NCBI GenBank assembly: GCA_044892525.1
Contig: CM097885.1
Location: 94,736,001 to 94,800,000, forward strand
Origin: Schmidtea polychroa
Taxonomy: Eukaryota
Length of the DNA stretch: 64,000 nucleotides
Reading direction: 5' to 3'
A program made the position numbers and the translations under genes. The stretch's first letter is position 1; every line of letters begins with the position of its first letter. This document shows positions 1-64,000 of the stretch, one piece after another. The notes below the pieces were generated by a model. That model saw only the letters and a program-made list of their open reading frames with translations, was not told the origin of the DNA and did no database searches.

Positions 1-57
1 ATAACGTAAATTAGGATTGGCCGGCTCCATTCAAAGATTATGTCCATAATATAAGTG

Positions 58-556
58 AAAAGTTAACATTAACAATATGATTCTGATATTTTATAAAATA
101 TTACAAACTGATCAACAAAGTTTTAATATTATTGTAATATTATTATTGTAATATATTAATGAGATTGACAAGGACTATCTTATAGTCGAAAATTTTTTCA
201 TTAAATACATTATTTGCAGCAAAAGGCTTAAATTATCATTTTATTGTTTTAATGTAATATAATTAAGATTAAAATTACATTCTTGACATTTTATATTTTA
301 ATTAATTAATTTTTGGAATATTAATTTTATATAAATTATGAGAAATTCTTTGTCTCATCTTTATATTTTTCAAAAAATTTAATCACGGAAAACTTAATCA
401 AATCAATTTGATCTAATAATATTATGAAATCTGATTAAACTATTTGACAGAAAATAAATAATATTTATTACAATAAATAAATTTTATATTTTTAAAAAGT
501 TTGCTTATTATTTTGTTAAATTAAGTCATCACACATTTTTGTAAGAAATATTTTAG
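58..556. repeat. AT-rich dispersed repeat, copy A (direct copy at ~3039-3420)
   Basis: Long blocks are nearly identical to 3039-3420, e.g. taacaatatgatt..ttacaaactgatcaacaaagttttaatatt and ggaatattaattttatataaattatgagaaattct..ttaagtcatcacacatttttgtaagaaa. Confidence 0.85.
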
Positions 557-904
557 TGTAAAATTTATTTTAGAATTTTCTCCAAAATAAACTTTTTATT
601 TTTATCGAAAGTGAAATTATTCTTGATCTCAGTGTCTTTTTTTGCAATATTAAATTTGGGGAGATAATTCAAAAAAAACCGGTGATTTCTCCATGGAAAT
701 ATGAAATCAGCTAGACAAACTGATAGTTATAAATAAATATTAAATATTTGAAAGATTTAATCACAAAAATCTAGATTTTGCAGTTATTTTGTGTAATATC
801 ATTCATCAAAAACCACTGCCACCCACAATGAGCATATATATATTTCTTTTGAGGTTTGAGGAATTATGTAATATAGATAACTTTCTTATTATTTATTACT
901 CATG

Positions 905-2215
905 AAGAAAATAGAATCTCAGAAAGGAAAAGAATTGCTGTTATATGACGGATTTAGATTGGAAAGTCAAGGATCAGCGTGAATCGAAGCATTTCTTGGC
1001 AGTGTGCTGTGTCAGCTTATTGATGAAGACCGAAGATTCTCAACGATGATGTAACTCATCATTCGCCAGATGTTCGAAAAAATGATTCACGGACGAGCTG
1101 TAGGTGGGGTAGATAAACAACGGAAAATAATTCAATTCGGGTGTGCTTTTAACAGCTTCTTTTCACTTACAGAAGTATGCAGCATTGCAGATAGCAATCG
1201 AAAAAACAGGGAAGTGAACTCAGCAGCCGTATTCAACATCTAACACAATATTAGGTATTGCGGATGGGCCTTGAAACAGCTTTCATGATAGGAATTTTGT
1301 AGTCTTGGATTCTGGAGCTCCTAATGGTTATTTTAATGTTTGGAAAGAATGGAAATCTGGAAATTCTGGAGCAACAAAGCTAATGGTTCATCAATGGAAC
1401 ATTTAAAGTATCTCTTCCATTATTCTCTCAAGTCTTCACTATTCACGTCCTGGTCAACAAAACTGCAATTCCTTTGATCAACGGTTTGCTGCAAGATAAT
1501 TGAGAGGTGACATACATTTTAGCATTTCAGAAAATTTTCGAGATATAACCAATATTAAAACCTGGCAGCATAATGACTGACTTTGTGATTGAGAGTCACA
1601 ATGTTGATGAGAATGTTTCCCCGGCAGCGCAATTGGTTGGCTGTCTCTTTCACTTAGGACAGTGTTTTTAGCGAAAATTTCCTAAAGTTTATTTGATTGC
1701 AGTTTTTGAGACGACGAGATACTATGACTCCATATCAATATGTTGGTCGTCTTAAATTTTGTTGCAGGCAATGATTATACATCTACCTTTAATACTCTGG
1801 TCAAGAATTTTCATGGTGAGATGAATGACCTTGACAACTTGGACGATAGTTATATACACAAACAGAGACTCCTTCAAAGACTTGAACTGTAATTCACCGT
1901 AAAGCTGTGGAACGTTGGTAACCAAGTCATCCATATACTACGCAGTAAGAACCATTCAATAGAGACATGGCATCGTTCCTTCCAACATACAATTGACCGA
2001 CATCATTCATTCATATACATACTCAATGACCAGTTTCGGAAGTAGCAGGATCGAGTTGAAATTGATATAAAACGATTTAGAGCTGGAATAAGGAAGTGAC
2101 TAAGGCAAAATATGTCTAACTCAATCGACGTTTATAGACTGTGGTACCAACTTACAACACCATCAACATCCTAGATTATCTCCGTGGAATTGCTCACAAC
2201 CTTCCAGTACAGGTC
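905..2215 (+). pseudogene. Degenerate Mutator/MULE (FLYWCH-type) transposase
   Basis: Hand-translated fragments: KIESQKGKELLLYDGFR (FLYWCH-like), CLFHLGQC (MULE CxFH motif, ~1640), and WNV and RT/E-WH-like C-terminal motifs (~1910-1975). Many stops and frameshifts. Confidence 0.55.
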
Positions 2216-2694
2216 CACTGAGCAGTTGCTAACGTGTTTGTAATTTTATCATTATAATTATAATTTTTTTAATTACCATTATCGTAGCTGATGTTGCTAA
2301 ATAAACCATACAATTTCTTATTACCGTACTATTATTATATACTAATACTGGTTGGGCTTATTGTCTGGGTTGTTTTATCAGGTCTTGGGATATTTTTGGT
2401 TTTGTTTTAATCGAATGATTTTTAAATGTTATTTTAAAATAATTGTAAATTTTAAGATTACAAAAATTCAGTTAATAAAAACGACTGCCCTATCAGCCTA
2501 CAATACACTTGAATCATTTTATCAGTTAGAAATAATTATCAAAGCCTTATCCAATATACTTTGGTGAATCAGTTTTTATAACATATTCACACGCACTGTC
2601 ATTTTTAGAGTTCAAAGTTGATAAAGATTTGTCGTTTACACATAAAAAACTGAAACCCTTTTGGTCCATGTTATTTACAGCGGTAAAATTTATG

Positions 2695-2698
<4 letters not shown>

Positions 2699-2730
<32 letters not shown>
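2699..2730. repeat. (TA)n microsatellite
   Basis: Directly visible. Confidence 0.95.
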
Positions 2731-2736
<6 letters not shown>

Positions 2737-3038
2737 CTATACAAAATAAATTCTCACAGTAATTTGAACCAAGTTGACCAAAATTGATTGTGGGTCTGTT
2801 GAGTTGATATCCTTATATTTATATACCATATCTTTCTGGATTGTGGTAGTAAGAGGCGTTAATATCTGAATATTGCATAAAATTATGTTTCAATATGTAT
2901 CAAATTACTCACCCGATCTGTAGGATTGGATTCGTAATATGCTACCACAACTATCAAGGCCAGAGTAAAGCATATTAAGACTACACAGATCTAAATTCAA
3001 ATTGAATTAAAATAGAAAAAGCTAATTTTTAAAAATAT

Positions 3039-3420
3039 ATTAACAATATGATTATGATATATTATAAAATATTACAAACTGATCAACAAAGTTTTAATAT
3101 TATTTATGTAATATAATTATTATTATGTTATTTAAATTAAATTAAAATTACATTTTATATTTTAATTAATTGATTTTTGGAATATTAATTTTATATAAAT
3201 TATGAGAAATTCTTTCTCTCATCTTTATATTTTTCAAAAAATTTAATTACGGAAAACTTTATCAAATCAATTTGATCTAATAATATAATGAAATCTGATT
3301 AAACTATTTGACAGAAAATAAATAATATTTATTACAATAAATAAATTTTATATTTTTAAAAAGTCTGCTTATTATTTTGTTAAATTAAGTCATCACACAT
3401 TTTTGTAAGAAAAATTTTAG
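3039..3420. repeat. AT-rich dispersed repeat, copy B
   Basis: Direct copy of 58-556 with small indels. Confidence 0.85.
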
Positions 3421-4380
3421 AAAAATCATAATTGCAGCCCAACAAAATAATAAAAATTACAACTCTATAGGAATTTTTAAATTAAAAAATAATATTAATT
3501 TGGTTTATGATCTTAATTATTTTTCCAAACTTAATTTTTTTATTTTAATTATATAAAATCAATTTATTTTTTTAAATATTATTTTGATCACCCGATTTTT
3601 TTTTATTTTTTTCTATTTTAGACTATCGATCAATATTTTATTTTATATTTAATACAAAATATCGATGGATCGTCTAAAATGAAAATTAAAATAAATGAAA
3701 TTGAAAAATGATCAGTATAACAAATGTTAACTGCTCAATTTCATAATATTTTTCAAATGAATTCTTAATTCAACTAAAAATATATGAGGTAATAATGTTA
3801 TACTAATTTCCCAAAAATATTTTGGGTTTGTATTTAATTTTCAAAAAATCTTAATTGTTGCTGTTATTTTATATCAAAATTAATAAAATTATATTTTTCG
3901 AAATTGATAAATTATATTGTCAGGATCAAGGACGATAGGACGATTTCAAAGATAACAGAATCCTGATAGATCTCTAAAGACATTCAAATGATGGATATAC
4001 CACCCTTTCACAATCTGCTCTCATATCGAAAATCTGTCTATGATGAAAATCGTATTTCTCTTGTTTGAACCAACAATGAAACATCTTTCATATTATTTGA
4101 AAAATATGACATTGAAATCAAATTCCATAACCTAAAAATTTCTTCAAAAATGCTCTAAAGCAGCCGAAAATCATTCCATTTCCCTACAATCATTCAACTT
4201 GAATTATCAACCTTTGCAATTATTTAAAACAAAGTCTTCTCTCCAAATTCCCGGAATCAACATCTCTATTTTAAAAATATCCTTAGAATTTTATTCCTAT
4301 AAAAACAATTAAAAACCTAATAAAACTAATATCAAATGGGTTCCATGTGGATAAATAATAAAATCAAAACCAAATCCTAC

Positions 4381-4835
4381 CACAATCAATATCAGTTTCA
4401 ATGAACAACAGCAAACCGCAACAATTCCTATCACAGCGAGGGCAATTAAAATCAACCCAGCAACAAAAGCAATGATTCCAATCGAGGCTGTCAAGAAAAA
4501 ATGATTTCAATTCAAAAACAAAAATCGAATCCTATTTCCAACTTACAGGAATTCTGTTGAATAAGAGAAAAAACTCCACTTGCATTTGAGTCGATATTCA
4601 ATTTTTTCAGAAAATTCGTAATATCTTCCTGCAAATTATAAATTCTCTTCAAAAATAAATCCACTCCCCATAGCAAAAGTGCTCCAATGACGACTAGGAT
4701 AATTCCCATCGTCTAAAACAATAAAAAGAATTCATACATCCCGTAGAAAAAATGAAAAAACAAATCAAAATTTACCATCAATAAGCCGTTGACAATACTT
4801 ATTGCAAATTTCAATAAACATGATATGACGCACAT
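4381..4835 (-). CDS. Tetraspanin-like gene, first three exons (4835-4776, 4712-4547, 4487-4381); 3' part unresolved, possibly pseudogenised
   Basis: GT-AG introns of 63 and 59 nt join in frame to give MCVISCLLKFAISIVNGLLMTMGIILVVIGALLLW...QQNSSSIGIIAFVAGLILIALAVIGIVAVCCCSLKLILIV. This matches the tetraspanin TM1-EC1-TM2-TM3 layout. Confidence 0.7.
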
Positions 4836-6729
4836 TCTCGTTTGATATCAAGAATAAAATATAAAATCCAAAGAATCAAATTGTAAACGTTTGAAATAAA
4901 TTTAAAAAATTTTAATATCGACTTTATTATATCTCGAATCGCATGCATAAATTCATTTTTTCTATGCTTGAAATCTGATTGGTTGAATACTAAATTATTG
5001 TTCTCAAATCAACTATTTTATTAAACAATCGTTTTAAACAACTAAGCATTAAATTCATATGTAATATACTTCATTATTGATTGGTTGTTATGGTTTCCAT
5101 ATAACTCGTGTTTAACTGGGCGTTCAAATCAAACAAGCCGGAAAATATTTCAAGCATTGATTTTCTTTCCAATGACAAATATTATTTATTACGTGCTAAA
5201 ATTATTACATTTCACAGCACATTTACGTGAAAATTCTTGAGTTTTTTTTTATCACATGCTTTTATTTGAATAATTTATTACGACTTATTTTGAGCTAAAA
5301 TTAAATATTTTTCTTATTGATTTTTTGATAGTGCAAATTTGATTTCACAATGAATTCTGCATTTAGTGATAATAATATACAAAAACTAATAAATTTAATT
5401 AACTGAAATATTTTGAAATTGTATTTTTAATTACATTATATAAACAAATCTATCCTTGGTTTTTATCTTACATCCACTGCCAAATTCTTAGATTTTCTTT
5501 CCCTTTCAAATCCATATTGGAGGTCTCGAAAATGATCTGGCTTTTTGTTCATATTTTTTTGTCTTACTGAATATCTTGCCAATTCTGCAACTTCTGCTGC
5601 TTGTCTCGATATTTCAGATATTTCTCCATCTATTATATCTGTCATTCTCAATCTTTTCAAACAATTATCCCCTCCGTTACAATATCATTTGGTCTGCGAG
5701 GAATTATTTTTATTTGATTATACTTTTGCCAGGTTATTCTTCCATCAATTTTACTCTGAAGCTTCATCGTCCAATCTTTTATTTATTTTTATAATTTCAT
5801 ATGACACAATATATTTTGCTTCCAAACCGTTCCTCTGTTCAATTTTAAGAAGTGTCCATTCTCCTGCCTCTATTTTTGTGTTCCATTTATTTTTGTTGTA
5901 AATCTTTTCCATGTACGTTCTTGTTTTGTCTCACCATATTTTAACTTCCCTTTCAATGTGATTAATATATCATTTCTCAAATTTTCAATAAACTTCTACG
6001 TTTGATATTTCAATTCTTACTATTTCCTCTTTATTTCTTACTAACTACCTTGTTTCTTTCACTGTTTGATGTTATTGATTCCTTTGCCATTTTTATTCAT
6101 TTTTCTATTCCACCCTCATTTCCGCAAAAATACAAAAAAAACAAGATAGTGGGTTTCATAGTTAGTTTGTTACCAAAGTATATGTTCAAAAATTTAAAAG
6201 AAGAAAATTGTAAACTTTGTGAAGTAAACTACAGCAATATCAAAACATTCAATAAACAATCGTTACACATAAAAATACACAATTCAGACAACAGTTGCGA
6301 TTTCATCGTATCCGGTGTAAAACCAACCCATTATAGGAGCTGATTACAATCTTTTGGTCAATTGTCGAAACAAAAATACAACGCGAATCACAATAGAAAC
6401 TAATATAAACTCGAACACAAAAACAAACTATAAAAAACTAAAATGTTTAAACAAACTGTGATATTGGAGTGATAACCAATCATAATGGTCATAAGCACAA
6501 AACAAACATGGAAAACACTAACATAAACACGAATAACACAATACCCAAAAATCAAAGATTTTTTAAAAACTTACCTATCAATCACAAACAAATTCTCCTA
6601 GAAAATTACAACTAAATGCATAACTGAACACACAATAATAACAAATGGAAATCCAGTTCACGCTAAAGTCAGACAGCTTGACAACAAAATATTAGAAATA
6701 AATATTCAAAGATCAATTAGAAAAAAAAT

Positions 6730-7010
6730 GATACAACATTCAAACTCAAACTGGTCATTAGCACTGATGTTAAAAGAAAAAGCAAATGGGGAATGGAGCA
6801 CAGTACCCGACAAATATCCCATACCAATAATCAACAGTGTCACCAACACCAAATCAAATACTTCACTTTTGATAGAGAATTAATAGCTGTACATGAAACA
6901 ATAAAACACTTCTATTACATACTAGAAGGGAAATACTTCAAACTATTCACAGACTACAAGCCACTAGTGAATGAAATGAACATGAAACTGCCTTCACCAA
7001 GACAAATATG
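6730..7010 (+). pseudogene. Ty3/Gypsy RT/RNase H relic
   Basis: TFDRELIAVHETIKHFYYILEGKYFKLFTDYKPLV is a Gypsy RNase H motif. An upstream W-S..KEKANGEW RT-entry-like motif is also present. Confidence 0.75.
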
Positions 7011-7259
7011 AAAATTAAATTACATATCACAATTTACACATATCTGGCAAGTCAACATTTCTGCATAAATGTTATTATGAATCCAAACACAAATAAACAC
7101 CATCGACATGATCCCAATTGTAAACAAAGAAATATTGAGAAACAAACAAGAAACAATATAAATAAAGGTAAAAGGATATTATTTATAATTAGAAAGAAAT
7201 ATTTTAATTTTATCTTAGAGATGAATTTTAATTATATCCCAAGTGAAGGTAATAAAAAT

Positions 7260-8880
7260 ATATGAACGGAAAACCTAGAGCGCTTTGGTCACAGCTTCAA
7301 AAATCAAAAATATCACTTTCAGGAAACAATGGCTACCCTCAACAAAAGGCCTACTGAAGAAATTGTTTTAAGATTCAGATGTTTGAATTAGCAAATAAAA
7401 AATAAGAAGAAAAGGATAAACGTCATAGCCGCTGAGCTTGTGGAATTATGGAAACGGTTCAGATACAATAGTAAAGAAGCTTCAGGGATTAGTTGATAAA
7501 ATGACAAAGATCTGAAACGTTGTGATGTCTCCGTTAATTTTAACATAAAGTCAGCTAAAGGCACTTGGCTATGTAAAAAAGATAAAGACTTTTATGACTT
7601 ACAATTAAAATCAAAGGGCAAAATAGGATTTTGTACCAACCACATTGACAATTCAAAAATACATCCCTCCAAGAGGAAAATAGTTTATACTTCAGATAAT
7701 CAGTTTGCTGCAACATCTGCAATGATGGCATGTTCTGTATCCGAATACTCTAGTTCTAATAAAGATGAGGCTTTGGACATTATATCCGAAAGTGATAGTC
7801 CTTTGAGAAATAAGACGACATAGAACGATACAAAAGCGGCTGTACGTATTGTTGCCACTACACAATTACCTATCAGAAAAGCGACAAGTATTTGTAAAAC
7901 TTTAAAAGAAAAGTCAAAACTAAAGATTCTATCGCCATCAGTTTCTGGAGTTTACAGGGCAACTATCAATGCCGCTGACAAACTAAAAAAACAATATCAA
8001 CAGGAATTACAAAAGGAAGTGGAACCTCCATTTTGATGGCAAGCACATAACGTATAAGGTTGATGGAAAAAGAGTTGAACATCAGGGGATATTGATAAAA
8101 AATAAAGACCGAGAAGTCTGTATAGGTGTCCTTATTTTATCAAGTGGACAAGCTGAGCCAATTTTTGACGGAATTATGAATGTTATTAATGAGTTTAATC
8201 TATTGCATTCAATTAAAATGATTGTAGCAGACACAACTGCTGTCAACACTGGTAAGAAAAGAGGTGTCATTGTCAGACTTCAGAGAGCTGCAAATTCTCG
8301 AGGATTAAAAGAACCAGTTTTTATTGGATGCCAACAACACATACTTGATACCGTCTTGAAACATGTGCTCAATGATGTTTGATGAAAAAACTCAATCACC
8401 AGCTATTAATTATTTCTTTGTAAAAAAAAGATTCAAACTTCTTACAATGAATTAAAAGCTACATTTGTAAACGACGGTTTCACTGTGTGTTCAAAGTAAA
8501 GGATGGAGAGATGACATGAAATTACTTCACCACCTTATTGAAGTTTATAAGTACTTCATAGAAAATGATCATTTACTTAAGGTCAACATACCTGTTAGAC
8601 TTCCTAATCTCTCGAATGCAAGATGGAATTCTCGTGCCATTTACCTGCTTTTGACTTTTTTGCTCTGCCCAGACACAAGACTTGACCAAAGAATGGTGGA
8701 TGCGTGTGAATTTGTCGTAAAGTGGAGCTTCTTTTGGTTCAGAGACCAGAAATATGAGCCTAGTTCCTTTGAAATGCTGATTGGTATTTGTGAGAAGTAC
8801 AATAAAGCAAAATAATCAGTTATAAACTTTTGGAGTCAGGCACCGTCACCAATAGACACACCTCGATCCAACATATGTAT
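7260..8880 (+). pseudogene. Degenerate hAT-related DDE transposase
   Basis: ORFs 8092-8382 (ADTTAVNTG...G...GCQQHIL, CxxH motif) and 8516-8815 (NARWNSRA, hAT RW motif), broken by stops. Confidence 0.6.
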
Positions 8881-9621
8881 AGGATTTTATTTTATTATTA
8901 TAAGAACTTTTTTCAATTTTCACCATTGATTTCTTTTCAGTTGACATTGCATTTATTAAAAAGCTTGACTATGAATCAGTAACAGAAAAAATCACTATTT
9001 GATCAGAAAATTATAATTATATTTATTTAAATTTATAAAATATATTGCTATTCCATTGTGATTTATTTGTAGTTTGTAGAATTTTATAATCAAATAAACC
9101 AGATTTACTGGCCATTTCATCGCCTACAACGTAGTACATAATTTCTGCATCAATAAGCATTGATGTTGTTTCTATTTTATATTGCGTAAAATGCGTTTTT
9201 AGCTCTTATTTAACATCAAAAGTAATACCACGTTTTAGGTTTTAGAAACTCAATCAATATTATTTAATTATTTAATTAAAATTATATCATCACGTTCTAT
9301 TACGTTATATCAACATTCACAATTCAAGAGAGCATTATTAAATGTGAATTAAAGTCTAACATATTATTAAAAAGGAAGGATAGAGTTTTTGGTGCCATTG
9401 ACAGAAAGTAGAAATTATATCGTTTGTAATTTCTGCTAATTGAGTTATTGCTAAATCTTATTGTTTTAATAAAAGACAAGTAGAAACAGAAGTCATTGTT
9501 TATTACTTGAAAATATTTAACAAGCCGACATTACTAAAAGTTTAATTATTGCAATATTATACCTCAGGGACGTTGTACCCCAAGGGGCTCACATACTTGA
9601 TTTAATTTTAAAAGTTTAATC

Positions 9622-9996
9622 GGTACTTCCGTGTTATCTTACCCCCAAAAATTAAATTAAAAAAGAACACATTTAATTATAATATTTATTTTCTAAATCA
9701 CAGTTACAAACTCAGCAAATGTTTGTAAAGAGTTTGTAAATGGTCATCCAGGTGGCCAGAAAACCACAATGTCGTTGAGAATAGTGTCGAACACATCGGC
9801 AATGTTGCTTAGAACACGTTTGCGCCACATAAACTCACATAATCACATAATCACATAAATCACAGATAGCCTTAATAAATTCATGTTCAATAATGTTCAA
9901 TAACGTCATCAATAATGTATTCTCTCATTTTTTATATTGTTATTTTAATTGTATTTTTTAATTTAATTTTTGGGGGTAAGATAACACGGAAGTACC
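9622..9996 (-). mobile_element. Non-autonomous Merlin (IS1595-like) element
   Basis: TIR GGTACTTCCGTGTTATCTTACCCCCAAAAATTAAATTAAAAA (~42 bp). Perfect 8-bp TSD GTTTAATC (9614-9621 / 9997-10004). Minus-strand internal EFMWRKRVL... resembles the ISXO2/Merlin C-terminus. Confidence 0.8.
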
Positions 9997-10514
9997 GTTT
10001 AATCTTTTAATTTTTAGAAACTAAACCAATATTATTTAATTAAAATCATATCATTACGTTTTCAAATTTCAAAAGAGCATTATTAAGTGTGAATTAAGAG
10101 TAAAAGTTTAATTATTACAATACTATAACTCATGCACTCACACAAGTAACTCACAGGTTTGAGCCCCCCCCCCTTCTACCCAAGACCATAAAAAATCATT
10201 AAATTTATTGTGACTTCCAAAATGAATAAAACCAATTAAATGGTTTTGGTTTGTTGAATATTCACTAAGAAATTAACTTAAATCAAAAGGATATATTAAA
10301 TGAATTTGAAAAACATAAAAAAAATGAATTTTATTATTTGTATACTCTATCACAGGCTACATACAAACGGAAACATTTCGCGCGGGCTACGTTTAAAAAA
10401 ACATCGAAAAAAGAGCATAAATTTATTATGTTTTATTAAAAAATTGACCATTTTACAATTCTATATAAATGCTAATAAAATCGCAAGATGAAATACAATA
10501 AATATCATATTTAA

Positions 10515-10735
10515 CCCTTTAACCACTAAAACCGTCTACAGACGGTCATCATAAAAACCCCATTCAATTCAAATCAAAACATTTTCGCGTTCCAAACAGT
10601 AAGACCGTTTTTCGTCTGTAAAACTACACACCACAACTTGCAGGTTTGAACACGATCAAACACATGGTTTGCTTGTAACGGTCAGTTTGGTTGAGTTTGG
10701 TTTGTCCTCGTAATTTTATTTCAGTCGTTTAAGGG
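10515..10735. mobile_element. piggyBac-type MITE
   Basis: TTAA|CCCTTTAACCACT ... AGTCGTTTAAGGG|TTAA; 11/13 TIR match and TTAA TSD. Confidence 0.75.
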
Positions 10736-10838
10736 TTAAACATGAGGATCGATTTATATTTTGATAACTAACCATAACATATTATAAAATTTCGATAAAT
10801 ACTTACACAAATACATAAGATAAAGTTTTAAATAGATT

Positions 10839-11676
10839 TTAATGAGAACTTTGGGATTGTTTCTCTTCAACTAATTGGTTTATGTTTGGAGATATTGATG
10901 AAACCGCCACTCGCAAACAGCTTTCTAATCTTTTATTGCTAAGCTTCAAACGGTTATCACTTTGAATTATTTTCATAGCAGAAAATAATTGCTCACATAC
11001 ATAAGTGCTTCTAAAAAGCGTCATAATTTGTAGCTATTCTTGGAAACTTTTTAGCAATGGTTTGAATTTGGTAAAATTCATGTATGCCCATATAATGAAA
11101 CTTATTTTTCAAGTCAGCATTTTTTCGGAAATCAATTAATTCCATTTGTAACTCATAGGGGACTACTTATACATCTATATTAAATGTTGAAGCAAAGGTT
11201 TTGAAATTAATAACTTTGTTTCTTGCTCTTAATACAGTGGCGGAACTTCAAAATTTGGGCCCCCGCGCAATGTAAAATATTTCCACTTAAATTTTTCGGT
11301 TAAAGTTTAATACATAGTTATTCACAGCAGCCGCTATTCAATGATAGTTTTATGTTTGTAGGCAAACATAACTGCGGGAAAAAGTTTCAGAAAATGATTG
11401 TAAATATTTTTTTAGTAATAATTTTGGGCCCCCTATAGCTGGTGGGCCCCCGCAACGCAGGGTCCTGCGTCCACTAGTGACGTCACTGTCTTAATATCTT
11501 AAATCGTGATTCAAATCAAGGTGTTTCAAAGGTGTTTCTTTTTGCAAGTGTGGAAAATGTTTTGTATTGTTTAATAATAGTTTTTTTTCCAAATTTTGAG
11601 CTTGTTTTCAAATGCTTTAACTTTTCAAACATATTGTATATGAACTGATCTTTTCCTTGAAGTTCCAAATTAAAGT
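10839..11676 (-). pseudogene. hAT (GTF2IRD2/SPIN-like) transposase relic, 3' part; continues after the Gypsy insertion at 16742
   Basis: FRSTYVCEQLFSAMK...SNKRLESCLRVAVSSISPNINQLV (hATC domain). With the Gypsy element removed, the minus strand reads LNDFNLELQGKDQFIYNMFEK across the junction. Confidence 0.8.
11235..11488. mobile_element. hAT MITE
   Basis: CAGTGGCGG...CGTCACTG termini; perfect 8-bp TSD TCTTAATA. Confidence 0.85.
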
Positions 11677-11993
11677 TGTGAGGAGTTAAAATTAAAATAC
11701 TAAATTAAATTAGTTCATGATTAAAATTTGTAAAGTTTTAATTGAAACTTAAATTATTTTAAGATATTAAAATTGAAATGATAATTGAAATTTTAAAATA
11801 AAATAATTTTTAATAAAATTGAAATTCAAGTATGAATGCGATGGTATGTTGATATTTGGTTGAAATTAAAATTTAGAAAATGTCCTAAGAATATTTGTTT
11901 ATATAATCAGATTTAATGAAATATAATTTTGGATTTAATAGTCTTAGTAATTTATTTTGATGACAGAAGAATTAAATGTTATAGCTTCTAACA
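11677..11993 (+). repeat. 5' LTR (TG...CA)
   Basis: TGTGAGGAG...CTTCTAACA; matches 16420-16736 except one T/C. Confidence 0.97.
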
Positions 11994-13078
11994 TGGCGAC
12001 CATTCCAACGGATCTGCTTATTGGAAGATTACTTCCAGAAAAATTCCACAGAGGAGATGACCTCGAATTATTTATCAAAGAATGTCAGAGGTTCTTTGAA
12101 ATAACGAAGACACCAGTGAAGACCCAAATGGTACTAGTTATTACACTTCTGGACAGGACTTTGATTGAAGAATATGAAACCGCAGAAGGCAAAACCGTTG
12201 AACAGAAATTAAGAGCAGCTTTTCATCGACCAACGTCATTGATTGATGAATTAAGAGAAGCCTTGAACTACGAGCAAGGTAACGAATCAGCGGAAATATT
12301 TATAGAGAAAATATCAAAAATGACTAAAAAATTGGCCTCACACACTTGGAATGAGGAAGAAATTCAGAAATGTTTATTGACACATTGTGTAAAAGATAAA
12401 GAAGTCAGGAAAGAAATCGAAATGAAAGATCTCAAAACGGCGGAACAAATTAAAGAAACTATAAAGAAGATAGAAAAAGTTAACAAGGTTATTGAACAAG
12501 TAAACACGGTGAGATCAATACGACCTGCAACTGGAGGAAGAACTTATAGAGATGTAGTACAAGTTGGAGCCACGAAGAGAAAAATCAACGAATGGGAACC
12601 AGAGACAAGAATTAAAGTGATAGAATGCTGGACGTGTCAAAAACCGGGACACAGTAGCAGAGAATGTAATATAAAAAGAAGATTTCAATGTTATGCATGT
12701 GGTGTTGAAGGTCACATACGAAGAGAATGTCCAACAATCAAATGTCATAGATGCAATGCACGAGGACACAAAGAAAGAGAGTGCTACACAAATATGGAAA
12801 GACGAAATCAAGGAAGAGATCGAGACCAAAGGAAGATGTCAGGAGGAAGAGTTCAAAGAAATACCTATCAACAAAGGGAAGATATGTATCAATCAAGGAA
12901 CGTACATCAAAGACAATGGGGAAACCAACAATATAACAGAAAAGATATTGCAGCTATCGAGTCTGATGATGAGATGATGAATACAAAACAGTCAAGCCAG
13001 CCAGACGAGTATAACAGGGAGAATGACCCAAACGAGCACGCTCCGTCAAACGGGACATTGATCGGAGCAATTTACTAA
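11993..13078 (+). CDS. gag: Gag with three CCHC zinc knuckles
   Basis: CWTCQKPGHSSREC, CYACGVEGHIRREC, CHRCNARGHKEREC. The first ATG after the LTR is at 11993. Confidence 0.9.
   Translation: MATIPTDLLIGRLLPEKFHRGDDLELFIKECQRFFEITKTPVKTQMVLVITLLDRTLIEEYETAEGKTVEQKLRAAFHRPTSLIDELREALNYEQGNESAEIFIEKISKMTKKLASHTWNEEEIQKCLLTHCVKDKEVRKEIEMKDLKTAEQIKETIKKIEKVNKVIEQVNTVRSIRPATGGRTYRDVVQVGATKRKINEWEPETRIKVIECWTCQKPGHSSRECNIKRRFQCYACGVEGHIRRECPTIKCHRCNARGHKERECYTNMERRNQGRDRDQRKMSGGRVQRNTYQQREDMYQSRNVHQRQWGNQQYNRKDIAAIESDDEMMNTKQSSQPDEYNRENDPNEHAPSNGTLIGAIY
11994..12002 (+). promoter_or_regulatory. Primer-binding site
   Basis: TGGCGACCA immediately after the LTR CA, complementary to a tRNA 3' end (Arg-UCG-like by recall; not verified). 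Confidence 0.75.
13027..13068 (+). promoter_or_regulatory. -1 programmed ribosomal frameshift signal
   Basis: C_CCA_AAC slippery heptamer in gag frame (13027-33), 6-nt spacer, stem GCTCCG-TCAA / TTGA-(T)-CGGAGC. The pol frame (-1) is open exactly from 13027. Confidence 0.75.
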
Positions 13079-16000
13079 GTAAGATTGATTTCAACCAAAG
13101 AATGAATGCTAACGGTATGTGTAATTTAAGTGTGTATGATGATTGTATGATTGATAAAGATTGTAGTGTTTTTGAACGTGATATTAATAATAATAGTAGT
13201 GTAGAAATCAAAAAGTCGAATGATAAGGAAAGTCAGAAAAAATTTAAAGAGGAGTGTAAAGCAAATGAATTAGTAAAACACGAGGAAAGAACTATAGAGA
13301 AAATTTACAAATTCCTCAAGAAAAATGGAGACGTGTGTATTAATGAAATTGTAGAAGATACTAGAGAGCAGAATATTTTGTCAGTAGAAGAACAAAAAAG
13401 TCCAGTAATAACATATAATATAATGCAAGGTAGACCGAGTACAACACTGGATATCCAAGGGCGGAAAGTAGATTGTTTATTGGATACAGTAGCGCGAATT
13501 AATGTGATGGCTAAATCTGTAATTGATAGATTAGAAAATATCGAAATATTAGAAACAAGGGAATCGCTAAGATGTGCAAACAACAGTAGATTAGAAACTA
13601 TGGGTAAAATAAACATCAATGTTAAAATGGGCAGTATTGAAAGAAATGTAACATTCATTATAGTAAAGAATTTAATACCAGAAATTATTGGAGGAGTAGA
13701 ACTACAAAGGTTATTTGGTATAGAATTGAAATGTATACTAGAAGAACATGAAAAACGTAGTGATTTCATTTGCGAAATAGAAGCTAGATTTGGGCGGATT
13801 ATAACAGATGAAGAAAGATTACGTCATGCCATCGACGTTTTAAAGGTTACCGGAAATAAGGGACTGTTAGAAATATTTCAGGCAAACAAGAATGTTTTTA
13901 TGGCAGATAAATGGGACATTGGGTGTACTAATCTGATAAAACATAAGATCATCACGAAAGGAGAGCCAATAATGATTAAACCGAGACCTCAGCCAATAAA
14001 TTTGGAAGACAAGATTGAGGAAGCAATAAAAAATCTAGAAAACAACGGAATAATTAGGAAGTGTAATTCACCGTGGAACACACCTTTAGTTTGTGTATGG
14101 AAGAAAGAGAAAAAAGACACCAGGCTTTGTCTAGACTTCAGACAATTAAACAAGATAACAGAAAGACAAGCATTTCCAATGCCAAATGTAGATGAAATTT
14201 TAGACATCCTACACGGATCCAGATATTTTAGCTCAATCGACTTGGGAAATGCTTATTACCAGGTGAAGTTAGATAAAGAATCTCAAGAGAAAACAGCATT
14301 CTCAACAAAAGACGGACAGTTCTGTTTTAACAGGATGCCGTTCGGTATTGCAGCGGCACCAGGAACATTTCAAGAATTAATGACGAAAGTATTGAAAGAT
14401 TTGTGGAAAGATGGAGTGATGGTATATTTAGACGACATCCTAATATTTACAAAGACAGAAGAAGACCATTATAACATATTTGGAAAAGTCCTAGGGAAGA
14501 TCGCAACAGCAGGATTAAGATTGAACCCCGAAAAATGTCAAATATTTAGAAAAGAAGTGAAGTTTCTGGGACACATAATAAATAAAGACGGCATACAAAC
14601 AGATAATACTAAGATAGAAGCAATACAATCATTTCAAAAGCCAAAATGTGTAAAGAATCTGAGGAGCTTTTTGGGTATCTGTAATTATTATCGACGGTTC
14701 ATAAAAGACTATGCAAAGAAGGCAAGAGCACTAGAAAGCATATGCGGAAAAAACAATGAGAAAATAAGATGGACAGAGATGTGTGAAAAGGCTTTCGGGG
14801 AAATGAAAGAAGCATTGATAACCGCCCCAGTATTGGTATTTCCAGATTTCAGAAAAGAATTTATATTAGACACAGACGCGAGTTTCGATACTATTGGAGC
14901 AGTTCTTTCGCAAAAGGATGAAAAAGGACATGAACATGTCATTGCATATGGTTCACATGCGATGAGCAGCCACGAAAAAGGATACTGCATTACCAGAAAA
15001 GAATTATTGGCAATATACTATTTTTGTAAACATTTCAACCATTACTTATATGGTAAGAGATTCGTACTGAGAACGGACCATAAAGCTATTACGTTTATGG
15101 TAACAACGAAGAAACCAATAACTGCTCAATTCCAGACGTGGATCAACTATTTAAGCAGCCTGGATATTAAAATGGAATACAGGAAAGGAACAAGCCATAC
15201 AAACGCGGATATGCTATCCAGGAAAACATGCGGAACATGTGTACAGTGTATGATGGAACACGAAGACCCAAAAACCGGCAAAATTAAAACCAGAATATTA
15301 ACAGTAACAGCAGAAGGCGGATATAACAAGTGGCAAAATGACAATATGGAGGTCCAAGAAATAAAGAATAAGTTAGAAAATAAAGATTGTAAGTTCATAA
15401 TGGAAAACAACACGGTACTAACTAAGCAAGGTAAAATATGGATACCGTCAGATAATAGACAGAGGATGATAAAAGAAGTACACGTATTGCTGTGCCATGC
15501 AGGTGCACAGAAAGTAACGAAATATATCCAGAATAACTGCGACATGGAAAATTTAGCAACGGAAGTAAAAAAGGTAATTGAGAACTGCGAAAGATGTCAG
15601 AAAATGAAAACGATAACAACCAAGACAAAGGAGGAAACTCAAACAATAAAGAGTACAGAACCATTCGAGAAGATATATATGGATATATGTGGGCCATTGA
15701 AAGAAACGTTCAACAAAAAGAAATATATTTGCGGAATCATTGACCACTATAGTAAATACATCTCATTAACGGCCATAAACAAGCAAGACGAAAAAACAAT
15801 TAGTGAGACGTTATTAAATAAATGGATATTAAAGTTTGGAGCTCCAAAAGAACTTCATGTAGATTGTGGGAAGAACTTTGAAGCAAGAAGTATAAAAGAA
15901 CTAGCAAAGGCAGCTGGCATTGAATTAATTTTCTCAAGCCCATATCACCATAACACGAATGGTATTATTGAAAGACAATTCAGAACAATCAGAGAGTATA

Positions 16001-16446
16001 TTAACGCGTCATTGAATGAAGGAGGTAGAAAAAACTGGGCTGATATAGTGCCAGAAATAGAATATACTTTAAATGCAACAGTTCAAAAAACAACGGGAGT
16101 AAGCCCAGCAGAGATTATATTTGGGAGGAAAATCGACAGAATGAAATGGTACTGGAATAAAGAAATAAATAGAGAAGATATGGAAAAGAGAATAGAGGAT
16201 GAAACACTAAAACCAAAAATAAGCAAAACAGTGAGAGATTTTGAAATGGAAGATTTGGTTTTGATCAAACAAGAAATTCGAAATAAAGACAATGCAAGGT
16301 GGGAAGGGCCGTACAAAGTGATAAAGAAAATACATGAACGGAGCTACTTACTTAAAGATCAAAATGGGAAGATGGTAGTCAGAAATGTTGAGAAGATCAA
16401 ACATTTTAAAAAAGGGGGATGTGAGGAGTTAAAATTAAAATACTAA
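13027..16446 (+). CDS. pol: Pol polyprotein (protease, RT, RNase H, integrase with GPY/F)
   Basis: LLDTVA (protease site variant), YLDD, TDAS RNase H, HVLLCH..CERC zinc finger, D-D-E core, WEGPY; stop lies inside the 3' LTR. Confidence 0.95.
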   Translation, partial: PKRARSVKRDIDRSNLLSKIDFNQRMNANGMCNLSVYDDCMIDKDCSVFERDINNNSSVEIKKSNDKESQKKFKEECKANELVKHEERTIEKIYKFLKKNGDVCINEIVEDTREQNILSVEEQKSPVITYNIMQGRPSTTLDIQGRKVDCLLDTVARINVMAKSVIDRLENIEILETRESLRCANNSRLETMGKININVKMGSIERNVTFIIVKNLIPEIIGGVELQRLFGIELKCILEEHEKRSDFICEIEARFGRIITDEERLRHAIDVLKVTGNKGLLEIFQANKNVFMADKWDIGCTNLIKHKIITKGEPIMIKPRPQPINLEDKIEEAIKNLENNGIIRKCNSPWNTPLVCVWKKEKKDTRLCLDFRQLNKITERQAFPMPNVDEILDILHGSRYFSSIDLGNAYYQVKLDKESQEKTAFSTKDGQFCFNRMPFGIAAAPGTFQELMTKVLKDLWKDGVMVYLDDILIFTKTEEDHYNIFGKVLGKIATAGLRLNPEKCQIFRKEVKFLGHIINKDGIQTDNTKIEAIQSFQKPKCVKNLRSFLGICNYYRRFIKDYAKKARALESICGKNNEKIRWTEMCEKAFGEMKEALITAPVLVFPDFRKEFILDTDASFDTIGAVLSQKDEKGHEHVIAYGSHAMSSHEKGYCITRKELLAIYYFCKHFNHYLYGKRFVLRTDHKAITFMVTTKKPITAQFQTWINYLSSLDIKMEYRKGTSHTNADMLSRKTCGTCVQCMMEHEDPKTGKIKTRILTVTAEGGYNKWQNDNMEVQEIKNKLENKDCKFIMENNTVLTKQGKIWIPSDNRQRMIKEVHVLLCHAGAQKVTKYIQNNCDMENLATEVKKVIENCERCQKMKTITTKTKEETQTIKSTEPFEKIYMDICGPLKETFNKKKYICGIIDHYSKYISLTAINKQDEKTISETLLNKWILKFGAPKELHVDCGKNFEARSIKELAKAAGIELIFSSPYHHNTNGIIERQFRTIREYINASLNEGGRKNWADIVPEIEYTLNATVQKTTGVSPAEIIFGRKIDRMKWYWNKEINREDMEKRIEDETLKPKISKTVRDFEMEDLVLIKQEIRNKDNARWEGPYKVIKKIHERSYLLKDQNGKMVVRNVEKIKHFKKGGCEELKLKY
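16408..16419 (+). promoter_or_regulatory. Polypurine tract
   Basis: AAAAAAGGGGGA directly before the 3' LTR TG. Confidence 0.85.
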
Positions 16447-16736
16447 ATTAAATTAGTTCATGATTAAAATTTGTAAAGTTTTAATTGAAACTTAAATTAT
16501 TTTAAGATATTAAAATTGAAATGATAATTGAAATTTTAAAATAAAATAATTTTTAATAAAATTGAAATTCAAGTATGAATGCGATGGTATGTTGATATTT
16601 GGTTGAAATTAAAATTTAGAAAATGTCCCAAGAATATTTGTTTATATAATCAGATTTAATGAAATATAATTTTGGATTTAATAGTCTTAGTAATTTATTT
16701 TGATGACAGAAGAATTAAATGTTATAGCTTCTAACA
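16420..16736 (+). repeat. 3' LTR
   Basis: Near-identical to the 5' LTR. Confidence 0.97.
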
Positions 16737-17473
16737 AAAGTCATTAAAATACGTAGAACAAAATCACACATCTATTCTTTTTCATTGAATTGAGGAAACG
16801 TATACTCCTTTATTTCCAAAAAAACTTGAATTTATTCTTTCAGATCATATATTCCTTTTAACATTGTGCCTCTGTTTAGCCAATATATTTCTGTGTAATA
16901 GATCGCATAACCATATTCACATTCCAAATGTTTTAGAAATTATTTAAATTGGCGGTGATTCAATGCCCTTGATCTGAGAAAATTAATAAGCTTTATAATT
17001 CATGAAGTGACATTTGGCATGTCTAAAGTTTTTGCACAAAGATTTTATTGATGTATTGCAGTGGTTCTCAACCCGTGTTCGGCGAAAAAAATGACATTTT
17101 ATCTTTAAATTTGCATATAGGATACATATCATCAAAAACCTCAATTAATTTTTTATAAGATGATTCAATAAGAAAGACGTTACACAGATATATAAATTAA
17201 ATATTATTAATCTTATTCGAAATCGTGTTTAATAACAATAACGAGTTCCACACAGTATGAACCTTTATTGATTAAAACAATTGATTACCAATTTACAGCT
17301 ACACGAATAATTCAATATTAGAACAATTAATTGAGACCTTATTGCAACCTATCGGGAGAAGAAGCACGCTTACAATACAACTCGGAATTCCCAACCACTT
17401 GACTACTGTTCTGTTTTCAATGATCAGTATTCTTTTATTTTCAATTTTCAATTTCTATAAATTCGATATAAAT

Positions 17474-18408
17474 TGTTGGGTTATATAGTTGGTGACAATA
17501 TTTGTAAATTCAAACCTTTAATCTGGCTCCAAAGCGTGTTTATTAATTCGCAATTCAACACTCTCGAACACAATAAGCTTTATTAATATCCACACGTAAT
17601 AGTACAAATTTCAATTACAACCAATTGACTATAAACCAATTTACCACACAGAGCTTATTTCGACACTACGTGAAGAATAGCCCTTTCTGTAACCACAACA
17701 ATAATCACTAGCCGTCAACTACTCAATTACAGAATATATTGATCGATTTTTCTATTTGCTTTGACCACACAACTTATTTACTCCACTTTTACTTTATATT
17801 CAATTTTATAAAAGATTCTTGTCACTTCTCTTTTCACTCTGCTTTGATTCCTCTTTTTACTCTGTCGTCTCTAATTTCACTCCACTTTTGCCTCTAAATC
17901 TGTTCCCAATCTGTTCTCAATCTGTTCTCAATCTGTTCCCAATCTGTTCTGATTTCTCGTCCACCAGTTTTCTTTATATAGTTGTTTTGCTTGTGGCACT
18001 CCAGATAATTGAGTGTTTTTCCACTTTCCATCTCCTGCTTTCCCCGACTGTCCCATTTTTATCTGTGACAGCTGTCAAGTTATTTTCCCCTTTTTCCTTT
18101 CTTGTTCGACCGCCTTCTCCCATCCATTCTATTATCACCGGCAAGCTGTCGAGATAAGGATATTGTTGTTTTCCTTTTTCCCTGATTTCAAAATTCCTTT
18201 TCCTTTTTGTACTAATTAATTTGTTCTGACCTTGATTTTTATTTTCCTGTTTGATAACTTTTATTTCCTTTCTCTTTCTCATTTTTGATTTCTTTTCACT
18301 TCCGTTTTCTTTTCTGAGTTTCTATAGATCGTCCCGTTTGTCATGGTGATCTTCCCCCAGGTAATTTTATTTATTTCTTTATGAATTATTATTTAGGTAT
18401 CCTCAACA
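17474..18408 (-). mobile_element. Solo LTR (TGTTGAGG...CCCAACA family)
   Basis: Plus strand TGTTGGG...CCTCAACA; 4-bp TSD AAAT on both sides; homologous to 51700-52228. Confidence 0.85.
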
Positions 18409-18639
18409 AAATTTTAATAATAAGATATACCACATATTAGTTAATTTAAAATTGCAATTTCAAGAAACAATTTATTTATTTTTCCGCATTAGAAATAATC
18501 TATAAATTGGGTAAAGAAACCCTTAGCTGAGTAACTTGATCGTATTTTAATTAATTTTATTTATTGACAATATTTATTGACAGTAAAAATGCAATAGATG
18601 AATGTTTATTTTTATTTTCTTTCATTTTTATACACATAT

Positions 18640-19452
18640 TGAAAGCTTCCAAGAAAAGGCGATACATTTCATAATATTTATCGTTAGGATTCACAAGTGT
18701 TAATAGATTGCTTGGAGAAACCCATGTGTTTGTTGTGTTCGAAAGTTTTTGCTTCAGATAGTATGAGATCAGCCAAGTTAAAATGACTCCTAGAAACTAC
18801 ATTCTGAAAACATTGAAAAGCCCATGTAATTTTTTCAAAGAATGTTGGACAAAACAAATATATAGAAGCAAAAGTTTAAAAACTTCTTTCAGTTACACCA
18901 AACACCTTATTGGCTTCGTGCCATCTCTCTTATCGAATCACAAAATGTAAGAAAGCACATACAATGAGAGAAGCCCTACTTTTAACAGCAGCTGCGGATA
19001 TGGTTCCAATAATGTTCGGTAAATCGTGTGCAAAACAGTTACGACAACTTCCACTTGCTGATAACACAGTCGGAAGAAGAATCAATGATATCTCTGAAGA
19101 TATTTGCGATCAATTAATTTTGGATATGTACTTCAAATTTCGCCATACAGATAGATGAGGCAACTGAAATTGCTAAAGATGTCCATTTAATTGCATATGT
19201 TCGATATGTTGCGGGAAATAATATATTAGAAGATATATTATTTTGTAAACCCATTCCTAGAAAGATCATATCCGTTGAAATCTTTAATATAATAGACGGA
19301 TTTTTTGAAGAAAATGACATAACGAAGAATAATTGCGTTGGATTGTGTACCGACGGAGCTCACTAAATATCCGAACACAAACCAGGCCTTCAAGCATTGG
19401 TTAAAAAGAAAGAACCCTATCTGACGCACTGTATGCTTTACAGAGCAGCTTT
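18640..19452 (+). pseudogene. hAT (ZBED5/SCAND3/Buster-like) transposase relic; probable left end CAGTGGTTCTCAACC at 17059; resumes at 20269-20410
   Basis: SCHLSYRITKCKKAHT...LPLADNTVGRRINDISEDI; DEATE..HLIAYVRY; CTDGA; HC; later WIQNPF. Confidence 0.8.
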
Positions 19453-19861
19453 AGTGTAAAAAACATGAGGTCAATGCGCGTCTGTGTGCGCGTTGTATTG
19501 TGGGATGGGTTTGTGTGCGCACACAGACGCGAGCAATGTCATTTTTTGGGTTAAATTATTGGTATATCGCGTCTGTGTGCGCTTTTTGCTTTGTTGATTG
19601 GAATTGTGTGCGCACACAGACGCGAGCAAGAGGTAGGACAATTTTTGATTAGTTTTTTGTGATGTTGTAATTTTTAGATTTTTATCGATTTAAATGGAAT
19701 TATGAGTTGTTTTTGGTTTTTTGGAGTTTATGGGCTTCCGATCAAATATGGCTGCTTTTAATGAAGAGATTTATGATTCAAACAATATGATCGAGGATAG
19801 ATGTTCTTTTGAATCGGATAACGTCAATGGTGTTTTTGGCCAACTAATCTCAAATTTATTT

Positions 19862-20230
19862 GGTGGATTGCTTTCCGTTGGTATTCGAGGCAATAATTGT
19901 GATGTAGTAGCTACACAAAGAAAAGTTCAGATAAAATGATTGAGAAGATTGTTTAATATTACTGAAAGAACTGGAGGTGTTATGACTGGTATGATCCCTG
20001 ATTATCGATCTCAAGTATGTCATGCACAAATGGAAGCACCTCAATTTAGATATAAAAATGTATATGAAATGCCTTGTGACATAATATGTCGTTCTATTGC
20101 GGATATTAATAAGTTTAACCCCCAATCGGCTGAGATGCGACCATCAGGTTGTTCAATGATGGCATTATCTTATGATATTGAAATGGACAAACCGTTATTA
20201 TTCAAAACTGATCCCAGTGGCTCTGTTGAT
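19862..20230 (+). pseudogene. PSMA6: Intronless proteasome alpha-6 (alpha1) pseudogene fragment
   Basis: GGLLSVGIRGNNCDVVATQRKV / LFNITERTGGVMTGMIPDYRSQVCHAQMEAPQFRYKNVYEMPCDIICRSIADI...QSAEMRPSGCSM...LFKTDPSG aligns by eye with PSMA6; frameshift/stop near 19930. Confidence 0.8.
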
Positions 20231-20847
20231 GACAATAAAATTATTATTCTCTTTCTTGAATTTAAACACACTGTATGCTTTACAGAGCAGCTTTGATTAT
20301 TCAAAGTTTTTCTGGATACAGAATCCATTTAACTACAATGAAGAAGACGAATTTGAGCTGACAACAATTGAAAGTTGTAAAAAAAGCATAAAGTTTGGAA
20401 ACCGCTGATATTTATAACAAAATATGACACAATTTCAATGTAAGAAGAATATGAAAATGGCAACTGCCCGCTGTAATTTCCCAATGCAACACATGCAAAT
20501 CATACTAGATTTTATTGAACCAAGAATGGCAATAAATAAACAATAATCTCACCAATATTAATATAATTATTATAAGTGATTTAGAGTTTTCCAATATTTT
20601 TCAACAAAAAGTCGATAGAAAATATCTATTATCAGCACCATGTTTTTGGAATCTCTTGAGTCAAATTAATTCTACTATTGGAATTTTATTTCCTTGGAAC
20701 ATCTGTTTGCCATGTTTAATAGATTTTGTTTTTCAATGTAATTCCAGATGATCCATGTCGACATTTGGGGTATTTAGTAGACTATATATTTTTCAATCAA
20801 TTGATCCGTTTTACATTGTAAAAATATTGCTCTATAAAGAACACAAA

Positions 20848-21042
20848 NNNNNNNNNNNNNNNNNNNNNNNNNNNNNNNNNNNNNNNNNNNNNNNNNNNNN
20901 NNNNNNNNNNNNNNNNNNNNNNNNNNNNNNNNNNNNNNNNNNNNNNNNNNNNNNNNNNNNNNNNNNNNNNNNNNNNNNNNNNNNNNNNNNNNNNNNNNNN
21001 NNNNNNNNNNNNNNNNNNNNNNNNNNNNNNNNNNNNNNNNNN
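20848..21042. other. Assembly gap (N run)
   Basis: Ns. Confidence 1.
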
Positions 21043-21996
21043 AATAGGGTACAAAAGCGATTTCATGAATAAATCAAAAATGAATTAATAGGTATTTAAT
21101 TGAATTACAGGATAAATAATTTAAATAATTTTGGCGGGAAAAGTAAAACAGAAGATAAAAATAATGAAAAGGAAAGGTAAGAAAAAGGAAAGGCATGAAA
21201 ATTATATTTTCAAATTGAAAGGGGTTGTTAGGAGTTGTAGATATCAAAATAATTAATTAATTGAAAATATCAATCCCATCAATTATTAACAAAAATAAAA
21301 ATTAAATTCTGACAATTGTATGATACAAATTTGATACTCATAAGATAAAAGGAGATTATTTAGCGAAATTAAACGGGTTTTTAAAATAAACCCTAGAAAA
21401 AGAAAATTGTGAACATAATATATAAACTAGTAAATTTATAATAGAAATTGCCATTTTAATAGACGTTAATTTTCCAGTGAAATTAAAGAGAAAAATATTT
21501 TTGTGTTAATTGAATTGAATCAAATTTGTTGGTTAGAATCAACTGTCATTTTGAATATGTTTGTTTTTGATAGAAATAAATCTTTACATTTGTTAGATCT
21601 TATATATTTAAATAAGAACCGGTCAAGTCAGCAGCAGTGATAATTCTGCTGAGATTGCAGATTTATTAAAAACGGAATTAAGAATTTTCGATAGTGAAAT
21701 AGACCTCTTCAATAATAATAATATAATATAATAATCAGCTGGTATATTTACATTACCAATGATATAAAAAATTTAGCAGAACAATTTTTATATTGTTATA
21801 TTTAATAGTTGAGATCAAACACATTAAATTTTAATTACCCAAAAATATTTGTACGACTCAATTAGATCACTGTTTTAATTAGACACAAGTTCCATAAAAC
21901 AATAATTATCATATTTTCCCATGTAAACCCCACAAATGTGTATCACTCCCACCTTCATATAACCAGTGAATTTTAAGTAAATCAGTAAAAACGATT

Positions 21997-22190
21997 NNNN
22001 NNNNNNNNNNNNNNNNNNNNNNNNNNNNNNNNNNNNNNNNNNNNNNNNNNNNNNNNNNNNNNNNNNNNNNNNNNNNNNNNNNNNNNNNNNNNNNNNNNNN
22101 NNNNNNNNNNNNNNNNNNNNNNNNNNNNNNNNNNNNNNNNNNNNNNNNNNNNNNNNNNNNNNNNNNNNNNNNNNNNNNNNNNNNNNNNNN
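21997..22190. other. Assembly gap (N run)
   Basis: Ns. Confidence 1.
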
Positions 22191-23841
22191 GGCTCTCTCA
22201 CTGAAATACTTGCAATTTACACCCATCATTCCTTAAGATTCGTGTTTTCTATAGAAATCCTTCATGATAATAATTTTATTTTGAATTGGGTTTACCTCTT
22301 CCAAAATACCTGCTAGATTGTTATTGTGACAATAACAAGTTCATTTCAGTAATAGTTTTATTAATTGAATATAATTTCATACAAAATGTCTACTTACTCT
22401 TTGTAAGCTGCATAATATTTCAAATAAAATTTCCCAGATTTTTTGAATATTTTTTTTGTCAGTGAAACTACAAATTTACGGGTTGAAACGAAATTATAAT
22501 AAATGTTATAACATTCAGTTAATCATTAAATTTATTTGATAATTTGACCAAATGAATATTTTGTCACCTGGTTCTCCAGTAATCCCAATGAATATATTTT
22601 GAGTTGCATATTTAAAAATTAAATTATCAAATAATTTTTTAAGAACTAATTGAAATTAAGAAAATTAATTACATCTGCTAAAAGAATATTTTTTTATGGT
22701 TATGCAAATAATTTTAAATAAGATTTGAGGGCACAAAATGTCGAGTACAAGTTATTAAGACTCAAATTAAAAAGCAAGTGCAAAAGATTAATTTAAAATT
22801 CAAAAAATCAATATTTCTCGAGGTAAATATACGAGCAAACCAACATTCGAATACGAATATAATAATTATGAATTGAATAGTTCGTTTAACTGGCCATTTT
22901 GTGGGTCACCTTCAAGGCTTGCTGTCCACTTGTTTTTGTACAGATTATGAATACGTAACACATTAACATTATGAGTTAATCAATGTAGTCAGCGACCAAT
23001 GCCGAATTGCTTGGGGTATTGATAAACTCTAGCGAAGGAGAATTTAGAAAGTTTTACTGATTTCTTCCAGAGAAAATATTCCGATATAAAAATATGGTAA
23101 AATTGAAGTAAATAAGTGAGTAGTGTCATGACTGAGAGAAGAATTTGTAAAACATATTTATAGGAAGGAACGCTGCCCAAAAATTCGAAAATTATTAGCG
23201 GTTTTATCTAAACTAAGAATTATGGGTAGATTCCTGATTAGATTTTACATCCATCAACATAGATTATGTGAAAAACAAGGTAAAGAAAGATTATAAATCC
23301 CAGTTACGAACAGATGATGATGATGGCGAAGACGTAAAGCTTTCTACAGATAGTTAGAAAAAGGGTAATGAGTATGTTTTGGTAATCGCTTTGATAATGG
23401 AGCTCACCCACTCTTTTATTCATAACCACGTTATACATTTCCAACGTGGTTTTCTAAATCTCAATAGAATTGCATTCGGTTTCTTCATTCATTTTAAATT
23501 TCTAAATAGATAAGTCCGAGTATAAAAAAGTTTCATTAAATGTTTTCAAATAAAGTTTCTTAGGCTTAAATTTCGATGCTGTACTTAAATTTTCAAATTC
23601 AAATTAAAATATTAAATTTATATCTTAATTATATCTTAATTATGGAAATTTTATTATAGTGTTGATTATATGTTATTAAGACATTAATGCCTAGTATTTT
23701 TAAAATGAAAATTCCTTTTTGATATTATGGAATTTATTGTCTATAGTAGATTATTTTAGACATTTATTTTCCATTATTTATTTTTTTAAATATTAAATTT
23801 TGCAAAATTTTTCGCTGGTATGCGGCATTATCTACAGTTCA

Positions 23842-24499
23842 ACGTACATGATATGGTTGTACGACAATCCGCCAAATAGTTCAAAGCGACAATCCACCAA
23901 AGCGACAATCCGCCAAAGCGACAATCTGCCAAAAAGTCGATAAATTTTTGTTTTAACATACATACATTTTAAATTTATTATATTTTTAAAATTTTAATAA
24001 TAAATTCTCCGCTGAAAGATAAGAATCAACTAGTAATTGTTTAATATAAAATTTTAATTAAATATTTAAACAATTTAACTGGCTGAGAAGTAAATATTAG
24101 TTTTCAATTTAATTGCAACAAATATTAATTAACATTTTGCGAATCAATATTAAAATTACTTAAACTTAATTAAACAATTCTGCAATGTTATAGTTTTAAA
24201 TTAATATTACATTTACAATTGAACAGTGAACCGGAAGAGACACCAAGTTTTAAAAGGTTTATTCCGACATTGTTTTCACACCATAATTTTTTCAAAAACA
24301 TTTTCATTTAAAAAAGATGGATGATACGCTTCCCTTTAAGCGTACAAGAAAACCAATTTTTTAGTGTTGGCGGATTGTCGTGTTGGCAGATTGTCTGTTG
24401 GCGGATTGTCATTTCGCGGATTGTCGTTTGGCGAATTGTCGTACTTGCTAGATTGTCGTGTTGGAGGATTGTCGGAATACGACATGATATTATGTACGT
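23842..24499. mobile_element. MITE/foldback with inverted subterminal arrays of ~15-nt CGACAATCYGCCAAA units
   Basis: Left ACGTACATGATAT + (gcgacaatccgccaaa)n; right (ttggcggattgtcg)n + ATATTATGTACGT; no TSD found. Confidence 0.7.
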
Positions 24500-25935
24500 G
24501 GCGGCAGATACAGCTCTACCGAAGCCGTTCATTCTTCAATACTCGTAACTAATTTTATTATTATTTTATTATAATTTTATTATTAGTTACACAATTTTTA
24601 CGGATTAATATTTTATTGTGCATTTATTGAAAATGTCTATGAATTATTAAGTTAATTTTCGTTTCCACTTTTTATTTTAATTCAATCTCTTAATTATTGA
24701 AATTATTATAAAATTATATTTGAATTTTATCATTAAATGTTTAGAAAATGTGACCTCTACAACCTGAAAAATTGAAAATTGAAATAGATTAATAATGAAC
24801 AATGAAAAATGAAAAAAAATAATAAAATTAATAAACTGACTTTAAAAGCGATCACTTTGTAAGCCGGCTGAATGGGCAGCTAAAAATTAAAATTATAAAG
24901 ATTAAGCATATTTGTGAAATTATTTATACATGAAATAAATAATCTTTTTCAGACCATCGAAATTGTTGGGGTTTGTCTAGACTCTAGACGCTAGAGTGAC
25001 GCAAAAGTAATTTAGATGGGCAAAGAAATTTAATGTGCTAATCAATAAAATTCCAAAACTTACAAAATTAAAAATTGATAAATTAATTAAAAATTAGAAA
25101 AATTTAAAATTGACGTATTTCGTATTGACATATTATATACGGTTGGCAAAATAATGAGACGAATACAAATATAAATATATAAAGTTAATGATGAGGAGGG
25201 GGGGTTCCTCAGAAAAGATATTCAAAAATATAAATTAATTAAAAATAAATAAATATTTTAGTAGGTATGTGGGAACCATGGAATGTGCACAAAATCAAAT
25301 TAATAATTAAACAAAAGCAATTTAAAATATGGATAGAAGGCGAGAATAGTGTCGTCACTAGGGTTAGTGTTACTTAGTGCGGTAACTCATGGAGTCACCC
25401 CCTCGCGACACCCCATAAACCTCCTCCGATTCCGCCAGTGCCAAATAACGGAAACATACAGAATCCTTAGCAACTTTTATAAATATGTCTTACAAAGGCA
25501 ATAGAAGAAAAAATTTATTCAAGGTCGGTTGGTAATATATTGTAAGAAGTTAAGAACTAAGGACTACATAGAAAATATATTACTTTTTTAATTGTTATTC
25601 TAACATTTAAATTTTATGACATATTAAATCTTGACTAAATCAGAACGTTTTTGTGTTTATAACTAACAGAATAGAGATATTTCTATATTTCAATAATATA
25701 ATACATTTCTCTCGATGGGCTGAAACAATGGATAAGAATAATTTCGTAGAGTGACATAGAATCAGAGACGGTGATATTTTGCATTTTGGTAATTTTTTGT
25801 AATTAAATTTTGAAAAAAGACTTTTCTTTGGATGTTTAACAATAAATTTTTCAAACTACATTATTAATATTTATATATTTATTTCAAGTTTGGTTATATA
25901 CAGTTGCCCCATTAATTAAAATACTCTTTAATGAT

Positions 25936-27800
25936 AGTAGGTAGTTAGTAGCCCACCGCAGCTTTTTGGTTACGTAAATTTTTCTGACTATAGTGAGGGG
26001 GTCTCGATTGAACCTGGGATTTACAATACAAAATATGATTCTCTTTAAAAAAGCATGGATTTTTCTAAGTAAATTAAGGTGGGTCACTTTGGTCCTGAGA
26101 TTTTGAATACAAAATCTGACTATATACTAAAAAGCATGGATATTTTTAAGTATAATTTAGGTGGGTCTCGATTGAACCTGGGATTTTCAATACAAGATCC
26201 GATTATCGATAAAAACCACATTGTAATTTAAGATCTCAGGATATTTTCAATACAAAAGGGGGTCTTCATTATAAAAGCAAGGATTTTTATAAAAAAATTA
26301 AGGTGGGTCTCCTTGGTCCTGGGGTTTTCAATAAAAAAATGGGTCTTCAATAAAAAACTATGGATATTTCTAAATTTAATTTTGGTGGGTTTCTTTGGTC
26401 CTGGGATTTTCAATACAAAAAAGCATGGTAAATTAATAATAAATAGGTAAATTATTGGGTCTAAAAATTGAATTAAAGTAAATTATGGGCTAAATTTCAA
26501 TCTAAAATTGTTATTGAAAAATATGTCATTAAAAATTATCTTTTAAAATTATTTCATTGAAATTAGCATTAAAAAATTACATTTTTCAAAATGTTGGTGA
26601 TAATAAATTTTAAAATCTTACTTTAATTTAGTTATTACATTAATTTACTCTAATTTTTAAATTTTTACTTTAAAATTTTTAACTTTTATTTAATTTAATT
26701 CTAGAGTCTAGACCATTGATCACTTAATTTTAAAATGTTGCCTTAATTTACTTAACTTTAAATTTAGCTTTAAATTTACTTAATTTAACCCTTGTTTACC
26801 AAATATAATATAGCCATTACTTTAATTAAAAAATTTGACACCATAGTTTACTGTAATTCAATTTTGTAGACCATAATTTATTTTTATTTTAAATTTAAGA
26901 CCCTAATTTACTTCAATTTGAAATTTAATTTACTGTATTTTAATTTTTAGACCCATACTTTACTTTACTTATTTGAGTACATTGATTACTTTAATTTAAA
27001 ATTTAGACCATAATTTACTGTAATTCAATTTTTAGACCTATAATTTACTTCACTTATTTAAACCCATTGATTACTGTAATTTAATTTTAGATCCATAATT
27101 TACTTTAATTTTAAAATTTGGACCTTAATTTTTCTATTTATCCTTAATTTACCATGCTTTTTTATATCGAGGACCCTTTTTAATATTGAAAATCCCAAGA
27201 CCAAGGAGACCCACCTTAAAAATACTTAGAAAAATCCATGCTTTTTTATTGAAGACCCCCTTTTTTCATTTAAAATATCCTGAGACCTTAATTTAGCATG
27301 CTTTTTGTATTGAAAATCCCAGAACCAAAGAAACCCACCGAAATTAAATTTAGAAATATCCATGGTTTTTTATTGAAGACCACCTTTTTGTATTGAAAAT
27401 ATCCCGAGACCTTTATTTACTCTGGTTTTTTTTATCGATAATCGGATTTTGTATTGTTCCATATTTTTTAATTTTCCATATATTTTCCATATATTTTAAT
27501 TTTAAAATTTAGCCCATAATTTACTTTAATTCAATTTTTAGACCCAATAATTTACCAATTTATTATTAGTTTACCATGCTCTTATATTGAAGACCCCCTT
27601 TTTGTATTGAAAATCCTCGGTTCAAGGAAACCCCCTAACTATAGTCAGAGAAATCATGGGTTTTTTTCTATAGATCCTTTTGTGTATTGAAAATTCCAGG
27701 AAAAATAAGTGAGGCCCTCTGCAGCAGTTACGTAAGCAAAAAGCAAAATAAAATTTCTGCAGCAACCCCCTACGCTGCGGGGTGCTTCTAACTACCTACT
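25936..27800. mobile_element. Non-coding long-TIR element with AGTAGGTAGTTAG termini (putative non-autonomous Polinton/Maverick or foldback)
   Basis: Inverted termini AGTAGGTAGTTAG..GCAGC; flanks AATGAT/AATTAT (5/6); internal ~60-bp subrepeats in mirror orientation. Confidence 0.65.
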
Positions 27801-28635
27801 AATTATGACAAATAGTAAATGTTGTAGATCAACTTGTTCTATAATAAAAAATATATCATATTGGATAGAATTTACTGTCGAGTCTAACTATATAAAAATT
27901 ATTTTGATTATTATTTTTTATATTGAAAATTGCATATTATATTGAAATTATTGAAAATCAATAATTTGGAAAATATTTTCATGCCATTTTGTAGAGTTTA
28001 TGAATACGAGTGGAATGATGTACAAATTCATGTTTACATGTTTTATCTACATGTTAAAAACTCGATATGGAAATAGTACAAAAATATAAAATCTATACTT
28101 TTTAGTAAATATTATATATAATTTTGTAGAGAATTAAGTCTAATAATAATGCAAAACATTATTTGAAAAATAATTTTGATTAATGAGATCCCCTCCCCCA
28201 ACAAGTTCTATTACCGCTTCACGTATTGAGGAGAGGATTTTCTAATGAATTAAAAACCAGTTTTTGTTTTAATCATTAATGAGAAATAGAAAAATCACTT
28301 TTTGGTAAAAATAAAATTCTACAATTACTTGTTTTCATTATTCATTAAAATTATTTTAATTGTTATAATCACAATTTAGTTATTATAATTTAATATTTAG
28401 CGTTGATTCTGATAAATATGTGAAGAATTGAATAAATCTGAAATTATAAAAATATAACTAATAAAGATTTAATACATTTTATAATTACTAATTCTATTCA
28501 AAATGTTATGCACTTAATCGTTATGTATACGCAATAACTCTGCAGATTCTAAATTCTCATCGTAATAAGAGAGAATTAATCCAACAGTCATGATAAAATT
28601 GTTATATATATATATATATATATGAAACCATGTCA

Positions 28636-29069
28636 TCTGCGCGGACGTCAATTGCGCGGACGTCAATTGCGCGGGTCCAACTGCGCGGACGTCAATTGCG
28701 CGGGTCNNNNNNNNNNNNNNNNNNNNNNNNNNNNNNNNNNNNNNNNNNNNNNNNNNNNNNNNNNNNNNNNNNNNNNNNNNNNNNNNNNNNNNNNNNNNNN
28801 NNNNNNNNNNNNNNNNNNNNNNNNNNNNNNNNNNNNNNNNNNNNNNNNNNNNNNNNNNNNNNNNNNNNNNNNNNNNNNNNNNNNNNNNNNNNNNNNNNNN
28901 NNNNNNNNNNNNNNNNNNNNNNNNNNNNNNACTCCGAGTCTATCCGACAAAATATTTTGTCCCCCTATGGGTAATGCTCACAAGGGTACTGCTCACGCTC
29001 AACAACTCACAAGGGTATTATTAAACAATTGACTACCCGCGCAATTGCCTACCGCGCAGTTGGACCCGC
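28636..29069. repeat. GC-rich ~15-nt tandem array (GCGCGGACGTCAATT-like) in inverted arrangement around a central module; partly gapped
   Basis: Visible units at 28636-28706 and inverted units at 29030-29069; N gaps 28707-28930 and 29070-29208. Confidence 0.7.
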
Positions 29070-29399
29070 NNNNNNNNNNNNNNNNNNNNNNNNNNNNNNN
29101 NNNNNNNNNNNNNNNNNNNNNNNNNNNNNNNNNNNNNNNNNNNNNNNNNNNNNNNNNNNNNNNNNNNNNNNNNNNNNNNNNNNNNNNNNNNNNNNNNNNN
29201 NNNNNNNNCGCGACACACCTAACAAATATTTTCGATGTAATCAAAATTTTATGCATCAAATTTTAACCCGTTTAACTTGCGGGTTTAAGAAAAAATATTA
29301 AAACAAATTATTTTTATTTTTTTTTCCTTCTCAAACTTCAATGTGATGGATGTGCTTGATGTTCTGAACAAACAACATCGAAACGAGGCAAGAGCGACG

Positions 29400-30820
29400 A
29401 CAAACTAACTCGTATTTCTTCATCAACTGTCTGCAATCTTTCACGTTTCTTTGATTTGATCTCAACCAGTGCCGAAAATCCAAGTTCACTGTGATGTAGA
29501 AAACGGAAGCAATAATTTTAACGCTTTGATGCTCAACTCGGGATAATCCTTGCCTAGAGAAATCCAAAACTCTTCCAGTTTTTTTTGTTCAAAATTAATT
29601 TTGCTGACCATGTCGTTTTTCAAATCAATAAGCTGTTCTTCTTCTTTCGTAGAAAATTTAAGACATTCGTTTGTTCCAAATGGATTCAAAATCCACTGAT
29701 AAAGGTTGACGTTTAAGGAGGGGAAAGAATTGTCGAGTGCTTTCAAAAGCATTTCCATGGTTTGGAGAGCAAGCTGAGAAATTTGATCCTTATTAGCGAA
29801 TTTATTAACGGTGGAGAGAAAATCGAAGCTTTTTCCCTGGATTTTTCTGATGAACAAGTGAAGTTTTTTCTTTGAATGAAAGAAGCTTTGATGTTACCGT
29901 CATAATACTTTCAGATGATACCTGACGACTCTTATTAAGAACATTAATTCTGTTGAAAAGATCATTAAGATATGATACCTTCAACCACCTGTCGAGTGTG
30001 ATATCCTAAACTTCAAGAAATGAAATTATTTCAGTTTTGAGATGTACAACACGCTCAAGAACTTTTACTTAGGAAAACCATCGAACCTCTGTGTGGTAGA
30101 GCAGAGTTGTAAAATCAGACTTCATCGCATCGCAAAGAAGGCCGAAAATTCTGGAGTTCAAAGGCTTTGACTTGATAATGTTGACGATCGAGACTACTTG
30201 ATTCATGACAATAAGGAGCTGAGAAGAAATTGACTTTGAGACTAAAGCTTCTCGGTGAATCATACAGTGTGTGATAGTGACTGAAGGGCTAACGAGACGA
30301 ACCAAGGCCGCGAGTCCTTTCAATTTTACTTGCAACTTGGAGCGCCATCTGTACAAACTCCGACGCATTTCTGCCATTGAAATTGATATTTCTTCACATT
30401 GTCATCGATCAAGTTGAAAACATCTCTTCCTGTAGTCGTTTCAATCAACTTCTGGTAAAACAAATATTCGTTCATTACTTCTGTACCGTGAACAAATCGG
30501 ATGAATGTAATGAGCTGTACTTTTGTGTTGATGTAGGTGGTTTCGTCAGCTTGCAGCGACCAAAATTTGGAAAATTCCTCCTCCGAGCTCTGAAAAGTCT
30601 CGATGATTTGAAATTCAATAATATGTCTTGAACCCTTCTTGAAATTATGATTGCTGACAATAGCACATTCTTCACTTTCTCAGCAGCTTCACATTCCAGC
30701 ATTGTACTAACAATAATTGAAACTGTAGGAACAATAATACTTTCAGTTATTGTGGGTGGTTTTCTTTTTTTCGCGAGTAAATAAACTACTTGGAAGCTTG
30801 CAATGAAAGGAAAAGGCATG
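29400..30820 (-). pseudogene. hAT (ZBED5/ZBED8-like) transposase relic
   Basis: ASFQVVYLLAKKRKPPTITESII; THCMIHREALVSK; LLYHTEVRWFS; WILNPF; KALKLLLPFSTS. Confidence 0.85.
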
Positions 30821-31411
30821 AAAACTTTAAATCATGAGTTAAGCTGGCGTTAGCCCGCAGATGAGGAAATATTTTTTTTAAATAAAAACAAGTTGCCTCA
30901 ACTTCAAGTAGTTTACAAAAATAGTCAATCACTTTTTATAATTCAATTTGTTTCCTTATCTTAATAAATACAAAAGTAAAATATATTATATTTCAAAGGG
31001 TATTCCGAAATTATTTAAATTGAAATGGATTATGAAAATAGAAATTATGGAGTTGTTTGGAGGATGTACTCGAAAAATTTCTAAATGTATGTGTAGGTAT
31101 TTATCATAATATTTAATACCGTGAATCCTCCAGACCGTGACTATTCGTACTTTATTTCAAAGTACTGTACTTTGTCTTCAAGCGCCGTACTTTATTTATT
31201 AATACACTTTAAAATGTCTTAAAATTAACAAAAAACAAAGTATTTAATTCCAGCCAACTTCTTTCCATATTTTTGTACGTGGTATGCATTGTTTATTAGG
31301 TGACAATTAAGTGTGGGTAATGATTGGTTTCAGTGAGCAATGCGATTTAATAAAAATGTCCAAGTGTAATGGTGTAAAATATTTTTTTACGGATGTCTAA
31401 CATTAAAATAA

Positions 31412-31629
31412 TATAAACATTACAAGCTTTGTGATACCCAGTGCAAATCCCAATAGTAGACTAGTTTCGAGCTTGTACACTTATTGGGTATTATTGTACA
31501 TATTGTATACTTACCTGGCGCGAAGATAAATCTTCGTGTCTGTTGTATAGTACTGATGAGAGCCAAAAGCTCGAAACTAGTCTACTATTGGGATTTGCAC
31601 TGGGTATCATAAAGCTTGTAATGTTTATA
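31412..31629. repeat. 63-bp inverted repeat (31412-31474 / 31567-31629); Penelope-type inverted pLTR relic
   Basis: One mismatch in 63 bp; the right arm contains the 3' half of a hammerhead ribozyme. Confidence 0.85.
31547..31588 (+). ncRNA. Minimal type I hammerhead ribozyme
   Basis: ATAGTA-CTGATGA-GAGC(CAAAA)GCTC-GAAA-C(TA)G-TC^TACTAT: complete core, 6-bp stem I, 4-bp stem II, palindromic ACTAGT stem III; predicted cut after 31582. Confidence 0.88.
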
Positions 31630-32019
31630 GTACAAATATAAGTTTATATTTTGATTGATTTTTAAATTTGTGAAGGAATTTGTCGAACTTAAAGATAAAT
31701 TAATAAGAAATCACCTATTTTGAGGTTCCCAGATTTTTCAATGTCATTAGTTTAGATACCGATGTTAGTTTTGATGTAATCCTAACAGCAGATAATAAAA
31801 CTTGGATACCCGACAGTAGAGGAATATATTTGTGACGAAACACCATATAAAATTTGTCATGCGAGATCAATGAAAATAAAAGAATATGTATCAAATAACT
31901 TTGAAATGAGAAATATGAGATAAAAAATACAAGATGATTCAAAATTGTGAAAATCTTTCTGAAGTGTAAAGTTCTAACAACTATAACAAAAGAAATAATT
32001 TTTTAAAATCCGGGAACCC

Positions 32020-32320
32020 ATGTTATTTGAAACAATGCATATTGATTTTTGTGGCCAATTGAAACAAACACAATATAGAATGAAATATATTTTTGGAATC
32101 ATCGACCAGTATAGTAAATAGGTCACTTCATACCGTTAAATCTCAAATCGAAAATATCGTAGCAATAGATTTTGTTTTAATTCAAAGCAATACGAATAAC
32201 AACGAAGATGACAGATATTTTAGAACTGTAGAAGTCGTGAAACAATTATATGAAAGAAGATACCAAGTAAAGCATGATAATGGTAACTATTTGATAAGAA
32301 ACGTGGAGTAACTGAAGTCG
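32020..32320 (+). pseudogene. Gypsy integrase C-terminal relic
   Basis: HIDFCGQL.., GIIDQYSK, and EVVKQLYERRYQVKHDNGNYLIRNVE, paralleling the integrase end of the intact element at 15670-16400. Confidence 0.65.
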
Positions 32321-32742
32321 TTTAAACTTAGGAAAATTTGAGAATATAATTGAATTAATAATTTGATAAATGAAAGTAAAATAAAGCATTAAATGAATGT
32401 ATGTTGTGTATTGATGTGGTATGCAAATTCCTTATGTGATTTTAGACCGTTTTATGGCAATTCGCGCCTATAGTGACCTTTTCATTCCAATTATGATGTA
32501 ATGATAACTATACATCATTCATATAATAAGCATGAAAATGACGATCCATATCTGTTGTTCCGATTGCTAAAATCAGCACGAATTCTAATGTTTACTTTTA
32601 AGATGCATCGACATGAATCCAATTTCAATTTGTCTCAACTTTTAAAACTTGTTTTGTAGAAACAAAAATGCGAAACGTTTTTAACTATCTTTGTAATTTT
32701 TTAGTTCATCGTTTTCATCTTCATCTCCACATATGATGGAAT

Positions 32743-33169
32743 CAGTGCTCGAAGTGGAACAAAATATGTGCCGGGATAGGCATGCTGTGGCACCCGGGAT
32801 TCCAGGCTTTTATGCAGAAATTTTCAGTTGGGGGTGTTGCAAAACTTTGGGGGGTGTCCAACAAATTTTTTTTGGGGGGGGTGTCCACCCATTTAATCAT
32901 AAGTTTCAGGGGGTGTACCTGTTTTAATGTGGGGGGGGGGGGGGCGTGTCAAACAATTTTAGAGAGAATAAAGAATATATATATATATATACATACATAT
33001 ATGGATGTACTATGTGTGACCGTAATTGCAGTATTTGTGTGCCTATAAAATGAAATAAGTACCGGGATAAACCTATAGATTATATGAAATGAAGTGCCGG
33101 GATGCAATTCCGCCTACATAATCAATGCCGGGATAATATCCCGGCTATCCCGCCTCACTTCGAGCACTG
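32743..33169. mobile_element. hAT MITE
   Basis: Perfect 14-bp TIR CAGTGCTCGAAGTG; perfect 8-bp TSD GATGGAAT. Confidence 0.9.
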
Positions 33170-33557
33170 GATGGAATATGCTGTTACAAATCCTCTTAGT
33201 AATCCTCTTAGTAACCATTTAATCATTCATTTCAACATCATCATATGAATCAGATCTGTATTGTGCTAATGTAATACTTGCTGAAGCCATTATAATTGCT
33301 TAATTATTTAACCCTTTGTGTGATTTGCCCAAACAAAATTCGGCTAGGTATTTTGCTGACACAACGATTTGCTCGAGAGTAGCTCGGGTCATTTCCCCAC
33401 CAGTCTGGAGAACGCATCGCGCGCGTTAAGACAAGTGTCTTAATTTGATTTTTTGAGAACAATTACTCACCGGCTGACCGCAAAAGTGATTAATGAATAT
33501 TAAATTACTTATTCGAACAAAATTATCACAAATAATTGCTAAATTCAAATCCTAAAA

Positions 33558-33562
<5 letters not shown>

Positions 33563-33612
<50 letters not shown>
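33563..33612. repeat. (TA)n microsatellite
   Basis: Directly visible. Confidence 0.95.
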
Positions 33613-33613
<1 letters not shown>

Positions 33614-33893
33614 TCTATATACTCTATGTACTCTATATAGTACCAATATATAGTGGTCATTAAATTTATCTACTGATCATTTGAATAATATACTAATCAT
33701 TTAGGTTATATACGAGGGTGTTCCTAAAAATTTTAATCTTTATTTTAGTGTTCTTCAAGTTGCACTTCTGTTTCAATAGTGTTAGAAAAATTATGTTAAA
33801 GAATAGGAATAGAACAATACTTAGAACTTGCACAACACAGTTATATCTTTATTAATATGATACGCCTCAACTGCTAATTTAATGGGTTGCATC

Positions 33894-34309
33894 CAACGTT
33901 CCCTCTAATTTTTTAGATATCTGAGCGGAAAATGTGCGGCGTGAGCAGTAAATTTACAGAACAAGATTTAGTGAGCGGAAAATTTGCATGAAAATTAATT
34001 AAAACAAAAATTAAAAAATTAAATATTTAATTTATTATATATGTAATTCATTTTTTCGTATATAATTCATATTTATAGCTAAAGCTACATATTGACTTAG
34101 TAATTAATGCATATTAATACTTCATTTATTTATGCAATTTACATTTCATAATGTACATACTTATCTTATAATATTCTTTTTAAATTTTAATTTTGTAACA
34201 GTATTTCTAAAAATTAAAAAAAACAAGTGCGCGGATTTAGAAAAACAGTGCGCGAATGATTTTTAGCAGCTGCGCGGCCGCGCAGCCACGCAGCTTAGAG
34301 GGAACATTG
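33894..34309. mobile_element. hAT MITE
   Basis: TIR CAACGTTCCCTCTAA / TTAGAGGGAACATTG; perfect 8-bp TSD GTTGCATC. Confidence 0.9.
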
Positions 34310-34329
34310 GTTGCATCACATTTAAAATT

Positions 34330-34800
34330 TCTTTTGTTGTAGTAAGATCATCTGTATTTAATAAATGTCCCAAATTAAGATCATTCAGGGCTTTTTCAAT
34401 GCTATGATGGACTGTTATAAATCGTTCAAGCATTGTACACAATGTGTTCCAACATGTTTTACAATCGAGCTGTAAACTCAGTTCCTTGCCATGTTTTTCT
34501 TTTATATATGCTTGTTACGCACCGGTGATTTTCTAAATAAAACAACGATTTTTCTAATTCGTGTTAATATTAATTTGAAATCCGAACGAACTTCAAATTG
34601 CATATCTTGTTGTTGTATAGTTTGGGTTTCAACATCATCACTATCGTCACAATAACTGGTATCATAACCTTGACCATTTACTTCATCCGAGTCTGAGCTT
34701 AAGGCATTACTATTTAACTGTTGAACAACATTTTTTCTATAAAGAATATCTAGAAATACATTTTTAATAAGCTCGAGCTTTTTACCCAAAAAGCTCAAGA
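34330..34800 (-). pseudogene. hAT (hobo/Hermes-like) transposase relic
   Basis: IRKIVVLFRKSPVRN followed by LDCKTCWNTLCTMLERF (the D..TRWNS motif region). Confidence 0.7.
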
Positions 34801-35059
34801 CGGGAGCTTTACAAATTAATGAAATAGTTCGAGCTTTATGACTCGAGCCAGCTCGAGTCAGCAGCTCTATTCGCTATTACAACCTTTGGATCAATGAATC
34901 ATAGCAACTTTTAAATCAATTTACATCCGTAAATCATTTCCCTCAATTCTAGATAAAATAGACACTTCTACAAATACAATTAAAACTAGTGATGTTTGAA
35001 AAGAGTTCTCAATTCTAGATTGTGTCGAAATGGTTGCATCGCCAATCAAGGAAATGCGC

Positions 35060-35420
35060 CAGCCTAAGCTAAATACTTGCGGAAAGTTTTATTACCGAAC
35101 ATGGTCAATAAAAGAGGAAGTGTTGAACCAACTCAGGTGGATGAATTCAGGAATACACTTAAGCTTGCTCACACAATAGGACGTGATGGTTTTAATGAAA
35201 TCACAGTGGATGACATACAAAAACTAGTCACGGAGGCTGAACTTAACGAAATAGATTTGATTACAATAATCAGTCAATACATTCCGATTGAAGATTGTAA
35301 ATCTGACGACAAATCCGAAGAACCCAAAGATTTCACTGTAAAAAGTATGGAAAAAGGTTTAAATATGGCGATGCATTAGGCGAATATTATTTAGAAAATG
35401 ATCCACAGCTGGAGAAAGCA
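35060..35420 (+). pseudogene. Tigger/pogo transposase C-terminal relic
   Basis: W-R-K-like start then LAHTIGRDGFNEITVDDIQKLV..ELNEIDL resembles TIGD1-type C-termini. Confidence 0.5.
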
Positions 35421-38400
35421 GAAAAATTTAAAGAAATTTGAAAAAATTGTCCGGGTTTGAAGGGAAAATGGATAAAACGATGAAGTTTTTTGTAGTAGCA
35501 GCGAAATGTCTTGTTTGCCTTTCCTCAATTATTTTATCAAGGAAATTCAGGAAGATTGCTATTACTTAGGAATACAAGGATAGTCAATTCATTAATTTAA
35601 TTGAAAAATAATATATCAATCAAGAAATATGTAAATGCAATAGAATTTTTTTTATCAGTCTACAGCTTTTTTATATAATACATTTTAATGAATACATTTT
35701 TATAATTAAAAGAGAATTTTATATTCATCATAGAAAATACAAATCAACTTTTAGCGCATTCGCCAACTTTACAAAGTTTGCAAACTGTAATACGGCACCA
35801 GTGACTCATAACGCGCTGAACGTGTTAACCCTTTCGGTGCTACGTCCGTAAATATACGTTTTGAAATTTTGTAATCTGCAACTGTCGTGTGTTGCTGCCA
35901 TGTGCCACTTCCGTATATATACATTTACAGTTTTTCTAAAGTTGCAAATAGCGCTCGTTCTTACTTTAACTTCGTAGCGAAGACTTAACCTCCAAAGTTA
36001 ATATTTACACTACCAGTAGTTAATAATTTAGAGGTTTAATTAAATAAGTAATAATAATTTTTTAGCTTTTAATAAATCATTGAAGTAAAAATAAGTCAAA
36101 TGATTATAAAAAGAATTATAGTTACAAATTTTCAAAGGTCTGTATACTTCAAAGGAATGTCAAATGATAAAACATTTGTGTTAGTGAAAGAATTCTAAAA
36201 AAGTACGATACGATTGATAAATAATATCAAAGGGACACAAATTGTTTTCATCTGTGAGCATATAAATCGAAACCAACATTTTATTCATTATGAATTTTTT
36301 TTGTATTTTTCAACATGTAGGAATAGTTTCCAAGTATTTGATAATACAATTATCGGCGCTCACAGGAAGTTTTCAATGGTAATAAATTTCGCTAATAATT
36401 TTAATATTTCTGATCAATAAATTTATTTAAAACACTTGAAAAAGACAGTGGTGAAAATTCGTCAATATCAAAAAATAACATCGATATCATTACTGATTCA
36501 TAGTCAAGATTTTTAATAAATACAATGTCAATTGAAAAGAAAAAGTGGTGAAAATTGAAAAAGGTTTTTATAATAATTTAAATTAAAATCCATTTATATA
36601 AAGATTTATTTTAATTTTTATTTACAAAATATATTTAAAAAATATAACATTCCCATAAATTAGTAACCAAAAGATACATAATAATCAAAAAATATAAATG
36701 ATTGCTAATAATAACAATTTAATTAGAAAATAAATTATAACTGTAATGTATTTGACAGCGTTACAGAATAATGTCTTATTACGATGTTACACAAACGACT
36801 TTTTTCAGTTACACCCGTTTGCACTGAATAAACGCATCTATAATATGGGTTGGTATGTACAATCAATTATAGATGCGTCATTCTTTATGATGAAAAATTT
36901 TGGAATGCATGTGGTTAATTTAACTACATGCATTCAACTACTTATTTAGCTATTTTAACTATTTGTATTTAGCCATTCTATAAATGGCTTTCAAGTAATT
37001 TTTTTTATTTAAAGTAAACTTTAAGGCTTGAATATCCATATATGAGATTATTATTCAAGCTCTTAAATAATACTTTTTATCAACATTTTTTATTATAAAT
37101 TATTTAATAATATTTGTAATAATATATTACCTTGTGGTGGTTTCGGCAGATACATGTAATGTGTGGTAATAAAATATTTTTCTTCATTTCTTCTATTATT
37201 TATCGATGGTCACTAATCACGCAAAACCAACTTAGTTTTAGCTAATCGCAATCAGGTTTTTCTTTATCAAAAATACAATTTGTATTATTACTCTCGTCGA
37301 CAAATTCACCTCAAATATCATTGGACAATCTACCGAAACTTTAATTCTACAAAACCATAATTTATTCCACCAATTTTTGGAAGATATCATTACACCAATC
37401 ATAATGGGTTTAGATATACTAAAACAACATTCATCTGTCATATTTGAAACAAATGGAAACAAAAATCCACTAACTTTTCTTATGTAATAAATTTCTCAGT
37501 AATAAATTGTCCAAAATGTGCTTAATAAATTTAATTTATTCAACAATTTGCAGAAAAAATTAGATTCTGAATATGGTGACATTGTGTATTTTAGGCATAT
37601 CAGGTAGAAAAATAATATATCATTACATGGGGAAAATATTATAAGAACTGTTTTTCCAATTTCACCACTGAACTTTTTTCCATTGAATTTAGTAATCGAT
37701 ACATTTAATCTGAAAGAAGATAGATATGGAGCCGTCATACCATTGGTACACTAAGCCAACCCCCTGCTGAGGGTTGGCTGTGGGTTTTGTGAAGCCTCAG
37801 CAAAATATTATATTCGGGGCCCCTTCCCAGAGAAGGAAGAAATGATATATGAACATAATTTTACCAATTTATTTCTTCTATATATTCAATAATATGTACA
37901 CATTAACATAATATTTTATATTATTATTTCGTACAAACAATTTTTACTGCTAATTCCTCGATAATATCATCAAACTTTATCTGTTTTGTTACTTCCTGCT
38001 CTATTGAACACATAGGCACCCCTCTAACCTATCTTGTTGCATGGTTTATCTTAGATAATTTTTTATTAACTTTAATTTGAGCAAACTGCGATCGGAGGAA
38101 GGTACTGAAACAGCCGTTGTTAGCATTCGGTTAAGGAGAGCGGAGCGGTGTATATGTGCAACGTGGACATTGCTTTTTCATTTTACGCAGCAGCTGCGGC
38201 AGACAAGGAGGCTGCAAAACTTGCCCTAACTACTAACTAGCGTGAGGCTTAGGGAAAATCCCCAAAGTGCAGACCTCTGCGCTGGCTCTACAAGTAACCA
38301 TTTATTTATTTTTTCAAATCGACTTTAAAACCATGGGCCTGTAAGGATAAATAAATATTCTATATAGTTTAATTAATATATATTTCACACATACATGCTA

Positions 38401-39453
38401 TATAGTTGTGGGGGTAGGAAAAGTTGTCTATGTGTAATGGAAAATAAATAAGAGATATCTCAAATATATATATATTAATATACATTTATTGACTATAGTT
38501 GGTTAGATACAACAAAAATGACAAAGTTGACCAATATTCATAAATTAGTAAATGTTAGCAAATGTTACATTTAAAAATATTACCCTAATTATCCATGAAT
38601 TCCTGATGAAGATATATTACGCAAATGATCATCTATTTCTCACTAACTTACATATATGACCATGTTTTTGCTGATTAATATACATAAGTGGTCTAATTTG
38701 TTAAATGATATCCAAATCGTCATGTATTTATTGGAACTATGAATTCGTTAAATTTTATCTCAATTAGTCATACATTGTAACAAAGATATCAAAATTTGAC
38801 TAAATTTTACTTCAAATGATAAAACATTTCTACCAAAATTTCATAAATTACCAATGAAATGTTCTATTAAAATGAGTATGTATTTCTCACGAAGTTGTAT
38901 AAATTTATCAATGAATTTGTTAACCCTACACTGCATGACTTTTTATATTTTATATTTTTACACTTTCACTTAAACTGTAAGACGTTTTAAAAATTGATTT
39001 GGTAATACAAAACTATTGAGAATTAAATTACGGTTTTTGTGTATTATATTGCAAATATAGCCAATACAAAGTAATATGAGAGAACATTTACCGAGAACAA
39101 GAGCGAGACAGTTTTTATTTTAATAAGATAATTGTGTATCACCAGTGATACAATATGCAGTGTAGGATTAAATATTGTCTGACAATGTCCATATTTTACT
39201 TGAATGATATGTGCTTTATAAAATGACCATGTATTTTCTCTAAATGGCTTAAGAATTTCTATATGCTTTTCAAATGATCATGTTTTTATTGATTAGAAAA
39301 ATTAAAATCTAATAATTGAAATAAAAGAAGTAGATATTTATTAAAAAATCATTTTAGATATAAAAACTATAAGTAAATTTTGATTGGTCAAATATAAATA
39401 AATTCAAAATTATTATATTTTTCATCAAAATTAAAGGAAAGTAAATAATTAAA

Positions 39454-40380
39454 ATGTCAATTTTGTCCATAGACGATCAAATAATTTTAAAAAGCTTTCA
39501 AACGGCACTTTTAGGAATTGGTTTCATTTTTAATTCATGGAGCGCTATTATTATGATCAAATATAAGATTTTCTTGTCTACATTCACAAGGATAGTTCTT
39601 CTGAATCAATTTTTGTTTGATACTCTCATTTGTTTACTAACAATCTTTATGTTGTGGATAGTGAAGGATGATTTTGATGAAAATTATGGGCTAGACCGAC
39701 TGATATGCATAGCATGGTCATCGCAAACCTTATATTGGATGTGCGCAACCCTTAGCAATCAAACTCTGGTCTGGACAACATTTGACCGATATCTCGCTGT
39801 CATTTATCCGACTTTTTATAAATTTAAAAAAAAACTATTACTTACTTTTTATTTATTATCAAGTTGTTTGATAAGTTTGTCATTTGGTCTGGAGATTGGA
39901 CTGCTCTCAACCATTAGAAACGGTTCATGCGTCTGGACCCCAACATCAGAAAGTTCATTATTCCGATTGTCATCACTCAGCTATTCGATAATGAATTATT
40001 TTCTTCCAGTTTTTTTATTTATATTTTGTTATTTTCGTGTGATAGTGAAAATGAAAAATCTGAAAAATAAAGACAAGACTGATGGAAGTTTAAAACGATC
40101 AACCATCACATTCACAATTGCGTGTTTCATTAACGTCATTTTATATATTATTTTATTACTAATGGACAACATTATATTTATATTGAGGAGCTTTGATTTG
40201 TTCACCTTTGATGCTGGGTCAGATATTCAGATGATCTCCCTATTTCTGGTCAGCATCAATAGCTGCATCAACCCGTTCATTTATCTTACCGTAATGAGGA
40301 ATTTTAGAAAATATTTTTTTCTCATTAACCTGATAAGCAATCTGAGCAAAGTTGGACCCTCTCGCAGCGTCATAAACTAG
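39454..40380 (+). CDS. Intronless rhodopsin-family (class A) GPCR, 308 aa
   Basis: Seven hydrophobic segments, DRY (TFDRYLAVIYP), TM7 NSCINPFIY, Cys at the top of TM3 (LICIAW) and in ECL2 (GSCVW); ATG to stop intact. Confidence 0.88.
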   Translation: MSILSIDDQIILKSFQTALLGIGFIFNSWSAIIMIKYKIFLSTFTRIVLLNQFLFDTLICLLTIFMLWIVKDDFDENYGLDRLICIAWSSQTLYWMCATLSNQTLVWTTFDRYLAVIYPTFYKFKKKLLLTFYLLSSCLISLSFGLEIGLLSTIRNGSCVWTPTSESSLFRLSSLSYSIMNYFLPVFLFIFCYFRVIVKMKNLKNKDKTDGSLKRSTITFTIACFINVILYIILLLMDNIIFILRSFDLFTFDAGSDIQMISLFLVSINSCINPFIYLTVMRNFRKYFFLINLISNLSKVGPSRSVIN

Positions 40381-40692
40381 ATTTCTTGTAAACATAATTT
40401 TATTATACATTTAAATATATAAAATATTAAACGGAATTGAGTAGTGCGTGGTTTTTAAATTGTCAATATTTAATTGAAATTTTTAATGAAATAATTAATT
40501 ATTTAATTTAATTAACTTAAAAAGTGAATTAAATGTTGTCTAAAAGTCTTACAATGTTTCGATTTCGTAAGAAAAAAGGAAATAATCTCAAGAATAAATA
40601 ATGGTCAGATTTTTTTTTAATTGGGAAAAGTATGATTTCGCTTCAGTAAGTAAGACGCAGGATGTGTCCCCTCTAGGACGGTACTCCCTCTT

Positions 40693-42400
40693 CCTCCTGC
40701 CGAGGAAAAAAATTATTAGGCTATTTTTTTTTGCTTAATATTTTTATGTAGGTCAACTCAAAAGTTTACGATTTTCAAGGTTTTCTAAATACATTTTTCA
40801 TAGTTTTTATGTAGGTTAACTTAAAAATTGTGCCCCCTACAGGATAGTCTATATATAGTTATTAAATATGTAGGTCATATAGATTTAATTATAAAAAGGT
40901 TGGTCATATAAATATAATTATTTATTAAGTAGGTTACAGACACTGACAAATACACTTCATATAGTTTTTAAATATGTAGTTCATATAGATATAATAATAA
41001 ATAAGTTAGTCATACATATACTATTTAGTTTCAATAATTATTTTAACTGTGTGAGAATAAAATATTTCAATGATTTATTAAAATAGTTTTAAATGATAAA
41101 TAATTGGCTATTTAAAATTACTTTTATAAACATTTTTAAATTGAAATTTTTAAATTAAAAAATTAGACAAGCTTTTATTAGTAAATCATTTTTAAATCAT
41201 TTTTAAATAAATATATTTTAAATATCGAAATTTTAATAAATGGTTTTTGAAATATTTTATTCAACGTTGAAAATTTGTTAATATTTGTTAAATTTGCTAA
41301 TATATAGTATGTGTATATGACCTACTTAATTATTGTTAGGGTTCAACAGGAGAGGCACAAAAAATGAGGTAAAAAATCAATAAAAACACCAAATTCACAG
41401 TCAAAACTTAAAGTACAAAATATTAATTAAAAAATCAAAAAAATTTAAAAAATGAATATTTCCGGGGGAAACTGGTATGGGCGGATGCTTAATAATGAGA
41501 CGAGTTCAACTATGATAAAATAAAATCAATTTATCCCTAGAAGGAATAAATTACAAAAAACAAAAATTAATTAAAAATTAATTAACTAATGGAGAACCCG
41601 AGCTAATGGGAAACCCGAGCGATTTGAGAGAATCTGAATTACCCATCAAATTAGGAAAGGCAATTAAATTAGCCGAATAAAATGAAATTTAAGCGAGCCG
41701 TCAAAGAAAAAAGGGCAATTTCCTTAAAGCGAATTAGAGCTACAAGAGGAAGCCCGGGAGGAAGTTAGATCCAGACTAATTTGTCAAAGTAAAATCAATT
41801 ACAAATTGGGTAGAAAAGCGACCGGCAAGAAAACAGAATTGCCAGTTGGTCGAAGAAAAAGAAAACAAGAAGTTCATTGAGAGCGATCGGAAAACGTTAA
41901 AGTTAGCAATTAAATAATTTAAATCGAACGTACCAGAAAGGGACATCTCCCGTTGGAAGATTTCTCCCTGCGTGAGATTGATAGTCTATTGAAAAGTGCA
42001 GACCAAAAGGGTTGAATCAAGTGTGGTTGAATTAATAAAAAGTGTAACTAAAGTGTAACTATATCGGTCTTAAATAAAGATTTTGTGTTGGGTCGTTTAT
42101 TTATTTTGAAATGAACACAAAGGAGTCAGACAGTAATACCGACTTACACAAAATACCCAACATTATTATTAAATATATATAACTTACTTATTTAATAACT
42201 ATATATAGACTGTCCTGAAGGAGACACAAGTTTTTAGGAGGATGTGTGTCTGTGTGACTTACATTATGTTTGACTTTACCTACATAAAAACTGTGAAAAA
42301 ATTTCGTTATAAAGCCTTTAAAATGGTAAAAAAATTTTAATTTTTGAGTTGACCTACATAAATTTTTTTTAGCCTAATACATTTTTTCCTCAGCAGGAGG
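40693..42400. mobile_element. Foldback/MITE with long imperfect TIRs, interrupted by a solo LTR
   Basis: CCTCCTGC(C/T)GAGGAAAAAA..TATTAGGCTA..TTTATGTAGGTCAACTCAAAA mirrored at 42340-42400; further mirrored blocks at 40850 and 42195. Confidence 0.75.
41334..42162 (+). mobile_element. Solo LTR (829 bp)
   Basis: TGTTAGGG...CCCAACA; 4-bp TSD TTAT; AACCCGAG module. Confidence 0.88.
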
Positions 42401-43958
42401 ACGGTTATAGTATAGCCAGAGGATAGGTGATATTGTAGAAACAAATGAAAAATATATTCCATAAGGCAAAGAACGTTTTTCATAAAATAATCTTGATGAA
42501 ATATTTGTAATTAGTAAACATTTGTTTGCAATATCGAAATCTCCTTTCAGAATGTTTCAATGCAAATTTATTAGCCGATGCAACAACCGAAGACAATAAC
42601 CAGATGGGATATTCCCCAAATACATTTTGAAATAACTATTCTAACTAGAATAAAAGTATATTACCCTTATATGCTTTTTTATGGTTTTAGACGTAACTCA
42701 TTCTTTTTCTCATTTACTAACCTTATTAGATAAAATTCCGGTTTTATCAAATTTTATTTTGAGAGGAATTTTCTTGAAATGAAATTATGACTTAAAGTGA
42801 GGATTAAATTAAGTTGGTCATTCTTTTAGTGTTTTACTGGACAGTCAGAATTTTCATTCATTATTCCTCGTTATAACTTGTTATATAAAACATTCAGAGA
42901 TACCAATGATTCTCGTCTTTTAACTTTTATCACTGTTCACTGATGCGTGATATAAATAAATCAAATATAAATTGGGTGCAACATGTATCAGATATATGCT
43001 GTTGAGGGATAATTTATGATATACACATATTTGAGAATAATTATTAAAGTTAATTTTCTTATCGCATTTTAGAAAAGACTGTTGCGTGTTGCGTATATAT
43101 TTATATAATACATGAATATGATAGTATTCATGTTTAACATAATATTTATTATATTACACTACAAATTTGTTATTTCCCAAATCGAAATATCGTAGTTTTC
43201 TACAGAATATAGAAATCTATGATTAAAATCGTAATCAGAAATAAAGCACGACGGCAGTCTATGGAATGCGTAAACTCACCTACTCATTGATTTTTTGCGC
43301 TGTGTACATTACCAACATTGCATTTGTCATGTCTGTTCGGATGGTTAAAAGTAATATAGTTATGAAGGCGTTTAGGAAAGAGTTGAGGAATAATCTATCA
43401 GCGACCTTAGAAAATTTAAACAACACACCTCTTAGGTGCTAACATTGTTTTCATCTTACTTTTTCTTCCACCTCCAATAAAAAAATTTGTCCCTCAATTT
43501 ATTGTATGTTAAATGAATTTAATTATTATTATTAATAAGATTTTTCACTTATTTAAAAAATTTTATTTCAAATAATTTTACAAGGAAAAATGTTTAATTT
43601 TTGCAAATTTTAAAATGATATTTTCACTTAAAATGAATATTACAAAATCAATACATAATCAAAAAATTATATTTTCATTTAGAAATATTGTTTAATTGAT
43701 AAATGCAATTTGTAGACTGCAACTAAAATTTTCATGCTTGCTCGAATATTAGTAAGATAAATTTAATTAATTAATTTTTATTTTTAAATAATGAATGCCT
43801 TGCATTTTGGAAATGACAAATGAAAAATATGCCTTGAAATAATATAAGTAGGTAGATGTTAGCTCCTTGCAACACAACCATCCGGTAAACCTCTATCCTC
43901 TACCCCCCCACTGACGCAGGAAGTCATAGGGATTTTTCAAAATCACTATAGTGATAGG

Positions 43959-44864
43959 CAGGGCCTAGGAGAGAGAGTGCAGAGCCCGGGACCAAAATTT
44001 TTTTGGAGCCCCTTTTTAATAATTAAAAAATATATATAGTTAGCGACAACACAATATAAAAACAAATTTTATTATATTAATGATTTACGGGCTTTTGAAA
44101 TTGCAAATTTATCAATTATTTCACTAAAATTTAGGTTTCTTGCAATATCGTTATTAATATGCAGCATTGCTAATCCATTTAGCCGCTCTTGTGCCATTGT
44201 AGATCTCAAGAAATTCTTAATACGTTTTTGAGCTGAAAACGTACGTTCAGACTCGGCTACAGAAACCGGGATTGTCAAAAATATTCTTAATACAACTACA
44301 AGATTTGAAAAAAATTTCATACCTTCTGTTCACTTCTTTTAGTATTAAAATTTATTGAAATTAATTTTTATCAAATAGAAGCACAAACAATATAAACAAA
44401 CTTTAATTCAGTTTAACACCGACAATTTTAAATTTAAAATTTCAATGAGAAATTTTTGAAATATTTCAAGCCGTTTCATTTCATTTTTTAGTAGAGAAAT
44501 TTTAATGAAATTTAAAATATTCTTTCGAATTCCACGCTAGTTCAGTTTAAATTAGGGGCCCCAATATCATATCATTAATAAACGGATATTTTTAAAAATA
44601 TTTTTAAAAATCTTTTATTCGTGGATTTTAATAACGATTAAGCAATTTTAAATGATGAATTCCTAATCTTAGATCAATCTGATTTATTTAAAAACATGTT
44701 CGATTGATATATAAGAGCAAAGAAGTTATATCATTAGTCCATTTTCAAATTGTTGAATTTTTAAAAATTAATTTTTGTTTCCAAAAAAATTTCTTCAAAT
44801 AAAATTTTGAAGATTTGGGGACCGGGGCTAGTGGCCCCTCTGGCCCCGCCTCTCCTAGGGCCTG
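43959..44864 (-). mobile_element. Internally deleted hAT element retaining the hATC dimerisation ORF (44072-44320)
   Basis: TIR CAGGGCCTAGGAGA (13/14); perfect 8-bp TSD GTGATAGG; LRIFLTIPVSVAESERTFSAQKRIKNFLRSTMAQERLNGLAML. Confidence 0.92.
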
Positions 44865-45280
44865 GTGATAGGGTATTTTAGGTCTCTGGGATTTCTGTAC
44901 ACCAAATCCTACTCTCATTAAAAAGCCATAGTATTTATTGGTCCCAAGATTTTTGTAAAAGAATTTTTGGTTAGATATTTAGAATATTCACTGAGTTATA
45001 AGAAATTAAGATAATATTAAAAATAAGTAAATTAAAGAAAATTTAAGTAATAATTTAAAATTTATGGTAAGTAATTTTAAATATTCTATTTCCACTGAGA
45101 AATTAGGGTAAAAATAATTTAAAAATAAGCAAATTAAAGTAAATTCAAATAAATTAATTTTTAAATTAGTAATAATTTTGAAATAAGTAAAATAATTTTT
45201 TAAAATTAAATATTTTAAAATTAAATAAATCAGTAAATTAGAGTAATAGTTAAAAATTAAGTAAATTAAAGTAATAAATT

Positions 45281-46265
45281 TGTTGGGTTTTATGATATCA
45301 AAAATCGATAATCGCCGTTGGTTACTCTGACTCCACGTGTTCCAAAAATTAATAAACACAACTCCCAACGTACATTTGTTTTATAGGAAATTTACAATTC
45401 TCAATAAATAACGACACTTTTAGTTAACCACAATTTTCTCACAATTACCGATCGAACTCCGCTCTGGGAGGTCTCAACCTTGTACTATTAAAAATAAGTT
45501 TCATCTTTTTGCTTGATTCCGCTCTCTGAGTCGAACTCTTTTAATATTCCTTTTCGACTTCTCGATTCCTCTTATAATTCTTTTCTTCTTTTATTTTATT
45601 CCTCGAAATTCTATCGTCTGTTTCTTCTTCCCTACCTAAGACTACCGATGATTATTCTGAGTTTCCTTTTATACTCCCATAATCATTGTAATTGCCCCAT
45701 TTTCGACCTAATTGGTTTTGACTTCTTTAGTTATCATTCCCTAATTAGCTTTTTCTGTTGACCCTCTTCGTAATTCCCCTTTTTTTGTTTACCCTCGTTT
45801 ATCCGATTGTTTGGATAATTGCCGTCTGAATTCCTGTTTGCTTACCTTTACAAACTGCCGTGCTCGGGTTTTCTTCATCCCTCGGGTTCTCCAATGTCTC
45901 GGGCTTCTCATTAGCTCGGGTTTCCCATTAGCCAATTAATTAATTAATTTTACGTTTTTTTCATATTTGTCTGTTTTACGACCTTTTCTAAACATTTTCT
46001 AATAATTTCCTGCTCACTGTCTTCTTCACCATCCCCTAATCTACCCCTCTCCCGTTTTCCAGCTTCAATTTCGATAACTTTTCACTTTATTCCACTTCCT
46101 CAGATTTGCGCATTTTTCCATTTCGTGTCTGATTGTACCCATTTATAGTTCTGTTTTTATCATATCTTTCTTTGCCATTGCTTCTCTGCATGACCGTCAT
46201 TCAATTTCGGTTTTCCTTTTTATCTGAACTATATACTTTAATAATTTGCTTTTAAAACCTCAACA
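45281..46265 (-). mobile_element. Solo LTR (985 bp), close relative of 61452-62428
   Basis: TGTTGGG...CCTCAACA; 4-bp TSD AATT; collinear reverse-complement homology to 61452-62428. Confidence 0.92.
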
Positions 46266-46889
46266 AATTAAAATTTATGGTACAATATTTTGAAGGATCG
46301 ACGTCCTATAAGAATTTTAAAAAAGTAAAGAAATTTTCGTTGCAAATTTTTATGAAATAAATTTTCAAAGATAGTTTGATATGCAAAGTAAGCAGCTCCA
46401 TTCACTACACAGCTCTTTCTATTCACTAAGCATCATGCTCTATATAATTAAATCATGTACACAATAAATAAGTAACCAGCTAAAACTGCTATTTCTTCAG
46501 TGTATTTTATCAAATGTTTTTGAAATAAATTAGTTTTTTATTTGTGTTAAAATTCAAAAATATTTTTAACTAAATTGCAATCAGAAGTTAAGAAAACCTT
46601 TTCTGCTTAACTATAATGTAGTTTAAATTTAACAAAAATGCTAAGTTTTAAAAGAGAATAATTGGCAACTCAGTCATTGTAAAATAATACAACACCGCGT
46701 TCAAATGAATGGTGAAAAATGAACTAGTTAACACCCAATTAACGTAATACTAAATTATTAATAACGAACCTACTAAATTGATGGGTGGTAATATTTAAAA
46801 GTTACCAATTAAATTTCTGACTCCAAAGCGTGTTTTATCTGACCCACAAAATAACAATGCTCAGACAAGATAAACCTTTCTTTATTTTC

Positions 46890-47130
46890 TTGCGGAATGT
46901 TGACCTCAGTGGCATGGTGGCCAGGTATGACAAACGACATTGAAAATTTTGTAAGAAATTGTTCAATGTGCTCGAAAATCCGACCAAATCCAATCAAAAC
47001 AGTTCATCGATGGCCCGATGTTAAACCGTTCGAACGAGTACATATTGACTGGGCATACGCCAAAGAGGTTGGCAACATTCTAATTATAGTTGACTCGGGT
47101 TCGGTTTGGATCGAAAGAGAGGATAATAAA
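46890..47130 (+). pseudogene. Gypsy integrase relic (zinc finger to first catalytic D)
   Basis: WWPGMTNDIENFVRNCSMC...PFERVHIDWA...LIIVDSGSVWIE. Confidence 0.8.
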
Positions 47131-47872
47131 AAATCCGACTGTCGCTAAAAAGAATTAAAGGTCCCAGGATTTTTTGTACATAGAATTTATCGTTCGACAT
47201 TTTGATTAATTGATGGCCACGTGAAAATTTGATAATTAAGTTAATTTAAGTAATTTAAGGACTATATTTAGTAATTAAGTAAATCAAGGGCTATAATTTA
47301 AAATTAAGTAAATTAAGGGTTATGTTTGGTAATTAAGTAAACCAAGGGCTAGGTACCAACAACCATGTACAATATATCAATAACAACCATGTATACTAAC
47401 AAATTAAGAGGTACTAACAAAAACAATCAATTTTTTTCCTTTGTTAATATTACCTAACCTTTTATGACAATATGCACATATTTTATTAATTATTTTATTT
47501 ACATTGAAGTGACTACAAACAGCCCCCAAATATTTTCCAGTAAAGTGATCTCTAACACAATCACCAAAATATTTCAACTGAATCAGCATTAATTTCTCTT
47601 AATTTATTTATTAAAGAAAGTGGAAATACTATTTCTTTAATATTTAACTTAGTTGCGTTAATACTTAATATTTGATGGATTCCTCGTAAATCACTTCGAA
47701 CAGTAGGTAAAATTCCGAGTATTTTCACAAACATATCTCCACCATTGTATCAATTTAGGAAGCCAACGATATGTTATCTTCAATCACTTCTACCTCTTCC
47801 AACATTGATCCGTCCCATGAATCCAAAGACACATTATCTTCAATCATAGTTAATGATTCACCAATATTATTG

Positions 47873-48913
47873 TGTTGAGGTCCGTAAATTAAAATAAATT
47901 TAAATGAAATTTAGGTTAATAATTTAAATAAAAAGAAAGTGAAGAAAAAGACAAATAAAAGCGGGATCATGCACAGAATTAATAGTAAAGAAAAGTGTGA
48001 TGGAAGCAGAATTAGAAAATGCCAAAAGCAATTACGAAAGGCAAGAATCGGGAAATCCGAGAAAAATCAATAAATGGTAAAATCATCGAAATCGAATGGG
48101 GAAAACTGGTCAGGTATAGAGTAGCTAATGGTCAACAAGATGATGTTTAGGGATTTATCAGAAAATGGTTAGGAAGGGTCGAAAAGTATTCAAATGTATG
48201 AAAACAGAAAACGTTAATTAATTAATTAATTGGCTAATGGAAAACCCGAGCTAATGAGAAACCCGAGCCAATGGAGAACCCGAGAGGTGAAGGAAACCCG
48301 AGCTGGGTAAACAAGAAGAAAAGCAAACCGAAGGAAGATTTGGGCCCATTAGCTTGACACAATGAATAATTGGAAAAGAGCAAGGAGAAGATAGTGCGTG
48401 TAGAAAGACCGGAAGGGCCATAAATTATCTGGATTCGTTGGACCATTATGGGTGACAGCAGATACGTGGAAGCAAATGTCAAGTGAAAGATTGGCTCGGC
48501 AATAACCATTTGTCATCCCGATTTCGAGGAGTATATAAGGAAAGGGAAAATCAGAAAAAATCGGCATTTTGCCTCAGCTAGGGTTAGAAGAAACCGAGTT
48601 AGGAATAGGTAAAACGAATTAAGAAGATTAGGAAAAAGAAGATATAGAACAGGAATACGAAAAGGTGAAAAAGAATCAAATCAAACAGAAAAGAGGAAAA
48701 CGTGGGTCAAGAGAATCTAAAGAGACAAAAGGTGAATATTATCTATTTACAAAGCATCAACGCCGAGCGGAGAATCGGTCAAACGTAACTTTGATTATTA
48801 ACTGTAAAGTGGTGATAAAGAATTGTGAATTTGTTATTTCAATATACGTTGTTTTGATTTAAAGGACACGAGGAGTCAGAGGGAACCGACTTAAAGTAAT
48901 TTAAAACCCAACA
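47873..48913 (+). mobile_element. Solo LTR (1041 bp)
   Basis: TGTTGAGG...CCCAACA; 4-bp TSD ATTG; AACCCGAG x4 module; TATA-like GTATATAAGG near 48531. Confidence 0.9.
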
Positions 48914-49110
48914 ATTGCTTATCGTCATATTTAGAGGTTCATGAATTGTAGTAATTATATGTTTAGCTAATCTTGTACTTGTAGGATCGGTCACCTTTAT
49001 TTTTTTAATATTAGTGTTATTAGTAGATATTTCAACGGTAGCTGGTCGATTTAATTAATACATCTTTTTAATAAATATTGCACAAATGATCTTTGTGATC
49101 ATTATAAAAA

Positions 49111-50374
49111 TCACAATATGGTAAGTTTTGGGTCGTTATGCATATAGGGCATATAAAGTATATAAAGAGAATAACCGTTCTTCATTAATAATACAACCAA
49201 TATGTCAATACTTTTTACTGAATTTTTAAAAGTAGAAGACCATGCACGATAAATCAACCCCTTCACCATATTTCTTTTATACTTGAATTCACAAAAACTT
49301 TCGGAAGAAGTATAGAGACCAGTATCAGTTAGTTTTTTCTGTCTCATAGTGTTTCTCTTTGCGTTGTATTAACAGATCCAAGAAAGCAAGCGATGATTTT
49401 TTCTCCGTTTCACATGTGAATGCAATGTTTTATGTAGACTATTCGTATAATGCAAAAACGGGTCAACATGCCTCTGATTTTCAAATATAAGAAAAATATC
49501 ATCCACATACCGTTTATAAACAGTGGGTTTCATACCGTGGAAAGATGCAATTTTCTTTTCTAAGCTTGTTAATAAAATTGAAGCCATCGTTGGTGCTAAA
49601 GGAGAACCCATAGCAACTCCATCTATTTGTTGATACCATTCATTATTGAAAAGAACATTGATTTTTGAAGTTGCAAATACAAGAAGTTCACGAAATACTG
49701 TCTATCCAAAATATGATGTTCAGAAATATTTTCATTCCATAAAAAGCAACATAATTCAATTGTTTCAACCAATTAGTAAACCAATTAGTAAACAGACTGC
49801 AAACATCAAACGAAACCATAATTTCATCCATACTTTGTCTATCATATTGTGCAATGCAGGAAACAAATTCAAAACTATCTTTACATTCAAATTCTGATCG
49901 TATTAATGGTTTCAATAATCCATTCAAAAATTTGGCTATTTTATACTGGGCAGTGCCAATCATGAATAAAACAGGTCTCATAGGCACGCCATCTTTATGG
50001 ATTTTTGGAAGCCCATACATTTTTGCTGGTTGTGATCCCATTGGGCGAATAGATTTAAACAACTCTTCATCAATTTGCTTATTTTTAATTAATTTATTCA
50101 GTATTTCTTTCAACAAATCCTCATCCTTAACAGCAGGCTGTATTCCATTTTTTCGAGAAATCTCTATTTCCACCAACTAGGGAGCATTCAAAACATCATT
50201 AAGCTTATTTACATATACATCGTGGTCGAGAATTACCAATCCATTTCCTTTGTCAAACTTGTATATATTGATGTCTTTTTTAGCTAAATTTTTTAATACA
50301 GTAAAATCTTTAATATCAATATACTCCATCGTACTCGACACACTCTTCACATAATTAGTATTAATATCCTTCAT
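49111..50374 (-). pseudogene. Penelope-like retroelement RT relic (frameshifted, GIY-YIG missing)
   Basis: DKGNGLVILD; MYGLPKIHK..PMRP..GTAQYKIAKFL; SFDVCSLFTN; MGSPLAP; YKRYVDDIF; KLTDTGLY. Confidence 0.9.
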
Positions 50375-50642
50375 CGATCTAAGTATATGAAAGTATATGG
50401 AATTTTTTTTTAAATAGGTTTTTTTATATTGTATGTATTGATTGTTGTATTAAATTAAATAATTAATAAAAATTTTTTAAATTATTAAATTAAATTTTAA
50501 ATGCTAAAATTTTAAAAAAATAATATATTAATTTAAGTATAATTTTTTTTAGAATAATTATTGTTTTTATAAAATAAAAAAGAATTTTATATATAATTAA
50601 TAAATTTGTTTAAAATCCTTAATTTAATGAGTTATTATATCC

Positions 50643-50681
50643 CACCTGATGATGACAGGAAAACTGTCGAAATATATCGTG
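50643..50681 (+). ncRNA. Degenerate minimal type I hammerhead ribozyme
   Basis: CAC-CTGATGA-T-GACAG(GAAAA)CTGTC-GAAA-TATA-TC^GTG; stem I only 3 bp; extra U after A9. Confidence 0.6.
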
Positions 50682-51699
50682 AAAAGAATGTTTGATTATA
50701 ATATATATAATATATATATAAGAAAAATTTAGATTTTTGTGGTATTACTTCAAATTTTCTACTCTATTAACTGATGTCGTTTAAAGTTCTTCTACAACTT
50801 TACTCTTTTTCTAAAATACTAACTAATTTTAAAAAATGCTCTAATTTCGTTTGACAGAAACTAAATTACGATAAACCTAAATGAATATAATTACAGTTTT
50901 CAAAACTCCTACAATCTTGACATTACTGACAGTGAGATCAAGTAAATGATTGCGGGAGAAAATCCGTATCTATTTAAAATTTTTTATTTCGTTTATTGTT
51001 CAGCTGTTTCAATATTGTTTACGGCTTATTATCTGGATCTAAGTAACCTTGATATTGTTCGAATTTTACTTGATAACCTTTTATCACTACTACCTCTCCT
51101 TCTCCTATACCTGTTTTGTCTACTGACTTTATTTTGCCTACTGTATATACTTAAATATATATAAACCTTAAATTAATAATTTTAAATTTAATTATATCTA
51201 CAATCGGACAGTGCTCAGCATTCAACAAGTTTCTAAGAAAATTAGAAAAATAAAGAGTCAGATTATTTCGACAATTATTATTGACAATTTAACCTTTGTC
51301 TATTTCTCGTTACGTTTCTTTTTTCGAATTCTCTTGTTGTTACCAGGTCTCATTTTCCTCAAAAATCATTTGCTTGCATTACAGTAATTCCTTCTTCAAA
51401 TCATGGCCTGCCAGAATTATTCTTGCTGTCATTTGATGAACCTTCCTCGATTTTTCGTATTGGTCATCTTTATTTCTTGCCATTTTCCCTGTGATCCCGT
51501 GGATTTGCTTCTCAGTTTTTTAGTTTTTCCCAGGGAGTTTTCCCCATATACTCGATGAAGTAAATTAACTTCTTTTCGTTTAATTTTTCAACTAATTCTT
51601 TAATTCAAATCTTCTCCAACAATTATCCTTCACAATTAATTTCTTTACAATTTTTTTCGCACTTGTTTCTCTAACAACGCTTCGTCCGACTTATCAAAA

Positions 51700-52228
51700 T
51701 TTTCTCCAATAATTTTGTCTCTCAAACTGTCTCTCAAATCGTCTCACAAATTGTCTCCCACTTTTCCAAATTTTGTTCTCCTTTCGTATCCACCAGTTTT
51801 CCTTTATATTGTTATTTTGTTTATGGCACTGGCGACAGATTTTGTTTTCCCCTTTCCATTTTCTTCTGCGTTCCCTGCTATATCAGCCTTATCTCTGACA
51901 GATGTCGAGATATTTTTTCTTTTCCCTTTTTTATTTAATCGCCTGATCACAGTAATACTGTTATCACTGGAAAGCTAAGGATATTGTTATTTTCCTTTTC
52001 CCCCGATTTCAAAATTCCTTTTCCTTTTTGTACTAATTAATTAGTACTGACCTTGGTTTTTATTTTCATGTTTGATTCCTTTTGTTTCCTTCCTCTTCCT
52101 CATTTCTCATTTCTTTTTGCTTCCGCTTTCTTTTCTGAGTACCCATAGATCATCCCGTTTGTCATGACGATCTTCCCCCAGGTAATTTATTTATTTATTA
52201 TGTTATTTCCATTTAGGTATCCTCAACA
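51700..52228 (-). mobile_element. Partial LTR homologous to 17880-18408
   Basis: Shared blocks ccaccagtttt.., gatttcaaaattccttttcctttttgtactaattaat, cccgtttgtcatg..cttcccccaggtaattt, ending atttaggtatcctcaaca; other end not located. Confidence 0.75.
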
Positions 52229-53077
52229 GATTTCTTTCTATGGACAATATGTAGAAATGTAATTGGGTACATCGATAATGTGAAATAAAGTTATTTTGTA
52301 AAAGTCCTTTGCTTTTTGCTTCATAGCTGTTGTAAAAAGTAAGAATGATTTAACTCAGTTAAAAATCTGAAGATCATATATTTACTTTTCTAGCTTGTCG
52401 ATTGTAGACCTGACATTGGTTTAGAGTTTGGTCTGCTTGTTTAAAATAAAATGAAACAGAAAATGTCATTTTCTAATGAATTTTTTTATCACTTTATTTC
52501 AAATAGCATTTCTAAGTATTTGTTCACTCTACTTTAAACAAATTACAAGAATCAGTGTTTAGATTGTTGGAAAATGTGAGATCGTCAATCGTGAATATTT
52601 GTTTGATATTAGTTATATTAGTTTGATATTTAGTTTGATGAGTTATTTTTTATTTAACAATAGATTTACGGATTGACCCAATTTGATTGATTTAAAATTC
52701 TATTGCTACATACATATATATATATAATACCGATTTATTATTTTTTCAATATATATTTATTGGTTTTTAGATACGTCATGAAATATAGGTAAATATTAAA
52801 TACTCTCCTCTACCGACTCCTTCATTTCGAATTAGGTATGCCTATTTTACGGCTATTTTTACCCGTAAATCTAGTGTAAACTTAAATTAACAAGTTTGGT
52901 CTTATTCTTAACATTGGGAATATGTAGTGATATGTTAGTTTCTGAAAGAAAATTATTCTTCTTAAGTGTATTTTTATTTTTAAATTTAACTTGTTTTTAT
53001 TATCAAATTTATTCAGTGTACCTTATTAATAAAATTGGTATATAAACAAATAATAAATAAGACAATAAACAGTGAAA

Positions 53078-54905
53078 TTAACTTTGACAATATGACACAA
53101 CATTTTCATCTTCTGGGATCAGAATTTCTTTATCTATCATATTCACAACCCATCCCGGTTCCAAATCGTAAAATATTTGTCTAGGATCTTTTTGTATATT
53201 CAATAACTCATCCTCTTCACTGATTTCCTGGTTTTCATAGCCATATTTCTGGGCTAATTTATGTCGTTCAAATTTTAATTGTGATCTGTCACATAAATAC
53301 CCTCGATTTGCTGCCGATGAATAATAATCGATTGCATCCTAAATTTCATAAGTTTAGATGAAAAATAAAAGGTCACAAAAATCTTTCGATTTTGTTAGCG
53401 ACAGATTAGTGGTTGCGCAAATTTACTAAAAATCAATTAATTGAATTGCAAGAGCAAAGATCAATGTTATGTCAGAAAGCAAAAAAAAATTGAAAAAATT
53501 TGAAAAAACTTATTCTTAGCCCACATAGTTGAAGCGTGATCGGAATGCGTCGGAAAATGACAAGGAGAGAACAGTAAGTAAAGTTAAACTAAAAATATGT
53601 TGAAACAACAAGTAATCATATCTAAAAGAATTTACATAGCATCAAAATGATAAACATAAAAGTAAAGCAAAAATGAAACAAAAGCAAGAAGTATGACACG
53701 AAAATTAACTCAAACACAAAATACACACAACAGAAGCAAATGTGAATTAATAGCGATAGGATAAAGTAGGAATGAAAATATGAAGATTTCCACAAAATAT
53801 CATCAGAAAATTGAGTTGAGAATCAAATTAGAACAGAAATGACCAGAAAACTAGAAAATTCTATGAAAATGGCGAGATCTATCATGGCCGCCATGAAGCT
53901 AGTGAATGTTTAGTATAAAAGTATTATAAAAATTTGTTAACTAAATTATAAAAAAATCAAAATGAAATAACATAAGAGTTAAAAGAAAGTAGAATCATAT
54001 TAAAATTCTGGAAAACAGCATATAATATTCTAGAAATGCCTATATCCATCATGGCGGTGAAATTAATTAAAAATAAATAAAATATAAAAAATAGGAAATT
54101 AATAAAATAATAAATTATAAGATATCGCAAGCAAAATCGATAAAAATTAAAATTCAAAATTAGATAGAATTAAAATTATAAGGATTCTCATCCGTTATAA
54201 CATTAATATCTGTTTGCAAATCACTAAATAATTCCATAAATTTTATTCAATAAATTTTACACTCAAAAACTTGTCTTTCTTATGTTTGTTATTTAAACAA
54301 ATTTCAATTTTCCTTTTAAAATATGTTTCAATAAAAATATTTTTTTTTAATTTAACAAAATTTCTAATTAAATCTTTAAGAATCTATCAACTTCCTCATA
54401 AAAATAATTCAAATTTTTTTACGGAATCAATGCACATACTCGCACACCAAAATAAGACCATATATTAAGACTATATATAAAATTGCCATTTGCCTACGAC
54501 ATATATACTCCGAGTTTATCCGACAAAATATTCTGTCCCCCTATGGGTATTAATCGTAAGGGTACTGCTCACGCTCAACAACTCACAAGGGTATCTTTAT
54601 AACCTCGAAATTAATAACATTAGAATTATTTGCCCAACAAAGATTTAGCCAAATGGCTTTTGCCTAGGCAAATGCTATTCTACTAGTCAAATGGAAATGA
54701 AATAATATCTAAAGCTATTTGACCAGGCATTTGCCTAGCCAAATGTTATTTTCCTAAAATTACCATTTGCCTACGACATATATATATATATACATTTTGA
54801 GTTTTAAGAACCGGAATAGATTGTGAATTTCTAATAATTTTTTGTGAAGGTAATATGTCTGTAATATGGGTGCATCTTTGTATTTAATTTTATTGTATTT
54901 TACAG

Positions 54906-54970
<65 letters not shown>

Positions 54971-57900
54971 ATTTTCTGTTTTTGTTTTTCTAAAAATTGA
55001 AATCATTTTTGTCTAAAATTGTATATTGTTTTTTGGTCCATAGCCACTACACCACGCAGCAAGTCATCAAAATGAATACAAAGTCTAACTAATGAGGAGT
55101 GAAGCAGTTCTACTGCCCCGTTTAACGGATAACTTCTTGTGCAGTGTAGACTTTTGCAACTGAAAGGCGGAATGCCCTAACGCCTTGTTGTCTAAAACTG
55201 TAAAATTCGCGCGTTCTGTACCATGCTGGCGATTGGTAAGACCAGTAACCGTGGAACGTCAAACAGCAGAGTTAATTAATATAGAAGGTCGGGAGTTACG
55301 TCGAGCTTTTTAGTTCGATCGTGATTCTAAAGATCTTATCACACAATACTAAAGGTTCGTCACAACTTTTCATTTTATCGTAATAGTACTGATTTATAGA
55401 TCATGCATATAACACAAATAAACTCAGCATCCAATCTATACTAAGACCTAATACCCGTTCAAATTTCAAAAGTTATCATCGAGATTTAGAAATAAGCTTT
55501 TGAACAAGTATATCCCTACCCGAGAGTTCAAAAACTCACGGTGAAAAATGTGATCATACGAAACGTAGGTGAAAGTTTAAAACGAAATTATGAGAGTGGA
55601 TCCTTGCGGAAATTTGTGAAGCAATAAAACAACGATACATTTATTAGAAATATTAAACGTAAGATTAGGAACAACTAAAATAACCATCACAGGATAAAGT
55701 ACGGACAATTCAGCTCGAAGCATCTGGGAAGAAGACCCCATTATTTTAAAAACTTTTACTAGTGAGAACTTAGGGCCAGTGAGTAAGTAGTTAGTGGTCC
55801 TCGACAGCACGGCCATCCAGTACCATTAGAAATTGTTTTATTGCTGCAGGGGGTAGTGGCTGTGAATCGGAAATGAAACTGCTCCAGATGGGTAATTTCT
55901 AATTACATCACATTTTTGCACAATAGCATGTGGGATCTCTTCGGTCCATGGGGTTTTCTCGATTAAAAAGCCTGTGTTGCAGTGGGCCACAGGGTATTAT
56001 TTCAAATTTACACTATAGTCAGTGGGCCTCAATAATTTTGTACATGAAATCCCAGGATTTTTTGTATATACAAAATCCGATTGTCACTAAAAAGCCGAGG
56101 TATTTCAAGGGCTCTAGATTTTTTTGTACATGAATTTATGATAAGTTATTTAGAAGAATCGATGGACACGTGAAATTTCGGTAATAATTTTAAGTTAAAT
56201 TAGGGCAAATAAATATTTAGACATTAAAGTGATAATTTAAAATTAAGTATATTAGTGTAATATTTAAAAAGTAATAGATTTTGAAGAATCGACCCACTGA
56301 CTAGAGTGTGACAAAATGTGATGTAATTAGAAATTACCCATCTGGAGCTGTCTCATTACCGATTTACAGAAACTATTTCTCTGCTTTCTATGGGGTACCG
56401 AATAGTCGTGCTGCAGAGGGCTACTAACTACCTACCCCAGTGCGTGATTGCGCAAGGACTCCTATAAATCTTGCACATGACCATAAATATTCCCTTCATC
56501 AATCAGAAATGTAGTATTAAGTGATAGGCCAACAATAATCGATTTAGCGTGTTCAGAAATTAGGAATGGGCAAAGCGTAAGTTTAGAAATCTATTAGTAT
56601 AAATCAAATTATACCATAAAAGTTTTATTCTTATGAATGGGGAGAAGTAACAGAAGAACTAACTCACGCCCAAATTACCCTATAATGTTAAAATATAGCA
56701 GGACATGATTAAAAAGTAAATCACACAGAAAGAAAGAAGCGATAAGGAAATCCGTGTTGAAATCTATTTTTACAATTAATCCCAAAAGAGATGATGCAAC
56801 TAGATCATTGTGGGATTTACTCGTTTCTTGAGATGCTAAATTAAACCTACTATTTGGATGAATAAAAGTTAGTGAACTTTCTTAATTATCAGAGTAGCAT
56901 TTGATGTAGAATGAAGTTTTTATGGGGGGGAGTGGAATCTTCCACCTACCTTAGGTGGTCAACACTTTTAGAATTATGTTCACCTGCTTATACAACACTC
57001 GACAACATATAATTCGATGATTCTTAGTGATCGACCTATAATGAACCCTAATTATGAATAACCATACACATTCTTTCGAAAAATATGAAGAGTAATACAT
57101 TGGTGGGCGGTATGTGAACACCGGGAGCAGATGTGTCGAAACAGGCAAAGTTGTATGGTCCAGTCAATAACCATGGGTGCCCCGTTAGTGGGGATAAGTT
57201 TGGGGAGTTAAATTCAATTTCAGCATACATCGGGTAATATGTCGTATGGTTTGCGTGTTATTCTGTTGACGGCGTCGCGTGTTTTTGTATATATAATTGG
57301 TAATTTTTAATTGTTAAATTTTTAAACTTAAAAATAATTTATATAATTGAATTTTGGTTTATTCATTTTATTAAAAATACGGAATATAAAATTTTAAATA
57401 TTTTATATGGAATAATTTTTTTATCATTGATGTTAGAAAATTACTATAAAGTCTTATGAAAATAAAAATTTAAATACAAATTAATTCAATTTATAAAAAA
57501 ATGTAAACAAAAAATGTAATAGAATAATTTTAATAATAATTAAAAGAGGAAATTCACTCACTAACGGGGGTAATTTGGATTTTGGAATTGGTAGACCGGA
57601 ATAAAAAAATTCTTGTGGGTTTGATTTAACGTGAACACTATATAAATCGTAATAGCGAGTGGTTATAACTCCACCAGCTCTTTCAACTGCCGCTATTGCA
57701 GCTTCAGACGCATATTGCATTTCTATGTTAACTTTAGCGGAAAATAATTCACCTCCCTATAAAATAGTAAAAAAAACTATTTTTCATTGTTTATTACTTC
57801 TTCCGTTAAGTGAAACCCGTATTGCTTTTGTAATTTGATATCAAATTTCACCAGATGTGTATTGCAAATACTGCTTAGATCAATTGGATATCTAGCATCA

Positions 57901-58288
57901 ATTCTACCCATATCAATAAATCTTTGGATATCTAGCAATGATATTCTAGGTAATTGACGCTTAAAACTAATATCAGTTAATACAACTAAAAAAGAAAAAG
58001 TTGTACTAATGTTTTTCATAGGGGTTATCCACAGAAACCTTCAGATACCATGGCAAACGATTTCCTTCAAGGCCTATAGATGGCCAATTTTGGAATTGCC
58101 CATAACCTCTATGTCCTAATCCACGTTTTTTAGATCTAAGTTCTTCAAATGGCTGAAAAGTAAATACGTCAAATTCTAAAACTTGTTTAATTTATAGTTA
58201 CTGGTGGGAAATGATTTTTAAAAACGCTAGTATTTTTTAATGATAGTTTAGGTAATGTTCTAATAAGTTTAAGAGCTTTATCATTCAT
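53078..58288 (-). CDS. MRPL15: Mitochondrial ribosomal protein uL15m; exons 58288-58202, 58152-58007, 57966-57798, 57756-57562, 53338-53078 (285 aa)
   Basis: All GT-AG junctions keep frame. Product includes KALKLIRTLPKLSL, GLGHRG..GLEG, RFIDMGRID..PIDL, AKVNIEMQYASEAAIAAVERAGG, NRGYL..LAQKYGY, KDPRQIFYDLEPGWVVNM. Confidence 0.93.
54909..54967. repeat. (TA)n microsatellite in MRPL15 intron 4
   Basis: Directly visible. Confidence 0.95.
55782..56436. mobile_element. 655-bp non-coding element with ~150-bp TIRs and 6-bp TSD (putative mini-Polinton)
   Basis: AGTAAGTAGTTAG...CTAACTACCTACC; perfect TSD CCAGTG (55776-81 / 56437-42); TIR includes perfect block GCTCCAGATGGGTAATTTCTAATTACATCACATTTT. 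Confidence 0.75.
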
Positions 58289-58805
58289 TTAAATTATTAT
58301 AATTAGCATTAATTAAACAAACAGCATTTTACATAGTATATTTTATTGACTTATTTGTGTTCAAATAAAAATAATAATCATTTTACTAAACACTTAATAA
58401 ACTTTAAATTGTAATAACAAATTTTGATTAAAATGATAATGATATAAAATTAAGTAATAAATTAAGTAGTAATATAATAAATATAATAATTGAAATTGTT
58501 ATAATTTAATTAGATAATTCTATAGGTGTATACAGTCACAACGAGCTAGATACGTTCTCAGAAAAAGCCGCGTAAAAAGAAATCTCGTTGCAAGAGATAT
58601 CAACTTTGTAGAAAATATAGAGGCCTATTCCAAATAAGAACCAGTGTGTTTACGGTTTAAACAAAATCTTAATTGGTCGATATTCAAAATATAATCCGAA
58701 TTGCATACTATTCAATAAATTTATATTTAAATTTAACATAATCCATGTAAAAAAGAATGATTACGTCTCCTAAAAACTAAATTTGTTTGCTGAATTGGGA
58801 ATTCC

Positions 58806-59497
58806 TGTTACGATATACAAATATCGCGTTGTAAGAAAAAGAAATTCGATGGCTTACTTGAAAAAGAGAGGAAAAGGCATGGGAAAGCCGAGAGATGGGA
58901 TTGTCAAAAAATACATATAACTCGGAAGTTGTCAGAGATTACGGAATGTCAATGGAACAGTTGGAAAGAGGAATGGATTATCAGTAAGTACCATCAGATG
59001 GAAAGGTATAAAAACTGAACACAAATTAAGAAAGACGAGAGAAAATTTGCGACGAAAAGATAGAAAATTTGTTAGAAAGAAATTTTTAAGAAATTTGAAT
59101 TTACGAGGAGAATAAAATTAAGTGTTGAGAATCAGGAAACAGTTGGAAGAAACTTGAGTATTGAATTGCTGAATCAGAGGTAGTTGTGAAACTCAAATTA
59201 AAATTTTAAACCAATCAGATCAATTTGCGAATCGACCATTATCGGCAGTAGTCAAGTAGTTGTGTTCTTAGAGTATTGTCATTGTTGTGCCTATTCATCC
59301 GGAGCGTTGTAATAACCATTTGAAACATTTAAGGAGCGATAAAAATTGTTATCGTTGAATTCTTTTTAATCAATTGTGATAATAAATAAAGTTTTACGTC
59401 GTTGGGATTTGTCATTGTCGTTATTAAATAACACGCTTGGAGTCAGATCAGTGATTGGCAGCTTAATAATCACCGACCAACTACCATATTCCCAAAA
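58806..59497 (+). mobile_element. Degenerate LTR, probably of the CCCAACA family (boundaries uncertain)
   Basis: Purine-rich body; AATAAAG...CGTTGGG and GGAGTCAGA motifs in the same order as in the 3' ends of 41334, 47873 and 61452; no TSD found. Confidence 0.4.
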
Positions 59498-61451
59498 AAA
59501 TTGTTCAATAGATCCAGGCGATAAATGTATACATTTGATTTTAGGTATACCCAGAGGGAAAAATGACATGGATTCAATTCAGGAGATCGGGCCGGCAACT
59601 GAAATCATTTTGGAACGAAATTAGATGACCCAGGAATATTTCCCTCGAAATTTTAATTGTGTTGGGCTAGAACCGAAGATTGAGAGTTTGTTTTAATGAA
59701 TCGAAAATACATAACATAAAATACGCACCAAGTTGAATTAAAATCCATGATCATACACCAAATAATACAAAATATAGTACATAACACATTGAGAATAAAT
59801 AAAACATGTATAGTAAAATCAAGAAACACAAAAAAATAGAATCACCGACACAGTTAAGAGAAATATCGCATTTAGGAAACCTGTCAACTAGAAAATAAAA
59901 TAATAATAAAAAAAATAATTGATAATAAATTAATTAATAATATGAAAAGAAATGTTAAGAAGGATTATTGGTCGTATTTACATACGAAGGACCATAATCA
60001 AATTAAATAGGAATGTAATGGCTCGTATTTACATACAAAGGAGCTGTGACAATGAGTGCATACTTTGAGAAAGGGAACAGGAAAATTTCATTTAAAAATT
60101 AAATGAAATAAAATAAAGAAATAAATACATTTAAAAATTGAAAGTAAAGAAATTCCAGTAGAACTGATAAAATAATAAAAATTAAAATAAAATTTGTTAA
60201 CATTATGTAATTTATAAAGTTTATAGAATTAAATGGGTAAAATTAATGAAAATTAAAATAAAATTACCTTATTAATTATTTAAATTATAATGTATAAAAA
60301 ATTAAATTGTTGAAATTAATAAAAATTAAATAAATTAATTAATTAAATCAATTAAATTAAAAATAAATAATATACACACTCATGCATGCATCGAAAGTAA
60401 TTCAAATGTTAGTGCATTCTGATTGGATCTAGTGAAGAGAAAGCATGGATGCACAGTCAAAATCAGTATAAATACTTATTGAAAATTCAGTTAAACAACA
60501 CAACAACAACTGGTTTTTCAACTTAAATTTATAACTTTTTTTGATTTTGATATTGTAACCTGCTCTCAATTTTCGGTTTATGCCATCGTGGTATTGGATT
60601 TGGTAATTTTATTTTAATGTATAATTTTTATGTAATGTTTAAGTAATTATGTAATGTTTTGAGTAATTAAAAATTAAATTATTCAATGTTTTATAAGTGA
60701 TATTGTAATAAGGTAAATATTCATAAATATTTTGTAAAACACACTAAAATTTATTAACAGAAACATAAGGGCGGATTCCTGCTAAAATATTTGAAGGTAA
60801 CATTAGCAAACATCCAGAAATGTGGACCACAATGAAATGCATATGTTGGATAATGAGGGTAGGCCCATCGCCACATTTAACCTCAACAAGTACTACAAGA
60901 CGGGGCCTAGAATGTACCGGGTCAACATACATGTCGAAGAAAAACAATAGATCAACATGAAAGGTAAACAATATCAATACAACCCAAAAGTCCAATTCAA
61001 TACAATCCAAAAACAATCAAACGGATATATCTAACTGACAATCATTATCCCTTGTGATTTTATTAACTATACATCTAATTGACAATGTATATATTTTTAT
61101 TATGACAATCATCTAATTTAGTGACAATTCCTATTTTAATTATTGTACTCTTTATTGATATTTTATTTTTGTTGTACAGTTATTTATTAATTTATTTAAT
61201 ATATCTTATACACAATTAATATTTATTTTTACAAAAGGGTAAAAGTAATGGGTATAAAAAAATAATTAATATTTTTTAAGTTAAAAGTTCACAATTCATT
61301 TTAACACAATAGGATATGAAAATATCAATATTTCTAAAATATAACATCTGCCATATGAATAATAAGTCAGAAATAAACATCTGTAAAATAAATTAATATT
61401 AATAGACAATATTATCAACAAATAAGTCAGATATATTATTAAAAATAAATA

Positions 61452-62428
61452 TGTTGAGGTTTGAAAATAAATTATTAAATTATATAGTTCAGATTAAAAG
61501 GAAAGCCGAAATTGAATGGCGGTCAAGCAGAGAAGCAATGGCAAAGAAAGATATGATAAAAACAGAACTATAAAAGGGTACAATCAGACATGAAATGGGA
61601 AAATGCGCAAACCGGAGGAAGTGGAATAAAGTGAAAAGTTATCGAAATTGAAGCTGGAAAACGGGAGAGGGGTAGATTAAGGGATGGTGAAGAAGACAGT
61701 GAGCAAGAAATTGTTAGAAAATGTGTAGAAAGGGTCGTAAAACAGACAAATGTGGAAAAACGTAAAATATTAATTAATTAATTAATTGGCTAATGGGAAA
61801 CCCGAGCTAATGGGAAGCCCGAGTCAATGGAGAACCCGAGCGATGAAGAAAACCCGAGCACGGCAATTTGGAAGGGTAAACAAACGAGGAATTCAGAGGG
61901 CAATTATCCAAACAATCGGATAAACGAGGGTTAACAAAAGACAGGGAATTACGAAGAGGGTCAACAAAAATAGTCAATTAGGGAATGATAGCTGAAGAAG
62001 TCAAAACCAATTAGGTCAAAAATGGGGCAATTACAACGATTATGGGAGTATATAAGGAAACTCAAAATTCACATAATCGGCGATAGCCTTAGGTAGGGAT
62101 ACGAAGAAACAGACGATAGGAGTTCGAGGAATAAAAATAAAAAGGAAAAAGGAATTATAAGAGGAATTTAGGAATCAGAAAGGAATATTAAAAGAGTTCG
62201 GATCAGAGAGCGGAATCAAACAAAAGGTGAAACCTATTTTTTAAATCGTACAAGGCCGAGACCTTCCAGAGCGGAGTTCGATCTGAAATTGTGTAAGAAT
62301 TGTGATTAACCAATAGTGTGATTAATTGTTGAGTTGTGAATTGTTATAAAACAAATATACGTTGGGAGTTTTTGTTTATTGATTTTGGAACACGTGTAGT
62401 CAGAGTAACCAACGGTTGATTTTGATAT
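61452..62428 (+). mobile_element. LTR lacking its final 14 nt, abutting an inverted 36-nt LTR end
   Basis: TGTTGAGG start, AACCCGAG x4 module, TATA-like GTATATAAGG (~62048); collinear with 45281-46265. Confidence 0.88.
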
Positions 62429-62437
62429 TGTTGGGTT

Positions 62438-64000
62438 TTATGATATCAAAATCAACCGTTGGTTAAATGATTCTTTTATTAGTTGATAATTTTTCCATGT
62501 ATCGGCTTGATTCCGTTCCTCCTCGTATGACGGTGCCGATTCCCCGATGTTCTCGTTGTCACTTTTGTCCTCATTAGAAGTAGTGGTTACATCAATATAA
62601 CTTACCTTTCTCTTTTTCGTTAATCGTGCTTTCAACGTTTCCAACTCTCGATATTGATGATGTGTTATAAAAAATCTGGCTAACAATGGTATACATCCAA
62701 TAACCAACTTCCACGACAGACCTGTAATAGTGTATAATCTGTGTGTTGATAACACCTGCGAAACTATTACTTTAATCATGATTCCAATCACATATATTCC
62801 GATTAATCCCGCGCAGGCTTGCCCGATAAACATAAATTTTCCCCAAATCTTTTTCATCGTATTATACGTCGCCTTTTTGTAATGATCCACTGTTAATAAA
62901 TAGTCGTAATTCACTTTTCCAGTTCCACTCGGGAGAATAGTGTCTACTATTTCCGTTATTACCCTTTCCTTTTTCGAGGGGAATAATAAGTTTCTGCGTG
63001 CTGCTTCAATATCATCACTTGAATCCATTCCACTTTGAGTCATGCTGTCTAGCGATGTAAAGTTAATTAGATATTCTAATTTTGTCAACTCCAATTTTTC
63101 TGGGACTTTCACCCCTCTATGATCAGGTAGTGCAATCCATGATTCGGGCGTCAGGCGGTATAGTGGAGCCAATAATCTGTTGCACTGCAACACTCTCGGT
63201 TTCGCGTCCTCCTCCAATAAAATTTGTGTCACCGGCTCCATGAATCGTAGCTTCCCATTAACATTCACAGGCAGTTCATTTGTGCATTGATTGTATTTCA
63301 TCAATTTAATAGGTACTGCCTTGCATTTATAACCATATAAGGCTTCACCAAGCATTCGAGCGAATACTCCATTCTCCGAAATCAACATTGGAGCAACTAG
63401 ATTCGGGTTCGTGATAGCCATCACCATTCTGTTTCGCAGGATTTCTTTGTTTAACTTGCAATCATTTAGTATGATTTCCCTGTACACATTTTCAATTGTA
63501 TCTTGGCTAAAATGAAATAAATAGTCAATCTTATTATTGAAATAGTTCGTTAGTTTAATTTCCTCTGCGTACAATTTTGTTTGAGCTTCTTCGACAACTT
63601 TCTTGGATAAATAAATTCCTTTATAATTGGTCTCATAAACAGTTTGTCCACACTTCGTATTTACGCTCTTCCTTAAGAATCTCATCCCATCGTTTGGGGA
63701 CATTGCCATTAAAACCGTTGGCGTTTTCTTCAAGCGTATCGGTGTGATTCTAAGTGTCATATTCATGACTGAGTTTAGCACTGTGCTTTCTGGTCTCTCT
63801 TGGATCTGCTCTCCCGTTATCTCTTTAAAAGGCATTGATTTTAAATGTGCTAAATTGCATTTTTTGGTATCAACTTCATATACCAGAATTGACTCACCTG
63901 TGTTGCAGCTTTTCTCCCTCATGTTACAAAATGGATGGGTTTGCAATTTTCCCGTATCGTCATCGAATGATCCATCAAAATACCTTAATTCGGTTTCATA
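62438..64000 (-). CDS. Class III viral fusion glycoprotein-like ORF (chuvirus G / herpes gB-like env), 5' end beyond the window
   Basis: Open from 64000 (YETELRYFDGSFDDDTGKLQTHPFC..) to the stop at 62438. Motifs CGQTVYETNY, YFNNKIDYL..DC, G.FARMLGEALYGYKCKAV, CTNELPV..FMEPVTQIL..C..LLAP.Y; C-terminal TM segment and basic tail. Confidence 0.75.
   Translation of the reverse strand, partial: YETELRYFDGSFDDDTGKLQTHPFCNMREKSCNTGESILVYEVDTKKCNLAHLKSMPFKEITGEQIQERPESTVLNSVMNMTLRITPIRLKKTPTVLMAMSPNDGMRFLRKSVNTKCGQTVYETNYKGIYLSKKVVEEAQTKLYAEEIKLTNYFNNKIDYLFHFSQDTIENVYREIILNDCKLNKEILRNRMVMAITNPNLVAPMLISENGVFARMLGEALYGYKCKAVPIKLMKYNQCTNELPVNVNGKLRFMEPVTQILLEEDAKPRVLQCNRLLAPLYRLTPESWIALPDHRGVKVPEKLELTKLEYLINFTSLDSMTQSGMDSSDDIEAARRNLLFPSKKERVITEIVDTILPSGTGKVNYDYLLTVDHYKKATYNTMKKIWGKFMFIGQACAGLIGIYVIGIMIKVIVSQVLSTHRLYTITGLSWKLVIGCIPLLARFFITHHQYRELETLKARLTKKRKVSYIDVTTTSNEDKSDNENIGESAPSYEEERNQADTWKNYQLIKESFNQRLILIS

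Follow-up and report, generated by a model that had tools for sequence, protein, structure and literature searches.

The stretch of Schmidtea polychroa DNA analysed here (hereafter the window) comprises 64,000 nucleotides. At 31365..31629 it contains an insertion in which a non-coding unit of 378 nt is present twice, as 5'-truncated copies arranged head-to-head. Positions in the unit are given on a ruler, r1-r378, which is the natural copy L005:925-1302, with CUGAUGA at r252 and the predicted ribozyme cut at r281. The left arm (31365..31474, minus strand) is an inverted 5'-truncated copy that corresponds to r266-r371; it lacks CUGAUGA on its strand and is 99% identical across 110 nt to another natural copy, L013. 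The direct copy (31500..31629, plus strand) runs from r199 to about r328, where it stops at the short 3' end of the family. It carries a hairpin typical of the family at 31517..31540 (plus strand) and, immediately 3' of this, a hammerhead ribozyme motif at 31541..31593 (plus strand) with its conserved core at 31553-31582. Between the two copies lies a junction filler of 25 nt (31475..31499), whose matches to the reference unit and to the flanking sequence (about 460 nt on either side) do not exceed 7 nt. By eye, the filler resembles short pieces of the termini of the element or of the right flank in inverted orientation.

An earlier note on this DNA had begun the left arm at 31412. Its homology to the family continues for another 47 nt to 31365, and this 3' extension or "tail" (31365..31411, minus strand), which is present on the left arm only, had been overlooked. 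The complementarity between the upstream arm and the 3' half of the ribozyme that the note had reported is confirmed: the segment 31567..31629 of the direct copy (plus strand) pairs with 31412-31474 over 63 bp, with 62 Watson-Crick pairs and one G·U, and the only difference between the arms in this stretch is G31431 versus T31610, which would form the G·U pair in RNA. The full inverted repeat spans 66 nt (31409-31474 and 31567-31632) at 97% identity. No target-site duplication is visible around the insertion, and the right flank, which was used to seek an empty site, yielded only a decayed repeat that begins about 146 nt away. The copy is a solo fragment outside any (AAT)n tract. As the note had stated, no reverse transcriptase (RT) frame is adjacent: there is no frame of a Penelope-like element (PLE) at the locus, and the neighbour at 31852-32127 is a decayed integrase remnant in an old dispersed repeat, unrelated to the hammerhead and 33% identical to the pol of an LTR element elsewhere in the window.

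All nucleotides of the catalytic core are present, as had been noted, and together they make up a complete type I hammerhead motif. Helix I pairs AUAGUA (31547-31552) with UACUAU (31583-31588) over 6 bp and has a distal extension; the core consists of CUGAUGA (31553-31559) and GAAA (31573-31576); helix II is the 4-bp stem GAGC-CAAAA-GCUC (31560-31572); and helix III is formed by the palindrome ACUAGU (31576-31581), which is indeed of the dimer type. The cleavage triplet GUC ends at C31582, after which the cut is predicted. When the window was scanned with a descriptor on both strands, no other motif with a canonical core was found. Rfam gave no match in the window at the gathering threshold; below it, the motif matches Hammerhead_HH9 (E 0.0022, 23 bits, cut-off 52 bits). 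A further Rfam match, to MIR4208, was discarded as a generic long hairpin.

The motif had been called "minimal". This label is wrong, since the motif matches the definition of the canonical metazoan type I hammerhead in PMC4209133: a helix I of 6 bp, a helix II of 4 bp, and a helix III of 1-2 bp with a small palindromic loop, so that a dimer is needed. The minimal hammerheads of PLE pseudo-LTRs described there share with our motif the type I topology, the predicted dependence on dimers and the position near the 3' end. However, they either lack helix III or combine a helix II of 7-8 bp with a helix I of 4-5 bp, whereas the motif in the window has a helix I of 6 bp with a distal extension, a helix II of 4 bp and a helix III. 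Judged by sequence, it is thus a canonical type I hammerhead. The family has a distal part of helix I, and the window copy is altered there: its bases at 31542, 31543 and 31546 are not the commonest ones (C in 56, 53 and 54 of 63 copies, respectively).

The 30-nt core was used as a pattern to search the genome (781 Mb). There were 873 exact copies and none of the reversed control, so the motif cannot be a chance occurrence; a relaxed core pattern gave 1,626 matches versus 70 for its control. The copies repeat with a period of 378 nt in arrays of two to four units, among them arrays of four (L005/L059) and three (L062). The genome therefore holds a large family of the kind that the note had proposed to look for, with both tandem and free-standing copies. 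There are two main subfamilies and one variant at 79%, and the short unit is retained in all of them. The unit has no coding capacity (stop-free frames in the L005 array reach at most 63 aa in sense and 89 aa on the other strand) and a GC content of 36%. Folded as a circle, one natural monomer reaches a predicted -122.3 kcal/mol (z -8.2) with 68% of its bases paired, and none of 100 shuffled sequences was as stable. Covariation across ten aligned units is negligible, with two-sided changes in 2 of 97 pairs and an unfavourable covariation term, and many copies have changes in helix II without a matching change in the partner strand. Four contig-level runs, the RNA status of which is a guess, cover the unit and are uninformative on strand, ends or circles. 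In run X6, from a second organism, the depth on L005:925-1700 is concentrated on the ribozyme core and the flanks diverge into other sequence; some of these flanks contain a different upstream hairpin, which hints at a related family in that organism.

The proposal that this is a small non-autonomous ribozyme-bearing retroelement is borne out. Non-LTR retrozymes of metazoans have been described by Cervera and de la Peña (2020, PMC7229834) and Li et al. (2026, 10.64898/2026.07.22.740005) as non-coding tandem units of 150-450 bp with one canonical type I hammerhead each, a GC content below 50%, no LTR and a predicted, highly self-paired circle, in genomes where PLEs co-exist. Our family has the tandem unit, the low GC content, the circle fold, no apparent LTR and, as far as frame length can tell, no coding sequence, and it co-exists with PLEs; its helix III, one pair closed by a palindromic tetraloop, resembles that of the axolotl HHR_Amex1, which is described as an efficient cleaver only as a dimer. 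By these sequence criteria the family is a non-LTR retrozyme, for which cleavage and circular RNA are predictions. It differs from the retrozymes described in that work in that it consists mainly of dispersed truncated monomers with short arrays (at most four units seen).

To characterize the insertions, 60 loci were taken in position order from the list of exact matches, beginning at the start of contig C1 and blind to structure; three places were skipped. Of 89 blocks, 76 have their 3' end at one of two sites, r325-336 (48 blocks) or r355-378 (28 blocks). The ends of the retrozyme do not coincide with the ribozyme cut but lie past it in the 3' direction, by about 52 nt at one site and 90-97 nt at the other. 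The 5' ends, in contrast, are scattered over all nine 40-nt bins of the unit. Head-to-head pairs were found in 17 of the 60 loci and a tail-to-tail pair in one, and an antisense arm that spans the cut site is present in ten. Among the 14 of 18 junctions in which both outer ends are canonical, the tail is on one arm in nine, on neither in five and on both in none. The window locus conforms to this pattern, with the tail on the left and the short end on the right. Inversion breakpoints range from r1 to r351. At some junctions the two copies overlap by a few bases, and at others they are separated by filler, the longest being 41 nt within the sample and 60 nt at L016. In 17 of the 60 loci r1 continues directly into r378 of the preceding unit, for up to four units.

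These features correspond to those of PLE insertions, which are described in PMC8557442 and PMC3846280 as 5'-truncated, with a second truncated copy in inverted orientation at the 5' end and with a tail of 30-40 bp at one end; according to PMC11167929, the tail is the segment between two RT start sites. The retrozyme family shares with the insertions of endonuclease-bearing PLEs in these three papers the 5' truncation, the partial tandems, the head-to-head inverted copy and AT-rich or microsatellite targets, and its one-sided tail is about 38-45 nt long. Unlike them, it has an ORF-less unit and a canonical rather than a minimal hammerhead, and there is no target-site duplication at the window locus.

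We thus consider the locus, with high though not complete confidence, to be a dead-on-arrival insertion of an ORF-less non-LTR retrozyme that was written by the RT and endonuclease of a PLE. Tandem copies would be transcribed and cut via hammerhead dimers, which are conceivable because ACUAGU is self-complementary, and the products may circularize. The PLE enzyme would then start cDNA synthesis at either of the two sites about 52 or 90-97 nt past the cut, synthesis would stop early, and two such products would be joined 5'-to-5' with filler between them. PLE mobilization of animal retrozymes has already been proposed from co-occurrence and phylogeny (PMC7229834; 10.64898/2026.07.22.740005), and a term search of the main texts of these two papers found no mention of tails, truncation or inverted retrozyme copies. 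Among the openly accessible papers that our literature search covered, none was found to describe this family or retrozyme insertions with tails or inverted copies. The family itself may already be catalogued in repeat databases. The window locus is an ordinary dead copy and the family is of modest value; what is mildly new is the presence of PLE-type scars on an ORF-less retrozyme, so that a non-coding retrozyme displays them directly in a genome that also offers an intact PLE in many copies.

The alternative that fares best, though we regard it as improbable, is that there is no independent retrozyme and that the copies are 3' stumps (pseudo-LTRs) of an autonomous PLE yet to be found. The architecture of the insertions is indistinguishable from that of the truncated PLE insertions described in PMC8557442 and PMC3846280, the loci examined number about 90, in a family with more than 800 cores, and the scoring of GIY-YIG loci covered the best 150 of 2,572 candidates. 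However, the long copies pass from r1 into r378 of a previous unit, and 84 upstream flanks have no common ORF-like extension; the 15 pairs of flanks that do share sequence represent the same place twice, segmental duplicates or a group of AT-rich neighbours. The retention of the short unit in both subfamilies and in the 79% variant also argues against stumps. Among 68 GIY-YIG loci (the 12 top matches and 56 of 143 listed), none has the unit as the terminal repeat of an autonomous PLE, and in the three with a match to the unit, this match is not in the terminal repeat of the PLE itself. A search of the genome with the Pfam RT model was dominated by stronger matches, all of non-PLE type, and did not lead to a partner.

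The inverted arm had been read in the earlier note as a built-in antisense lock, such that a transcript would choose between hairpin and ribozyme. The hairpin (31409-31632) has a predicted energy of -135.8 kcal/mol, and a fold in which the hammerhead is forced in the presence of the left arm is 41.2 kcal/mol worse; without the left arm this gap is 8.4 kcal/mol (7.8 for L005). Since the hairpin is more stable by 41 kcal/mol and its arm is transcribed first, no switching is predicted, and there would be no choice to make. Folding predictions suggest that read-through RNA of the window copy is likely locked in the 63-bp hairpin and does not cleave itself; as a solo copy, it also has no dimer partner in cis. 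Nor is the arm a built-in part. It represents another copy of the unit, inverted and 5'-truncated, of a kind that is absent from 43 of the 60 loci and has scattered breakpoints. Every copy begins at its 3' end, and only 50-80 nt separate the short end from the ribozyme, so that an inverted pair would cover the ribozyme automatically once its arms exceed this length; on this reading, the lock is a matter of geometry rather than design. The "antisense lock" is thus likely an ordinary back-to-back duplicate left by a Penelope-type insertion. About one sixth of the sampled copies, if transcribed, would form a hairpin over the ribozyme and are a possible source of silencing RNA as a by-product.

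That the arm is instead a selected switch, which silences the ribozyme or feeds the 63-bp hairpin into small-RNA pathways, appears to us very improbable. The hairpin is predicted to be very stable, its arms differ at only one of 63 positions, and the arm of a second locus, L016, stops at the identical base r266 (that of L002 at r267). A young insertion alone would give the same high arm identity, however, and a selected arm is hard to reconcile with breakpoints that range so widely, with the many loci that lack an inverted arm, with the private changes of the window copy in distal helix I and with the lack of any alternative fold within 41 kcal/mol of the hairpin. We give still less credence to an inversion that postdates the insertion (DNA fold-back repair) or to an assembly artefact: the 25-nt filler is of the kind found at repaired breaks, but the orientation bias (17 head-to-head pairs versus one tail-to-tail), the base that differs between the arms and their stops at different canonical 3' ends, which is impossible for a fold-back copy of one arm, speak against both.

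For the preferred reading, insertion by a PLE enzyme, a candidate mobilizer is encoded at L044:2216-4783 (G000:C2, at about 183.47 Mb), where an intact frame of 856 aa combines RT and GIY-YIG domains. The family of this element has at least 144 copies at 96-100% identity over a 267-aa query, including head-to-head pairs, and its tail ends 94 nt past its own predicted cut site, as compared with 90-97 nt in the retrozyme. A piece of its terminal repeat is found in 13 of the 60 retrozyme loci but in only one of the 35 tiles that served as background (Fisher p 0.015), a background that is small and non-random. (AAT)8 tracts occur in 31 of the 60 loci versus two of the 35 tiles, and the co-location may reflect a shared preference for (AAT)n alone. 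The similarity between the terminal repeat and the retrozyme unit is no better than that of shuffled sequences (109 of 500, 83 of 500 and 120 of 300 were as good). The footprint points to a PLE enzyme, with L044 as a candidate only. A fuller account, in which the fingerprint of PLE RT is complete, the cDNA crosses the cut on a template that is either a circle or a multimer left uncleaved, and the 856-aa PLE moves the retrozyme in trans although the two have no clear sequence in common, is offered tentatively, as one that we would expect to fail slightly more readily than to hold. If L044 does mobilize the retrozyme in trans, an enzyme and its passenger would be ready to hand for the question of what mobilizes animal retrozymes. 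At L102:953-1820, a piece of an L044-type PLE and a piece of the retrozyme meet in a head-to-head junction with about 7 nt of overlap. We dropped this locus as evidence for co-integration, since both outer ends are non-canonical and a later deletion would explain the arrangement equally well.

The terminal repeat of L044 contains a motif that resembles a hammerhead but has a core of the U3/A8 type (UUGACAA), with 2,922 matches in the genome versus none for the control; covariation of U3 and A8 is known (PMC3088659). A solo piece of an L044-family terminal repeat lies in the window at 161-252, and a fragment of a PLE-type RT, 31% identical to that of L044, at 49423-49650. The elements of a second GIY-YIG family (L056:4490, L153, L057) end in a hammerhead-like motif of the U3/A8 type, with a UUGAAAA core and a short helix II. 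A third PLE family (L137, L163-L182) is older and decayed, its top 20 copies being 87-93% identical to L137, and has a canonical CUGAUGA core. Short AT-rich words on either side of the ribozyme are common to this family and the retrozyme. In comparison with shuffled sequences this similarity is borderline (2 of 1000 for L050; 70 and 79 of 1000 for L137) and concerns AT-rich sequence chosen by eye. A blastn search of the unit against 20 further loci of the third family gave no match.

Several other features of the window were recorded. A Ty3/gypsy-type LTR retrotransposon occupies 11677-16736, with 317-bp LTRs that are 99.7% identical, a zinc-knuckle frame at 11951-13078 and an open pol frame of 1139 aa at 13027-16446. 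A single frame of 311 aa at 39445-40380 encodes a receptor of the rhodopsin family with seven transmembrane segments. Finally, an inverted pair of 983 bp at 88% identity is found at 45315-46277 and 61440-62415, its members separated by 15 kb.

Follow-up and report, generated by a model that had tools for sequence, protein, structure and literature searches.

A probable young, internally deleted copy of a compact Burro-like Ty3/gypsy element with a predicted chuvirus/gB-type envelope gene

Introduction

The closest described counterparts of the element reported here are LTR retroelements of planarians. Chary and Hayashi (eLife 2026; PMC13524379) present Smed_errantivirus_1-6 as planarian 'ancient errantiviruses' with the order GAG-ENV-POL and an ENV of the HSV/gB type. 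Burro (GYPSM1), as outlined by Arkhipova and Yushenova (2019; PMC6431247), comprises giant gypsy-like planarian elements in which one polyprotein carries, in order, gag with three CCHC motifs, Ubi/SUMO-like and BCL2-like domains, an in-frame env, PR, RT, RH and IN.

The window analysed here is a 64-kb stretch of DNA (G000:C1:94736001-94800000) that contains 752 N in 4 stretches. A first-pass annotation of this window noted at its right-hand end an open reading frame for a chuvirus/gB-like fusion glycoprotein that abutted an LTR, and suggested that a gypsy-type element carried this frame as its envelope gene (env). The explanation favored here is that the frame very probably belongs to a compact (~16.5 kb) Burro-like Ty3/gypsy element, present in the window as a young copy with an internal deletion. 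The element encodes one polyprotein, and its complete copies are likely to form enveloped particles.

Results

The minus-strand frame occupies 520 codons (62441-64000), ends with a stop codon at 62438-62440 (minus strand), inside an LTR remnant, and is still open at the end of the window. Positions 62465-64000 (minus strand) hold the C-terminal part of env, including its anchor and cytoplasmic tail, and correspond to polyprotein residues 1187-1699. As annotated at first pass, the frame includes a transmembrane anchor, predicted by a hydropathy scan at 62744-62836 (minus strand) and followed by a basic tail. Pfam family PF24664 (Monjiviricetes_fusion) matched residues 91-484 of the window frame (62549-63730, minus strand) with an E value of 8.9e-61 and the complete env, which continues beyond the window, with an E value of 1.6e-87; the match of BDV_G to the window env had an E value of 0.01. 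A beetle PF24664 protein aligned with env over 567 columns, and PDB sequence searches with env returned no solved fusogen, the only matches being centrin noise. Judged from its sequence, env is of the chuvirus/gB type (PF24664), in agreement with the earlier proposal, and its putative placement in class III is based on the Pfam match, the alignment with the beetle protein and the published classification of close relatives.

Beyond position 64000, the frame extends to 1,721 codons, or 1,706 aa from the first ATG, and encodes gag with three CCHC knuckles, a cargo of ~600 residues composed of two ubiquitin-like (UBL) folds and a Bcl-2-like fold, an internal signal peptide and the whole of env, in that order. 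In locus L011, where positions equal window positions minus 62000 and all parts of the element are on the minus strand, the N-terminal part of env with its signal peptide was located at L011:2001-2528, the Bcl-2-like domain at L011:2568-2957, two helical plus ubiquitin-like repeats at L011:3324-4286 and gag at L011:4509-5558. Upstream of these lie a 19-nt primer binding site (PBS) with complementarity to the tRNA-Trp of the host plus CCA (L011:5719-5737) and a complete 5' LTR of 990 bp (L011:5745-6734). The extension past 64000 proposed at first pass as a search for pol and a 5' LTR yielded the latter, complete, but no pol, and the gene order expected at first pass is therefore not upheld. The length of this copy is 6,306 bp.

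The last codons of the frame are read, as previously noted, from the end of an LTR. Positions 62429-62465 (minus strand, the strand of the frame) are the last 37 nt of the 3' LTR, which end in CA and encode the final codons; 36 of these nucleotides are unique and 1 base is common to both sides of the junction. At this junction, the env tail is joined to the final 37 nt of the 3' LTR with a 1-nt overlap, and ~10.2 kb of the element is absent. In all of at least 21 other copies with at least 99% identity, the boundary of the match was at 62465 (40 of 915 candidates scored). Env adjoins the LTR only because this copy is deleted. A 4-bp target site duplication (TSD), ATAT, at 62425-62428 (plus strand) has its twin after the 5' LTR at L011:6735-6738. 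The element sits reversed within a solo LTR of the same family (61452-62428, plus strand, opposite to the element) that has its own TSD, AATA, and 98.9% identity to the 5' LTR of the element; the insertion is 14 nt short of the end of this solo LTR. A leftover inverted repeat with a 23-bp stem, formed between the solo LTR and the 3'-LTR remnant, occupies 62406-62465 (z -8.7, 0/200 shuffles).

The first-pass count of about six occurrences of the LTR in the window was borne out for six related full or partial LTRs, but only two of the six (99% and 88%) are of the exact family, the others being members of sister families or remoter relatives. Besides the solo LTR already described, these are a second member of this exact family, an older solo LTR (88%; 45281-46265, minus strand, TSD AATT), a solo LTR nearest to sister subfamily C (47873-48913, plus strand, TSD ATTG), a solo LTR of sister subfamily E (41334-42162, plus strand, 77% identical to the 5' LTR of that subfamily, TSD TTAT), a remoter solo LTR with the same terminal motifs (17474-18408, minus strand, TSD AAAT) and a partial relative (51713-52228). 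All four of the 4-bp TSDs previously listed were found. The impression that nearly all neighboring transposon frames are decayed was not upheld, as an unrelated gypsy element at 11677-16719 is intact, with gag (375 aa) and pol (1139 aa) both open between two 300-nt LTRs that do not differ from each other. The window also contains an uninterrupted frame of 311 aa for a rhodopsin-family GPCR (39445-40380; 7tm_1, E 1.6e-17). Elements of the clade were noted in (AAT)n tracts or inside other clade members at L015 (G000:C2:176.47 Mb), at L034 and at window positions 61452-62428.

The part of the element within the window matched at least 41 places in the genome, at least 22 of them with at least 99% identity (40 of 915 candidates scored). 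Each of the 12 other family-A copies that were fetched continues toward pol where the window copy breaks off; 9 of the 12 extend as far as integrase and the protein encoded after it, and one was open from end to end. Open copies encode a single frame of 3,314 aa in subfamily A and 3,331 aa in subfamily B. The order of Pfam domains in two full copies was gag, CCHC, PF24664, protease, RVT_1, RT_RNaseH, Integrase_H2C2 and rve. Full-length elements of the family do carry the frame, as had been anticipated, but between gag and pol, so the notion of env as a 3' gene after the integrase is rejected. Complete copies measure ~16.5 kb (15.5-16.7 kb in five of five measured) and have 990-bp LTRs with TG..CA ends, a polypurine tract (PPT) and an exact tRNA-Trp PBS. 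LTR pairs are 99.1-100% identical. Where both LTR ends were read, the 4-nt flanks match in every element (12 of 12), three of which, in microsatellites, are ambiguous. An ORF of ~80 aa, coiled-coil-like and similar in subfamilies A and B, was observed after the polyprotein (L016, ~170 nt past the stop, and L027). A tandem tRNA-Trp array with a 284-bp period was observed at L185 (G000:C4:55.02 Mb), the motif of which has 806 matches genome-wide.

The best solved relative of the RT-RH region was Ty3 (E 8.8e-81). The RT shares 51% identity with that of Burro and 40% with that of a plain gypsy, and 28% with the BEL/Pao RT of this genome along a short alignment; the Burro node was left open, with long branches, in an RT tree of 8 rows built without curated references. 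A BEL/Pao pol, which the first-pass annotation had named as evidence against its proposal, was looked for, and no BEL/Pao family was found among the 20 Pfam matches listed for two full copies; PF05380 had 78 matches elsewhere in the genome, yet none among these 20. The gypsy-type Pfam domains, the match to Ty3 and the 4-bp TSDs agree with the earlier preference for a gypsy rather than a BEL/Pao carrier, and the carrier is classified from its sequence as Ty3/gypsy (Metaviridae), not BEL/Pao. Sister family D (L131/L132, L133/L134) was seen to encode ~3,050 aa with an RT identity of 51% and the same layout, with one clear UBL, a shorter FN3-type protein and an extra downstream ORF of ~720 aa. The layout gag-UBL-Bcl2-env was also observed, whole or in part, in P0012, P0017, P0021, P0024 and P0005 from public collections; the clade therefore reaches beyond this genome.

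Folding of the cargo from a 12-row alignment gave two repeats, each of a four-helix unit and ubiquitin, and then an acidic linker, which is disordered, ahead of a helical bundle. The best match of the bundle was Trichoplax Bcl-2L2, with a Z score of 11.5, which is below the caution level of ~13 for helical bundles, and an rmsd of 3.4 over 130 aligned residues. The top 60 matches in a PDB profile search were all Bcl-2/Bcl-xL (best E 7e-5), and Pfam Bcl-2 was detected in 9 of 12 aligned members (best E 2.6e-6), the value for the window's own copy being only 0.24. BH2 is kept in the Bcl-2-like domain, and none of the 12 aligned members has the NWGR motif of BH1. From these sequence and model comparisons, the cargo is predicted to contain a Bcl-2 helical fold with a BH1-BH2 region; binding of BH3 is uncertain because the BH1 motif is degenerate, and an anti-apoptotic action of the predicted domain is plausible. 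The Bcl-2 of Burro1 is said to be anti-apoptotic, but such a report was not met in the literature searched and carries no weight here. The ubiquitin fold was detected by Pfam in 7 of 12 members and in the model with a Z score of 11.5 (rmsd 3.1, 77 aligned). A search did not support the four-helix repeat as a TFIIS N-terminal domain, and this domain is also absent from the matches listed for the cargo model, a list filled by other domains. Word-index protein searches, which are weak evidence, gave no match to the cargo region, compared with longer proteins, or to the post-integrase ectodomain. Multicopy Bcl-2 homologues were also observed at L143/L149 and L145, beside ORFs that resemble Polinton capsid, ATPase and polymerase; mobile elements of two or more classes thus carry Bcl-2 here.

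After the integrase, hydropathy indicated a second hydrophobic signal-like stretch, which was above threshold in subfamilies B and D and below it in A, followed by a beta-rich ectodomain and a strong transmembrane segment. Foldseek matched the ectodomain to fibronectin (E 6.6e-7), and the FN3 match of the model had a near-background Z score of 8.6-8.7 (rmsd 2.5, 77 aligned). This model is weak (mean pLDDT 62.5), with most of the first ~100 residues below 55 and residues 100-190 best supported, and a viral fold library returned generic FN3 matches only. The post-integrase membrane protein is predicted to hold FN3 domains. No description of such a protein was found in the literature searched, a search not aimed at FN3 alone; Grohme et al. 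2018 or Repbase may already cover these smaller families.

A non-autonomous family with the same LTRs (98-99%) and PBS was represented by L083:4848-8846, L085:4775-8743 and L091:4938-8906. Its ~1,320-aa frame combines gag with UBL and Bcl-2-like cargo and passes, by way of the env signal peptide, into a post-integrase membrane protein of reduced length; both env and pol are lacking. The junction so formed was covered over at least 750 of 801 nt by at least 31 of at least 42 matches (40 of 187 candidates scored). Compared with family A, the satellite cargo is only ~60% identical while the gag CA is 95% identical; the dN/dS of the cargo, 0.11-0.25, indicates purifying selection. The sequence of this satellite family suggests that it is likely a recombinant. 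An env- and pol-less satellite with the same LTRs is not described in the literature searched or in the main text of PMC13524379.

Comparison of subfamilies A and B gave dN/dS values of 0.03 for env, 0.02 for RT and 0.02 for IN, and of 0.11 for UBL, 0.23 for the Bcl-2-like domain and 0.13 for the post-integrase protein; the comparison of A with C was saturated and gave no ratio. The cysteine frame of env is preserved among family members. Strong selection on env between subfamilies therefore indicates that env is useful to the element during transposition. When this copy was compared with a sibling, dN/dS was 1.02 overall and 1.33 in env. Its private codon changes numbered 16 non-synonymous and 2 synonymous, 4 of them within the window part of env, and those of 11 compared siblings numbered 6-15 non-synonymous and 1-7 synonymous. 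This copy is young and drifting. Thus, the first-pass suggestion that the frame remains open through recent insertion or selection, for which a dN/dS comparison across copies had been proposed, stands in its first part and not in its second: the window frame owes its openness to the youth of the insertion and not to selection at this locus.

Discussion

The domain order of the family, the anatomy of its LTRs, PBS, PPT and TSDs, its youth and the purifying selection on every domain between subfamilies are established by the results above. As suggested by domain order and hydropathy, one mRNA would give rise to one chain of ~3,300 aa. Gag and cargo would remain cytosolic, the first internal signal peptide would thread env into the ER and the env anchor would bring the chain back to the cytosol for PR-RT-RH-IN, after which the second signal peptide would export the FN3-type ectodomain, held by its C-terminal anchor. 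The parts would be freed by signal peptidase and the protease of the element. Env would then act as the fusogen, the FN3 protein would likely be its partner in attachment or adhesion, and the Bcl-2 fold would likely dampen cell death or innate signalling.

A cell-to-cell role for the envelope is about as likely as the release of free particles. Indeed, we give little short of an even chance to the view that env is kept for a role within or between cells, such as soma-to-stem-cell or germline transfer or capsid assembly at membranes, with no free infectious particle passing between animals. A single frame fixes Gag:Env:Pol at 1:1:1 unless the transcript is spliced, and most retroviruses differ from such a fixed ratio; the abundant satellite family transposes without env in cis; and env has mostly co-diverged with pol and hosts, which fits vertical inheritance, according to PMC13524379. 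Set against a purely cell-internal role are an env dN/dS as low as that of RT, the retained cysteine frame and the conservation of the second surface protein as well.

With respect to the window copy itself, insertion at ATAT into a solo LTR of the same family, in head-to-head orientation, would have created a palindrome of ~960 bp, from which a later deletion would have taken most of one arm together with pol, leaving env beside 37 nt of LTR. The deletion probably resolved the palindrome, which may also have been its cause. As part of the same overall explanation, this copy in all likelihood lacks autonomous mobility and is undergoing neutral decay. The palindrome expected at this locus is also the kind of long inverted repeat at which the junction of env and LTR might have arisen as an assembly artefact, the true locus being a full element. 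Public contigs from runs X1 and X3 diverge from the window at 62465 and continue toward pol, and none of the matches listed from public contigs bridges the junction. This account is nonetheless quite unlikely, as the X1 and X3 contigs represent collapsed family sequence rather than this locus, the copy retains both of its TSDs intact, the 1-nt overlap makes for a clean junction and real truncations are present in other copies too. The public contigs support the family and its continuation toward pol.

That the host has domesticated a truncated gag-cargo-env copy would accord with 1,706 open codons beneath a complete 5' LTR, but is very improbable given a dN/dS of about 1, private changes at 16:2 with 4 in the window part of env, and ~99% identity of this copy to its siblings. 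Although PF24664 spans monjiviral glycoproteins and such endogenous viral elements are reported near gypsy fragments in arthropods (PMC10084718), the idea of a chuvirus insertion placed by chance beside an unrelated LTR, or of an Anakin-like BEL/Pao carrier, is scarcely credible, since many copies read gag, env and a gypsy pol in the same frame, RT is closer to Burro and plain gypsy than to BEL/Pao, no Peptidase_A17 or BEL-type pol is among the 20 Pfam matches listed and the TSDs are of 4 bp, not 5-6 bp.

A broader interpretation, which goes beyond the compact Burro-like element favored here and which we regard as rather unlikely, is that of a living flatworm retrovirus clade outside Retroviridae. 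Its members would have a coat of two glycoproteins cut from the polyprotein (a class III fusogen and a host-like FN3 attachment protein) and a vBcl-2, would be parasitised by LTR-sharing (98-99%) satellites that lack env and pol and keep Gag and Bcl-2 in frame, and might move between host species. The subfamily C env is ~98% identical to that of a published S. mediterranea element, which would signify transfer only if the present host is a different species.

Like Smed_errantivirus_1-6 as described in PMC13524379, the family reported here is multicopy and has a Ty3/gypsy pol and an env, of predicted gB type, between gag and pol. Env in this family is flanked by a signal peptide and transmembrane segment, and multiple near-identical copies are present (at least 22 of at least 41 with at least 99% identity). 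By eye, the 251-aa ENV fragment of Smed_errantivirus_2 given in that report differs from subfamily C (L135) at 4 of 251 positions, and subfamilies E and D look similar to Smed_errantivirus_1 and _3. Between the window env and that of subfamily C, identity is 78%, and subfamily A is a branch distinct from C (RT 89%). The terms Bcl, ubiquitin, fibronectin, polyprotein and accessory have no matches in the main text of PMC13524379, the table of which gives no tRNA primer for the Smed elements, in contrast with the exact tRNA-Trp PBS found here.

The Burro design of gag-UBL-BCL2-env-pol in one frame, as outlined in PMC6431247, is present in this family. The Burro copy of this genome has the same order, a homologous PF24664 env (env profile E 4.6e-104), a Bcl-2 profile match (E 4e-7) and a C-terminal segment resembling a signal peptide or transmembrane stretch. 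The family differs in size, with 16.5 kb, 3,314 aa and 1-kb LTRs as opposed to more than 30 kb and 4,873 aa in that account of Burro, and no match to the ankyrin, BIR or MATH cargo of Burro was found among the Pfam matches listed for it. Burro env was likened in PMC6431247 to gypsy Env and mononegaviral glycoproteins, while the env described here is matched by PF24664. Judged by these relatives, the host would be a planarian-type flatworm. The Anakin elements of mosquitoes (PMC7642597) carry the same kind of glycoprotein on an LTR element, but with a BEL/Pao pol, whereas the pol here is of gypsy type and env is in frame between gag and pol. Viral Bcl-2 mimics are matched by the cargo model (canarypox CNP058, Z 10.9; KSHV Bcl-2, Z 9.8); unlike these, the predicted domain lies inside a Gag polyprotein, ahead of the env signal peptide.

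That a gypsy element carries a gB/chuvirus-like env is thus true and already published, and the present work adds a Burro design that is small and very young and occurs in multiple subfamilies. This version should be easier than a 30-kb element for studying whether a gB-type errantivirus forms particles in its host, and offers an easier system for the role of a retroelement Bcl-2 fold in a stem-cell-rich animal. In its likely working, the family resembles a compact Burro; in classification, it joins the gB-type errantiviruses already published, as a new member.
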